64,000 bases of DNA, taken from NCBI GenBank assembly GCA_965637545.1, contig OZ281498.1, positions 13,578,001 through 13,642,000 on the forward strand, read 5' to 3'. This stretch comes from Phallusia mammillata. Lineage: Eukaryota. The notes beneath the pieces were generated by a model. The model did not search any database, was not told the DNA's origin, and was given only the letters and a program-made list of their open reading frames with translations. The translations under genes were made by a program, and so were the position numbers. Numbering within the stretch: the stretch's first letter is position 1; each line of letters begins with the position of its first letter. This document shows positions 1-64,000 of the stretch, in pieces.

Positions 1-307
1 GCTGTTAGGTTCAAAAATAAACTTATTTCGTGATGCAAATTATATCGAGAAAAATTCAATTCGATCATGTTAATACGCTCGGTAACCTGCAATTTCCTTC
101 CGCTTATCTTTCAACCGAAATAATCTTCAACTTATAACGGATAATCCGTTTTGATTACCAATATCCTCGACACTTTTTTCCGCTTTTACTCGTATATATA
201 CTGGGTCTGTCATGCAGTACTTCACTCACAACATTTGTTGTATCATCGATCGATTGTCTTCTGATTACTTTGCTTTGTATTTCGTTATACCAGCACCACT
301 GTGAAGA

Positions 308-3300
308 ATGGAATTCTCTACATGTGACAACCTTCAACAATGCGATGTTCCTTGCATTGAAAGTTTGTTTGCTAACGATCCCCAACTGCGAAGTTACGAA
401 AAGGATATTCGACTGAGGTTGGTACGACCTAAATAGTATTTGAATATATTGCTTTGTACCTATTTGAAAGGATATATCTGTATGAATAATGACGGTTTTA
501 TTTGGTCCACAAGGTAAATTAATAAGTGAGCTATTTGCGTCACCTATCGGTAAAAAGCAAATTCATGGCTTAGTTGAGTTGTGATATTAGCAGCCCCAAC
601 ATACATTAATAAATACGCTCGTTACAAACTGCTGTGTTTACTTGATATTGATGTCCAATTAAAGGTATGGTTTGTTCGAAAAAACTTTGATGGCAATTGA
701 ACGCGAGGAAGGGTTTGATCGATTCAGTCGCAGTTACGAAAATTACGGTGTTGTACTTACCCATGATGGAGGGGTGAAGTGCAGGGAATGGATTCCAAAT
801 GCACGGGCTGTCTACCTCAAGGGGGATTTTAGTGAGTTTTATGTACAGCTGGTTACTTTAGCTGAAACACAAACGTTGTAATTCACTCCATGATATATTC
901 AGGTAATTGGGAGAGAGTGAATTACAAAGAAGTTGGATACGGACAATGGGAGATTTACATTCCACCAAATCACGATGGAAGTTGTCCAATCCCACATCTT
1001 TCCGAGCTTAAAGTAATATTACTGCTGATAATCGTTTAATGGCATATGTTGTATTTTTGTACATTCGTTTCACTTTTAAAGTAGACCAAACACATAACAA
1101 ATATTTTGCATTTTTATTTACGTTTAGATTGAGATCGAAACAAGAGACAACCAAGTGTTGGAGAGAATTTCTCCTTGGGCAAATTACGTCACACAATGGG
1201 AATCTTCATTTAAGTGGCTTTTCTGGAATCCACAATCGAACGAGATTTGCAAACGAGTAAGTTAGATGGTTTCAAATAGTTTGGTTTGGTCCCAATTGAT
1301 ACACAACGATCATAACATTGTGATACGAAAATGATTTCGTTCGCAGTTTGTCGCAAATCGACTTCCCAAACCAGATCGTCTGCGTATCTATGAAGCTCAC
1401 ATCGGGATCAGCTCCGATCGATGTCAAGTTTCTTCTTTTCGCCATTTTACGTCTGAGGTTCTTCCACGAATCAGAGACTTAGGATACAACTGCGTCCTAT
1501 TGATGGCAATTATGGAACATCCTTGTTACTCAAGCGTTGGTTGCCAAGTTACCAATTTCTTTGCTCCATCCAGGTGATTATATCTTCCATTGCAATAAAC
1601 AAAAAAAGATAAACAACAAGTTATGGCCATTTTTTGTGTTTGCAGTCGGTACGGGACACCAGAAGACCTCAGAGAGTTGATCAGCGTTGCGCATGAAATG
1701 GGCATTTACGTCATGATGGACGTCATGCACAGTGAAGCATCGAGAAATTCTTCGGAAGGTTTAAACCGATTCGATGGCACCGATGATTGCTTCTTTCGAT
1801 CTGATAGGAGTGATTGTCATGCTCATGCAAATGATACAAGAAAGTTTGATTTTACAAAGTATATCTTGTTTTGTTTTCATGTTTGACCCTCAACAGAAAA
1901 CTAGCAACATTTTTTTAATTTTTAGATGGGAAGTGCTTCGGTTTCTTCTTTCCAATTTACGTCATTATGTGGACAACTTTGATTTCGATGGCTTTCGCTT
2001 TAGAGATGTGACGTCGATGATCTACCACGATCAAAGTTCGGGTTGGTATTAAAGCATCTGCCACATCAGAAACATATAATATAATTTATTTCTAACTTTT
2101 ATAGATCGTCGATATGCCTCCGGCTACAAACAATATTTCGGAATGCACATGGACATTGAGGCGATGGCTTATTTGATGCTTGCCAATAAGATGCTGCATC
2201 AGTTCTATCCACAAATCATCACAATAGCCGAGGTCAGTTAACTTCGTGAGGACCATACTTGAAGAATGCTGAAATAGAACAAATCAATTAATAACATTAT
2301 AATATCATACATAGGAACATTCTGAATATCCTGGTTTGACACATTTGGTGCGTGAGGGTGGTTTTGGTTTCGACTACAGACTATCAATGCACATTCCAAG
2401 CAAATGGATGCAGGTGATTCATGAATCAATGTTGGGCTGATATTTTGATTTGGCTTTGTGCGAAGTTTTTTGTTTGTGATTAGTTGCTAAACGAGCGTAG
2501 AGACGAAGATTGGAATATGAACGATATTTGTGAAATGTTTTTGGAATGTCGAAGAGGAGAAAAATACATCACTTTTTCGGAAAATTATGAGCAGGTAAGT
2601 TTTGTTATCTTTTATTTAATCGTGTTTGTATTTGACAAGCATTTTTTGTTGCAGAACACTGATGACCAGTGGACAATAGCAAGACAACTGATGGGTGACG
2701 AATGTATGTTGGATGGACAAGAAATGTCTCTGAAGTTGGATAGAGGAATAAGTCTTTATAAAATGGTCAGATTGTTCACCAGTGCTTTCAGTGGACAAGC
2801 TTTTCTAAACTTTATGGGTAAGAAGTCAAACAGTAAAAGTTTTGCATACGATGAAAATTTAATGCATTGATATTTTGCAAGCAGGTAATGAATTTGGTCA
2901 TCCTGATTGGGTGGAGTTTCCATCAGTGCAAAATTTTGACAACTATCATTTGGCCCGACGACAATTTCAGCTGGCCGACAACCCACAACTGAGATACAAA
3001 TTTCTCAATAACTTCGATATGGAAATGAATCGGTTGGAAGAACGGTTCGCGTGGCTCAACTCATCACCAGTATGTGTTTTACCGATAATGCTTTCCAAGA
3101 TCTTGGAAAAAACAGTTATTTGATGAAATAAAATAAAAACTGTCTCAAGAGGGAAACGACTTTAATCAGTGTAATATGTAGCGGATGAATTTAGCGTTTA
3201 GACAAACAAAATTATTACATGTGTTTTGATAACAAATATTTTTTCTTTTGTTTAAAGGCTTTTCTTACTCGCCAACATAATGATGACAAAGTAATCATCT

Positions 3301-4145
3301 TCGAACGTGCTGGTCTTCTTTTCATGTTCAACTTTCATCCAACAAGAAGCTATCCCGATTATCGAATCGGTGTGCGAACGCCAGGGAAGTAAGTAGAGTC
3401 CTAGAATGGTAGTGAAAATATAACTATTGTTGTTTGCATTTTTTAAAATTCATTAAAGGTACAACATCGTGCTGGACAGTGACGACAAAATGTTTGGAGG
3501 TCATGGAAGGAATCAAGCTTCAACTGATTTTTGTACCCAACAACAAGCTTGTGACAACATGAAATGCTCTCTGATGGTAAATTATAAGTTATATTATGAA
3601 TTAAATTAGAAAAGGCGTTATTTTATAAATTAGAAAGTGATTATTTGTTTAAACAACGCATTAATTGCATTTTGTTTTAGGTCTACTTGCCATCTCGATG
3701 TGTTGTCGTCATGGCAAACGAAACGATTTATTCCAAACAAAACTGGTTAAACGCCAACCGCGTTTATAACGAATATGGGAATTGTGGCGAGCGTGGTCGA
3801 AACTTTAATGATGCCAGACGTGGATCGGAATGGCATCGACACCGAAGTCACAGTCGAGGTCGTCAAGGTTTTCGACAAACTTCTCCTGGATTTGAAGCAC
3901 GTTTTAGTGGAATGTGTGTCACTGAACCGAGTTACCGAAGAGAAACAAGTCCTTATAAAGGCAGAAGTATCAACCGAAGTCAAAATCGTAGTGATTACCG
4001 TGATGGTCCGGATTACAACAGTCGTATGTATCGTGATGAAAATATGGGCAAGGAGATGAAAAGTGATTTTGGACGCAGCAGCCGAAGTCCTGTTCGAAGC
4101 AGATCTATTGGCTTTGAAAAATCAGTCAGCCCGACCCGGTATTAG
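308..4145 (+). CDS. GBE1: Glycogen branching enzyme (GH13_8, CBM48)-like protein, copy 1; 15 exons, 823 aa; active-site residues substituted; RS-rich C-terminal extension
   Basis: Exons 308-417, 665-831, 903-1012, 1128-1256, 1347-1573, 1646-1858, 1926-2041, 2105-2232, 2315-2413, 2484-2594, 2655-2817, 2885-3069, 3258-3388, 3459-3576, 3681-4145. All introns are GT-AG with consistent phases (2472 nt, no internal stop). GBE1 motifs are colinear: [128 protein letters not shown]. It is a divergent paralogue rather than a clear orthologue. Confidence 0.93.
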
Positions 4146-5200
4146 ATAATGTTGTTGTGAATTTATGTGGTTCGTTGTTTGTTAAATATGTTATGTGCCG
4201 AATGTATTTACATACAACATTTTTAGCTGTCATGTATTATTTTAGCAGGTGTTGTAAATATATTCCAATGTGAATAAAATATATGTATTTGAAACATACA
4301 TCGTGTGTGATAAGTAGCCAGAAACAGAACTTGCAAATTAGTTGTAATTGTAAACACCATGATATTTTAAAACGTAATCACGATTGTTAATAGTTTTGAA
4401 CATGGTATGTTCAAAAAATTGAGCAAATATGGTAAGCTTATAACGACCCGTGAACGCTCACTGGTTATAAGTCCGGAACGTCACAAGAGAGGGGATTGAA
4501 ACGCGCTTCCTAAAGACCTCCAACAAACTGTCCACGCAGAAATGTGTTTTGTAGATTTTGTTGAGTGAACACATCAATTGCGGTGGGAAAGGAGACGGTT
4601 TCTACGCAAAGGCATTGCGTTACTTATTCTGCTTTATATGAAGAAATACAACACAAATCTTACCAACTGTTGAGGTAACCGGAAAAAATAAACAACACGC
4701 AGTAATTACTGTCACACACCCCAACATTCAATGAAGTATAAGACCACAATGCGACGTCAAGCACAGTCCAGCTATTTTAGGCGACAGTTCTAGAGTAGAA
4801 TTAAGTCACGACAAACACATATTTGCAAATCGACTCATTAATAAAAAATACCTTTTACAGTTTACACGGTAAAAACACGACTTTCCAATACAACATCGTG
4901 CTGCACGAAAGTCAGTGACGAAAAAACTTATCCAAGTTGCGTTATCACACAAAACTGGCAGTTAGTTGTACGTCACACAACTCAATAGATTACAACACAA
5001 GTTGTTGTGAGAGAGAGCGAGAATCAATAGAATCAGCAATTACTGGCAAACAAAGTGTAACACATGGAAAACAGCAGTTTAATCATTATTATTTCAAACC
5101 TTATTTTTCGTGTTGGGAAAACTGGTGTTTGATGTGCAAACAAGATAAAATAACATTTTGCACATTTGGATTCTTCTCACCAAACAAATGTTTTAACACC

Positions 5201-5390
5201 GTCAAGTTGGCCGAGTGGTTAGCGCAACCGCTTAGTGATTACACGGTCAGTGGTTCTAATACTATCTCGGTCGCTTGTGTTTCCTTGAGCAAGAAACTTA
5301 TGCGGCATTGCTCCAAACCAGTGGTTCCCTATGGGTTGAACTAAATTGAAGTCACCAACGGCCAAAAACCGAAAAAATCAAATAAAAAAT
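5201..5390 (+). mobile_element. tRNA-derived SINE
   Basis: Pol III A box TGGCCGAGTGG (5208-5218) and degenerate B box GGTTCTAATAC (5252-5262). These are followed by tgtgtttccttgagcaagaaactta...cattgctcc, resembling the conserved central domain of CORE/V-type SINEs, and an A-rich tail. No complete cloverleaf or acceptor stem. Confidence 0.7.
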
Positions 5391-6409
5391 GATCAACGGA
5401 CAATAAAACAGGCAGCTCGACGGCGGACTCATTGTGAGCATAACGCATTCAGGCGTTGCCCGCCCACCGAGGATAAAAATGAAACAAAATGAAAAAATAA
5501 AAATGAAAAAAAAACGCTTTTGATTTGTTCGTTTTCTAATGAATATTTTGTCTTGATTACATGCGTTGTTGACAGAAGTACAAATACCTATTCTTATGTG
5601 ATCACTGAATTACTTGCTATTAAACAACCTGCGAATAAATGCCTTTGTAACGTATGCTACTAGATACAACCATTCGTCATTAAACCAATATAAAACCAAC
5701 AACATAAGGTCAAAATTTCGTCATACAAAAGGTGGATATACACCTACAACTCTTACGATGAAGTGCTTAATTTATATCATGTCAAAAAAGTTTTGCTAAA
5801 TGGCACTCAATGTAAACAATCCGTATTGTTGGATAAAGCAAAGTATTTTCGTTGTATGATTGTAGCAAATCTTGTCCAGTCTTGAATATAGTGCTAAGAA
5901 AGAAACTATATTAACTAAGTTACATATAAGTCAACATCTAGGACTCTAAAGCTGGATGAAACATGTTGTCCACATAGATTCTGGCAAATGAAAGTAAAAT
6001 AACTTGTATCTTTTCTATGATTACAACTGCAAAAGACCTGACCGCGTGCCGGCAGTCGACTGCTGATGTCCGATCCATGTACCCTTACAACAGTTGAGTC
6101 GCACTGCAATACACACTAAATATCAATTATATGCAAAGACAAGTGAAAATCTATAAAGTCTCACTTACATTGCAGTAACGACGCCATTCCGGTGTGTTTG
6201 TGTGATTTTTAAAACCCCACTCATCTTATTTTTGGTATTGTCATTCCCAAAATTTCTCCGATAAAACCTTTATTTTTCAGCCATTGAGAAGCTCTCATTT
6301 TACTCGACAATCGATTGAAAGAAATTGTAATTGTAATTCAGAAGCCAAGTCCTTCATTCATACAAAGTTTATTGCAAATTGAGAAATCGGGTTTTGTGAT
6401 CTGTTAAAA

Positions 6410-6646
6410 CAGTGGTCGGCAACCGCCGGTCCACGGCCCGGTACCGGTCCGCGAGGAGTTCGTTACCGGGCCGTATAACTTTTCCTGTGGAACGGTTTAA
6501 AAAACATTTTGCCCATGTATCCCGGGAATGATAAACTAATTTAGGTGTTTTTATTGCTAAATATTTGTAGTTTTTTGAAGACCGGTCCGCGATAAAATTT
6601 CACTTTCAAAAACGGTCCGCGGTGCAATAAAGGTTGCCGACCCCTG
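6410..6646. mobile_element. hAT (Charlie/Buster-type) MITE, family A copy 1
   Basis: TIRs cagtggtcggcaacc / ggttgccgacccctg; 8-bp TSD tgttaaaa / cgttaaaa (7 of 8 match); internal ccggtccgcg repeats. Confidence 0.88.
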
Positions 6647-7377
6647 CGTTAAAACATAAGCAAGACAAAACATTCACAAAAATAATGAACAATATTCTAC
6701 TTTAATGGTGCTTGTTAAGTGTTAGAAACTGATTGAAAAAACAGTGAGATGATTCCATTCGGGTAAAAGATGAAATTATGTCTCGGTTTGAAGCAATTAC
6801 GTTAGTTAGATTATCTGATATCAAATTGGGGTCATTTGGTATTTCGCGATTAAGCCTAAGTATATTGCTCATTACAATACATTACATTCTAACCATAACG
6901 ATCAACACACTTTGGCGAGCAATAAAAGTATTATAACAATCAAATCAAATAATCTCGTTATCCCTTTTGCATAGGAAAAAATATTCAAAATTGTTCGACT
7001 TAACGATCAACCAAAAATAAATTATTATTTAAGAAAGGAAAACACATCTCCCAATATTTAATTTTAAGCTTAATTTTTTTAACATTGAAACTTTGTAAAT
7101 GAATCGCACAAAGCCAAATCAATATATCAGCCTATCATGTTAATACGCTCGGTAACCTGCAATTTCCTTCCGCTTATCTTTCAACCGAAATAATCTTATA
7201 CTTATAACGGATAATCCGTTTTGATTACCAATATCCTCGACACTTTTTTCCGCTTTTACTCGTATATATACTGGGTCTGTCATGCAGTACTTCACTCACA
7301 ACATTTGTTGTATCATCGATCGATTGTCTTCTGATTACTTTGCTTTGTATTTCGTTATACCAGCACTACTGTGAAGA

Positions 7378-10300
7378 ATGGATTTCTCTACATGTGACAA
7401 CCTTCAACAATGCGATGTTCCTTGCATTGAAAGTTTGTTTGCTAACGATCCCCAACTGCGAAGTTACGAAAAGGATATTCGACTTAGGTTGGTACGGCCT
7501 AAATGGTATTTGAATATATTGCTTTGTACCTATTTGAAAGGATATTTCTGTATAAATAATGACGGTTTTATTTGGTCCACAAGGAAAATTAATAAGTGAG
7601 CTATTTGCGTCACCTATCGGTAAAAAGCAAATTCATGGCTGAGTTGAGTTGTGATATTAGCAGCTCCAACATACATTAATAAATACACTCGTTACAAACT
7701 GTGTTTACTTGATATTGATGTCCAATTAATTAAAGGTATGGTTTGTTCGAAAAAACTTTGATGGCAATTGAACGCGAGGAAGGGTTTGATCGATTCAGTC
7801 GCAGTTACGAAAATTACGGTGTTGTACTTACCCATGATGGAGGAGTGAAGTGCAGGGAATGGATTCCAAATGCACGGACTGTCTACCTCAAGGGGGATTT
7901 TAGTGAGTTTTATGTACAGCTTGTTAGTACAGCTGAAACACAAACGTTGTAATTCACTCAATGATATATTCAGGCAATTGGGAGAGAGTGAATTACAAAG
8001 AAGTTGGATACGGACAATGGGAGATTTACATTCCACCAAATCACGATGGAAGTTGTCCAATCCCACATCTTTCCGAGCTTAAAGTAATATTACTGCTGAT
8101 AATCGTTTAATGACATATGTTGTATTATTGTACAATCGTTTCACTTTTAAAGTGTACCAAACATATAACAAGTATTTGCAAAGATATTTATTTTTATTTA
8201 GATTGAGATCGAGACAAGAGACAACCAAGTGTTGGAGAGAATTTCTCCTTGGGCAAATTACGTCACACAATGGGAATCGTCATTTAAGTGGCTTTTCTGG
8301 AATCCAAAATCGAACGAGATTTCCAAACGAGTAAGTTAGATGGTTTCAAATAGTTTGGTTTGGACCCAATTGCTATACAACGATCATAACATTATAATAG
8401 GAAAATGATTTCTTTCGCAGTTTGTCGCAAATCGACTTCCCAAACCAGATCGTCTGCGTATTTATGAAGCTCACATCGGGATCAGCTCCGATCGATGTCA
8501 GGTTTCTTCTTTTCGCCATTTTACGTCTGAGGTTCTTCCACGAATCAGAGGCTTAGGATACAACTGTGTCCTATTGATGGCAATTATGGAACATCCTTGT
8601 TACTCAAGCGTTGATTGCCAAGTTACCAATTTCTTTGCTCCATCCAGGTGATTATATCTTCCCTTGCAATAAACAAAAAAGAGACAAAGATCAAGTTATG
8701 GCCATTTTTTGTGTTTGCAGTCGGTACGGGACACCAGAAGACCTCAGAGAGTTGATCAGCGTTGCGCATGAAATGGGCATTTACGTCATGATGGACGTCA
8801 TGCACAGTGAAGCATCGAGAAATTCTTCGGAAGGTTTAAACCGATTCGATGGCACCGATGATTGCTTCTTTCGATCTGATAGACGTGATCGTCATGCAAC
8901 TGATACAAGAAAGTTTGATTTTACAAAGTATATCTTGTTTTGTTTTCATGTTTGACTCCTAACTGAAAATTAGCAACATTTTTTAAATTTTTAGATGGGA
9001 AGTGCTTCGGTTTCTTCTTTCCAATTTACGTCATTATGTGGACAACTTTGATTTCGATGGTTTTCGCTTTAGAGATGTGACGTCGATGATCTACCACGAT
9101 CAAAGTTCGGGTTGGTATTAAAGCAATCTGCCACATTAGAAACTTATATAATTTATTCCTAACTTTATAGATCGTCGATATGCCTCCGACTACCAACAAT
9201 ATTTCGGAATGCACATGGACATTGAAGCGATAGCTTATTTGATGCTTGCCAATAAGATGCTGCATCAGTTCTATCCACAAATCATCACAATAGCCGAGGT
9301 CAGTTAACAACAATTATTTATAAAACTCGTAAGGACCATACTTGAAGAATGTTGAAATAAAACAAATCAATTAATAACATTATAATATCATACATAGGAA
9401 CATTCTGAATATCCTGGTTTGACACATTTGGTGCGTGAGGGTGGTTTTGGTTTCGACTACAGACTATCAATGCACATTCCAAGCAAATGGATGCAGGTGA
9501 TTCATGAATCGATGTTAGGCCGATATATTGATTTGGCTTTGTGTGAAGTTTATTGTTTGTGATTAGTTGCTAAACGAGCGTAGAGATGAAGATTGGAATA
9601 TGAACGATATTTGTGAAATGTTTTTGGAATGTCGAAGAGGAGAAAAATACATCACCTTTCCGGAAAATTATGAGCAGGTAAGTTTTGTTATCTTTTATTT
9701 AATCGTGTTTGTATTTAACAAGCATTTTTTGTTGTAGAACACTGATGACCAGTGGACGATAGCAAGACAACTGATGGGTGACGAATGTATGTTGGATGGA
9801 CAAGAAATGTCTCTGAAGTTGGATAGAGGAATAAGTCTTTATAAAATGATCAGATTGTTTACCAGTGCTTTCAGTGGACAAGCTTTTCTAAACTTTATGG
9901 GTAAGAAGTCAAACAGTAAAGTTTTGCATATGGTAAAAATTTAATACATTGATATTTTGCAAGCAGGTAATGAATTTGGTCAACCTGATTGGGTGGAGTT
10001 TCCATCAGTGCAAAACTTTGACAACTATCATTTGGCCAGACGACAATTTCAGCTGGCCGACAACCCACAACTGAGATACAAATTTCTCAATAACTTCGAT
10101 ATGGAAATGAATCGGTTGGAAGAACGGTTCGCGTGGCTCAACTCATCACCAGTACGTGTTTTACCGACAATGCTTTCCAAGATCTTAAAAAAACAGTTAT
10201 TTGATGAAATGAAATAAAAACTGTCACAGAAGGGAAACGACTTTAATCAGTGTAATATGTAGCGAGGATGGATTTAGAGTTTAGACAAACAAAATTATTA

Positions 10301-11281
10301 CATGTGTTTTGATAACAAATATTTTTTCTTTTGTTTCAAGGCTTTTCTTACTCGCCAACATAATGATGACAAAGTAATCATCTTCGAACGTGCTGGTCTT
10401 CTTTTCATGTTCAACTTTCATCCAACAAGAAGCTATCCCGACTATCGAATCGGTGTGCGAACGCCAGGGAAGTAAGTAGAGTCCTAGAATGGTAGTGAAA
10501 ATATAACTATTGTTGTTTACATTTTTCAAAATTCATTAAAGGTACAACATCGTGCTGGACAGTGACGACAAAATGTTTGGAGGTCATGGAAGGAATCAAG
10601 CTTCAACTGATTTTTATACCCAACAACAAGCTTGTGACAACATGAAATGTTCTCTGATGGTAAGAGTTTCAGTATGGAAGGTTTTCTTTATTTTTTAGCG
10701 GCATAAGTTCAAATTATTTATAAATTATATCATAAATTAAATTAGAAAAGGCATTATTTTATGAATTAAAAAGGGATTAAGTTTTCAAACAACGCATTAA
10801 TTGCATTTTGTTTTAGGTCTACTTACCATCACGAAGTGTTGTCGTCATGGCAAACGAAACGATTTATTCCAAACAAAACTGGATAAACGCCAACCGCGTT
10901 TATAACGAGTATGGGAATTGTGGCGAGCGTGGTCGAAACTTTAATGATGCCAGACGTGGATCGGAATGGCATCGACACCGAAGTCACAGTCGAGGTCGTC
11001 AAGGTTTTCGACAAACTTCTCCTGGATTTGAAACACGTTTTAGTGGAATGTGTGTCACTGAACCGAGTTACCAAAGAGAAACAAGTCCTTATAAAGGCAG
11101 AAGTTTCAATCGAAGTCAAAATCGTATTGATTACCGTGATGGTCCGGATTACAACAGTCGTATGTATCGTGGTGAAAATATGGGCAAGGAGATGAAAAGT
11201 GATTTTGGACGCAGCAGCCGAAGTCCTGTTCGAAGCAGATCTATTGGCTTTAAAAAATCACATAGCCCGACCCGATATTAG
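7378..11281 (+). CDS. GBE1: Glycogen branching enzyme-like protein, copy 2; same 15-exon structure, about 821 aa
   Basis: Exon-by-exon match to copy 1 at an offset of about 7070 nt. ATG at 7378 (MDFSTCDN), stop TAG at 11279-11281. All splice sites are retained. The only coding indel seen is an in-frame 6-nt deletion in exon 6 ([11 protein letters not shown] vs [13 protein letters not shown]). Same RFRDVT and ENYEQ substitutions as copy 1. Confidence 0.92.
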
Positions 11282-13040
11282 ATGTTGTATTGTTGTAATA
11301 ATTGTTGTCTGTTGTTGCTTGTTTGATGTTATTTGTGTTGGTATGTTTAAGTAAAGTATCATTTCCTTGCAAACAATGTATTCCTATTGTCTTTGAAATT
11401 TATTTCTAATGTAAACAAACATATGTGTTTGGTGGTTGTAACAGTAATGTCGAATGTAAATACAAAAATTGAACTAAATCTCTAGTGTACTTATTTGCTC
11501 TGAAAAGAAAAGTATAGGTGTGTGTTCTTATCTTTCACACTCTTTGGGCATGGTGAAGACCTGCAGTCATGAGTAGTTATACAGTTATAACCTTTGATAA
11601 AAGGTATAAAGCATTACAACCCAAAATCGAAGCCTCGTCTAACCGTCACTACCACAACACGGGACTACCACGACAAACAATTTGGTGATTTACCAATGTT
11701 ATTAATTCGTTTGCTACATGTCCAAACAATTACACGTATGGTTGGTTCAACGTTAAATTAAAGTTTTTATTTGCATATTGCAACGGAAAGCTGGAGTCAA
11801 TTGCTAGGATCCAACATGCAAAAAAGGACAAAAAGGATCATGCAGGAATTCACGCCTTGTCAGTGGCGGTATTAAAAATCGTCTCTGCGCTGAGCAGTTT
11901 GATTTGTGAAAACAGAGTAAATACAACTATGAGGTTTTGTCCTGAGCAGTCATCTGAAACTCGAGTTAATTAGTAACAAGCCAGTTCTTAACACTAGAAA
12001 GTGGGGTTCGACTTCGTCAAGACTTTTTTGCAAGGGTCAACGCAGTTTAACCAAAACAAACAATCAGGAATTCAGACAAAAGGAAATATTCTATACTCGT
12101 TTGTTGAAAAAAATAATCTTTTTCGTTACTTTGAATTCTCATGCTCGCGATGTGAGAAAACCCAAATATTACCAAAACAATAACAATACGCCGGACCAAA
12201 TAGAGGCGTCATATCGAATTAAGCTAAACACACTGAATGTGAGAAAACGCAAACACTACCAAGGTTTAATTGAAATAAAACGTAATAGTCACACTGCCAC
12301 AGCATTTGGAACAGGATATAGGGACACGGCAAATTTTGTTAATCGTCCAACGTAAGCAATTGGGTAACATTTTTTGTACATTGATAATAAAATCCGAAGT
12401 TTGCAACCGGATTAGTCTCTGAGCCTGAAACTTAATCGATTTTTTCTGATAAGGGAGGTTGAAATCAACAAGTTGCTCAGGAGACGGGACAAAAAAAGTT
12501 TGAAAAACACTAATGTAGAAGTGTTATCAACTATACGTCACTTCACTTTGTGCTTAATGACATAAATTTCAGGGTGATTATTAAAGTGTTCCTTGCTGAT
12601 GGAATGTCATTTGCGTCACTGATTTGTATCTGCAAATCTTTATCAAATAACTTTTAGTTACAACGCCCACATCCTGAGGCAAATCGAACTTTGTACTGTG
12701 AATCGATGAATGAATTGAGTGACTGTGTATCCAGGAATATTTCGGAAATGGAGGTGACGAACCAACAAGAAAACGTGACCAGAAGAAGTTGAACAGGAAC
12801 AAAGTTTCTATTTTCACTACAGGCATTGAACGGCGCGTGTCGGGAAAGAGGCGTTGACTATTTGACAATAAGGTTACTGCAAACACACCTGCACTCATAT
12901 ATTAATGAAAAAGATTGAAAATCAGTATCGCACTTTATTAACGTGATTGACGCATGAACACGTTTGCTATTAAGGACATCAACACAAGGTTGCACATTTG
13001 CAGTTGTATCACAGACGACTTAGGAAAGGGATTTGCGAAT

Positions 13041-13603
13041 ATGAAGTTTTTCTTCGCAACATTATCGCTTTTAGCTATAATAATTTCTGTTGATTGCAAA
13101 AGGTTGTATGAAGACTCTGAGTTTTTTGGAGATGATACGACATGGAAAACATCTTTGAAACATTCGGTTCGTATGTTAAAAACGTATTTTTAAAGTGTGC
13201 ATTAATCTTAAATAAGATGTTTCCCAAACCTAAAAAGTTATCTCAGCCACAAAACAGATAGTCAAGCTAACCTCTCAATTCTCAACGGTGAAAAGGAACA
13301 CGCTTTTTTACAGGTCAAGTTTACACCCGAGGCCCGACAACTCATTCGGCAAGCAAGTTGGGAAGCCATCAAATATCTTTGTCATAGGTTTGAGGTAGAT
13401 CCCCAAATCAAACGCACAATTTGTAAAAAAGCTTCTCATTTTTGGGCTAATGTTCAACTACCAGGTGAAGTATTTAAGTTGTTTTGTCTGAAATTAAGAT
13501 GAGGATTGACATACTTTGTTCAATTTTAGATCCACAACAAAAAGAACCTTGTATCGACTGCGGAATTGCTGACCCTGTCTGTTGGAATACTTGTCCGATA
13601 TAG
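13041..13603 (+). CDS. Secreted six-cysteine (proguanylin-like) precursor P1, 116 aa, 3 exons
   Basis: Exons 13041-13166, 13314-13464, 13530-13603 (intron phases 0, 1): MKFFFATLSLLAIIISVDCKRLYEDSEFFGDDTTWKTSLKHS / VKFTPEARQLIRQASWEAIKYLCHRFEVDPQIKRTICKKASHFWANVQLP / DPQQKEPCIDCGIADPVCWNTCPI*. Signal peptide present. The first donor (GTTCGT) is weak but is the only in-frame one. The gene is well supported; the family call is inference. Confidence 0.85.
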
Positions 13604-14310
13604 TAACAACGAAATTATTTTTGTTCTTGTAGTGACATGTAAATACAAGCTTTCATTGCGTAAATAAATTGTGACATAGCCAGCAAGTGCTGTGAATCCG
13701 TATAAAGTAGTAAATGTTGGAGTTTTAAACAGAGTTAGACAAACACTAGATTTGGACAAATTTTTGATTGCAACCGCTACAAAGAGTTTATGATCTTATT
13801 GGGCAAGGCTTATATAACACTGTAGACTACCGTACACTTTCTGTACGTAGGTATTTCTCCCTACGGACATGACTAGCAAGAGCTTGTTTTTGCAGTAATT
13901 TAGTTCGGCCAAATTTGGAGTTGTGATGAAGTAGCAAGTTAATTTGTGTTCAAATAAAGACACTGCCTCATAAGTTATTCAGTTGGCTAAATTTCTTCTA
14001 ACCTGAGCTGAAAAACAATATTTAAATCATGTCTACACAACTGTTTCAATTAAAATCTAAAAGGTTGAATTGACATAAGACTGATATTAATATACACCGG
14101 TACGTATAACTATGACACAAAATTTATTTAATTTAGGTAAAGGAATTAATTTTTACAATTATAGAGAAAAACTAAAACACTCAGACAAAGACGGTGATTT
14201 GCAAAACAATGTTGACAGGCGAAATCAATCAAACAAAGCAAATAATTAAATACAAGTAAGGAGTGGTTCCCTCAAAGTGAAACTTCCGGTTTTACTTCTT
14301 AATTTTCACT

Positions 14311-14863
14311 TTATAGAGGGCAGGAATCCCAACATACAGGGTCCGCAATTGTGCAATCCAAACAGCTGTTAAGTGGTTCTTCTGTCGGAACATGCAAAAA
14401 ATGTTTAAATGGATAATAAAAAAATCGATATACTCGGTGGTAAATGTCAAAAATGAATAATGAAGGATTTTTGTGAAAACGTACTTTCATTATAAGTGAC
14501 AGGTTGCACACGGTACATTTGGCTCAGTGCCCGACTGCAAATACTGCTTTTGATTTCCGGCAGGGTTTTATCGTCCAAGCAGAGGTAGGAAATCGCCCGA
14601 AAACTTGCCTCACGAATCTGCATTTTTGCCTCATCCGAAAACAAAGCTGCCTGTAGAGAAAAGGTAGTCAAAGGTTTCAACTGCAGAAAAGCGTATATTT
14701 TAGTATCGGTCTATAAGTTAAATCACGCACATGTAAATAGTTTTTTAAGCGCTAGGTTTTGAACTACCTTTCTTTCCTGATCATTTGCTTGGTCTGTGGG
14801 CAAATTTGCAGCAAGGGTTATAGTCACAAAACACATGAAGATTATACTGGTTACAGTCTTCAT
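14311..14863 (-). CDS. Secreted six-cysteine (proguanylin-like) precursor P2, 110 aa (120 aa with the upstream acceptor), 3 exons
   Basis: Exons 14863-14768, 14650 (or 14680)-14485, 14381-14311 (phases 0, 1): MKTVTSIIFMCFVTITLAANLPTDQANDQERK / AALFSDEAKMQIREASFRAISYLCLDDKTLPEIKSSICSRALSQMYRVQPVTYNE / KEPLNSCLDCTIADPVCWDSCPL*. Confidence 0.87.
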
Positions 14864-14931
14864 CTTGGTCTCTTACGATGATGTTTCCGAGTAGTATGGC
14901 GATTTTTGTGGACCAACAAGCCACAAGAACT

Positions 14932-14941
14932 CTTATATATA
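14932..14941 (-). promoter_or_regulatory. TATA box of P2
   Basis: TATATATAAG on the minus strand about 70 nt upstream of the P2 ATG. TATA-like words lie 40-75 nt upstream of the other four paralogues (12968, 17025, 20287, 22781). Confidence 0.5.
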
Positions 14942-17024
14942 CAAATATTGGCGAGATAAGACTTATCGGTCAACACTACGTGACCAAATACCCGAAAAGT
15001 GACAGATTGTCGCTCAAGTCGCGCTGTCGTTAAAATCTATTTAATTACTGATTCTGGACCTTCCGGACGTCACAGCACTACAGTTATTGCAGTCATGAAT
15101 TTTGGATGTCAAAATTTTAATGACTAGATGTTTACCTGCAAATGATCAAGCTGGGATACTTTTGTAAGCGTCAAACGGTTAAAAATACCTCACGAACTGA
15201 GTGGAACAGATGGGACATTATTAATATGTCGCGTGTCGTCGGTGATGTGCGCAATGAAAGGGAAATTTAATGTAACACCGTTTTAGGTCGATTCGGACTA
15301 CAAAGGTTTTGTTGCCAAGCAACAACTGTTTTAAGGTTTGTCGCTCCATTTTTGCAACAGATGCAACTAATGATGTATACAGTATGTTCTGGCTCACGGA
15401 AAATGTGTCATATTTTTCCCATTCTCTAAAAAGTGTACAACTTTTGTACAACTTCTGTCATTATTTTCATACTTGTCAGTCTAACTTGTGTTCAAATACA
15501 ACACAAAGCGTACCACCCAGTTGATCAAATACTTGTAGACACCCGAAACGACCCTTTGCTAAACAAACTACATCATATTGTCGTGATACCACTCAGCAAA
15601 GGGCGTAATTTTTCTTATCGTAGCTCGCATTTTTGTTTGCATACGAAAAGAATGTGAAAACCGTTCTGACCTCCCGTCCTATTCGTTCTCTATCGCCGTT
15701 TAGTGATAAGACTTTCTGACCTTCGATCAAATGTATATGGGATTCAGATAAAATTGCATGACGATAAATAGCAAACTTCCAAGACATACTAGTATTGTAG
15801 CGTCTCATTCACGCTTTTCGGGATTAAACCAGATTTATTAATGTTGCTGTCCAATACGCAACACACCATCAGAACACGCTAGGTTCATGCAACAGACGAC
15901 ACGAGATGGTAACCGGTACATTATAAAACACTTCAAGTATGATTTTAAAACGCATAGAAAAAGCACATGTTTGTGTAGCCCACTAATAAGTCGCAAACGG
16001 CACAAATATCCATTAAAAACGGAATATCTCTAAAAATGCGGACAATTAGGGATATTTAAGTTGGGGTAAGGTCACGTATCGCAATTTGCGCCTCGTTTCG
16101 AAATTTAGATAGATGTGGGTCTGCTTCATGGTATGGCGTTAGTAGCTCTACCCATTTGTTTTCGTTTTCGTTTTCCCAACAGCTTGGATATTTTTTATCG
16201 ATTACAGACAAAGGTATTTTTTTTTTAAAATATTAAATTTTAGTGTTTAATTTTACTACTAGCTTTAAACTTCTTAATAAATCGAAAGTACAAATGTGTG
16301 ATTCGTAAGTGAGGCCGCTTGTACCTAAAAACGAACAGAATTCTGTTGTATAGCATTATTCAGCACATTAATGCAACAAATAAAGGCAGTACTACATCCA
16401 CAAGGGCAGATTACAAACCAAACATGAGAGCAGCTGCCAAGTTATTACTTTCGTGGCCACAAACTAATTTATTTGAATTTCATGTACATTCTAACACTAT
16501 TATAAAGAATGAGGTGTTTAGGATCCAGCCCTAAAGCTAAACATACAGTTTTTGCACCGACGACGCCTGTTTCTAGTATTTAGATATGCGTTACAATTTC
16601 CACTCGTTGAATGTTTCAAAAACTATAAGCGGTCAGTGTTTAGGCCTAATATACCTATTACTTTTTCCCAGTAACTGTACATAGCACTATATGTCAATAG
16701 CAGATGTTGCCGTTCAGAAAACGTCAACGTTCCAATATTTATCATTTGCGACAACGGATTTCGGTAACAATTGCAAATAATGTGCCATTGTTAGGATAAT
16801 GAGAACCGCGTATAGTTTAATAAAGAATTGTTATTTATTACCTATATTAAGTCTCAAAACCATTATTGTTTTTTAAACTCCATCATATGCTTATCTTGAA
16901 GAGTAATCATTAACCGTTACGAGCGCCAACAAATATTATTTGACATCTGTTTTTTGAGTGTCAATTTCCACCTACTCTTGTCGAGCAAAAGTGCGTTTTA
17001 ATAATTGAAAATTTTTTAAAGAAT

Positions 17025-17032
17025 TATAAAAG
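17025..17032 (+). promoter_or_regulatory. TATA box of P3
   Basis: Consensus TATAAAAG about 70 nt upstream of the ATG at 17102. Confidence 0.55.
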
Positions 17033-17101
17033 ACTGACACGTAACATGATCCACATTTTCTTTGTTTCTGTGATACGAGTTGAATCGCATATTAAACCAG
17101 A

Positions 17102-17781
17102 ATGAAGCTGATTGTGTTGATTGCATGCGTTTGCGCAGCGTCTGCAAGTTCTCTTTCCATTTCTCCTGGAGATCAACAAACGATGGAATTGGAAGCACCG
17201 GTAAATTTTATTTGCTTATAATCAGCATCACTGAGTGGTGGTTGCTTTTAAAAAATAACTATGATCAATGAAACCGGTTTTCGGTGCCAGCGACAATTAC
17301 CTGTGACTGCAGGTTTTACGGATATTTAATCATCTATTTGCTGCTTTTAGGTCAACAGAATTAAATTTTCGGAACATTCAAAAACACAACTGAGAGAAGC
17401 TGCAATTTTGGCAATTAAGGAGCTTTGTCTTAACGAGAATTGTGACCCTCTCATCCTCACCACTATTTGTCAAAAAGCACTTACCCGACAATTTAAAGAA
17501 ACAACAAGTAAAAAATGCTTTCTTGCTACTTCTAGATTTAAATGTGTTAAATGTGTTATTCGCCATATTACTTTAATTAGTTAACACTTAAAATTACAAT
17601 CAGCGATAGAAGAAACACAGTTTAGTTTCTTTATCGATCGTCTTCATTATTTTCAAGATTATAACTTTAAATTGCCTTACACAACGATATTTTTGCAGGT
17701 GGATATTCTACAGCATCTCTTTACGCGTGCATGGACTGCGAAGTAGCGGACCCAGTCTGCTACGATTCCTGCCCACAGTAA
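17102..17781 (+). CDS. Secreted cysteine-rich (proguanylin-like) precursor P3, 112 aa, 3 exons
   Basis: Exons 17102-17200, 17351-17507, 17699-17781 (phases 0, 1): MKLIVLIACVCAASASSLSISPGDQQTMELEAP / VNRIKFSEHSKTQLREAAILAIKELCLNENCDPLILTTICQKALTRQFKETT / SGYSTASLYACMDCEVADPVCYDSCPQ*. Confidence 0.88.
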
Positions 17782-18121
17782 TCGACCAACTTCGATTTTT
17801 CCCCCGACTTGTAATTTCGTTTGTTGAATAATAAAAATGATGTCATCGTGAATCGGACTTGTGTGGTATGAAAATTTATTTCAAAACAAACGCAGTAAAC
17901 ACACCAATTACCGCTAGATGTCACTATACGACAAAAACAGACATCAAAAGCAAAATTCTAATTTCTACCACAGAAACCTAAACAAACCTGTCTATATGCA
18001 CCGACAATAGTGAATCATGGCTCCATAAACCAATGCTATCACATAAAATGTATTGACACAATTCAAAACAGCGTCGTTTCTTTAAGACAAACGACACACA
18101 CGAGCTTTTTATTCTTTAGCA

Positions 18122-18459
18122 CAGGGGTCACCAAACTTTTTTCACTGCGGGCCGGATAAGTTTAATAATGATTCGCGCGGGCCGCATAACTATAGTTTTT
18201 GCCGTCTTTCCTTGGGACGCCAAGATATGGTCTTTCTACAATCCGATTTGCGCACAATTAACGCTTTCAGTCTTGTCTGTGACGTAGTTAATATTGATTA
18301 TACATGTCGTCGCAGAAAAAAATATTTAGGTGTAGATTACTTTTTAAACGTCACAAAGTTATCGATACGATTCGGCAAAGCAAAAAGTGTGGTCGCGGGC
18401 CGGATGAAATGACCTCGAGGCCTGGATCCGGCCCGCGGGCCGTAGTTTGGTGACGCCTG
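18122..18459. mobile_element. hAT (Charlie/Buster-type) MITE, family B
   Basis: TIRs caggggtcaccaaact / agtttggtgacgcctg; perfect 8-bp TSD ctttagca (18114-18121, 18460-18467); subterminal gcgggccg repeats. Confidence 0.92.
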
Positions 18460-19008
18460 CTTTAGCACCTTGTCTGGTAACGGTTCGAAAACTATGAAAA
18501 AGTTTGACAAAGATCAACCATATCGGTGAAAATGTGTTTTTTTCTGAATGGTAACTTGATGCAAATGTTTTATGATATAATAAACATTTATTGACTGTTC
18601 CGAGCAGACTTCAAGTTTGACACTAACCAGATTAATCGCTAAATCATAGCAACAACAGTGTAGTATTACAATACAACATGTATAAAGTACGTAATAAAGT
18701 ACGCTGTAACTTGCTGGAAAATATAATTACGGCAAACAATTGAACACAAACATAACCGCAGAACGTTGTCATAAAGTACATTTGAGCATAAACATGGTAG
18801 AGTTAAACAACAGAAGGATACTTTGCGGCTTAGGACGATTAACGAAATGACACCAAAGCCGCCAATCAGATCCAACGGGAATATAAAACCACTTTAAGGG
18901 TTTGAAATAATGATAAGCCAAACCAACCTTTTATCATTTACGCCAAACGGACTACTTTCGCAAAAAAGACATTCCTAAACCCCTCGTATAAGATGCACAA
19001 ATCACAAA

Positions 19009-19243
19009 CCGTTGTCGGCAACCGCCGGTCCGCGGCCCGGTACCGGTCCGCGAGGAGTTCGTTACCGGGCCGTATACTTTTTCATGTTAAATGCTATAAA
19101 ACTTTTTGCCCATGTATCCCAGGCATAATAAACTAATTTAAGCGTTTTTATAGCTATATATTTGTAGTTTTTTGAAGACCGGTCCGCGATGAAATTTTAG
19201 TTTCAAAACCGGTCCGCAGTGCAAAAAAGGTTGCCGACCCCTG
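19009..19243. mobile_element. hAT MITE, family A copy 2
   Basis: Colinear and highly similar to 6410-6646 over its whole length. Right TIR ggttgccgacccctg is intact, left TIR is slightly decayed, and no TSD is recognisable. Confidence 0.85.
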
Positions 19244-20331
19244 GTTTAACAGACGTGACTGGTGTCTAGTAGGGAAAATGATACATGGCATTTAGTTGGT
19301 CGGTTGTTATTCTTAATCAAGTAAGTTAATTGACCATGTACAATTAAAACGTTCAATTTCAAATCGAATCGGAAAAGTTCAGGCCAAAACCAAAACTATT
19401 TATTTGGCTAAAATGTTTCGGCCAAACGAAACTTCGGTGCATTACTAGACTCAAAATATTTACTTTACAGCAAGCACACTACGAATAGTAGTACAGAGAA
19501 ACCAATTTTCCAGTTCCAATATTTTGTAGTGGATTTGGGGTTATTTAATTGGTGCAACGGGAAAAACGATTTGCAGCAGATCAATTCCGAAAACAATGTT
19601 ATTTCCAATAAAGCACAAGTGGATATAATACTTATGAGTTCTATATATGCGGTATTGCGGTACATGTTGATAAAGTTCAACAGATAATAACTAATTACAT
19701 TAATTTATGGGGTGATCTGATGTTTGTTATCTCAGCAGCAGCACTAAAATATGGCAAAAATGCATTTACGATATACACACAACATTTATCTGTTTCATAA
19801 TGTTATACACATACAAAAATTGACATGTCACAACATTGCGCAAACATTTATCGACACTTGCCAATTGTTATTCAAAATAATAATGATAACAATTCTTATG
19901 CATACAGACCTGAGAAACCACTTTTTAATTTAGCTTATAATTGAACATTATTGATTTCGTACAAGCATGACGACACAGCTTCATAAAAGTAAATACAAAA
20001 TTGCCACATTGCGTGATAGAAGTAAGATTAGTTCGTTCCAAACAAATATATATTGCGTACACTGTACATGTATTACCCGCTTTCTATTTGAACGGCCTAA
20101 TTCAATAAGTTTGATTCACATCTTGTTTGCTATTTGTTATCCGTAATATGAGTGGATTAGTAATATCCACCTTATCTACGACTCACAACGTAAGCGGACT
20201 TAATAAATTTGTTGTTTACCATCAGAATTTTAGCACTGTATATATATATGCTTAAACATTTAGTTCTTTCAAACGATATTTTCTAGCATAAAAAGGGTTT
20301 CATTGTTCGATACTGCGTAATAACCTTAAAA

Positions 20332-21160
20332 ATGTACAGTTCAACAAAAATCGCTTTTGTGTTTGCGCTCTGTGCAATTGTGGTGAGCGGATATTCGATT
20401 CCTGATGATTACTACGAACAACTGCAGGCGTTAAAAGAAAGTTCGAAGGTAAGTTTCAAATCTTTACAAAATTAAGTTTCAAAAGTGCCACTATATGACA
20501 TGTTCGATGAAACAAAGGCCACTTTCTGTCGCTAGACACAAACTCTACAAGATATCGCATCGAATCAGTTTTTCTTCTCTTCCTAGAACATTACGAAATT
20601 CGTCACGTTTATGCTTATAGTTAGCGTGAAATGTTGAGAAAGCCTAGCTCTTTTCTCGTTTGTACCGTAGTTTTCAGGAGTGGAGTTTTCTGAAGCTGCC
20701 AAGATACAACTGCGTGAAGCGGCGAAGAAGGCCATTTCTTACGTATGTTTGCTGGACGATGTAGATCAACAGATTGTCGACACTGTGTGTGCAAGAGCCC
20801 TTCTCACTGGTGTTGGGGAACGTACTACCTGTAAGTTGCATGTAACATGTGTCACAACGAAAAATATTCAATGTCAATAGGAATAGTTGCAGTCACAATA
20901 GACAATTCCGCAAAATCGGACCTATCGAAAAACTATAGCTTCATCAACTTATCTAAATTTGAACTTACATGTTAAATCAATTTTGGTTATCCAATTTCAT
21001 TGATTTGAAATGCAGTTTGTTGAAGAAATAATGGAACGATCATGTGGTTTTGAACAAATTTTTGAAACGACTTATTTTAATGATTGCAGATGCGACTCCG
21101 AAAACATGCTTTGATTGCGAAGTGGCAGACCCCGTGTGTTACAACGGTTGTCCACAGTAA
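20332..21160 (+). CDS. Secreted six-cysteine (proguanylin-like) precursor P4, 115 aa, 3 exons
   Basis: Exons 20332-20448, 20671-20830, 21090-21160 (phases 0, 1): MYSSTKIAFVFALCAIVVSGYSIPDDYYEQLQALKESSK / FSGVEFSEAAKIQLREAAKKAISYVCLLDDVDQQIVDTVCARALLTGVGERTT / YATPKTCFDCEVADPVCYNGCPQ*. Both donors are GTAAGT. Confidence 0.9.
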
Positions 21161-22861
21161 ATGCACAACACAACTTTACCAATAACGACGGACCTATTTT
21201 TCCTTTTTATTTGATTTTTTAACATTTAATTGAAAATAAAAGTTTGGGGGAATTATATAAAATGAAAAATAGTGTTATTGTATGATGTCAGAGAATAAAA
21301 AGAAAAACAACAAATTACATCAAACGAACTCTAAATGGTTAAAAAAGCTTCCAATATACTTATATTCCATACCACTTTGATAAAGTGACATCAAACACAA
21401 ACATAATCAAAATACTTGCCAAAAGCAGGCAACACCAAATTACATTATTGTCTTAATCACTTAAAACAATCATCACCTTATTTTGGTTGTTCCGTATTCT
21501 ACCCTTTACAGCTCAAAGCGACATGCAAAGGTTGCTTAAAAATCACAAATCATTTAATTGTTTGACACATAAGCACTTTTGAGGACAGTGACTCACAGGC
21601 GTTGCTTTTTGCTGCATTTGGTAACAGCAGTCAGGGAACCTATACTGTAACTTACTGGACCTATACTGTATTCCTGTAGTTTGCTATCATTTCCTTTTTA
21701 TTCCGCCGGTATGTCATAATAAGTTAATACCCTATAAGTTCTGCAATCAAACGGTTTACCGTTTTTTAATTTAAAAGCTTATTACTTTGGAGCAGCTTCG
21801 CACAAACGTATATCAAATAAGGGACAGCTGGACTGCAAAACATTGCAAAGTTCGACAGCATGTACTCAGACTTTACAACCATATTTACAATCAGCCTACT
21901 ATTGATTTAAATGCTAATCCCTAATCGGTCATGTCACCTATAATGACGTTGTCCTTCCGAAGGTATAATTTATTCATTTGTGTATTTGGCACAATTTTGA
22001 ACACAACTGCGTAATTCACAATAATGCCTAAAAGCCCACTAAAGTGACGTGCGTATACGAAAGCCCCGAAAAAGGCGCCCATCTGCCAACAAAAAGTGAT
22101 ATTTAAAAGGGTTTGAAATTGCAACTCCGGTATAGTATACAGTTGTATTGTTCAACTCGGACACGCGCGTTCTATCGCGTACTGCGGGATACGGTGAAAT
22201 CAATTGACTACCAAATACACGACTAATCTTAAAAGTAAGAGTAAATACAGGAAGTCAAATAAATTATCTCAGTTTTGCAGTGTTTGCTGCTAATGTATAA
22301 GGATTGAAAAATGACCATAGTACAAGCGTTTAGATAAAGATGAAGCATAATTTTAGACAGTTGAGTTCTCAGGATGCTCAGAATAACGATTTATCGATGG
22401 AGTTTGGTTTCTACAACATGGTAGTAAACAAGGGAAACGTTTTTTATTCGCCTCCACAGTTTGTCAAGTCGCGATAAAATTTATTGTGAACCTCCGTTGT
22501 TAGGCCAACAACCTTGCGACGGTACATACTGGATGACGTATTTACGAGTTAGTGCAGGAAGTGTAGGGAGGAGCCCCCGCTATTTACAGCAGGGTCGCAA
22601 CTTTTAATCTGTAATTTAAAGTTTAATTGGGTCTTGGGGAATTTGGAGGTAACGGCAGGTGTTGATCATCCGGTAAAAAATAGGAAATCACGTGCCGGAA
22701 AAGCATTTTGTGGCTGTGAAAGTCCGTTGTGTGTGATCGCGATTTATTGTCTAGGCAAACAATTGGGCGTAGTCGCGGCATTATAATAGACACCGACGTA
22801 GAGAGCAACCAACACAACTTTTCCAACGAGCAACGAATCGAAAAACGGGAAGAAGCAAAAG

Positions 22862-24059
22862 ATGCTGAAGCAAATCATTCTTCTGTTTTGTGCCTGTGCA
22901 CTTGTAAGCGCTGCTTACGTCAACAAGAAAGAGGAAGAATTTGGCGAATGGGAGGTAATACCTAAATTAAAATTAATTTTACTGATACGTGCACGTTTTA
23001 ACAGATGATTTATGCAATTTATGTGTTTCACGCATCAAAATATTTTCTTTGTATATATCTGTTGCCAAATCAACCTCCAGAACCTCGTTCAAAACTTTTT
23101 GTCAAGAGCAAGTCAATTTGGAAATAATAAGTTTTTCAACAGCAAGTAATAGATATGTCAAAAAACAACCGTTTTTATCACGTTTAGAATTGCGGTTAAA
23201 ATATGTACACCTGCTCTATAGTGCAAAAAGGCACCCATTTGGGTTTCATGTTGGAAAGGTATATGTCACTGTCCGAATTAATCCCTGAACAAATTGCAGT
23301 AATGTTTGCTGATCGATAAAAAATGTCTGAAGCTACTGACTAAAATGTTCGACCTCCCCATTTTTAAAACAACCTATTTATTACGAGTCCCCAGGTTTGG
23401 TTTTGTTCTATATTTTTCCAATTATGTCGAAGTGCTGGTAGATAAGACTCTATTTGTTACAATACCTAATTTTGTAAACGTATGTTTATAGCCAGCTCCG
23501 TACCAATACTCTGAGGCGGCAAAGGCCCGACTGCGAGAGGCAGCCGTGAAGGCCGTCTCCCATCTATGTTTGGGAGAAGACCTTGACGAACAAATAATGA
23601 ACAGGATTTGTCGCCGAGCAATTATGACCGAGATGGGACAAAGATCTGGCCCAGGTGAGATCTACACATTTACTACTATTCCTGACTGTCACAAAACGCA
23701 ATTTGTCTTCTTATCACTTATGTTGGGCACAGTTACTCCATTAGGATTTAATCTTATTTTGATTCAAATAGTTTATCGATTGACGGCCAGCATCGCCAAA
23801 GTTGGTATTTTCACACAGCCTACAGCCTTAATTGAATTATCCCCACTTTACAATGCCGTTTTTCTGTGTTGTATTCATCAATATGTGCACAAACAAGAGA
23901 TAAATTATTCATAGATAAATATATCCATAAGAACACTGATAGAAAACTGTCGAACGACATTTAATATTCCAACATGTTTTGTCACTAGTCCAAAGAAGAA
24001 GCTGTTTCGATTGCTCAATTAGTGATCCAATTTGTTTCAACATCTGCCCACAACGTTGA
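22862..24059 (+). CDS. Secreted six-cysteine (proguanylin-like) precursor P5, 108 aa, 3 exons
   Basis: Exons 22862-22954, 23492-23654, 23989-24059 (phases 0, 1): MLKQIILLFCACALVSAAYVNKKEEEFGEWE / PAPYQYSEAAKARLREAAVKAVSHLCLGEDLDEQIMNRICRRAIMTEMGQRSGP / VQRRSCFDCSISDPICFNICPQR*. Confidence 0.88.
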
Positions 24060-25173
24060 CGGTTGAAAATCTGAAACCAACCATGCTTCCGAACGCAACA
24101 TAGCAATTTGCTTTATATTCGAATGTAACTGATAATAATTGCTGTACTTCTTTATCTTCTTCACAGTTCATTGTGTGCAGTATGTTTTACGTTGTTTGGA
24201 TATAATTGTGTTCATTATCGTCATTAAAATATCGAACCTAATATATTCGAGATCAGTAACTGACGCCCAATATTGTTACCATGGCAATATGTCAGTCGTA
24301 ACTATAAACCAGTAGCACCTGTGCGTTATGGATGCGCTTGGGTCCATTATTTCGGACACGCTCAAGCGACAGGCTCATTGACAAAAGATGTGTCCAAATC
24401 ACGTTCAGTCAATACAGGATGGCTTAACCGGGCAGTGTAGTTCACAACAGTAGTGAAAGAGAATTTAAGCATCCCCAAATATCACGGTAAAATGCATTTG
24501 GGATACGCCCTTATGCCTCGTTAACCGTCGACTAAGACTTTGGTCAAACATAGCGGTTTTTTCTTCAATTCCACCTTTGTTGCCGGGTAACGTTTTACGA
24601 CTGTCTGACAAGAAATATATTGCTCATTGTACAAGATTCATAAAAGTTTCAATGTCAAGAAAAGTTTGAAGGTGGCAATAAAATGGGTTGTAACTCTTGT
24701 TTAACCACAGTACTTCGCAGTACATCTTTCTCTTGTTAACACTAATATTTCATAACGTTAGTTTGTTCCCGTGGTCTAAACTCTAACAGAGTTAATATGA
24801 TGCAACAGGGGATAATTTGATTATACTTTAATTTATGCAATAAGCAAATAAAAATTGATTGATAAATGTTACCCTTTGCCCAATGGTACAGCAAGAACAA
24901 GTTTATTATATATTTCCAATACACCGACCGGTTACACTTTAAATGGCAAAGAGGTTAATACGTCGACCAACGGCATCGTAAAATTTAATCGTTTTATAAT
25001 GTATTGACATAATACCGGGATCTAAAGATTTTTTGAAGTACATTCTCCTACTGACGTTACAAAACACACAGATTTTATCAATATTTTATTGGTTTACATG
25101 GTGTATTGGATGTTTATCTTGTAGGAAACCAAAACCCATCCTCCATGCTGAGATTTTCCTCCAGTTGGCTGAA

Positions 25174-28100
25174 CTAATGGTAAACCCTGAGTTTGAGAGT
25201 TTTTACAGCAGAACCCATCATGTTTCTAGCGTAGCACTTGTAAAAGCCATTATCAGAGGTCTTTGCTCTGTTTATCACCAATGTTCCAGAATCCAGAAGA
25301 ACAACTTTCGGTTTTGAATGGTGGCTGCTCAGCATAGCCTGAACAAAAGAACACGAAAACTTAACTGGAAAAATTGTTTGGCAAGACGGGTAAATTTAAT
25401 GTTTCAAGACAAACATATTTCAAAACCAAGTTATTTTCATTTCGTTTTTTTATACTACTTTTGATGTGTTATTTTAACAGTTTTGCTCAAAGATCTGCGG
25501 GAATTTTGGCGTAATAAAGTATTGAACAAAAAGTAAACCAAACCTTGTTTTGGATCATCTTCATGCCATTTGGCAAAATCCAATAAAAAGATGCTTTTGG
25601 TACAGCGAGAGCACTACATTCCATTCGAGCAGTATGGCCAACCTTTGCATATCGCATTCTAGAACGACTGCGTTTAATTCTTGGGGCAAACGGTGGCACC
25701 TAAATTGAATGGGAATTTATTTATTTCTGTTTATTAAAATGTAAACTATACAAACTAATTGTAAGTTAAGTATGAAATAATCGGTCATATCAATGCAAAC
25801 TCGCACTGTGTGTACTGTACCTTGAAGTTAACAATCCGTGTAGCGTTGCCTGCAACGTTGGATGCCACACACCGCCACCTACCGGCAAATGAGAGAGCCA
25901 TGCTTCGGATAACGAGCCTTCCATTTGGTTTTACGTAAAACCTGCAATTGTGTGAACCTTTACTGAATAGTTTCTAGGAGTAAAAATTTATAAATTCAAG
26001 AGCCTGTATATCTCAAGTAACTTTATGACCTAACAGAGTCTCTTACAGTTCGAACCAAGATTCGTGTTTTCGTAATAAACTTTTATTATAAAATGAAACT
26101 AACAAACAAATTACCCGTTTCCCCACGAGCCAGACGAGTAAGCCCGACCGCTAGGTGTCTCCCAATGAACCCGTGGCTTCGGTTTTCCAGCCCTCGTTGA
26201 ACAATCTGCCCCAGTCAATCTGTTCCGGGAGACCGTCAATGACTGTGATAGCCGTTGCCTAATCATAGGAGCTTCAACTTTCACAGATAAAGTCACCACT
26301 GTGCGCACAAGTCTGAAAAGGTAGTCAATAGTAAGAAAAATTTTCTACACGTTAATTGATGCATACATTTACAACTAATTTCTAGCAGTTAAGAAAATAT
26401 AAGAAAAATAGTTCTGACCCGTTTTTGTTGCTGGCCACGCACAAATAAGTTCCATTGTCATCGATCTGCAATTTTCGAATTCTTAAGGTTCCGTTGTAAA
26501 GCGGATTGTGTCTCCAACTTGGAATTGGAAGAGGGAACGCAGCTCTTTCTCCATCTGGAAGGCGCCATTCCAAAGACCCGGAGAAGCGCGACCATTTGTT
26601 TCGCGATTTTTGCGCATCTGGTGGAGTTCGACAATTAAGGATCGCTGTTTCACCCACTTTACCCCGCACGGTATACCTGCTCGAAAAAAACAAACAGATG
26701 GTCTGTTTTAAATGAAATAAAATATGATTGCAAACGAATATATGATTCCGTTTTCAACAGACATTTTTAAAGCCCAACGTGCATTTTTAAGCAACCATTA
26801 GTTAAAATCATGACATGTTATAAACAAAATGTCACTTACCTTTATCAGAGACCGAATAAATTAAAAAAAAACTGTTCTGATGCGTTTGTAACTTATCGTA
26901 AAAATTATCCATACCTATAAATATCCTCATTCAGAAAAATCGTCTTAGAACCAGAACTTGATGTCACTACAGCTGGAGATCTGGTCGTCTTCGCTATTGC
27001 TACGTGCATAAGAAATACAAGCATTACTATGCAGACAATTTTCATCAAATATTTTTCCATTGAAAGCATCGCTCTCGATCAATCGTAATCAAATAAGGAC
27101 GTTTGACGCAAGCTATCGATTCTACTAAGTGTCATGAAAATGTTTCGGCTTTTACGTACAATCCAGAAAGGTTGAGACAGAAGAATATTCGAGAAAAAAT
27201 ACATTTAGATAAAGCTGCATTGTCGTGTTGGGACCGTTTTGTAGTAACCCAATATGCTAGTGCAGATAACAAATGTCAAGCATAAGCTAGTTCCCAACAC
27301 GACGAGATACAAAGCCGAAAAAATGCGTTTAAGTATAGGTTTAAGATGGGTAACACTGCAATGTTGTAAAACATAAATATTTTGCGGATTGAGGAAAGCT
27401 GAACCAATATGATCAAACGAAAAATAGTACGTACAACCTCCTTCGTCGTCTGGATCTTTTGCTCTCACTCTTAACCTAATTTGTGTCGTACTTTCACCAG
27501 CAACGTTTCTGCCTACACAGAGGTAGCGACCTAAAAACCCAAAAACCCAAAGTAATCCACGATGTCTTAATGCAAACCAAGGATCAATTGCATACCGTTA
27601 GATCTTCGAGAGATGTTCTGAAACACGAGACTGTCATTTTGAAGGATCAAGATTCCCTCATCCCCGTAATAGTTTCTCGTGAGCTGACGATCATCAGGCA
27701 AAATCCATAACATTCTTTAAAAATTAAAAGTATTTATTGGTTATCAACAGTCTAAATTTTGCGTCGGAAAAATGACTACATCACAAAGTTCTTTGGCCAA
27801 CCAACTTTTACGTCATCATTTGTGGCTTAACATTGAAACCTAAAGTTTGAAACTTACAACAGAACCCAATTAAGTTGCAAATTTTACTACGTTTTAGCAA
27901 TATGCGTTACATAAGCGTGTAAACTGCTTGCAAATTTTACCTGGGAGGTGGGACGCCTGAAGCTGCGCAGTTCAACATTAAGTCCTCATTTTCATAGACA
28001 GTAATAACTCTGTGAGATTTGGCCGATTGTACCGGTTGCGTCGTCCGAACGTCTACATGTAATTCGTGTAGTGTGTGACCCACAGCATTGGAGGCACCGC

Positions 28101-31100
28101 ACAAAAACATAACACCAACGTTCTGAGTTGCCTGCAATAGTATAACAATGCTAAACCGGTCTTTGGTAATTTATCTAAGCAGCCGTTTCGACAACTTTAC
28201 GAGTTAAAACTTGATCTGCTTGTAACCGTAAGAATAGGAAATGTAAAATAGAATAGGTACTACTGTGTTGCAAGTGAATTAAACAGTTGAATGACTTGAA
28301 AAAAAAAACACTTTTGAACTTTATAATGATACTCTTCCGCAACAAAATTTTTATATAGTGTTATTTTTAGTAATCCTCAGAATTTTTTTGATGTTTGCCG
28401 GTGCAGTTTAAGTTTACAAAATATTTACTTGTTTACATTTTCTATGTGCAGAACATTGTCAGGTCTTGTGTATACATTTGCGGTTGCCGTTTTAACGCTT
28501 GCTTCAGCTTCAGTCTTTGTCGCAACACTTTCTGGCCAAGACCATCTCACTTCGGGCTTCGGTATGCCTGGATGGGTAAAATTCACGATTGAAATCAAAC
28601 AAAACTTATTAAGACGCCCCCTAGGGAGCAAATTAAGATACATATAGGATGGAGTTACATTAAAAAAGTTTTTTTGCATTAAATTATTTTCTTAAGGTTT
28701 GGTTAAATATGCCCAGGGAGAATGAATATCACACGCTTCCAACGTTTGACCTAAAATTTGGTATCTGAAGTGATATAGAATATAGTTTAAACATATAGTT
28801 TTGCACAGAGCAAAGATCTCTTAATGCAGGAAATCTAACACCACCACTATGCTGATGTTGACGATAACCCGACTTAAGTGAGACGTAGAAAACAGATACA
28901 GTGTAGAACTACCGCATACCTTCCGCCTCGCAAGTGATTTTTACTGAAGCCCCGAAGTCGACTGACAATCTTCGAACTGTTGGGTTGATAATAATTGGGG
29001 GTTCGGTGTGGATCAAGATTTTTGTCTGGTGGACGAAATTCCGGGACCGATTGTTAAACTGACAAGAAAATGTTCCGTTGTGCATCATACCAACTCTGAA
29101 ACGCACAAACACATCGAAATAACTTTTAGACCACCTTGTTTTAGTTGACGTTCTCATTTATTTGACTTAAACAGATATATTTTTTAGAGGAAACGTTTAT
29201 TGATTGCAATAAAGGCAAACACGTGTAAAAACAAATTAGTTTTAGGAACAGGGGAATGTTACAAAACCTATCTACTTTAATACCTTTAAGTATTGAAAAT
29301 GTATTTACGTAAACAGTGAAAACTTTGTACTTTGAAATGAAAAGACTTGAAGTGTCCCGTTTCACTGTTGCGATCGAAGCAATGTCGTCTTTAAAGATAC
29401 CGTCGTTTGTCACGTGATGTTCGAAAGACCACGTCACTACCCTTTCGCCGTCGCCGGAAAATGGACATTGGATTTCCAAGGAATCTCCATAGTTTACAGT
29501 CAACTCATCTGGATGGTATTGTACAGTCTCTTTGCGGCTTTAAAATTTTGCGTGTTTGACTGTTATGAATTAAAACGAAAGTAAACACTTACCTTTGATG
29601 CTCGATTTTGTTTTCGAAATCTTTGGTATATTTCTGTGTACCGTCTATCAAAATTTACAAATTTTGGTTTGTATTTGTGTGGCAATGTGACTCAATAGAC
29701 GAGGGTGTTTAAACAAAGTAAAAGAAGTTGGATTACGTACCCTTATTATTGCCGCTAGAAGTATTTTTTTCTTCAACTGCGTTGATCTTCCTGCATAGTT
29801 CGAGGACGTAAAACATAAAATAATTATGTTTAAAAACATTTTAGATATAACAAGAAGCAATTTACCCAATTCCTTTTACAGCTTTTATTTCTTCATAGAT
29901 ATTATGATTCGGTAGTTGAGGTTCTGGTGCTTCGCGAACGATTTTGCTGATGTTTTTGCTAGGAGCAACGATTGGTGGGCGGACGAAGTCGGGGGAGTAA
30001 TCCGAATCCAGCTCGTGTGAGAAAACGCCTTCCGTCCCAGAATCGTGATTGCTTGTGATGTTGCCGGAGTCACGTTCAATTTCGGTCTCCCCGTTTAAAG
30101 CCGACGCGCTTTGTTCAATTATCCCTGGCTTGATAAATATTTCATCAGCGCCATCATGCTGCCTCTCGCTCGGCATCTGAGGCGAACCTGCGCCCGACGC
30201 TTGAGAGCTAGAAAGTCCCGAAGCTTGTGTTGCGTTTTCCTCCCTGTCGGACCTTATCGAATTTAATTGCGTTTTTGGGCGGGATGTCGAGGGTCGTTCG
30301 GTTCCAAGAAATCCATCCAGCAATGGAATTTCACCGCTATGTGCTCCTTCAGCGGTGTTATATTCAGTCACGTTTTCCACGGATATGCTGGGAGAACTTC
30401 TGCTTGGTACTGTTATCGCAATGGGCATTTTTATTGACTGAGTGCTTTGATCCAACAAAATGTTATTTGATTGGTTTGTTTCGTTTGAAATTAAAAGAAC
30501 TTTCCCAATATCAAACATGTCTGTTGTAGATGTTACATTTATACGCGACCCCAGATTTGAATTTGAGGTTGGTTCTACATTTGAAACAACGCTGAAGGTC
30601 ATTTCACTAACCATGGTTAAGTTTGCCTTTTTAGCCGTTACCATACTCGTGGTTTCGTATGAAGCTGATGTAGGTTTGAGATTACGAACTTGTGGATGCA
30701 TAATAACTGATAGATCTGAAGAAGGAGCAGGATCGATTGTAGCGTGTTTGATGTCCGATATTTTGTCGGATATTTGAGCAGGTAACTCGATGGCTTTAGT
30801 AAAATTAGTATAGGTAGTGGGTAGGGAATAATCGACCACACTGGGTTTTATTGAAGCGTTTGCAGGTGCATTGCTGATCGACGGAAACATAGGTAGTGTT
30901 ACTGGCACCGATGGTGTCATCGTCGTGGTTTTGGTTTCTGTCATTTCTTCTGACGTCGTTGTGGGACTTGTTAAAACCAATTTATTAGTTTGTTCTTTTA
31001 AACCGATTGTTTTGATTTTTGAAACGTCGGGATGCTCTTCGTTTAATGGATTCTTCGTTTGATCGTTAGTTGTTGTGAGATCGATCGTTTCTGTTGTTGA

Positions 31101-34100
31101 TGCCGTAATTGTCGTGGAAATGTTTCTTACGGTTGCCATCGCAAAAATGGTAGTTTTGTGTGGTGAAGCTGTGACCATGTTTGAAATTCCAACAGTTACT
31201 GGCAATATCTGTGATGTCGATGGAAAAATATCACTTTCTGTAACTGACTTTAAAACTGTAGTGTTTGTATGTGTTGTTTTTAGATGTTTAGAAGTTGTTG
31301 TAGAAACTGGGGTTGTGGTAGTAGTGGCAGTTTTTATTGAAATCAATGTTGATGTAGATAGGGCGGAATTTACGGTTTCCGGTTGCTGAGTTGGTTCCAC
31401 CACTTTTGCTGTCGACGTGTCCATCACTTCGTCTGTTGTTGATTTTGGTAATAGAGCTCTTGAAGAAGCAGAAATTGTATTTTTAGTTGTTGGAGTTGTA
31501 AATATCGGTTGAGTCGATTTGCTGGCTGGGACAACATCGACCATATCTGGTGTCACCACAAAATCTAGTTGAAGATCGTCGAAAACGTAATAATCGTCGT
31601 CATCGTCTGAGCACAGAAAACATACGAAATTATAACTGTAAATATCTTGCACGAACGAACTTACCGATTGTATTTTCTTCAATCACTTGGTTTTCCATGG
31701 CATCAAGATAGATCGGTAAGGTTACGGCACCCATCCGGTTCGCTGCAATGCAACTGTGAAAAAGAACAAACAATAGTTTCGTTTCTATGAAAAATCAGAT
31801 GTCTTAAATGGGGCTTAATGCGCTTTTGACAGACCATGAAGTTTGCTCCAAATTGTATATTTGGCGAAAAAGTAGAATCTGAACAACTTTAACGAAATAA
31901 AAATTCAACCTGTACATTCCAATATGGTTTGTTTTAATCTCCCTGATCATAATTGAGTTGTTTTCAACAATTGTGTCGCCATTGGGGCTCGACGAATTGT
32001 TGATCAAGAGACGCTCCGTTGGTGTTTTCCATGCTATCGTGGCATCTGGCACCGCCTGTAACATGACAGTGATATTTACGCAACAAGCAACTTGAAAGCA
32101 ACCACAAATTCAATCAGCGACAACCATCTCCCCGAACTGAAGTCAGCCCACGTTCTAAATGACATTTACATGCATGAAAGGAGGTAGTGTAAGCGTTTGA
32201 AACGCCCAACGTGGCTTTCGAAATGCGTGACACTTTTGACTCTAAACATATTTTGCGGCTGAAAGTCAGGTTTTCCACCTGGTCTGGTTTGCTCTGCAAT
32301 GTTACCGAGCGACGTGTTTACATCATATGTATCCTAATGGTTTTCTAGAAGAGACCTTTACGTGCACTGAATACTTATGTCCTTTTACACAGGCCCTGAC
32401 ACCGTAATGGAATACAAAATGCAAAGTATACCGCAATTCTTTCAACCCGATGCTAAAATATTTAAAAACAGGTCAATGTATTTATGCACTTCGAAAAAAG
32501 TTAATAAAACTGACTTTAAAAATTTAAAGAATGATCGATTTGCCGCAATTGCACACTTGGTCCCAAATAATACTCAACCGAGTTTAATTGTACGGAAGAA
32601 AACTCCCTATGCCATCAACCTAAGAGTCTTGCAAATTCACTTACATTAACCACGCAGTCTGCTTTCCAGCTTTTCCCGATAACCGCACTGTCCTGGCGGG
32701 ATCGTTCGATCGAAGTGTCAGATGCTGGGACGACGAACAGTCTGACAGGGGCTATGTCCTCTGCCACTTCAGACTTTGTGGCCGATTGCGACATGCAATA
32801 ATAAACTCCGGCGTCATCCAACTTAGTTCTCCTAACAACTAAACGACCACCACCAGTTACACGAAACCGCCCAGTCCTCTGTCCCGCACGGATAACTCGT
32901 TCATTCGGCATCACCTTCGTCAATTAAAGCAAAACATTTACCTTAGGCTGCGAATTTGAAAGTACAATACGTATTGATACGTGTGGTATAATAATGAAAC
33001 GAGCGGTTCGTTTTCTACAAAACTTCTATAAGGATTTTAAGGCATCTGTGTTTCATACACTCCGAAGGCAGGTTGTTGCAGCAATATTGAATTATATGTC
33101 AAAACAAATGAGAGTGTTTAAAAATTGGTGACAAAATTACATCGCAACAAAGCCCAAACTAAGTTGTTTATTTGTTTCGTGGTTCATCGATAAGTTCACA
33201 ATTAAGTGCATGGTAGGTGGTCCTGTGGAATTTAGTAAAAAAACAAGAAGAACAAGCTTACCCAGGATAACGTGGGTCTTGGGGAGCCCATAGCTCGACA
33301 TCTCAACACAACCGTACGTCTTTCCATCGCTATTCGTGTTTCTTGTTGAGATGGATAAGGATCTATAAGCATCGTCCATGGATGACCTTTGGAGTTTTCG
33401 ATTTTGCTGGGTAAAATGTTGACCCGATTGCGAAACAAAAGAACAAGTTTTCTGTTCTGAAAACAAAGCGGTTTAATATAAAAAACAAGTTTTCTATTCC
33501 AATTCACTACTTTACATTTTTTTAACACAATATTTTTAGATATAAAATACTAAGAAACACATCAAAAACTGTAAGCCACCTCGGGACGAAACCTGTTTGA
33601 AGCAATGGTGATGGTGAAGGATGATGATTTAATAGTTTCCGAGGCTTCCAAGACCGAAGCAGCAATGATCCGGAGGCCGGAACCACGAGGATTTAATGCT
33701 GCCGTTGGATCACCTTGTATCTGTTTTTGCGATATAGACCATTACAGTTGCCAAATTTATTATAATTGGGGTCCCTAATCATTGCATGGTGTCAAATATT
33801 TAGATACAAAGGTTAAACCTTTTAGGTCTTTCACACAAACTTGAACTTTTTAAAGAAAAGTTATTTGACAAATGAATGACAGAGCGTAAAAACCGGAAAG
33901 CTGTCGATTAGTCGACCGCCTTACTTTGACTTTATAATCAGTGTGCTCTCCGAAGCTAGTGCTGCTTGGCGAACGAGAGGAAAAATTTAGTGCTGCGTTG
34001 AGATATGGCCGCAAAATGTCATCAAGACGAGTTGCATCGACAGGATAATCTATGGAACATGTCATCATCAGCTCAATCTCGGCAAGGTAGGTGAGGTTGG

Positions 34101-36549
34101 CGGTTGTCTCGATGTTGGTGTCCGTCTCAGGCTCGCGTGACGCGTTGCAATGCATCAGTAGCAGGGAGCTGATCGGGCTGTCTAACCGCATTGTCATGCT
34201 TTCCTTTGACCTGGCCCCGTGTCTGAAAAGCGTGGCCTCTGCACCGAAAATAAAAGTACATTTTCCAGCTGTGTAGACGCTGATTGAAGACTCAATTTGC
34301 TATGGGGATTGGGTTTCTCGTTGACGACGTACAACTAGCACGCTGTGGTTAATCGTGGGTGTTAACTTAAAAGTTCGTTTTTGGTATGGAGTCAAGCACT
34401 AAAAAATGGCCCTTTGTTTATTCATAAAAGAGATGAACGGATCAGTCAACATTTGCTGAAACCCAGTTGATAAAATCTAACCGGCGCAAAGTCAACCATA
34501 TCATGAAAAAAAATCATACGACTCAATCGCACATATTCCAACATATCAAGTCGAACACGAAGAGATAAAAGATGAATGACAGTTAGCTGCTACACCGAAT
34601 TCGGTTCCTAAAACAATAATGTTATAAATATCCAACCAGCATTTTTAATCTGTAAATATGCATGTGGGATTAGGTTCATAAGCGCTACTATAGTGGCACA
34701 TCACAACATTCTGTCATCATGTGTTAAAACTTGAAAGAATTTCACCTATCGCAAGGTTGGGTACAATGCTCTCACCATTTTGAAGTTCCATGTGTGAAGG
34801 GTCATCTGGGAACGTTTCAGTAACTGCCCCTTTTTGATGTTTGTCGCTTTTAGGAGGAGTGCAAGTGATATTGTCAAAAGGAACTTGCAAAATTTTTCTT
34901 CCTTGCAGATGAACAGGCGAAGCGCATATTGCACATTCAGGTTCAGTATCATGTCGAAAAATACTTCGTTTGCATCTGCAGCATAATTTTGTAGTTATAA
35001 TCATAGAAATCGGTTTTATGTTTGCTTGTTATTGCTTCTAGCAAATAATAGCGTTTTATCAGGGCATTGACTACAGATTACAAACATTGAAGGCAAAATC
35101 ATTGTTGTTATTTTTTCTGAAATATTGTCACTTGCACAACTTGTATGTTGATTCTGGTCAAATGGGCCTGGATTCTTCCTGAACACTTCTTTCTGTGCGT
35201 GCATGTTGCCAAGCAACACGTATTGAGAAATCGCAAACAGGTTTAACGGAAGGTTGCAAACTACAATGATTCACCATTGACCTTTAAAATTACCAAGTAT
35301 TGTTTGCCTTGAACGGACTCTGGTAATTTATTGCAATTCCCGATAGGGTTTAGTCATAAACACGGTTGTGGTGCAACCGAGGGCAGTGTCGATAATATTC
35401 TAGGCTTATATTCAGACCTAATTGAATTGTACAGGGATTGGTGGCACAACCGCAGCGATTCTTACCTATACTTGTTGCTCTCACGCATCCATTGATGTAA
35501 CCACTGCAGTTGGCACGAGCATTCCCATGGGTTTCCATGCAAATAAACTTGCTGCAAACTTGTTATGCCTGGCAGGAGCGCTTGCGGCAAAACCTCCAAA
35601 TCGTTGTGCGACAAATAAAGGTATTGGATGTGCGAGAAACTGTGCAACAAAACCAAAGGGTAAATGTAACGCAATAAAAACCAACACCTAACAATTAACA
35701 GTTTAACATCAGTTCAGTCACGTTTTGAACGTTGTTATAACAACGGTGCATACACCACGTTACGAAACAGGTGTAAACACTTAAACTTTGCAATTCTGAT
35801 ACTATATTTTTTGAGTTGTAAATGGGACGAAAATGACAGCCCGTCTAAGTCACAAACAAATGACAGATGTAGTCGACCTGATATTAAGGATAAGTCGGAT
35901 TTGGCACACACCTAAAATAGTTGTTAAAACGGACAGTGGCAAAGTTGTCTGCGTGAAGTTTAGACAACTTGTTCCCCTCCAATTGCACCAAGTTAAGATT
36001 GGTCAAGCCGATGAAGGCCTCCGGGTGGATAAAGGTTATTTTGTTGTGGTCGAGGTGTAAGCGTGACAGGGATGTCAGGTTGTCGAAAGATAACTTGAAA
36101 ACGCCGGAAATCTCGTTCCAACTTAGTCGAAGCACTTCGAGTTCCCTCAAAGAACCGAACTCACCACCGTGAATTGATCGGATTTCATTGCTTTGCAAAA
36201 ACAGAAAACGTAGAGTAGAACCTGCTTCAGCGAGCGCCGTCGTGGGAATGCGTTTGATCTTGTTGTAGGCCAGGTTGATTTTCACAACTTTCAGCGGCAA
36301 TTCTGCAGGGATTTCCGTCAGGAGACGAAACGTGCAGTGAATCTCGCGATTTCCGTAGCACTTACACCCATTTGCACAGCGTTCGTTGTTCAGGCGCTGT
36401 GAGCCGCTCGGTGGAAAAACTCTACCAACAGAACCAAGAGTTTGACGCCTGTGTCGTTTTTCCCAATGTTCGATGTTTCTTGTGTTAACGTAAGTGACGA
36501 AACATATACAGGCTAACAAAATCACTGCGGTGTTCAGTTTGTTTGACAT
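25174..36549 (-). CDS. IGSF10: IGSF10/MXRA5 (adlican)-like secreted protein: signal peptide, LRRNT, LRRs, LRRCT, 2 Ig domains, long Ser/Thr-rich stalk, several C-terminal Ig domains
   Basis: First exon from 36549: signal peptide, CANGCKCYGNREIHCTFRLLTEIP, LAYNKI, LQSNEI, LSWNEI, LDHNKITFIHPEAF, LEGNKL. LRRCT: LHGNPWECSCQL (35.5-35.6 kb). Ig exons: WTMLID...VVLRCRAMGSPRPTLSW (33.3 kb), DDAGVYYC (32.8 kb), AVPDATIAW (32.0 kb). S/T-rich exon 31606-~29860. Further Ig exons at 29.4, 29.0, 28.5, 28.0, 27.6, 27.5, 26.5, 26.2, 25.9 and 25.6 kb. Last exon ...DNGFYKCYARNMMGSAVKTLKLRVYH* with stop at 25174-25176. Junctions near 29.5-29.9 kb are unresolved. The sequence alone cannot separate IGSF10 from MXRA5. 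Confidence 0.85.
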
Positions 36550-39500
36550 AGCGGAACTTTGAACACGGAATGCTTGTATTCTTTCGTAACAAAACTTACT
36601 TCGGCGTTGGTTGACACATTATGTTAAAACGCACGTAATAATGTTAGTAGCCTTTAGCGCACAGCTTTACATACCATATGTTAGTTACTGAGTCACGAAA
36701 CCTGCAAGTATGTTACTTAAATTTTATTTTCAAAAACCACTCTCTCTTAATGCACTTTCTGTAGAAATTTTAATTAAAACTTAATAAACCAATGTTTAGT
36801 TTGTTCCATTATTAAGTTGCCCGGTAACTCTAGGTGCTCCCAATATTTACATTGAGATTACCGACATACGCTCTGGCTCAGCAATCAATACAACACTTGA
36901 CACAACTGACAGCGGGCGCGGGACAAAACTCCAAGTGGATAGCGGCACTTGCCTCTGTGTGCCCATCACAGAAAGAATTTAACAAGCTCTAATGAAGTGG
37001 AATGCCCAAGGAATCGAAATACTTTCCTTACCCGGGCGAAAAAGGCAGCTGTGGTTGTCACGCGGTATATGCACTCCAAGTAAACGTTATTTAGTGCTAA
37101 ACCGCCATGATAAATCGGTCTTTTCAATTTCAAGACCACCGCGGTGGATCAGCAATATGTGACATTCCTTTCTCATCTGGCCTAGATAAATAATTTCCTG
37201 CCTATAGGACACGTTTATCTTGTACAATAAAGCAATATAAAGCTGTCTATAGGCATTGATCTTGTCTGTCAACTTTCGCCCTTTATCTGAAAGGGGAATA
37301 ATGGGAAAATAATTTTACTGCATTTCAGTTTAACAAGACACGGCCCATTTCGCCTCCCGCTCTTGCTTTGGCGATGTGTGTGGCGCAAATAGAAGCGTCA
37401 GATTACTTTACATACAACTTTTAACCTGTCTAAACACCAAACAATGCGGCACCTTTCGAAACTACTCATGCAGAAGTTAGATGCAATAGAATCCGCAACT
37501 CTACAATTTGCACCTGCTTTAAAATCCCGCTACTTTGACCATAGCACTCCATTTCAAAGTTAGTTTGCAAATTTCACTCAAAGTTAAGTCAAGTTCTAGT
37601 TCGACAGTTGCAGCCATACTACATTTAGCTATAATCCTTAATGGCTTTAACACCTGTTGGTGAAATACTCGTCCTTTTTAAGGAACGCTGGAGTTCACCT
37701 GTTCCGACAGTTTGATTTATTGCTTCGTACCGCAAGCGAGCAATTCGGTCATGAGTTTCTCCATTGCTTTGTTGCTATCTATAATCCTCCTGCTGATGCC
37801 GTCAATGTCCTCAAATATTTGCACTATGTCTCGAAATGTTCGACACAATGCCCAAATTATAACAGTGAATAAGCTTCGTTTTTGGAATGTAACTTGCTAT
37901 TTGCTTTCACGCATTGTTAAAATGGTGATAAAAGCGCATAGGGTACGTCACGTTACAGCTCACTTTTACTGTCTTAACCACTAATGGCTTTCCTAAATCT
38001 AAACAAGACCTGTAGAAAGACCACGTCCATTAGAAACTGCACCGCAAAGCTCCTATTACTGCATTAAATGTCTTTACAAAAATGACAAGTTAATGAGAGA
38101 CTGAGTGAACATCTTGTGAGACCTAATTTTAAACCGGCAAAACATTTTAAGGCATAGAACAGACTGCACCAATGCGGTTCATTATCAGATAAGCAATTCA
38201 CCAATGTAGCCTTACGTCATACCACCGATTGGCAGACAAACAAAGTCAAGAGCGACTTACAAGGCCTTACTCAAATGTTGTGTACACCGAAACGACCTTG
38301 CTGCGTGACGTAGACGCCCGTACTATTATGATATCACATGGAAATCAGAACGGGACAATTGTGTTGTTTACAGGTGCGATCTCGCTAGTACGCCAAAATC
38401 GGTGGTCAACAAATTTGAAAGTGACTTCTTCGGGCGCCCACCACTTGGAAGTGCTACAGTTCATGAATATAGCCATTGTTGTTTATCGACGGCTCAGGTG
38501 AACCGCAAACACCCTTTGTGCGCATAAACCGAACTCCGGAACCATCCACTTAAAAGCATGAAAGATGACAGCTGGAACATCCTAAACTTGAACAAATTTT
38601 AAAGATTCTTATAAAGCGTTTTTGCCTAATTATTTCTAAAATCCAATTACGTTTCGAAAATGAATTGAACAAACACTGGCAATCCTTCCCTCAGCATTGA
38701 CCGCGCCATGGAATTTTACAAGATACCAGGTATTATTGAGTACTTTATATGATTCTGTAATACTGTCATTATAGTCAAAAATGCAGATTGCGCCGAATTG
38801 TGTCCGCACCATAAACTATACTTTGAACGTCCGCTTCCAGACAGGCAGCTAATAGTAGGGGCAAGAAACAAGCCACACGCAGAAATGGAATCGACTCGCG
38901 AACTGAGGAGTTTACGTATTGGGAGGATCGTCTGTTAAGCATGTTTGCACTGTCAAGAACATAAGTCATTGGTAACGACCGCAATTTTTTACTTTCCTTG
39001 CAACATTGCGTTAGTCGCCAACGGCCAGCTGGCAAACATGGGGGGGGGATAAACTGACATGTTGAAAGCATTTTTTTCATGGTTGAACTTTGATTGAACT
39101 ATTACGACATAAAATTAAGCTCTACCTCGCTAGGACGTCAGCATGCAGCAACATTATTATCATCAGACCTCCCTTAGCATATTGCTTTCCTGTAAATAAA
39201 AAACTTTTGGCATACTTTGACAAACTTTTCCATCAAATTTTTACTTCCAGGGGTTATTTTGTACTAGCTAACGCATTTTCCAAATTCTAAAATTTGCATA
39301 CAGAGTAAACTATCATGCGATTTAAGATATTGATTAGAGTTATTGACCTGCCGGTTTAGACGCGAAAAACCACAGCAAAGTAGCTTGTCAAAGCTCGTTC
39401 TGCTTCCCTTTTTATGATGGCAGCCTCAACAAGAGGCGAGCGGTCTTACATCAACATGATTTGCTCGGCACCTTTGTGACCAAAATCAACACCACTTCAA

Positions 39501-39625
39501 AATATCCCTATTCTTTTGCGGTGAATAATAGTTCGGTATAGATCTTTTTATGTGGTAAGTTTTTGTGAAACTTCTGTGCCCACGGAGGCAACTCCTATTA
39601 TATAATTATAGACGAGTGTATAAAG

Positions 39626-40098
39626 CAGTGGTTCCCAGCCTTGGGTTCGCGGACCCCCAAGGGGCCCGTGAGATGGTTTCAGGGGGTCCGTGGAGGCAAA
39701 CACTTGTAGTAGCATTAACAACAGTACAATATTTTTAAGTTCCCAAACCGTTTTTACAATCCTGTATATAACTGCAAACTGTTTATCAAACCCTTGGATT
39801 AGGAAGTGATTGTTACCTCCATTGTGACATCACAACACACATTAACAATAGAATTCTTAGTGCTTTGTTTTAAGTATTGTACACTAGAAAATTTATCCCT
39901 TTTAGTGCATTGACTGCTACACTACAGTAACTTTATTGAGATTAAAGGACTTTGAAGGTTGAATAAAATTCTGCCCCCAAAAAACGTATAATAACGTAAA
40001 ATGCAGGAAACCAAAATAGACTAAATTACGTTGGGGGTCCGCGGACCGATAAAGTTTATAAAAGGGGTCCGTGACTACGAAAAGGTCGGGAACCACTG
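39626..40098. mobile_element. hAT MITE, family C
   Basis: TIRs cagtggttccc / gggaaccactg; perfect TSD gtataaag (39618-39625, 40099-40106); subterminal ggggtccg repeats. Confidence 0.92.
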
Positions 40099-41752
40099 GT
40101 ATAAAGCGTATAATTTCACCCAAAACCAAGGTTGAAACATAAATGTATATGAAAGATTTGGCAAAATAGCAGAATGCAGTTGAACAAACTATTGGATTAT
40201 GAAGGCGCCGGATTTTAACCTATCCATTGTCGCACTATTTGTGGAGCAACGTATTATCCAAAGATTTGTCACGTAATCGGACAACACAATTCCGCGGTAT
40301 ATATAATACTTGCACTTTGAAGTGCGAGCATCGCCACGACCCACTGGGGCAAGTGCCAAAAATGTAAGCACAAAACGAGGAAATTGGAGATGATTAAGGG
40401 TTTTACGACAAACTTCTCCCATAAATCCGTCTTTTATGTGACGCAGTAAACTGGTTTGTCGCGTGCGAATAACAATGTCGTTGTTTCACTCCTGTAACCA
40501 TTTTTTCATATGCTCTAGTTTGTTTAATATAAATCTTACTAAAGTACATAGCCTACTTACTTTTGATAAAAGTGGAATTGTGTTATTACCAGTAAGGTAA
40601 GAACAACAAACTTACTTTTTTACACCCTATGCAAAAGACTGTGTACAATAGGTTATTACTGCGGGATCAAGACATGGCAAAACGTTTGTTGCAAAAGTCA
40701 AATGGTGCCAATTTTGGTAAAATCCCATCACAAATTAAAAATTTCTGATTTGCAGTTTTGAGAGTCTGAAACATTACTTGGACCTAAAGAAAAGAAAAGT
40801 CAGCAAAAATGTAAATAGTTGCACGACGTTAATCGTTTATTGTTTCCGGGTGAGATTTCAGACATAAATTTCCTGACCTTTTTATTGACATTGCAAATGG
40901 TTTCTGTATGCAGGCAAATATCACTGACTCCACCTGCAAGACAGGAATTCTTTAGTGAAGTTGATTGGCAGATGAATTACTACAGGACCTTAAATCAAAA
41001 ACTCATAAGTTTTTAAAAGTCCCACTTATTACGCTAATTCAAATTGTTCTCTTGCTGTACGAGTATATATGAGGAAAAAGTCAAATGTGGCACGTTTCCG
41101 ACGTTGAAAGGTGATGGTAATGTTAATGAATTCCAAATGTTTAATATTCAAACAATAAACAATATTAAAATAATCGGCTACGTATAGGCGTGCTGACGCC
41201 TTGGCGATTTAAGTTTTTTAAATAAATTATTTCGGGCAAAATGTGAAACTATCATTAAAAATGTCCGGACTTCTTTTAACAAGTAAAATACGCAAACAAA
41301 TTCCTAATAGGTTAGCCTACAAAAAGCGGTGTTTATATTTGTGAAGAAAAACAAAACAACAGTCAAAATTAAAAAAGTTTGGCGGTTGAGATGTTGTTAT
41401 TTTGAGTGGCATGGTTTGTCGATAGAGCAATTGAATTAAGTAAGTTATTAGTGCTATTTGGTTTGTCCAACAGTGTTTGGTTAGCGCAACCTATCTGTTT
41501 TAGAGTTAGACCACTTTTGTTCCATGCAGCATGTGGCAAATGCCAAACCTGGAGCTGCAGATGGTCATATTTAGCACTTGTTGTAGTAGTTTAGGATAGA
41601 TGGGCCCAGCCAGGGCCCGACCCGAAAAACACCAGCATGTAGCGGCCTCTCTCACTACCGTTATCGTGTGCTTTCATACTACAGCGAACCGGACAGATTG
41701 CCTTCTTTCTTTGGCTCTCGTCTTATGCGGCGTATTCGCACATTGTGTTATC

Positions 41753-42287
41753 CAGATGTGGCCAACACGTCGATCGCGATCGACTGGTCGATCGTCTGCT
41801 TTTGACTGGTCGATCGCACTAAATTCTCCATTACTAATCAAAAGCTTATTAATTGAAAAACAAATTTAATAATGTAAAACAGCACTTCTGACATTTTGAC
41901 ACAACGCACAAATGTGCAATGAGACAATAATAATGTACATGTCACTTTCTTTGTTGCATAACAATTTTGGCAACAAATTATGTCGTAACAACTACAATGT
42001 TTGTCGTCACAACTTGAGTGTTTGCGTTAACGAAGTAGTTGCAATTGATTGGGGATATTTAAAAGTTTGAAAAATATGAACATATACGACGTTTTATTGT
42101 AGTAAGAACTAGGTGATGCTTGACAACAAAACTCATGACTATAAATATGTTGTAATTGTCGAACAAATCCCATGCGGAAATTTGCGTTATTGCTTTGTGT
42201 CAGTGGCAAATTATTACTGATCAGTCGATAGTGTACAATTAAGAAAATTTTCGTCGATCTTAACGACTAACAAGTTGGCCACCCCTG
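41753..42287. mobile_element. hAT MITE, family F
   Basis: TIRs cagatgtggccaac / gttggccacccctg; subterminal gtcgat repeats at both ends; TSD imperfect (gttatc / gttattc). Confidence 0.75.
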
Positions 42288-43341
42288 GTTATTCTTTTAA
42301 GATGTACCTCGAATAAACACCTCGCTACAGTACTTGGTTCAAGTTAAAAATATATGTTTTTGCGACCCAACAAAGTACCATGAAGCTTTGGTTCGATGAC
42401 TTGTAATTAATATCGTGTGCACTGTACACTGTATAAATTGATTTAATTCCACTAAGATAGCAGAACATAAACAAACAAACTTGTTAGCAACAAGAAAATT
42501 TTAAATTTTAAAATGATCTAAACTAGGCCATTTAAAAAAAAGTGGGAAACACTCAAGGTACATCCCCCAAAACGTCAGTAAAGGCAAAGTGTCGTTCTGT
42601 AATCTGCCAGTAACAACACTCAACAGGCGGTTCGTATTCAACTACAAAGCGAGGTAAATAGTTTATAATTTTAAAAAATGCATTAAATATATTTGATTTA
42701 ACTATTTCATAAATGTTTAAAATGTTTGTAACAAAGCACATAGGGACAAGGGCGAAAGGGTTCAGCTGGCCAATAAATTGTTTTAGATGCTTCTGATTCT
42801 ACGTGTGTACTGAAAATGAACAGAAGGTATAAAAAGCTTTAATTTACTGGAATGTTATCAGAAATGAAGGTTGGGTAAGTGCTTGCCTTTCGCTTTTGTT
42901 TCCATATATTACATCTTCATTTAATAAAAAAATGCTTCATATGTATTTGCTATTTATGTGTAATATTTCAGCTATCCAGTTATCATACTTGAGTACGTAC
43001 ATTGTGTACCAATTTTAAAGAGCTCTTCTGGCAAATGTAATTTTATTCCGACGTTACATTGTGTACAACTAATAACAGCCTTAATACTCTTGATATTTGG
43101 TAATTTGTGGCTGCTTTACAATAGATATATTATAATATTCTTTGACTTAAATTTGCAATTTGTAAAGATCTAAAATGAATTTGTCACACAATGTTTATTT
43201 CACTAATAACTTGAATATATATACTGTAGCAATGAAGTCATAAAATTTTTGTTTTATTTGTCTGTTTCATGTTTTTTTGGTTATTTGTAGGTTTGCAGGA
43301 AAATAAACAAATGTGTCTGCCATCACCACAAGATTAATACA

Positions 43342-46300
43342 ATGTTGAACAAAATTGCCCTTTTTTCCCTGATGTTATTGTTAATTCAGGCTGCAACCTG
43401 TCATGTAATCAAAGATATGCCTGGAAGGCAGATAAATAAAAAACAGGTATGTGTCAGTTAGGGATTGTTTCAAAACCCCTAGACATGTCCTAAGGTATTT
43501 TTAGAAAAAGCAGAAAGTAGGTCGTATATAATTTGTTTCTAGTGTCATGCTTTATTAGGTTAAGGGCAAGCTGAATACAACTCATTTTGTGTAAACCAGT
43601 GGTTCTTAACCAGGGGGGCGCCAGACATTTCCAAGGGGGGGCATGAGCGAAAAGTTAAATAAACAAATTTATTTACCTTTGGACTCACCTCCACCTAAAA
43701 TTAATTTTGCAAGTGTAGTGTATTGTTTGCGAGCACAATCATTTTTCAAAAAAGAAATGAATGTTATGATGCAAAACACAATTTTTGAATAACGACATAC
43801 GGGGCCCTGTGACGCAGCCTTTCCCAAACTGGCACTCACGAGGCGAATTTGACAAGACAGCCGAGGGTTCCTTACCAAGATCTTGTTTGTATTCAGATTG
43901 TGCCGCTGTTTAATTGTAAAATTATGAAAAATATAAAAGTGTCGCATACCACTAATGCTTGTTTATTCTACCACAAAGAACTAAAAAAAGGCAATTGTTT
44001 GCACACAATTACTATTCTTTGCTTTTGTCTGTGACGTAACAAACTGCTTTTGGATGATACTTATGCCTTATAATCCTGTTAGACCAGATAAAGTTATTAC
44101 TAAAATTCATTATGCATGTTTGCACAATCTTTAACACCGTAATTAGGTGATCCTTGGTTTACAACATAGGCAACGGAAACTTCTGGTAGTTCCATTGCTG
44201 CATGTGTTAAGTCGTTTTTTGCCTGTTTCAGGGGGAGGGAGGGGGGGCGTGATGTGCCCGACAAACACCTTAGGGGGGCGTGGACAAAAAAAGGGTTAAG
44301 AACCGCTGGTGTAAACTAAGTAAGCTTTGTAAAAGTATCAAGCCAAAAAATGATAAGCTGCAGACAGTGTTCCAATGTATAAGGTCTCATCATTGCAATT
44401 TGTGACCGAAAATAGGCCATATTGACTACGGATGCAGCCATGAGACAACATAAGTTGAAACAATGTGCACTGTCTGCAGCTTAATTAAGCTTTGATCAAA
44501 ACTTTGGAATGGTTTAATGCCTAGATCAGAAACAATAGATCTCTGCTGCTGATGAAGTATATCATAAATAAACCTATCTATAAAGGCAAAAATCCTGAAA
44601 AATGTTACATAATACATGGTACTCAGCCCAATAGCATATTAGCACCAACTTTATTTACAATCAGTCATTTGAAATAGCAAGGGCTCAAACACTCAGCCAC
44701 AACCTAATTGAGATCCAAATTTTTTGTGTGGAAAAACTTGAAATATCATTTAGTTTGAGCATTTTAAAAGTGTTGTAGGTAATTAGTGAGGCTCTCATGT
44801 TACTTTGAAGATTGTTTCTGGTCCGTAAAAAATTAAGTTGGGGACAATTAATGTATCTTGTACATTTAATATTATTAACTTGTACATTTAATATTATTAA
44901 CACAATCGTTGTATTTTGCTCAGAATAATCAGAATGTGAAGCAAAATGTTCAAGAGATTATCAGAAATTTGCCACAGGATTCAAGCAAATCCAAACAAAG
45001 TATGTTGCAGAAAAATCTTTTTTGAATTGCCATCTTTTTTGCCCTCCGCTACTCCTATTTAGTTTCTGTTTACTTTGTTTTTCCAGATTATTTAATTGCT
45101 TATTAGTTTCCGTTCACTTTATTTTTCCACTTTGTTTACTTGGATTACTCCGTTTTTGGACATTTGTAGCCTGCCATCTTTTTTGCCATTGTCACCTTCT
45201 CGTGTAAGGGGTGGCTGACAGGATGACCATGAGGTTTTTTCCCAGCATGCACAATCTTTGTGTTACAACCTATTTTTGTTTAATTTAAGTGCAAATAAAC
45301 TAAACTTGAACTTAAATATTGCTATAATATGTCGCATAATTTATGTAAAGTTTTTTTATTTTTAAAGAAGATTTAGGTAGTCTCCCTCTTCGTGGTTTAT
45401 CAAACATGAAAGTCAGAATGGAAGACAAAGTGAAACAAGCGCAGGCCAAGGTAAGAATGTTGTGGTGTTTACCATATGTTTTGCTATGCAGTGGTGTTAT
45501 TTGTCCCAAGGTAAACCAAACCAAACACCTATCCGAAAATGAGAAAATTCTCAAACTGCATGTTTTGGAAATGTACATGGAGGAGTTGCAAGAAAATGAA
45601 AGAGATATGATAGAAGCAGAACAAGGTGTTTGGGCAGTTATATTGTATCTAAACATTTATTGAAGAATAAAAATTGATTAAGAAACAAACAAACCTTTTC
45701 GTTCAATTTTTAGCTTTACGGAAATCATTGGCAATGGATTTTAGAAATTCAACCACATTAAAAGCAAATCGAAAAAAGAGACTTGATGCTTTAAGAATGG
45801 CAACTTTAAAAGAAGAGAGAAGCTTAAACAGGTTTTGTATAAATCTTTCAAAGTTTTTGTTTGTTGAAATATTTAAGGCATCTGCAGTATTCAAAAAAAA
45901 TTGTGTCACTTTTTCAGGATGAATGAATTTGAGATTGAAATGAAAAAGTATATGGATGTGACAAATGATAGTTCTTGGATGAGTGAACTTCTCAAGGAAA
46001 TTTCTCATGCTGCAGATCAGCTGCAAGACAGTGTTGCAGAAGATATGATGTCTGATAATGAAATGCAGGTGAGCAAAAGCACTGATGTATAAAACATGTG
46101 TATGATGGTATGTTTTCACCATCAAAGAACAAAAAAAGTTAAAAACTGTAAAAATGTCTTTATGTTGAATCGATAATATCATTGTTAACCCACGATATTT
46201 CAATGGAAAAAAACACAAGTTCAAGTTGACATTTTAAAAACTTTTGTAATGCTTTCATGGTATTTAATAAAAGCAACACCAAAAAAGTGTTAGAAATTTG

Positions 46301-49300
46301 ACTTTTTAATGTGACCAAACTGTTGTACCATTTCTTACTGACATACACAATTTTTAGCGAAATGGGGCACACATTGAAGCTGTCGTACATGTGATGGAGA
46401 AAAATGAAGACAACCTTTATCCAGAATTTGAAGATGCTAACATGGCTGAAAGTGAGGATGAAAGATTGGATATGTTGATTGATTCAAAAAACAACAAGTA
46501 TATTTTAACCAGGTACAATGATACACACAGCGATGTATGAAACATCTGTTTCTCATGTGAAAAAGTGTAGTTTTAATGTCTGATGCTGCTTTGAATCCAT
46601 TATTTTTAACCACTGAAAACCTTGTCATATGTTTATAATTATGGGTCCCCTTCCCTGAAGGGGACACATATTGATTTTACTCGAATTGTTTTTCTTTTTT
46701 TTTCTTCCTATTTTTTTTCTTCCCAAAGTTTGTCCGACTCGTTTTTCCATCAAATGTTTGATGGATTTGGCTGAAATTTACACAGATGGTAGATATAGTT
46801 ATGTAGATGTGCATCCCACTTTGTTTTTGTTGATAACCACAGTATTTACCCCGCTAGCCCCCTAAAATGGGTATTTTTCCCCAAAAGTTTGTCCGACTCG
46901 TTTTTCCATCAAATGTTTGATGGATTTAGCTGAAATTTACACAGATGGTAGATATATTCATGTAGATGTGCATCCCACTTTGTTTTTGTTGATAACCCCA
47001 GTATTTACCCCGCTCGCCCCCTAAAATGGGTGTGTTTACCCAAAGTTTGTCCGACTCGTTTTTCCATTAAATGTTTGATGGATTTAGCTGAAATGTACAC
47101 AGATGGTAGATATATTCATGTAAATGTGCATCCCACTTTGTTTTTGTTAATAACCCCAGTATTTACCCCGCTAGCCCCCTAAAATGGGTGAGTTTTCAAA
47201 CAGTGTCAGAATTGGCTGAAATTTGGATTTCTTGTATAGTATGCCATTTATAGGTGTCGATTGTTGTGTTCAACCCTGTAGTCCTAACATTTACCCCACA
47301 AGCCCCTAAAGTGTAAAACGTATTTGTATGTTACTGGGCACCACAAACGAAAGATTTCTTTGGAGCAATAGTGTTACAAGGGCAACCAGTTGTATGTTGC
47401 TCGTTGGTGGGTTGCTTGGTGGTCGTTTTTGCGCCATGGCAGTTAGTGGCTTGTTGACAGCCCTATGACGTCAGAAACAATAACGGTTGTTGCTCAAAAC
47501 ACCTCTAGTGGTCGAAATTTTAAACATTGGCGGATTGGGCTGAAATTTTGCAGTACTATTGATTGAGTCATTGTGGTTTTTATATATTTTTTTGTTTGTG
47601 TGTCGAACCCAATTAGTTGCCCTACTAGCCCCCTAAAATGGGTCAGTTTTTTGAAACATTAAATAGGACATACTTCAAACAATATCTGGGGTGAATCTAA
47701 TTTTATACTTTGTATTCTACATAGTATTATTATTTGAGCCCAGTGCCGATCACTGTGTTTTACCTTACAACACCCGACTTTCTCATGGTTATCTCTTGAA
47801 TTGCATTATTTTCAACTTTGCATGTGTGGGGACCCATGAGTTTTTGCCTGCAGAAACGACTAAAGTTATAAAAGAGCATGGCTAATATGGGACCCAATAC
47901 AAAATAAGCATAGGAAATATATTTATGTTTTAAAATAGGTTATAGTGTATATGCAAGGGCAATATGTGCTAAGCCACCCTTCTAGTTGCCTTTCTCAGTT
48001 TTGGACACTTTTTTATTCTGTGATATTTAAGCAGAAGAATGTCAAGCTGTGCAACTACGCTGTACACAGAAGTCCATTTTGCAGTGCCATTAAACCACAT
48101 TCCTTTTAAGAGATTTACCTCCTTATGCAAATGGGTTTTGTCCTACCTACTACATGACATCCGTAACCTGTTTACAGACAGAAAGATGCCACATCACCGT
48201 TTATCGACCACGTTCTAGTCGTCGAAATTATCTTACTGCTGCTTTTGTCAGTTCCTTTGGGCTTCATGTGTCAACTTATCGGCGTTCCTTCCCTATTCGG
48301 ATACATTCTCACCGGAGTTATATTGGGACCATCGGGACTGAATGTCATTCAAGAAATGGTTTGTAATTTACTGCTTTCAATTACGTTCCGATGGGCGTTG
48401 TCACCTGTTAAATAAACATTCCTCTCTTTATTTTATGGTCTGCTGATGCACTAACCAATATACAAAAAAATGTTGTAACGATTAATAACTGTTACTCAAC
48501 CTTGATAAAAACGGAGATACTTACCTATTTTTAAGTATAATTTGAAAAAGACGACGCGTATTATTCGCCGAAAGATGCAAAATCTTTCGCATGACGAAAA
48601 CATCGCCCTGGGATTCCAGTCTTTTTGAAATTTAGGTTTTGTTAAAATCCCTAAATCGTCTCTCTGTGTGACAGATGAAGTATAGTAAGCTAAATGATTT
48701 TTTACTACATGACTTAAGTACTAATAATTAATCGACGCAAAACTTCATCTCACCTTGCTGTTGTAAATATACGCAGTTATTATGAAACACAATTTTTCAT
48801 GTTTTTTCTGTAGATTCAAATTGAAACTATAGGGGAGTTGGGAGTTTTCATGATTATGTTTTGCGCTGGAATGGAATTTTCATATGAGCGTGTAGCAAAA
48901 GTATGGAAAGTTGCCGTCCAAGTTCCGCTGCTCACAACCTTGTTTATGATACTTGCAGGTACGAAATATATTTAACTTCACAAGGTGAAAACAGATCGTT
49001 GAGTTATAAAGTGTTTAAGCAACGTGGTTTTATTTCGGAAATGAGTTCAACATAAAATTAGTCCTAAAGCCATAAAACATTTTAAACAAACGTGTCGCCT
49101 AGGCCAAAGATACTTATATTGTAAGAATGAATACCATTGCAAGAAATACCAAACCTGAAAACATTGTGGAAGTTTCTCGCAAAAGACATAATTAAAGTTA
49201 GCATTTCTTAGCTCTATTGTTGACTTTATAGTATTGGTTTGAAACCGTTTCATCAAAAAACCTGTGTGACAAGCTAAATACGAGTTTAAAGTGCGAGATT

Positions 49301-52300
49301 GAAATGTCTCACAACCTCTTAATTTAACACGTTGTTTTTGACAGGAATCGTGATAGGATCGGTTATCATGCAAAACACTCCGATGAGAGAAAGCGCGTTT
49401 GTATCTGCCTGCCTTTCTCTCTCCAGTACCCCACTTGTAACAAGATTTCTGCAGAGTAAGCAAATCTTATCGTACCTGACTAAACTAAAGTGCTTTATAT
49501 TGCTGTTTGCTTATACTTTTTGCCTTGGACGATACTGGATAATGCAAGTCATAAACATGTTTTAAATAACTATGTTGTAGTTAAAATGTTTGTGGATATG
49601 CTGTAATTATATTTTTGTACGTATTTAACACAGCTAGATTCCAGACACTTGCCAATTTGGAGAGTCGAAGCTAGACTTCATAATGCTCTTTGTCATTTTG
49701 TAAAACGTCTTGTATTTTTTGCAACGCTGCTTTAAAGTTAAAAAATATTTGCAGGCAGCAGTAAGGACACTTTTGGCAACGAATATTCGGCTCTACTTCT
49801 CGGAATGTTGGTTGTACAAGACGTACAGTTGGGTTTTATTATCGCTATCCTTCCGGGTTTTGCTTCAACAAAGCAACTGGGCAGGTAAAAAATTTCTTAT
49901 TATGCCTCCATCTATCTCCATGACCAAAACTTTTTCCAAAACGATAAATATTCAGTTTTGTGATGTGACTAGCAAAGGATGAACATGTTGCATTTTCAAA
50001 GTCGCCTTGATTCTAATTGACAATGTAATCACAAAAAACATTTCATTGGTATTTGGTATGAAGTTACCGTTGCTTGGTTGTGTTTCGCGTTGCTTGTTTT
50101 GTGTCCCATAACATTTATTTTTTGCGTGTTCAACTGTTTTGACTGAATAGGATAATATTTTTGCAGCTTTGGTGACGTGTTTCTTCATGTTTCCTTTATC
50201 GTCGTCAAAACACTCTGCTCACTAGGTGTCGTTGTAGTTGCGATGTTCGTCATCATCAGATACGTTATGCCTCACTACTCACGCCTTATTGTTCAGCAGA
50301 CGCGCGAACTTCAACTACTTGGAGCAGTAAGTCGTTTGGATAAAGTGTTGAACAGTAATATATGTTGGGGAAACTAAACTAACTACAGATTGTGGGAAAC
50401 TGTAAAAGTGAGCGGTCGTTCAGTTAAAAACATGCTGTGATAAAAAAAATGTTTTCAAACTTTTTTGGCGGTTTATCATACATCCTAAGCAGAACATGCA
50501 AATTACAGCCTGCTTTCAAAATGTGATTAATCTTAACATAATATGGGGCGATTAAGTCATCAGCAAACAGCAAACTGCTGGCACGAAATATTGTGATCAC
50601 ATAACTTTACTTTATGTTTCAGCTCTTTGTCATGTACCTTAGTCAAATAACAACCAGCTTTATTGGTATTTCGATGGAACTGGGTTGTTTTGTTGCTGGA
50701 ACCATAATTGCTCACTCGTCCCACCTAGCGGTAAGTATTCTTCATTTTCGCAAAGTAGTATGTTCAGTGGTTTTGAAGTGGCCACGAAGATGCCTCAAAC
50801 CCTCAAATATTCAATGGCTTGCAATGTCGTAATCCAAGTAGTGTGTCACTTACCCTATTACTGTACCACTACGTTTGCGTTTTACACCTAACATATTAGT
50901 CAACTTGTCGGAAGCTAAAACACAATGTCACGATTTGATCCTTCATTATATTCTGGTACATGTTCATATCGACAGCTAAATCGTTGGCCCATTTCATGAG
51001 TCTCGACCAATTGTTCCTTGTTCCTTGTTTTGTGAACAATCCCACAATCATCTGCGTGGCATCTCTATTGTGACTCAACATGACTCGATTGAGTTTATGA
51101 TAAACTGTCAGTTTCTTATTTACTTGCAGCAAATTGATCTGTGATAGTAACTGAAAGGCCTTAAGCTCATCGGGTGGAGGTCGCAGTACGCCTGTTTACA
51201 TAAACTTTTGCCCTTGTAGACATGTTTGATTTTGTTTACTTTGCCAAATTGATTCGTCGCAACTGTTAAGAAAACAAACACATCGGAGCAAATATGTTTA
51301 TGTTGTTTTGACATCCAAAAATTTTTTTTTGCTCTGATTGCATTTTGTCCCTAACGTGTGTTTGAAATGCAAAGTTTAATATGTGTTACAACTATGACGA
51401 TATTTTCATCATTATTCGAGTTAAAGTAACTTGAGCAGTTAGTTAAGAAACTAGTTAAGTAAGGTAGACCTAAATTCCATAATGCCAATCATATCACCAA
51501 TGATGGCATGAGCATTTGCCGAATCGTTTGAACAATAAAGCGTGTCGCTTTTTATGTCTATTTGGGCCGTTATTTTCATTATTAAATTTATGAACAGATT
51601 ATAGTTTTTCAATAGAACTAAATAACCATTTTTAGACCTTTGTGTATGTAACCATATTGTAATTATTACCTTGCACAGGTGATCGAGCAAAAAGTCTTGG
51701 CAGTTCACGATCTTCTCAGCGTCATATTCTTCGCCACCATCGGCTTCCACGTCTTTCCAACCTTCGTGTTTCTCGAGTTGACTCTGCTCCTCTCTCTCAC
51801 TCTTATCATCGTGGCAGGTATTTTCTCCCCTCCTGTTAGATTCCTGTGCGGCCAGCTCCAGTTTCGTCGTTCTTCGGTGTTCCCTTTATCATCCCGTTCC
51901 GTACCACCGCCAACCTTTTCTTGGCGAGCAGTTGTCAGCGTTGACCTTTATTTTACACGCACACGCAAGTTATGAACTTTGCCTCAGCTATTTTGGGCTT
52001 AGATAACGTTAGGCTTTAGAACACCACATATCCATAATCGGGCGTATTATACTCGTTACCTAAGTAACATATTTAATCGATGTTATGTATTTTACAGCAC
52101 TTTAAAAGGACAAGGTAGTTTAACAATTTATCGAACCTTTAAAAGCAATATAATCAGGTATTCCCTTTGAAACCTAATTACGGCCGAAATGTGAACACAA
52201 CCCGTGGTATATTGTATAATGGCGCTACCCTGACTACATGGTCGCCATTAGTTGCAACTTAGTGAGCCGGTGCATTTGTTTTAGTTTGTAACGTATTGGA

Positions 52301-53739
52301 TAACATACTTGATCTGCGCAACGACTAGATGGATCCAGCTTTTATATGTCGGATATAAAGCATTGCCAAATGAATGCAAACAAACTTCCGGTAAAAATCG
52401 TGGGTAGTTTAAAAAACAAAATAACTTGGCATAGGTTGCACCAGAAACTCAAACAGCCGTCTTTTGCAGGGAAGTATTTCATCTGCTTGTTGGTTCTTCG
52501 TTTTGTCCTGCCGGTTCAAAACCGTAAGTTGAAGTGGATTGTGTCATCGGGACTCGCGCAAGTCTCCGAATTCTCGTTTGTTCTCGGAAGTCGAGCTCGT
52601 CACCTGAAAATTATCTCCAGAGAGGTTTGTTGTAGACAAGAAAAATATATTCTGGTTTCGGCAACTAATCCCAGATTACGGGCGACTTCAGTGGCAGGGA
52701 TCCACGAATTTTCCTCTTGTTTTATTGTACAAACAGTTCGATGATTCATACGCTTAAACCAGGGTAACGAGGCGTACAGAAACCTGAAGGCCTTTTACTG
52801 TTTTAGCATACTAGTAGTGTTTTTTTGTTAACATTTTTGTGTTTTCCAGTAAGGGACATAAATTATACATTTTCCAATGTATAAATAATATTTTATTGCT
52901 CACCACCTACTAATGCTTGTACATCAATTACCACCTACTAAGCTCATCCTACTTGTTGTATAAACACCCTATACGAGTAACACAAAAAATGCAAATTTAT
53001 CAACCTTTTTCTGTCACCAAAAGTGTTGTCAAAACTTATGGAATACTGATTCCAATGTGGGTTTTGTATTCTTTTGAGTAAACTATTTATCCACAATACG
53101 CTTTACGCAACATAGTTTTACTGCGGGATTTCCAATTTCGTTGTCAGCATGTATAGTGTATTTATGTTTACTGTCTCCAAGCGTGAAAGATCCGCTCAAA
53201 TTTGGTGCATTCCAAAACCACCGATTCTCTTTTGTAGCTCAACACTTTCTTTTCGCCTTATTAGATCGTGTTGTTGCTAGGGCGGCTGTTTATGCCTTCT
53301 TTGGGCGTTCCTGTCGACTGCCTGATCTCCCAAAAATGTGTACACTGTAAACAATATACTAAGCTTTCAGTCGCCGTATATGTATGAATTAGTGAAGTCG
53401 TTGTACTAATATTATCAGTCGTGTGTGTGCCCAGAATTGTTAGCGTTAACACTTTAAGGCTTTGAAAACTGATGACATCATCCATGTCACACCGTCTATG
53501 GTTAAACATTGGCGGTTAAAAACATTTATTACATTGACATTGAAAGCTTTTTTGCTTTAATATATGCAAAGAAAACACATTAGTGCTTATTTACTACTTC
53601 AAAGGTTTGTTTTGTTCATATCCAGGTTTTTCTGCTTATCCTCAGTGTGACCACCTTGAGCTTGTTGTTGGCTCCCGTCATTTGGAAGTTGTCCCTCTGG
53701 AGCTACAGAGCTCATCACGCTTCGATGCACATCAGATGA
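43342..53739 (+). CDS. TMCO3: TMCO3: signal peptide, coiled coil and CPA2-type cation/H+ antiporter domain; 16 exons, 681 aa
   Basis: Exons 43342-43446, 44924-44999, 45368-45450, 45511-45625, 45714-45831, 45918-46068, 46358-46512, 48178-48358, 48814-48958, 49345-49455, 49755-49884, 50167-50326, 50623-50730, 51679-51817, 52470-52624, 53626-53739. Phases are consistent (2046 nt). TMCO3 motifs: [126 protein letters not shown]. Exon 2 is the least certain. Confidence 0.95.
43597..44308. mobile_element. hAT MITE, family D, in TMCO3 intron 1
   Basis: TIRs cagtggttcttaacc / ggttaagaaccgctg; perfect TSD gtgtaaac (43589-43596, 44309-44316); subterminal ggggggcg runs. Confidence 0.92.
46636..47870 (+). 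mobile_element. Non-autonomous Helentron-like (HINE/DINE-type) element in TMCO3 intron 7
   Basis: Subterminal inverted repeat atgggtcccc (46641-46650) / ggggacccat (47828-47837). The 5' copy pairs with a nearby partial repeat ggggacac (46660-46667). The 3' copy is followed by the hairpin gtttttgc-ct-gcagaaac (47840-47857). Internal tandem array; no TSD seen. Confidence 0.55.
46722..47189 (+). repeat. Tandem repeat, ~158-159 bp unit x3, plus two decayed units extending to ~47643
   Basis: The anchor gtttgtccgactcgtttttccat recurs at 46728, 46887 and 47045. Each unit ends ccccctaaaatgggt. Decayed units retain ggctgaaattt and cccctaaa. Confidence 0.93.
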
Positions 53740-55232
53740 CTGGCGCGCGAGCCAAAGATTGCTTAGCGGGTTTTACTGGTACTAATTTTCTATTTATTTC
53801 TAATACGCTCATCACAAGCATATACGCTGAGATGAGCATATATGGCTACGGACTGCACTGAAAAATATACTAAGGTATGTTTGTTGAAGTCTGCTTTCAA
53901 ATCGACATCACTTTTTGGATAAATTTCATGCAAACTTGCCGAAAACAAGCTTATGCTACACAGCAAAAATAATGTTTACAACTCCGTTTTACTATGTAGC
54001 CATTTCAGCAGTAATATTTATGTTTATGTGCACAAAACAGCAGTGTTTTTATGCCTAGTTTTTTTCTGATCAACAATCCCCATGTAATGCAGTTTAAATG
54101 TCTAGGGTTTGTCCGCTTTGGAAACTTTACACTACTTAACATGTAGAAAATGCAGTTCAAGTCTTTTTTATGTAGCATGTTTTATCGTTTTCACAGAGTC
54201 TATACTTTGTCAAACTGTGACATATTTCGTCGTCATTGCGTGCCGTGAGGTTTCGCTTCATTACTTTAGTTCGTGCTCCGTCAACATTCTGTAGCACTCA
54301 ATTAATCCCCTGTACAACTCTGAAAATATTTGTTTTTGCACTTCATAGCTGTTTGTCCCCGGGCACGTAGGAAACTTAACAAACTGTATTGCTAGCACTT
54401 TATCTGCCACAGACACCTAATTCACACTTGTTATACTCGCACTATTTAACACAAATTCCTTATTGTTGCTGCTGATAGTATTGCATTGTAAACATTTTTT
54501 GTTGAATTTATAAAGTATTGTCGTTAAATATCAGTTTTTACTAGCAAATTATTTTAACTTTTTGTTTTGTAATGCCACAAACTCAATAACCTAGAAAATT
54601 GGTCAATTGAGTATCGCACTTTTGCTTTGCTGATTTTTACGTTTAAAAAAGTTCCAAACTGATCCGTTTAAACTGAGTAACAATCTATACATACCACTAT
54701 ACCAACTGTCTGATTCGGTGCTTTTGGAAATTTTGTTAATGATTATTTTAAATTTACTGTGAATTTACATTATTATTTGTAATTTCGTACTAAGCTTAGG
54801 TGTACACTGTCGTCGTACGGGAACTGTACAAGATCTGTAACAGTTTTGCAATTGTTTCTGTTTTCCGCAGTTTTTTGTGTAAACCGTCACTTTATCTTTT
54901 AAACTCAGTATTTTATATCAGATATTTAATAAAAAATAAACGTGTTTTCGAGTGATTTTTCGGGACACTGTTTGGACCTTCAGGCAGTTTCGGTACAACT
55001 TTAATTGACCAATCTTTACTTAACTATATTCTGGCTTTTTTGCACATATTTGCCCTAAGGGCAAGATGTCTGGATTTTTGAAAGTGCAGTTTACACTGTG
55101 GTAAACACTATTTTTAAGTAGACCTGTAGGTAGATAAACAGACCTATGTCCGTAAACAGTTGGTGTTATGTTAAATAACTCAGTCAAAATTTTTCTGATA
55201 ATATTTTTCTTTCCAGTCAACTCTCTCTAGAA

Positions 55233-55328
55233 CAGGGGTGCGAGAACTGTTCCTAGGGGGTGCGGGGATGCTGAATCACATATAAATACAAAAAGAGGTG
55301 CAGCAAGGAAAAAGGTTAAGAACCACTG
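55233..55328. mobile_element. Miniature 96-bp hAT MITE
   Basis: Ends caggggtgcgagaac / ggttaagaaccactg; perfect TSD ctctagaa (55225-55232, 55329-55336). Confidence 0.8.
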
Positions 55329-56367
55329 CTCTAGAATCTTTGGTAGTTACGATTTTGCTGATTCAACCAACATTTTCCCCTGGACTTTCCTGTTAAAAGG
55401 AAAACAAATTTAGTAAAACAGCTTTAGTAGAGTTTATTATTTTGAACATTTCATTACAATGTGAAAAATGTGTTTACCTAAAACAAATCCCTAAACCTCC
55501 GCTATTTAGTATAAAATATACTTGGAAGTTGCAGAACGGGATGCAGATGTTTCTCTGGCGCCACCAGCTGAGATGTAAAAGTTTGGCGAACCTTGGCCAT
55601 GAACCGTGACAAGTCGTTCCACTTGAGCACGCAACAACAGATGGAGCTGACTGGGTTTACTTAGCGCGTGCCGCGCAGGACGAGACGGCTGGCTGTGATC
55701 TGGTCATAACCATGTCTCTCAGACGGCCAACTGCTGTACTTATACAGTAGCTAAAATTCAGTGGTCAACTGGTTAAAGTTTAGGTGTGTTTTGTGGTGCA
55801 TAGGTCAGTACTAGAGAGAGGCTTTGGAATTAATCATGCAGTTCATATTGTTTGACTTACTTTACGTTCATTGTTGGCAAAGAGGTTTACATCTTGCAAG
55901 GTGCACACTGCACATATCGCACGTGCTATGTTTACTTTGGATGTCTACTAGTAGAAACTACTTAAAAAAGAACCTTTAAAGTTACAGTATATTAAAAAAA
56001 TACCTAATGGCTTCACATCATAAAGTGAAGTTTAATATTGTTTGTCTAATGCTTCAAAAACTAAAATTTCATTTAATATTTCTATCAGAAGTTATTTGCA
56101 TTCCAATTTTGTTTGCAAGTTGATTTCTAGATGTACTTTTTGAATCATTTATTGGCTCTATATGCTTTTACTTTTTGAATGTTTTTAAACTTGCTTTCGT
56201 GTATTGACACTGCCAGGCTTCTCATGTTACCTAAGTATTGTTCAAGCTTTACCTGAAATTCGATACCCTAGTGACAGGCCCTTGGAATAAGAAAGCTGTT
56301 GGCCGAAATAATTACATGATTTAGAAAAAAAAGTATAATCTATCAATCAATACACTTTATTGGATTG

Positions 56368-56398
56368 GTTTGTTTGTTTGTTTGTTTGTTGTTGTTTT
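56368..56398. repeat. (GTTT)n microsatellite
   Basis: gtttgtttgtttgtttgtttgttgttgtttt read directly from the sequence. Confidence 0.8.
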
Positions 56399-57107
56399 CA
56401 GGAAATTGACTTTCAACTGTAAAATCACTTTTCCTACTCACAAGTATTAAAGTCTATGAACTGTTACCAACCCCTTTTGTCATGTTTGTTTTATGTTTAT
56501 TTTAAATGGTTTGTAATGTGAAGTTTTTATAAGTGGTTGTTCAAAACTCAAAGTTTCAATTCGGAAGCTAATTTTCTTTTTTGTTTGCAATGAAGAATAA
56601 ATATTTAATAAGGTTAGGCCTAGTAATATTGGCTCAATATCTTCTCTATGGAACTCATTACCTGTGGGACTGCAGAAAATTGGCATTTTTCATGTTTAAA
56701 CAAACACAATCAATAAATAGTCATTTTTTCAAAAAAGTGTTTATCCTAGGAACATGTGCCATGTGATGTTTACTAAAAGAAGTTCAAAGCAACTTGAATA
56801 AATGTGTCTGTGGATTAGGCAATGTTTTAAACCGATTTATGATTAGTGCCTGGTACTATTTTGCTCTTACGGGATAGATTTTGATATGAGGTTTGCGTAG
56901 TTATGACGAGTGAAGAAATTTCCCTTTTTCTGTTAAATTTGCGCTAAAACGGGTTCAGGCGATTTTTGCCGAATTCTCGAAACGGATGCATAAGCTGCCT
57001 CGTTTATCTGTCGATGTGTATCAAGTCGCTTTCAAGCTGCACATATATTGTTATAGCTTGCGCAGCGATCGTGTATTGTGCAGTTTGCCGTAACGCCACA
57101 CGCGGAC

Positions 57108-60100
57108 ATGGAGACTTCTGCACCATTTCAAGAGTATCTAATCGACTCCAGCGCTTTGCAACACTACGGTAAGCTAAGTGTGCTAGGCTGTACTTGACAA
57201 CTGTCTCTTTCGTTTTGGAAAGGTATGTTTATTCTTTATGTGAGAGTTGTAACGGCTGTTTTTTCGCCAAAACATCGACGAAACAACAGGGCTGAGAATA
57301 AGTATCAGTGCATGGTGATTAGTTTGTTTATTTGTTAAACAACTAGCACCCCAAAACTGTTTTTTCAATGTTACTTCTTATACAAGCAACTTGCGAAATA
57401 AAGGAGAACAGGTGGTCTTTGTTTTGTTTGAACCTTTACGATTATTTTTAAGTAAAATCAGCCAACGTTTTTCTTTTTTACTTAAACTGCACCAATGTCC
57501 GCCATTTTGTTGTTTGCAAATTTAAAAATATTAAGTCTAAATTCAGCAATTTGATAAGAAATTAAAATTTACTGGTAGTATCATGTCATGTAATATACAC
57601 AAAACTAAAACCGACGCGCCTCTGTGTTTTATTTGCGGAAATCGTTCATTTTTAGAGCGGATGAATTTAGCATGTGACGGAAACGACGATGCGTTCAGCC
57701 CCTCGTTAAAACAATTTAATGTTTTTATTGCAAGAAACTTGTTTTGTGGAATTTCATTTGACGAACTGTGTTTTAACACTACATTATGATACAGTTCTGC
57801 TTAAAAATTACGTGTGTATGGTGTAATGTATACGTTTGAAGATATGAGATGAAGATCAGGACAAGTGTGTTATGAATCACTTGTGTTTTTTTTGCAATAC
57901 TTATAGTGACATCCTAACACCCATGTTTATCACTTGCCAAACCCTACCATGGTTTCAGCAAAAGCATGCAGAAATTCTTTTGTGCGCTGGTAAAAACGAA
58001 ATCATTATAACCAAGTATATATTATTTAACATTTTTAAATATTCTTTGGTTGTCGATTTTAATAGGTTTCGGTTCGGTGGCTCTGTTCGCGACCTTACGC
58101 AACTGCTATGCCTTCCCAGTTCGTTCTGTACATAACAGACTTTATTGCAAAGCGCGCAAATGGGGGCAAGAAATGTAGAAACCCCAAATAAGATTGACAT
58201 AAATAAATATATGAAGTAAATTTTCGGATAATAGTTGGCAAATTATCTCCTAGCAACGGTATTTTCTTTTCATTTCGTGTGCCAGTAATGCGGTTTGCCC
58301 GTGCGTGAAGCGCGTTGATTAGCAGCTCAAAGCGATTCATATCGTCTACCTTTAGAACAAACTTCTTTACGATTGACTGCCTTTAAATCAGCTTACGAAA
58401 TTTGTGCACGAGCACAAGCCACAAACCGGACAAAAACCTGCGTGGATTAGCCACGAATTGAGAAGGTGATTTCGAAAAACAGTGTCAGGCAACTTGCGGA
58501 TACCTGCCAGGCTTTATATGGTACGGAGTCGGATGTTTAAGGCTGGACTCATTGCGGCGTGTTGACTGTTGCAACGAGAATTCGTTTTTTTTTTTTCTGA
58601 CTAACACCATTAATAGAGTAGAATCTTTGCCAGTGTAGGTTGTTCGTATTTTCTACAAGTTATTAAACCTGACGTTCAGATTACCGCACATGCAAAGTAA
58701 AGTCGAGAATAGCATATCGTGTTAATGTGTGGCTCGAGATCGATGTTCGCAATTAAGCATAAAAAATTAGTAAGGTGAAACAGTAAATATAAAATGATTT
58801 GCGACGTGTCACCAGTAAAAGTGAGCAAACAGTATCTAGTACATCGTAATATTTGTACAGTACAGACTGTTCACATTTGTCGTCCCGTACAGTTAAAGCT
58901 TTTTCTGGTCACAGCTACAATAGACAGTCAAAATATAATGTGGAGGTTTTTGGGTGTTGCTGAAAATGTTTGTATTGTCGTTTTTAAGACTTTCGTGTAC
59001 CTTGATTCGATGGGAACACTGTTATAATACACAGAAAATACTACTTTGTTTTTTTATATTGGGAGCAAAAAAGGTGTAAAGGTTCAAACGTTTATTAAAT
59101 AGATTGTTGCCTGGTGACACCTGACCAAAGGCGGCAACCACACGAGCTGTTGTTGTTATTGGCAACGGAAATTCTGAGGTGTCTACTTTTTCAGTGGTGT
59201 ATCTCTTATTAATGCTTGAAAGTTCTTGCCAATATCTTATGTGAATTAATGCTATTGTGTAATATTAAGTGTACTAAATACGAAATTTAAAACAGAGATA
59301 ACGAGCAAGATTACGAGGTCAAAAGCAACTATGTTCGAATCCAGACAGTACAAAACACATTCGCCGAGCTGCTACATATAGCGCAGCGTGGTAGTTTGTT
59401 GTCACCTGCATATCATGGTCAACTGATACGAGACAGACCCTTTAACTGGAGAAAGTGCATCTCATTCTCGTAGTCACGTGAGAAGCGCGAAGAGGCACGT
59501 TTCTATAGCGCTTGAAATTTCGTAGACGCTTGACATCATCGGCCCGCTCTTAGCTTTTTAGCGTCGCCCCCTTTTTCCCGGTTGACCGCAGAGTCACGTC
59601 TGTCCTGTCATTCTTCTGATACGCGGAACCGCTTGATGCCGCTTGCCTGCCTTGGTTCCTGGGACCTTTCAGGCCATGTAAAATTGCGCGAACTTGTCCC
59701 TCCACCGATTTGGGCCACGTTCAACATGGCGCGAATTTGCGTTTGCTTTTGTCCTATTCCATTCTACAGCAAGCTTTTGTCGCAGACGCGAGGTTAAGTA
59801 AAGCCCTGAACAAACAGTGATGTCATTATAGCATGTACTTCGTAACCGTCAAGTGGCCGTGATTTGCCAGTTGATCAACACGGTTTGTCGAACTGGCTAG
59901 GCCGCCGTGTCACAATACCAATTCTTAGGGAGAAAAATCGCAATTGTTGTACTTTATGGGTTTTTTGTGCTCTAGCCCCCTTAAAATTTATATTAGTTTG
60001 TGTGTGTATTCAGTAGGCAGAAAGGACAGTATACGTTTGTTTGTTTTTTTGTCACGCCACGTTTAAAGTGCGACAAATTGTCAACAGTTGCTGAAACAAA

Positions 60101-63100
60101 GTTTTTGTATCGTGGTTGAAGGCATTGACACCATTATAAAGACAACTAGAATTGGCCGAAAGGAGCAAGGTTTTGGTTAAAGTCTACCTAGTATGAGAAC
60201 ATGGACCGCATGGTTCATATTACCCACCCATTCTTGTGCAAACACCGGGCAGACTTGACTCTCCTCCAGACTTTCGTCTCTTCGGTATTGGTCTGTTTTA
60301 TGATGGGGCGGTTCAGGCTGGTACACGTTTGTTAGCGCTTTGTTCTCGAACCCCAATACGTTGAAGCTAAAGCTGGCATTAGAAACCCGCCAACGCGTGA
60401 GTGGCAAATTTAGTAGAGTGGCAAGCACAAAAGACCTGCGATGCGGATTGCTTTGTTTACTTTTGCTTGGCTAGACGAGGACGCGCGTCGACATTGTAGC
60501 TCGCTTTCACGCTTCGTTGCGCAAAACAGAAGGTATTTTTAGTTGTGGTGATTAGACTTTAATGGATGTACAAACTTTTGAGATGATCTGTAATATACTG
60601 TTGTTTGTTTCATCCTGGTTATATGGTTGGCATTGGCGTAGGGGTGACATTGCACCGTGACTAAAGCAATTTTTTCTTATTTGCCCACCGCCTGCGTTGT
60701 ACTGATGTTTGCTATTCTACTTAAATTACTTAATTTTTTGTGTTATTTGGTGTCATAGAAAACTTAGTCGAAGTCACTTGATTTTATAGCAAGCAAGTTA
60801 CACGGTGTGTCTATTTTTTGTGTGCAAAGACCGAGGATCCTGAAATTTTTTGAATATATACTTGTTTTTTTGCGAAAGTCTCTCAAATATAGAAGCGATA
60901 ACGCCTCTAAACTTTAAATAACTGATACTGGTATGTGAAACTTGTTGATGGTAAATGATTCTTACTTATAAACTTTGTTATTTCGTCATTTCAATTTTTT
61001 CGCATACCTTGACTTGCGCTATTAAAACTAAAATTACAAAAAAATTCAGCAAAACGTAGATACCAGTGGACATAACATTCGTTGTATTGAAATCATCCAA
61101 TTCAATTACCATTTTGTGGCCGTTTATTTAAAACAAAGTAACCTTACAAACTGGCTTAACCTGATTCTTTTGATTCGTGGAAAGAACAAAAGGTAAATAA
61201 GGTGTTCGATTACGGAGCGGCTGTAAAGCACCCGGCAACGCCACCTTGTTTGTGTTGAGGATTACTGACCGTTGCTTGTTACATTCCCAGCATAACGTAA
61301 AAGCAAATATATAATACAGAAGAGCCATACCTCGTTTTGCAGTGTCTGTTTCGTGAACACCCTGATCGATAGCAGTTCTTCCATATCACCAAATTCTGCA
61401 CCTATGAGATACCGTTTTGCTGCAAATTCTGCGCAAATACAATTGCGGTTTTTAAATGTTTTAGTTTTACCAGTGTATAAATTTGCAATGTTGGCTGTTT
61501 TACATATTTTGCTGTGCACGTTTTATCAAATTTCATTTTTGTAACCAGTTTTTTCCACGTTGTCGAACGCGGACAGTCACGGTTTAAATAAACCAGAAAT
61601 AATTCATTTGCAATACATTCACCGAAAACAAAGTGACTGTTGGGTTTAACGTGAATTTCAAAAATTTAACGATTTTTTTACGTTTTAGAAATTGTAATCC
61701 TAATGGCGCTTTAACATTTTTGCAATGCCCATCTAACTTGTATGTCATAAGACACGGGAGTCTAAGTAAAATAGCTGTTGAGACATAACTTCACTTGTGT
61801 GTATAGTGTATAGTGTTTAAAAAACATATGTGGACGAGTAAGTTGTACGCCCGCGGTATCTCGCGGATAGTTTATGCCTCTAAGCGCTGCCTAAAACTTT
61901 AATTGATCGCCTTTTTATCTGATCTATGAAACCAATCGTCCGTCTGCAGAAAACCTCCTGACAAATTTTCGCGTTACCACGGTAAATGGCAATACACACT
62001 GTTCGCGTTCTGTATGGTTTATCTACTTAAAAGTGATCACATCAGACAGATTTAAGGCAAGCGCAGTCGGTTGAGTGTTTTGTTTAATAACAGCGCAATG
62101 CAGCCGATGTTAATCGTGCCCTTGGGCAGTGAAAGGCAAAGGTCCCAGACTGGCTTGTTTAGGATTTAACACGCAATGTGGTTTAGCGAACTGCTTCTGG
62201 GAGCGTGAATTTAAAAAAATAAGTCTCGCTGGAAAACGGATTAGGCGGCAGCTGCCACAGGTCGCAACTGTGTTACCATGTGGAACGGCAAGTTCAGCTA
62301 AGCGGGTTTCGACACATTGCTTTGCGTTTTGAAGTTTTGGGCATTGTTATTTTTAGCCCAGAAAGGTGGCCAACATTGTTAAAGTGCAGTGAAAACGCCA
62401 GTTCGGCTTCATCATTTGTGAAACCATGCACTTGACATGAAAAGAAAGGAAACGTGTTTGAAAATCGAATTGTGATGGATCGCTTTTATTGACGTGAAGC
62501 TGTCCGCTTGTCGTCGGCACTTGCCCCTTGTCAATTGCTTGCTTATTTTAAAGGTTAAGTTACAACTAGGCACAAGAAATGATGTATGTGTTTTTCTGCT
62601 TTAAACTTTAATCGTTGCCAAAAATCATTTGATTTTGACATTTATTTGACGTGAGGTGTTTGCTTGGGCCCAGGCACAAACCGATGTAGCTATAAATATC
62701 ATGTGCACCTTTATGTTGTTCACATGTCAGAACTCCAACAACCGTCTTTGTTACAAGGTCATAACAGCTGTGTAGTTGCGGTAAGAAGTGGCCGGATAGC
62801 TTTCAAGCAAGAGTATAGCTTAGTTGTAGCTGCCTCAAGTAGTGACAGCGTTTGTTTGTATTCCCACGACGATCAAGAGAGTAGCCATCGAGGAACATTT
62901 AACGTTACATTTGCCTCTTGAAACAGAGTTGCCGCTGTAGTTGGTCGCCGCCTAGTCGTGATTTAACTTGCTATAGGGCTGTGTGGGTGAACCACCATCG
63001 ATCGACGACGGGTCAGCTTCGCACACGTGGCCATTGCTTTGGAATGACGTAAAACCGTTGGAGCAGCTATAAACCAATATCGCATGTGGTGACGACAACT

Positions 63101-63356
63101 ATCTGATTGGGGCACCCCGGCAAGCAGGCTGTGTATTGATCCCCGTCTGATTTCAGTCGTTCAAAAACGCATCTTGTCTTAACTTGAATCTCAACATAAG
63201 TTGCTGTTAAAGTAAACAACACCTCCAAGTGATATTGCAAGGACTCCATTAACTGCCACCAGGAACACCAAGTCGTTGCAGTGGCGTTTCTTGGCCTTGT
63301 GGGTGACTCTTGCGGTGAACCTTGGACCCCGTCACAACTTACTGTTGCCCAAGAAC
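57108..63356 (+). other. Weak candidate 5' exons of an unidentified long-intron gene that may continue past the window
   Basis: 57108-57168 (ATG ... GTAAGC donor), 60475-60532 and 63263-63356 have plausible splice signals and thread in frame, but the peptide is not recognised. Confidence 0.2.
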
Positions 63357-64000
63357 GTAAGCGTGCGCCAGTGGCTGCTTCGCAAACGTGCTAACCTGTC
63401 TTTTACCCCTCTTACACCTCGCCCTTGACACCTACACACACACATACCTGTACACACTGCCCTATTTCCAGAGACCCAAACATACACAAGCTTTTACCTT
63501 GGAACTTTTCATACTGCTCTTTACTCTGGTTTCTTCGCCTTGCTACTTCTTTATTCCAAAACAAGGCAACTTGAAACAAGTACATTTGTCATTGCCCCTG
63601 CAACCATTGATCACTTGGCCGTGTTCCCTGTGACTGCTGCTGCGTTTCAACCTTGCACTGCTGCGCTTTGCCTTCATAAATGGAGTGTATGTATTTGTCA
63701 TTGTACTTAATGTACAGTTTTTGTGCTTTTGTGCCAATTTTTTTGAGGTTTGTCAAGTGTGTTTAATGTCGTGTGTGTAGTAATACCTTGTTGTAATACC
63801 TATATGCCACTGTTACGACACCCTAATTCTATAAAGTCATAAGCATATTTAAACATCATATAGTTTTGGAGGCATTTGCACCTATAAAACAATATAGATT
63901 TGAAGCACATTCAGAAAAACATAAAAATGCAGAATAAGGTTACATAGAAAATGTGACTTATACACCTTCAGGTTGCTCTTGTTATATTTGCAGCTCACGG

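Follow-up and report, generated by a model that had tools for sequence, protein, structure and literature searches.

In plants, the architecture of polyglucans is known to depend partly on paralogues of starch enzymes that have lost catalysis, ISA2 among them. In CD98hc/4F2hc, which has a GH13-like ectodomain, and in the GH18 chitinase-like lectins, a glycosidase fold has been kept, its catalytic residues replaced, and the protein reused for binding or scaffolding. The lineages and functions of these proteins are unrelated to those of the ascidian genes described here, 4F2hc being a membrane-protein chaperone that is not known to bind glucans. ISA2 itself is a GH13 paralogue of ISA1 without catalytic activity; it binds ISA1, and through complex formation and its binding of glucan it influences polyglucan structure (PMC12510319). 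In human GBE1, the catalytic triad is Asp357-Glu412-Asp481, and the residues that contact the oligosaccharide in the acarbose/maltoheptaose cleft have been described (PMC4581599). A Ciona gene named 'Gbe1' (probe KH.C6.224), which may be the canonical gene or a dead paralogue, was reported as a larval sensory-vesicle marker. Literature searches turned up no account of a dead GBE paralogue from an ascidian or any other animal, the mentions being confined to Ciona gene lists.

In this study, we analyzed a stretch of 64,000 nucleotides from Phallusia mammillata (contig OZ281498.1; hereafter the window), in which two GBE1-like genes lie in tandem (Table 1). The findings indicated that both are probably selectively maintained, catalytically dead, predicted glycogen-binding pseudoenzymes, of a kind that often carries a low-complexity C-terminal tail. 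The duplicated unit covers 64-4179 and 7134-11316, with a DNA identity of 94%. Exon chains were accepted only with GT-AG introns and an open frame, and the exons of copy 2 were projected from those of copy 1. Under these rules, all introns of both copies were GT-AG and the reading frames ran without interruption, in agreement with an earlier sequence-only reading of the window that had described the 15 exons, the splice sites, and the CBM48 region as intact; exon 6 of copy 2 has a 6-nt deletion. Pfam matches on exon pieces were to CBM_48 (weak), Alpha-amylase, and Alpha-amylase_C. A Pfam match to the C-terminal low-complexity extension, which canonical GBEs do not have, was looked for and none was found. 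The nearest relatives of the two copies were 53-57% identical, and neither a search with exon 5 among 1.84 billion representatives nor a profile search including P. mammillata exons returned close relatives from the same species. The top match of the profile search, P0270, was unrelated, a model in which two canonical copies are fused.

Table 1. Features of the two GBE1-like genes in the window (positions counted from its first letter; residue numbers of human GBE1)
Feature	Copy 1	Copy 2	Strand	Details
GBE1-like gene	308-4145	7378-11281	+	Copy 1, 15 exons, 823 aa; copy 2, tandem duplicate, 15 exons, 821 aa
Exons 1-8	308-417, 665-831, 903-1012, 1128-1256, 1347-1573, 1646-1858, 1926-2041, 2105-2232	7378-7487 (exon 1)	+	
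Exons 9-15	2315-2413, 2484-2594, 2655-2817, 2885-3069, 3258-3388, 3459-3576, 3681-4145	10817-11281 (exon 15)	+	
N-terminal helical segment and CBM48 (exons 2-4)	666-1256		+	Weak Pfam CBM_48 match on exon 2 piece; cleft residues E63, W91, P93, Y119, and G120 kept, K121 is Q
Tyr251 to Cys	1542-1544	8616-8618	+	TGC; -1 subsite
Asp286 kept	1719-1721		+	
His291 to Glu	1734-1736	8809-8811	+	GAA; region I reads DVMHSE
Arg355 kept	1996-1998		+	
Asp357 (nucleophile) to Arg	2002-2004	9071-9073	+	AGA
Gly358 to Asp	2005-2007		+	GAT; region II reads GFRFRDV
AGA-GAT (residues 357-358)	2002-2007	9071-9076	+	
Glu412 (acid/base) kept	2230-2232	9296-9298	+	GAG; reads TIAEE
His480-Asp481 to Tyr-Glu	2586-2591	9669-9674	+	TAT-GAG; region IV
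C-terminal low-complexity extension	3717-4142	10853-11278	+	About 140 aa, R/S/G/N/Y-rich

Residue numbers were verified on a 702-aa primate GBE1, whose motifs fall at 251/286/291/355/357/412/480/481, and against the published positions of the human triad (PMC4581599). At the positions of the human triad, both copies have Arg, Glu, and Glu, which is not the triad of an active enzyme. Of the seven strictly conserved GH13 residues of the -1 subsite (D286, H291, R355, D357, E412, H480, and D481), three were kept: D286, R355, and E412. When exon 7 was aligned directly with solved branching enzymes by phmmer, the Arg fell on their nucleophile Asp. As all 21 canonical animal GBEs in the alignment were invariant at all eight sites, the substitutions do not represent ordinary family variation. 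The sequence-only reading had listed Y251C, H291E, D357R, H480Y, and D481E, had described D286, R355, and E412 as remaining, and had assigned the same changes to copy 2 (AGA at 9071-9073). Reading of the sequence and mapping by script returned each of these coordinates and substitutions as listed, with the three residues retained in copy 1 and copy 2 alike. Judged by the general GH13 mechanism, both copies would be inactive.

Superposition of a structural model, which had been proposed as a check, was carried out on a Ciona savignyi orthologue as a proxy. This orthologue has Arg357 and is 53% identical to the P. mammillata protein; its AlphaFold model (pLDDT 86, pTM 0.90) fitted human GBE1 4BZY with TM scores of 0.89/0.94, pointing to a GBE1 fold that was kept, and the full-length alignment of the Ciona orthologue with 4BZY gave E = 3e-224. 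The Pfam domains of the orthologues were PF02922, PF00128, and PF02806, and domain architecture together with placement in the animal GBE1 tree assigned the copies to GH13_8 by descent and fold. Within this fold, constraint was lost unevenly. Approximately one-third of the canonically invariant barrel positions were changed, so the loss was not limited to the eight core residues. In copy 1, 56/168 invariant columns were changed in the barrel vs. 2/34 in CBM48 and the C-domain (p = 7e-4), with 1/21 changed in the N-terminal/CBM48 region (666-1256); across the dead clade, the values were 27-37% for the barrel, 8% for the N-terminal/CBM48 region, and 11% for the C-domain. The excess loss at the eight core residues (3/8 kept) relative to other invariant residues (142/197 kept) was only marginal (p = 0.05), and change on the catalytic face of the barrel, assigned by DSSP, was not significantly greater than in the rest of the barrel (p = 0.7). 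Eight of the ten cleft contacts known from human GBE1 were identical (E63, W91, P93, Y119, G120, W332, E333, and R336); K121 is replaced by Q, and N62 differs among canonical enzymes as well. The kept cleft residues suggested a potential for glycogen binding rather than binding itself.

The P. mammillata copies grouped with Clavelina proteins and with the paralogue pairs of two Ciona species in a monophyletic clade (support 100/100) that is nested within the tunicate GBEs (100/98) and spans at least three ascidian genera. The sequence-only reading had predicted that a separate canonical GBE1 should exist, and one was present in Ciona intestinalis, C. savignyi, and Clavelina, the three other species with dead copies. 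The P. mammillata gene and canonical ascidian GBE have exon lengths of 167, 227, 116, 128, 99, 111, 185, 131, and 118 in common, which indicated that the duplication was of genomic DNA. The tree suggested that it followed the split from Styela (Stolidobranchia; 94/88), with the AU test leaving the alternative standing (p = 0.225). Further duplication of the dead genes took place recently and separately in every lineage examined, and in Clavelina ca. 35-45 kb separates the dead cluster from the canonical gene. Some of the Ciona copies are flagged as LOW QUALITY PROTEIN by NCBI. Root-to-tip lengths were ca. 0.9-1.0 in the dead clade vs. 0.2-0.33 in the canonical sister, a rate approximately three- to fourfold higher.

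All members of the dead clade lacked D357 (replaced by N, N, N, N, C, and R) and H291 (replaced by E or Q). The sequence-only reading had raised, as an alternative, a remodelled site in which the adjacent Asp takes over. Such an enzyme would perform glycosyl transfer or hydrolysis through another nucleophile (e.g., Asp358 or Glu481), possibly on a new substrate. The Asp after Arg in both copies, the Glu at that position in C. savignyi A, and the purifying selection on the protein would fit this proposal, as would Glu412, Asp286, and Arg355, whose retention in all clade members may permit some sugar binding or unorthodox chemistry in the old groove. However, residues 357-358 read N-G, C-G, or R-E in the orthologues, leaving no conserved replacement nucleophile, and position 357 varies among N, C, and R. 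Of the seven -1 subsite residues that GH13 strictly conserves, four were gone, together with the third of invariant barrel residues already noted, and nucleophile Asp-to-Asn mutants of GH13 are inactive, which also counts against retained chemistry. Catalysis through a new nucleophile was thus unsupported, and we regard it as very unlikely. An acid at 358 occurred only where 357 is Arg, the other members keeping Gly, which suggested that the Asp beside Arg357 serves as charge compensation rather than as a new nucleophile.

The elevated rate of the dead clade and the NCBI quality flags would also be expected if the genes had been inactivated recently and were turning into pseudogenes, with reading frames intact only because little time has elapsed. 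The comparison of copy 1 with copy 2 argued against this. The copies differ at 6.4% in introns and 2.1% in exons, and dN/dS was 0.27 over the whole length and 0.21 in the enzyme part (residues 1-683; Fisher p = 2e-6), while the C-terminal tail gave 0.58, not significantly below 1. An independent recent Clavelina pair gave 0.26 (p = 1e-6), so that two separate pairs fell at 0.21-0.26. In contigs from runs of three studies, all 14 introns were removed at the predicted GT-AG sites, a genomic run retaining them; the RNA nature of the runs was deduced from this removal, and the contigs carry no expression level or tissue. Both copies were represented among the spliced contigs, as 18/21 variant letters were of the copy 2 type and copy-1-type exons were also present. 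In addition, loss of the nucleophile predates the divergence of Ciona, Clavelina, and P. mammillata, and intact 15-exon reading frames persist in all of them. With frames intact, all introns kept, and dN/dS well below 1, neither copy resembled a decaying or processed pseudogene, and decay is an explanation to which we give almost no credence. The near-neutral dN/dS and absence of expression that the sequence-only reading had named as fatal to its proposal were contradicted by the value of 0.21 and by the spliced contigs. Its main claim, of dead and maintained proteins predicted to bind glycogen, was supported, in that it fits the open frames, the selection, the transcripts, the clade without a nucleophile, and the kept cleft.

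The maintained pseudoenzymes probably arose as follows. A whole intron-containing GBE gene would have been duplicated in an early ascidian, and one daughter gene would have lost its nucleophile, probably to Asn first. The remaining catalytic face would then have drifted, with the constraint seen in active enzymes persisting on CBM48, the C-domain, and the non-catalytic cleft. The products would be full-length and correctly folded, and, with the transition-state-stabilising Asp now Glu and both -1 subsite His and the stacking Tyr replaced, they would be unable to run the double-displacement reaction. In the former -1 subsite, Arg357, the acidic residue 358, the kept Glu412, and Glu481 would most likely form a salt-bridged plug. 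Glycogen would be bound through the cleft between CBM48 and the catalytic domain, and the protein would serve either as a scaffold or adaptor, which in several lineages a disordered tail rich in Arg, Ser, Gly, and Tyr would assist, or as a competitor adjusting how readily active enzymes reach glycogen.

A related proposal is that of a non-catalytic partner subunit, which would act mainly by binding and modulating an active GBE or another glycogen enzyme, as ISA2 does with ISA1, and not by binding glycogen. Wherever both genes could be sought in a species, a canonical GBE accompanied the dead one. This co-existence, the short distance between the dead cluster and the canonical gene in Clavelina, and the precedent of ISA2 binding ISA1 (PMC12510319) are consistent with such a role. 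The best-conserved mapped surface, however, is the glucan-binding cleft and not a known protein interface, and we consider a partner subunit unlikely, albeit less so than either retained catalysis or decay. More tentatively, and as a possibility that we would place ahead of the partner subunit, the maintained pseudoenzyme could have become specialised, without catalysis, in regulating or scaffolding the ascidian glycogen particle. Its docking module would be combined with a disordered, phosphorylatable Arg/Ser/Gly/Tyr tail with a terminal aromatic residue, and it would either recruit partners to glycogen or, by competing with active GBE, determine how densely glycogen is branched in particular cells.

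If this regulator or scaffold role is true, animals would have a first counterpart of the non-catalytic proteins of plant starch metabolism, such as ISA2. The ascidian clade offers a testable case, as its members are conserved, transcribed, and independently duplicated, have lost the catalytic machinery, and keep a predicted glucan-docking surface; Ciona is a tractable chordate model in which the function of the dead GBEs could be tested. The findings also carry a warning for annotation, as pathway reconstructions would over-count tunicate branching enzymes.

Like human GBE1 (4BZY/5CLT) and rice BEI, the P. mammillata copies follow the order of helical segment, CBM48, (beta/alpha)8 barrel, and C-domain, with regions I-IV recognisable; their identity to vertebrate GBE1 is ca. 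50%, and the non-catalytic glucan cleft is kept. Unlike active GH13_8 enzymes, they have no Asp357, Asp481, His291, His480, or Tyr251, approximately one-third of their invariant barrel residues are changed, and they end in a long low-complexity C-terminal tail; the ascidian dead copies as a group also evolve faster. ISA2 differs from these branching-enzyme copies in being a plant protein of a debranching GH13 subfamily, with an established partner and phenotype. Nevertheless, the ascidian proteins resemble ISA2 in being conserved, predicted non-catalytic paralogues of a GH13 alpha-glucan enzyme, and by analogy ISA2 may be the closest guide to their mode of action.

Both window proteins, encoded by the tandem GBE1-like genes copy 1 and copy 2, were aligned with 21 animal glycogen branching enzymes (GBEs) that retain every catalytic residue, hereafter canonical, and were numbered as human GBE1 via a 702-aa primate protein. 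The sequence-only reading had proposed that five core residues were replaced and three (D286, R355 and E412) retained, and the alignment bore out every detail in both copies, including the AGA codon of copy 2. The eight core sites, G358 aside, did not vary among the 21 canonical enzymes. In human GBE1, Asp357 is the nucleophile, Glu412 the proton donor and Asp481 the transition-state stabiliser, and seven residues of the -1 subsite are strictly conserved (PMC4581599). Direct phmmer alignment to solved branching enzymes placed the arginine of exon 7 on the nucleophile position.

Features of the window and of homologous loci in Ciona (L001, a B-type locus) and Clavelina (L002 and L003, stretches of OX392443.1)
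Feature	Position	Strand	Description
Copy 1	308-4145	+	15 exons, 823 aa
Copy 2	7378-11281	+	15 GT-AG exons, 821 aa; copy 1 exons projected onto repeat
Repeat	64-4179; 7134-11316		94% identity, window self-comparison
Y251 to C, both copies	1542-1544		copy 1 codon
D286 kept, both copies	1719-1721		copy 1 codon
H291 to E, both copies	1734-1736		copy 1 codon
R355 kept, both copies	1996-1998		copy 1 codon
D357 to R, both copies	2002-2004		copy 1 codon; nucleophile
D357 to R, copy 2	9071-9073		AGA
G358 to D, both copies	2005-2007		copy 1 codon
E412 kept, both copies	2230-2232		copy 1 codon; acid/base
H480 to Y, both copies	2586-2588		copy 1 codon
D481 to E, both copies	2589-2591		copy 1 codon; stabiliser
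C-terminal tails	3717-4142; 10853-11278	+	~140 residues, rich in R, S, G, N, Y
35-nt stretch	2429-2463; 7104-7138		copy 1 intron 9; inverted, 91%, exactly at upstream edge of copy 2 duplication unit
24-nt unit	3601-3653		x2.2, copy 1 intron 14
ORF	29862-31682	-	uninterrupted, 606 aa, no Pfam match
ORF	35887-36549	-	221 aa, leucine-rich repeats (LRR_8, E = 1e-21)
L001	8918-9034	-	perfect copy of first 39 residues of B-type protein
L002	5647-23638		three intact nucleophile-less Clavelina genes
L003	10001-15320		canonical Clavelina gene

The window is eukaryotic DNA (GC ~37%) with short, GT-AG introns, and only exon chains with such introns and an open frame were accepted. Both genes are intact on these terms, as had been claimed, and Pfam matched CBM_48, Alpha-amylase and Alpha-amylase_C on the exon pieces. 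The proteins differ at 25 residues, and that of copy 2 is shorter because its exon 6 lacks 6 nt. The inverted 35-nt stretch could represent a short repeat located where the duplication broke; intron 14 of copy 2 is ~50 nt longer than that of copy 1.

Decay, for which the earlier reading had named a dN/dS near 1 and absence of expression as signs, was contradicted on both counts. Exons of the two copies diverge by 2.1% and introns by 6.4%, and dN/dS (Nei-Gojobori) was 0.27 overall and 0.21 over residues 1-683, where 18 changes are non-synonymous and 21 synonymous (Fisher p = 2.4e-6); the value for the C-terminal tail, 0.58, was not significant. When contigs from four public runs were mapped on copy 1, three runs from three studies yielded contigs spliced across each of the 14 introns exactly where predicted, and the fourth run, evidently genomic, retained the introns. 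Of the variant letters in spliced contigs, 18/21 were exactly those of copy 2, the 6-nt deletion included, and a contig of one run matched copy 1 without difference across exons 2, 5 and 6. As evidence on splicing, not on level, tissue or strand, the contigs show that both copies are transcribed and that their introns are properly removed. Neither copy is decaying.

Loss of the nucleophile extended to other ascidians. Among 1.84 billion representatives, the best match to exon 5 was Ciona savignyi H2Y7M0, in which region I of the conserved GH13 motifs reads DVMHGE and region II RFRE; that search, two further searches and cluster look-ups defined the nucleophile-less set. Two paralogue types were found in Ciona: type A (H2Y7M0, and C. 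intestinalis XP_002126483 with region II RFCG) and type B, in which region II is RFNG throughout (C. savignyi H2YVI8 and several C. intestinalis loci, >90% identical and on one chromosome, e.g. XP_078494423/424/495023). Three genes of Clavelina lepadiformis (714, 717 and 726 aa) also carry RFNG. Every nucleophile-less protein has His291 replaced by Glu or Gln. Canonical enzymes with all catalytic residues occur in C. intestinalis (XP_002131559), C. savignyi (H2Z9R6) and Clavelina (a 686-aa protein), and the aligned Phallusia and Styela proteins are canonical too.

The reading had also considered a remodelled site in which the Asp following the lost nucleophile takes its place. Acidic residues at 358 were confined to the two Arg357 lineages, the window species (R-D) and C. 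savignyi A (R-E), which are not sisters in the tree; wherever 357 is Asn or Cys, 358 is Gly as in active enzymes, at odds with a conserved catalytic replacement. Such a distribution is what charge compensation would produce once an Arg had entered an acidic pocket.

In a maximum-likelihood tree of 29 proteins (LG+C20+F+G4), all eight nucleophile-less proteins formed one clade (100/100) nested within tunicates (100/98). Its sister group comprised the canonical Phallusia, Clavelina and Ciona enzymes (94/88), and the canonical Styela enzyme fell outside. A tree uniting all canonical tunicate enzymes was not rejected (AU test, p = 0.225), so the duplication dates back to the ancestor shared by the Ciona, Clavelina and window lineages, or possibly further. 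Root-to-tip distances were ~0.9-1.0 in the nucleophile-less clade versus 0.2-0.33 in its canonical sister. Nine internal exons were equal in length among the window gene, one nucleophile-less Clavelina gene and the canonical Clavelina gene, so the family was founded by duplication of genomic DNA and not by retroposition.

The three nucleophile-less Clavelina genes are clustered within 24 kb and include a head-to-head pair with 89% DNA identity; the youngest pair showed a dN/dS of 0.26 over residues 1-680 (p = 1e-6). Since the canonical Clavelina gene lies ~35-45 kb from this cluster on the same chromosome, that of the window species might lie a short way upstream of the window, which begins 300 bp before copy 1. 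In C. intestinalis, the canonical, A-type and B-type genes lie on contigs of 9.5, 5.4 and 7.0 Mb, respectively. Local duplicates in the window species, Clavelina and Ciona thus indicated recent duplication independently in each, pointing either to recurrent birth-and-death or to an old array that evolves in concert. The inverted segment in L001, ~1 kb upstream of its gene and followed by no further exons, resembles an incomplete duplicate of exon 1.

Constraint differed by domain, with domain limits drawn from AlphaFold-modelled secondary structure. Of 205 columns invariant in the 21 canonical enzymes, window proteins kept 70-71%. Clade means for changed invariant columns were 8% in the N-terminal/CBM48 region, 11% in the C-domain and 27-37% in the catalytic barrel; in copy 1, 56/168 had changed in the barrel versus 2/34 elsewhere (p = 7e-4). 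Within the barrel, the catalytic face showed no significant excess of change in invariant columns over the remainder, and the excess of change at the eight core residues over other invariant residues was no more than marginal (p = 0.05). Non-catalytic cleft residues that contact acarbose or maltoheptaose in human GBE1 (E63, W91, P93, Y119, G120, K121, W332, E333 and R336; PMC4581599) were all kept by the clade, the sole exception being K121Q in the window copies. As a proxy for the fold of the window protein, the C. savignyi A orthologue, also Arg357, was modelled (mean pLDDT 86, pTM 0.90). In the superposition on human GBE1 that had been called for, here made with this proxy, the model matched 4BZY and 5CLT (TM 0.89/0.94, rmsd 2.3 Å).

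Canonical enzymes end shortly past the C-domain. Tails of the clade comprise ~95 extra residues in Ciona B (rich in S, G, N and Y), 30-40 in Clavelina and ~20 in Ciona A, and do not align between lineages; RS, SP and RG dipeptides are also abundant in the tail of the window proteins. In the window proteins and homologues P0153, P0154, P0271, P0338 and P0334, the final three positions of every complete tail include an aromatic residue (TRY, QYW, VYW, AQW, IYC, FWH), which may represent a short C-terminal docking motif.

The literature searched contained no description of such a paralogue and named candidates only in Ciona gene lists. A photoreceptor/Onecut data set includes a transcript labelled 'branching enzyme-like (Gbe1)' (PMC8012850), and a probe named Gbe1 (KH.C6.224) served as a sensory-vesicle marker (PMC6457572); either may refer to any of the Ciona paralogues. 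We consider the clade to consist of maintained pseudoenzymes of the branching-enzyme family, predicted from sequence to be enzymatically inactive. They are most likely glycogen-binding proteins, with binding expected through the retained CBM48/catalytic-domain cleft, and would serve either to scaffold, by way of the tail, or to modulate active enzymes. Functionally, their nearest analogue is plant ISA2, the non-catalytic GH13 paralogue of ISA1 (PMC12510319).

What the first reader, a model, noticed from the sequence alone, without database searches (positions are those of the whole stretch)
3714..4145. A ~140-aa Arg/Ser/Gly/Tyr-rich low-complexity tail fused to the GBE-like domain
Seen: canonical GBE1 ends a few residues after VYIPSR, but here the last exon continues with [52 protein letters not shown] and [19 protein letters not shown]. 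It is retained in copy 2 (10847-11281). Knowledge: RS/RG/SP-rich disordered regions are SRPK/CLK/CDK substrates and drive RNA binding and condensate formation. Inference: a dead glycogen-binding enzyme joined to such a tail could couple glycogen particles to RNP granules or nuclear speckles, for example in germ cells. I know of no described GBE with this architecture.
Basis: partly seen in the sequence, partly recalled or inferred. Interest (0 to 1): 0.7.

Follow-up and report, generated by a model that had tools for sequence, protein, structure and literature searches.

The report
Disordered Arg/Ser-rich tail on dead branching enzyme
A family of catalytically dead glycogen-branching-enzyme genes in a sea squirt really does encode, and transcribe, an extra ~140-residue basic, disordered Arg/Ser-rich tail found nowhere else, but its function is unknown and it is not a classical splicing-factor RS domain.

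Summary
RNA-derived contigs from three studies splice 3576|3681 and run unspliced through the tail past the stop at 4143-4145. The RNA-supported 15-exon model is an intact 823-aa ORF. The canonical branching enzyme of the same genome stops 11 residues after VYLPSR; this family continues about 137 residues further.

The tail is basic (net +14), R 17.5%, S 14.6%, poorly hydrophobic and predicted disordered. It has four S/T-P sites, more than shuffles give (p=0.008).

Seven gene copies carry it; five are intact. Against an old copy, introns and 3'UTR have diverged about 0.45-0.55 per site while the tail differs by 0.05-0.06. Conservation stops at the stop codon. Among the young copies, however, amino-acid constraint is weak (omega 0.66, not separable from 1; body 0.17).

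No relative of the tail was found in Pfam, PDB, 1.84 billion representative proteins, or elsewhere in the genome. It fails the SR-protein definition.

Most likely it is a real, lineage-specific, phospho-regulatable interaction region on a glycogen-binding pseudoenzyme. The RNP or speckle link is untested, and orthologue tails could not be examined here. The scan had already noted the dead enzyme family on this window (s1-366355), not the tail.

The parts
308..3576 (+). Exons 1-14 of copy 1 (GBE-like body, aa 1-669). Exons: 308-417, 665-831, 903-1012, 1128-1256, 1347-1573, 1646-1858, 1926-2041, 2105-2232, 2315-2413, 2484-2594, 2655-2817, 2885-3069, 3258-3388, 3459-3576.
   Evidence: Thirteen GT..AG joints appear in RNA-like contigs of three studies and none in the DNA run. 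The exon 1/2 joint is inferred from the sequence and contig overhang. The joined frame is open. Matches to GBE structures in PDB.
3577..3680 (+). Last intron (104 nt, GT..AG).
   Evidence: The joint 3576|3681 is seen in X1, X2 and X10 and is absent from DNA run X8.
3681..3731 (+). Start of the last exon: the end of the GBE C-terminal domain ([17 protein letters not shown]). The canonical enzyme stops about here.
3732..4142 (+). Tail proper, aa 687-823: basic, R/S/G/N/Y-rich, predicted disordered.
   Evidence: Exon-like GC of 45% against 25.5% in the 3'UTR. Conservation like the other exons.
3816..3875 (+). SEG low-complexity patch 1 (aa 715-734, the His/Arg/Ser-rich [20 protein letters not shown] stretch).
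4074..4106 (+). SEG low-complexity patch 2 (aa 801-811, [11 protein letters not shown]), the only RS-repeat-like stretch. It is followed by RSIGF, which fits the RVxF pattern.
3882..3887 (+). S/T-P site 1 (RQTSP, aa 737-738).
   Evidence: kept in all 7 copies.
3948..3956 (+). S/T-P site 2 (RETSP-Y, aa 759-761). It also fits R-x(2-5)-P-Y.
4086..4091 (+). S/T-P site 3 (SRSPV).
4128..4133 (+). S/T-P site 4 (SVSPTRY, the C-terminus).
4143..4145 (+). Stop codon TAG. Conservation between copies ends here.
4146..4300 (+). 3'UTR with the only AATAAA, at 4273-4278. RNA depth falls to zero beyond 4400.
7378..11281 (+). Copy 2 of the gene (15 exons, intact 821-aa ORF).
10817..11281 (+). Last exon of copy 2 with its tail (L005).

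Best explanation
The tail is a genuine protein-coding C-terminal extension of about 137 residues on a tandemly amplified family of catalytically dead glycogen-branching-enzyme paralogues. Shown: it is spliced onto the GBE-like body, it is transcribed through its stop codon, and the frame is kept open. It has been conserved over a period in which introns and 3'UTR diverged almost to saturation. It has no detectable relative elsewhere. Inferred: it is an intrinsically disordered, strongly basic region whose length, charge and short motifs matter more than its exact sequence. Those motifs include four conserved Ser/Thr-Pro sites, two of them in R-x-T-S-P, and one RS-like patch. It most likely acts as a phosphorylation-controlled, multivalent interaction or tethering arm. 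Such an arm would bring the glycogen-binding pseudoenzyme to a partner: a polyanion such as RNA, or a protein. The partner is unknown.
For: Transcription and splicing: one 531-nt contig joins 3459-3575 to 3680-4064. Others cover 3680-4007 and 3978-4225. A 2179-nt contig carries the joints from 831 to 3680 and runs on to 3896. These joints occur in three studies and are absent from the DNA run. Variants in those contigs match paralogue-specific bases, so several copies are expressed. Coding: the RNA-supported model is an intact 823-aa ORF. Five of seven copies are intact over 821-823 aa and all seven tails are open. Conservation: mean pairwise difference is 0.035 in the tail, 0.006-0.050 in the other full exons, 0.05-0.175 in introns and 0.233 in the 3'UTR. 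In 843 flanking non-coding columns there are 39 gap runs. In the tail the codon alignment shows a single 9-nt in-frame gap. Against the old copy L007, introns differ by about 0.45, the 3'UTR by about 0.55 and the tail by 0.05-0.06. Similarity stops at the TAG in L005 and L007. Disorder: hydrophobic residues are 17.5% against 37% in the body and net charge is +14. The charge-hydropathy value is 0.319 against a boundary of 0.45. AlphaFold2 mean pLDDT is 39.9. Motifs: four of six prolines follow S/T (shuffle p=0.008) and there are two RxxSP (p=0.008). All are kept in the 7 copies.
Against: Among the copies, the codon model gives omega 0.66 for the tail. That is not significantly below 1 (p=0.088) and is significantly higher than the body's 0.17 (p=5e-7). 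Low synonymous divergence against L007 (dS about 0.1 with intron d about 0.45) leaves room for exon-limited gene conversion instead of selection. The break at the stop codon in L005 may be a recombination boundary, because its introns are only about 7% diverged. There is no protein-level evidence. No orthologue from another species was examined. The single-sequence AlphaFold result is weak evidence for disorder. The runs are labelled RNA only by guess; their cDNA nature rests on the spliced joints.
Confidence: 0.55

Rival explanations
1. A translated but essentially neutral appendage. The stop codon was lost in an ancestor of this family, the frame ran into former 3' sequence, and the extension persists because a disordered tail on a pseudoenzyme does little harm.
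For: Omega of 0.66 is not separable from 1 among the copies. No relative of the tail was found anywhere. The second dead paralogue on C4 has a different, shorter extension of 32 aa after MAN, so C-terminal ends appear labile in dead copies. Two tail-bearing copies are already broken upstream.
Against: The tail stays 94-95% identical to L007 while introns and 3'UTR are near saturation. The only indel is in frame, against many in the flanks. GC is exon-like, 45% against 25.5% in the 3'UTR. S/T-P sites are enriched and all are kept. No similarity to the DNA downstream of the canonical or C4 paralogue stop codons supports a read-through origin.
Confidence: 0.27
2. One reading: an RS/RG-type domain, phosphorylated by SRPK/CLK, that takes the glycogen-binding protein to RNP granules or nuclear speckles.
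For: R+S is 32% overall and reaches 40% in one 50-aa stretch, and there is an [11 protein letters not shown] patch. The nearest language-model cluster is an SRSF10-like one, but at 0.79 it is below the level that shuffled proteins often reach. R-x(2-5)-P-Y (RRETSPY) in a basic disordered context resembles a PY-type import signal and is kept in 7 copies, but shuffles give it 20% of the time. There are 16 aromatic and 24 Arg residues in 137, a sticker-rich make-up (own knowledge of the Tyr/Arg grammar of FUS-family proteins).
Against: No RRM or other RNA-binding domain. RS/SR-dipeptide residues reach at most 34% in 50 aa, there are no long consecutive repeats and no RGG. This fails the Manley-Krainer criteria as quoted in PMC9456285. 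No classical NLS pattern. There are no localisation or tissue data.
Confidence: 0.08
3. A docking tail for a glycogen-metabolism enzyme. For example, a PP1-binding RVxF motif (RSIGF) could make the dead enzyme an analogue of the PPP1R3 glycogen-targeting subunits.
For: RSIGF fits [RK]-x(0,1)-[VI]-{P}-[FW] and is kept in all seven copies. It is flanked by phosphorylatable serines.
Against: The pattern occurs in 12% of shuffles of the tail. The seven copies are close kin, so retention says little. No PP1 partner was tested.
Confidence: 0.05
4. The open frame past the canonical end is not translated: a chance ORF in the 3'UTR, or a mis-assembled exon.
For: No proteomic evidence. The run type is a guess.
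Against: There is no stop between the GBE domain and 4143 in the RNA-supported frame. The chance of an open frame is about 5e-4. The frame is open in seven copies. Composition and conservation are exon-like and change sharply at the stop codon. The only AATAAA lies 128 nt after the stop.
Confidence: 0.04

Closest known systems
Canonical glycogen branching enzyme GBE1 (GH13; human structures 4BZY/5CLT; canonical paralogue of this genome at C4:27665732-27676450)
   Same: Same fold and domain order through to the VY[IL]PSR strand of the C-terminal domain. Exon translations match PDB GBE chains at 1e-13 to 1e-21.
   Different: The canonical enzyme stops 11 residues after VYLPSR, whereas this family goes on for about 137 more. 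The catalytic positions are replaced: GFRFRD for GYRFDG, and SENYEQ for AESHDQ.
RS domains of SR and SR-related proteins
   Same: Arg/Ser-rich, basic, disordered, with Ser-Pro and RS dipeptides. The nearest language-model cluster is SRSF10-like, a weak lead only.
   Different: No RRM. RS-dipeptide density is below the 40% criterion and there are almost no consecutive RS repeats (PMC9456285). No sequence homology.
Glycogen or starch adaptors built from a glucan-binding module plus a disordered arm with short motifs: PPP1R3 subunits (CBM21 + RVxF), STBD1 (CBM20 + Atg8-interacting motif), algal SAGA1/2 (CBM20 + Rubisco-binding motifs). Named from own knowledge.
   Same: The same logic may apply: a glucan-binding body with a flexible motif-bearing arm that recruits a partner or tethers the granule to another compartment.
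   Different: Here the body is a whole dead GH13 enzyme, not a small CBM. None of the defining motifs is shown to work. RSIGF is a chance-level match, and I saw no [WFY]-x-x-[LIV] motif on reading the tail.
Other GH13-derived pseudoenzymes: heavy chains of amino-acid transporters SLC3A2/4F2hc and SLC3A1/rBAT (own knowledge)
   Same: A GH13 fold retained as a non-catalytic scaffold.
   Different: Those are membrane-anchored ectodomains without a basic disordered tail and are not of the GBE subfamily.
Second dead GBE paralogue of this genome (C4:27654680-27662755, minus strand)
   Same: Also has replaced catalytic positions and also runs past the canonical end after ...VMAN.
   Different: Its extension is only 32 aa, is T/Y/N-rich, and is unrelated in sequence to this tail.

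Membership tests
Canonical GBE1 C-terminus | The protein ends about 11-15 residues after the VY[IL]PSR strand. | tested here: not met
   The canonical paralogue ends VYLPSRCALLMALDEE-stop. Human chain 4bzy_A is 702 aa with exon 13 at 602-644. Here 148 residues follow VYLPSR.
Active GH13 branching enzyme | Catalytic nucleophile Asp in GxRxDG, and His-Asp in ESHDQ. | tested here: not met
Copy 1 has GFRFRD and SENYEQ where the canonical paralogue has GYRFDG and AESHDQ.
SR protein (Manley and Krainer criteria as quoted in PMC9456285) | One or two N-terminal RRMs (PF00076). | tested here: not met
   The tail exon and five body ORFs scanned exon by exon gave no RRM. Every exon of the 823-aa model has a counterpart in the canonical GBE genes.
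SR protein (Manley and Krainer criteria as quoted in PMC9456285) | An RS domain of at least 50 aa with more than 40% RS content. | tested here: not met
   R+S peaks at exactly 40% in one 50-aa stretch and is 32% overall. Residues in RS/SR dipeptides reach at most 34%.
SR protein (Manley and Krainer criteria as quoted in PMC9456285) | Consecutive RS or SR repeats. | tested here: not met
   Only RSRS and RSSRS.
Intrinsically disordered region | Low mean hydropathy with high net charge, and no confident fold. | tested here: met
   H 0.319 against a boundary of 0.45, while the body is on the folded side. pLDDT 39.9 with a single sequence, which is weak evidence. No Pfam or PDB match.
RGG/RG box | Clustered RGG or RG repeats. 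| tested here: not met
   No RGG. Seven scattered RG/GR dipeptides.
PY-type nuclear import signal | R/K/H-x(2-5)-P-Y in a basic, disordered stretch. | tested here: inconclusive
   RRETSPY is present in all 7 copies, but the pattern appears in 20% of shuffles.
PP1 regulatory subunit | An RVxF docking motif that binds the PP1 catalytic subunit. | tested here: inconclusive
   RSIGF fits the pattern, but so do 12% of shuffles. Binding is not testable here.
   The word search only sees proteins of 85-270 aa for this query. The joined model could not be sent to the searches. The exhaustive search with the tail gave no hit, not even to this species.

The most novel reading that the evidence does not exclude
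The tail converts a glycogen-binding pseudoenzyme into a new kind of chordate glycogen adaptor: a phosphorylation-switched, Arg/Tyr-rich arm that tethers glycogen particles to an RNA-protein condensate, or carries the protein into the nucleus. The gene would have been amplified to five or more active copies because dosage matters in a particular tissue or stage.
Probability: 0.1. Interest if true: 0.75.

Novelty: new variant of a known kind. Interest (0 to 1): 0.4.

Why it matters
Pseudoenzymes usually gain new roles through what they bind and what is attached to them. Here a complete but dead branching enzyme has acquired a long basic, phosphorylatable, disordered arm. It has no relatives, and the gene has been amplified and is transcribed. 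If the arm has a partner, this would be a new way of wiring glycogen particles to other cell machinery in a chordate. It would also be a clean case of a coding extension arising without any detectable donor sequence. If the arm is neutral, it shows how readily C-termini drift once catalysis is lost.

Tried and rejected
- Pfam on the tail exon: no family at E<=1.
- Word search with the tail (candidates 85-270 aa only): 18 candidates, none significant.
- Exhaustive HMMER search of 1.84 billion representatives with the tail: zero hits. The tailed protein of this species is evidently not a representative there, so this says little about close relatives.
- JGI metagenome contigs: 198 pattern matches, none confirmed.
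- PDB by sequence with the tail at E<=10: nothing. Exon 14 alone was too short to hit.
- ESM Atlas: best cluster SRSF10-like at 0.79, treated as compositional and not as kinship.
- Own-genome search: only the seven family copies, so the tail was not borrowed from another gene.
- Origin by read-through: no similarity of the tail, as DNA or protein, to the 1.5 kb downstream of the canonical or C4 paralogue last exons. The C4 extension aligns only over VYLPSR..MAN.
- Tandem repeats inside the tail: none.
- The bacterial promoter/terminator scan is irrelevant to a eukaryote and was ignored.
- Literature: no paper with 'glycogen branching enzyme' plus 'ascidian'. Nothing relevant for branching enzyme plus pseudoenzyme, or plus C-terminal extension and disordered.
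- Pseudogene or UTR reading: rejected.

Full report
**What is there.**
- The window lies at C5:13578001-13642000 of a 240-Mb genome.
TAG is at 4143-4145.

**Transcription and gene model.**
- I laid contigs of four public runs on 1-6000. Three runs from three studies (X1, X2, X10) carry thirteen GT..AG joints, including 3576|3681.
- The DNA run X8 carries none of these joints. The genome holds no intronless copy. So those three runs are cDNA-derived even though their label is a guess.
- One contig joins 3459-3575 directly to 3680-4064. Others cover 3680-4007 and 3978-4225, which is past the stop.
- No joint or indel was listed inside the tail. Nine further joints were not shown, and contigs drop rare isoforms.
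- Depth vanishes beyond 4400. The only AATAAA lies at 4273.
- With these junctions the 15 exons give an intact 823-aa ORF from ATG 308.
- I built that joined model only inside scripts, for frame and composition checks. The joined-model searches are therefore left out of this work.

**Where the normal protein ends.**
- Exon 13 aligns to residues 602-644 of the 702-residue human GBE1 chain.
- The genome has a canonical GBE on C4 with the catalytic motifs intact. It ends 11 residues after VYLPSR.
- A second dead paralogue lies head to head with it. That one runs on for 32 unrelated T/Y/N-rich residues.
- So about 137 residues here are extra.

**Nature of the tail.**
- Composition: R 17.5%, S 14.6%, G 9.5%, N 8.0%, Y 5.8%. 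Net charge is +14.
- Hydrophobic residues make up 17.5% against 37% in the body.
- It falls on the disordered side of the charge-hydropathy plot, while the body is on the folded side. AlphaFold2 gives pLDDT 39.9.
- SEG masks only 31 residues, and there are no tandem repeats.
- Four of the six prolines follow Ser or Thr, and two sit in R-x-T-S-P. Each of these features has shuffle p=0.008.
- An RVxF-like RSIGF and an R-x(2-5)-P-Y are present in all copies. They are expected by chance in 12% and 20% of shuffles, so they are leads only.
- The tail fails the SR-protein definition on all three criteria (definition in PMC9456285).

**Copies and selection.**
- Seven genes carry the tail: six in a tandem array with a period of 7.1-7.7 kb, and one 0.5 Mb away on the other strand.
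- All seven have 15 exons, and five are intact at 821-823 aa. One has a 5-nt deletion in exon 14, and the distant copy has W319-stop.
- Every tail frame is open. The only indel in the codon alignment is 9 nt, in frame.
- Mean pairwise difference is 0.035 in the tail, like the other exons. It is 0.05-0.175 in introns and 0.233 in the 3'UTR, with many indels there.
- Against the distant copy, introns differ by about 0.45, the 3'UTR by about 0.55 and the tail by only 0.05-0.06.
- In two lineages similarity ends right at the TAG.
- At the amino-acid level the constraint is weak. The codon model gives omega 0.66 for the tail (p=0.088 against 1). It gives 0.17 for the body (p=2e-14), and the two differ at p=5e-7.
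- This pattern is usual for disordered regions, where frame, length and composition are kept but sequence is free.
- Exon-limited gene conversion cannot be excluded. For copy 2 the break at the stop codon may be a recombination boundary.

**Relatives.** None was found for the tail in any of these searches:
- Pfam
- PDB
- the word search
- 1.84 billion representative proteins
- metagenome contigs
- the rest of this genome

Whether orthologues in other ascidians have a tail could not be tested with these tools.

**Reading.**
- The tail is real and coding.
- It is most likely a lineage-specific disordered arm whose charge and phospho-sites are what matter. That would make the dead enzyme an adaptor whose partner is unknown.
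- A neutral appendage is the main rival.
- The RNP or speckle idea remains possible but has no direct support.

Noticed in passing
L004 = G000:C5:13557291-13560752; gene at C5:13555416-13559254: This array copy has a 5-nt deletion (GGACA) in exon 14, which shifts the frame and gives a stop at about aa 634. Its tail ORF is still open. It is either a young pseudogene or an assembly error.
   Followed up: partly
L007, L025 = G000:C5:13068752-13072836 (minus strand): A seventh tail-bearing copy lies 0.5 Mb from the array. It has old introns (d about 0.45), a W319-stop at the first codon of exon 7, and a 9-nt in-frame deletion in the tail.
   Followed up: partly
L017-L020 = G000:C4:27645001-27685000: The canonical GBE (+ strand, 27665732-27676450) and a second dead paralogue (- strand, 27654680-27662755) sit head to head about 3 kb apart. 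The dead one has its own unrelated 32-aa T/Y/N-rich extension.
   Followed up: partly
window 1817-1822: A 6-nt (His-Ala) indel in exon 6 distinguishes copies. All RNA contigs laid here lack the 6 nt, so the most abundant transcripts come from copies other than copy 1 in that exon.
   Followed up: partly
window 4800-5600: The intergenic stretch between the two copies has very high summed depth in the DNA run (up to about 30,000 against about 500) and many loose ends. This indicates a high-copy repeat or mobile element, and it is also present in the RNA-like runs.
   Followed up: no
window 11282-11470 versus 4146-4330: The 3'UTR of copy 2 is unrelated to that of copy 1 (d about 0.57) although their introns differ by only about 7%. 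So the array copies are mosaics, with a recombination or conversion boundary close to the stop codon.
   Followed up: partly
window 6498-6652 and 19095-19249: A 155-nt direct repeat at 89% identity links the GBE-like array spacer to the neighbouring cysteine-rich peptide gene cluster. It is probably a dispersed repeat.
   Followed up: no
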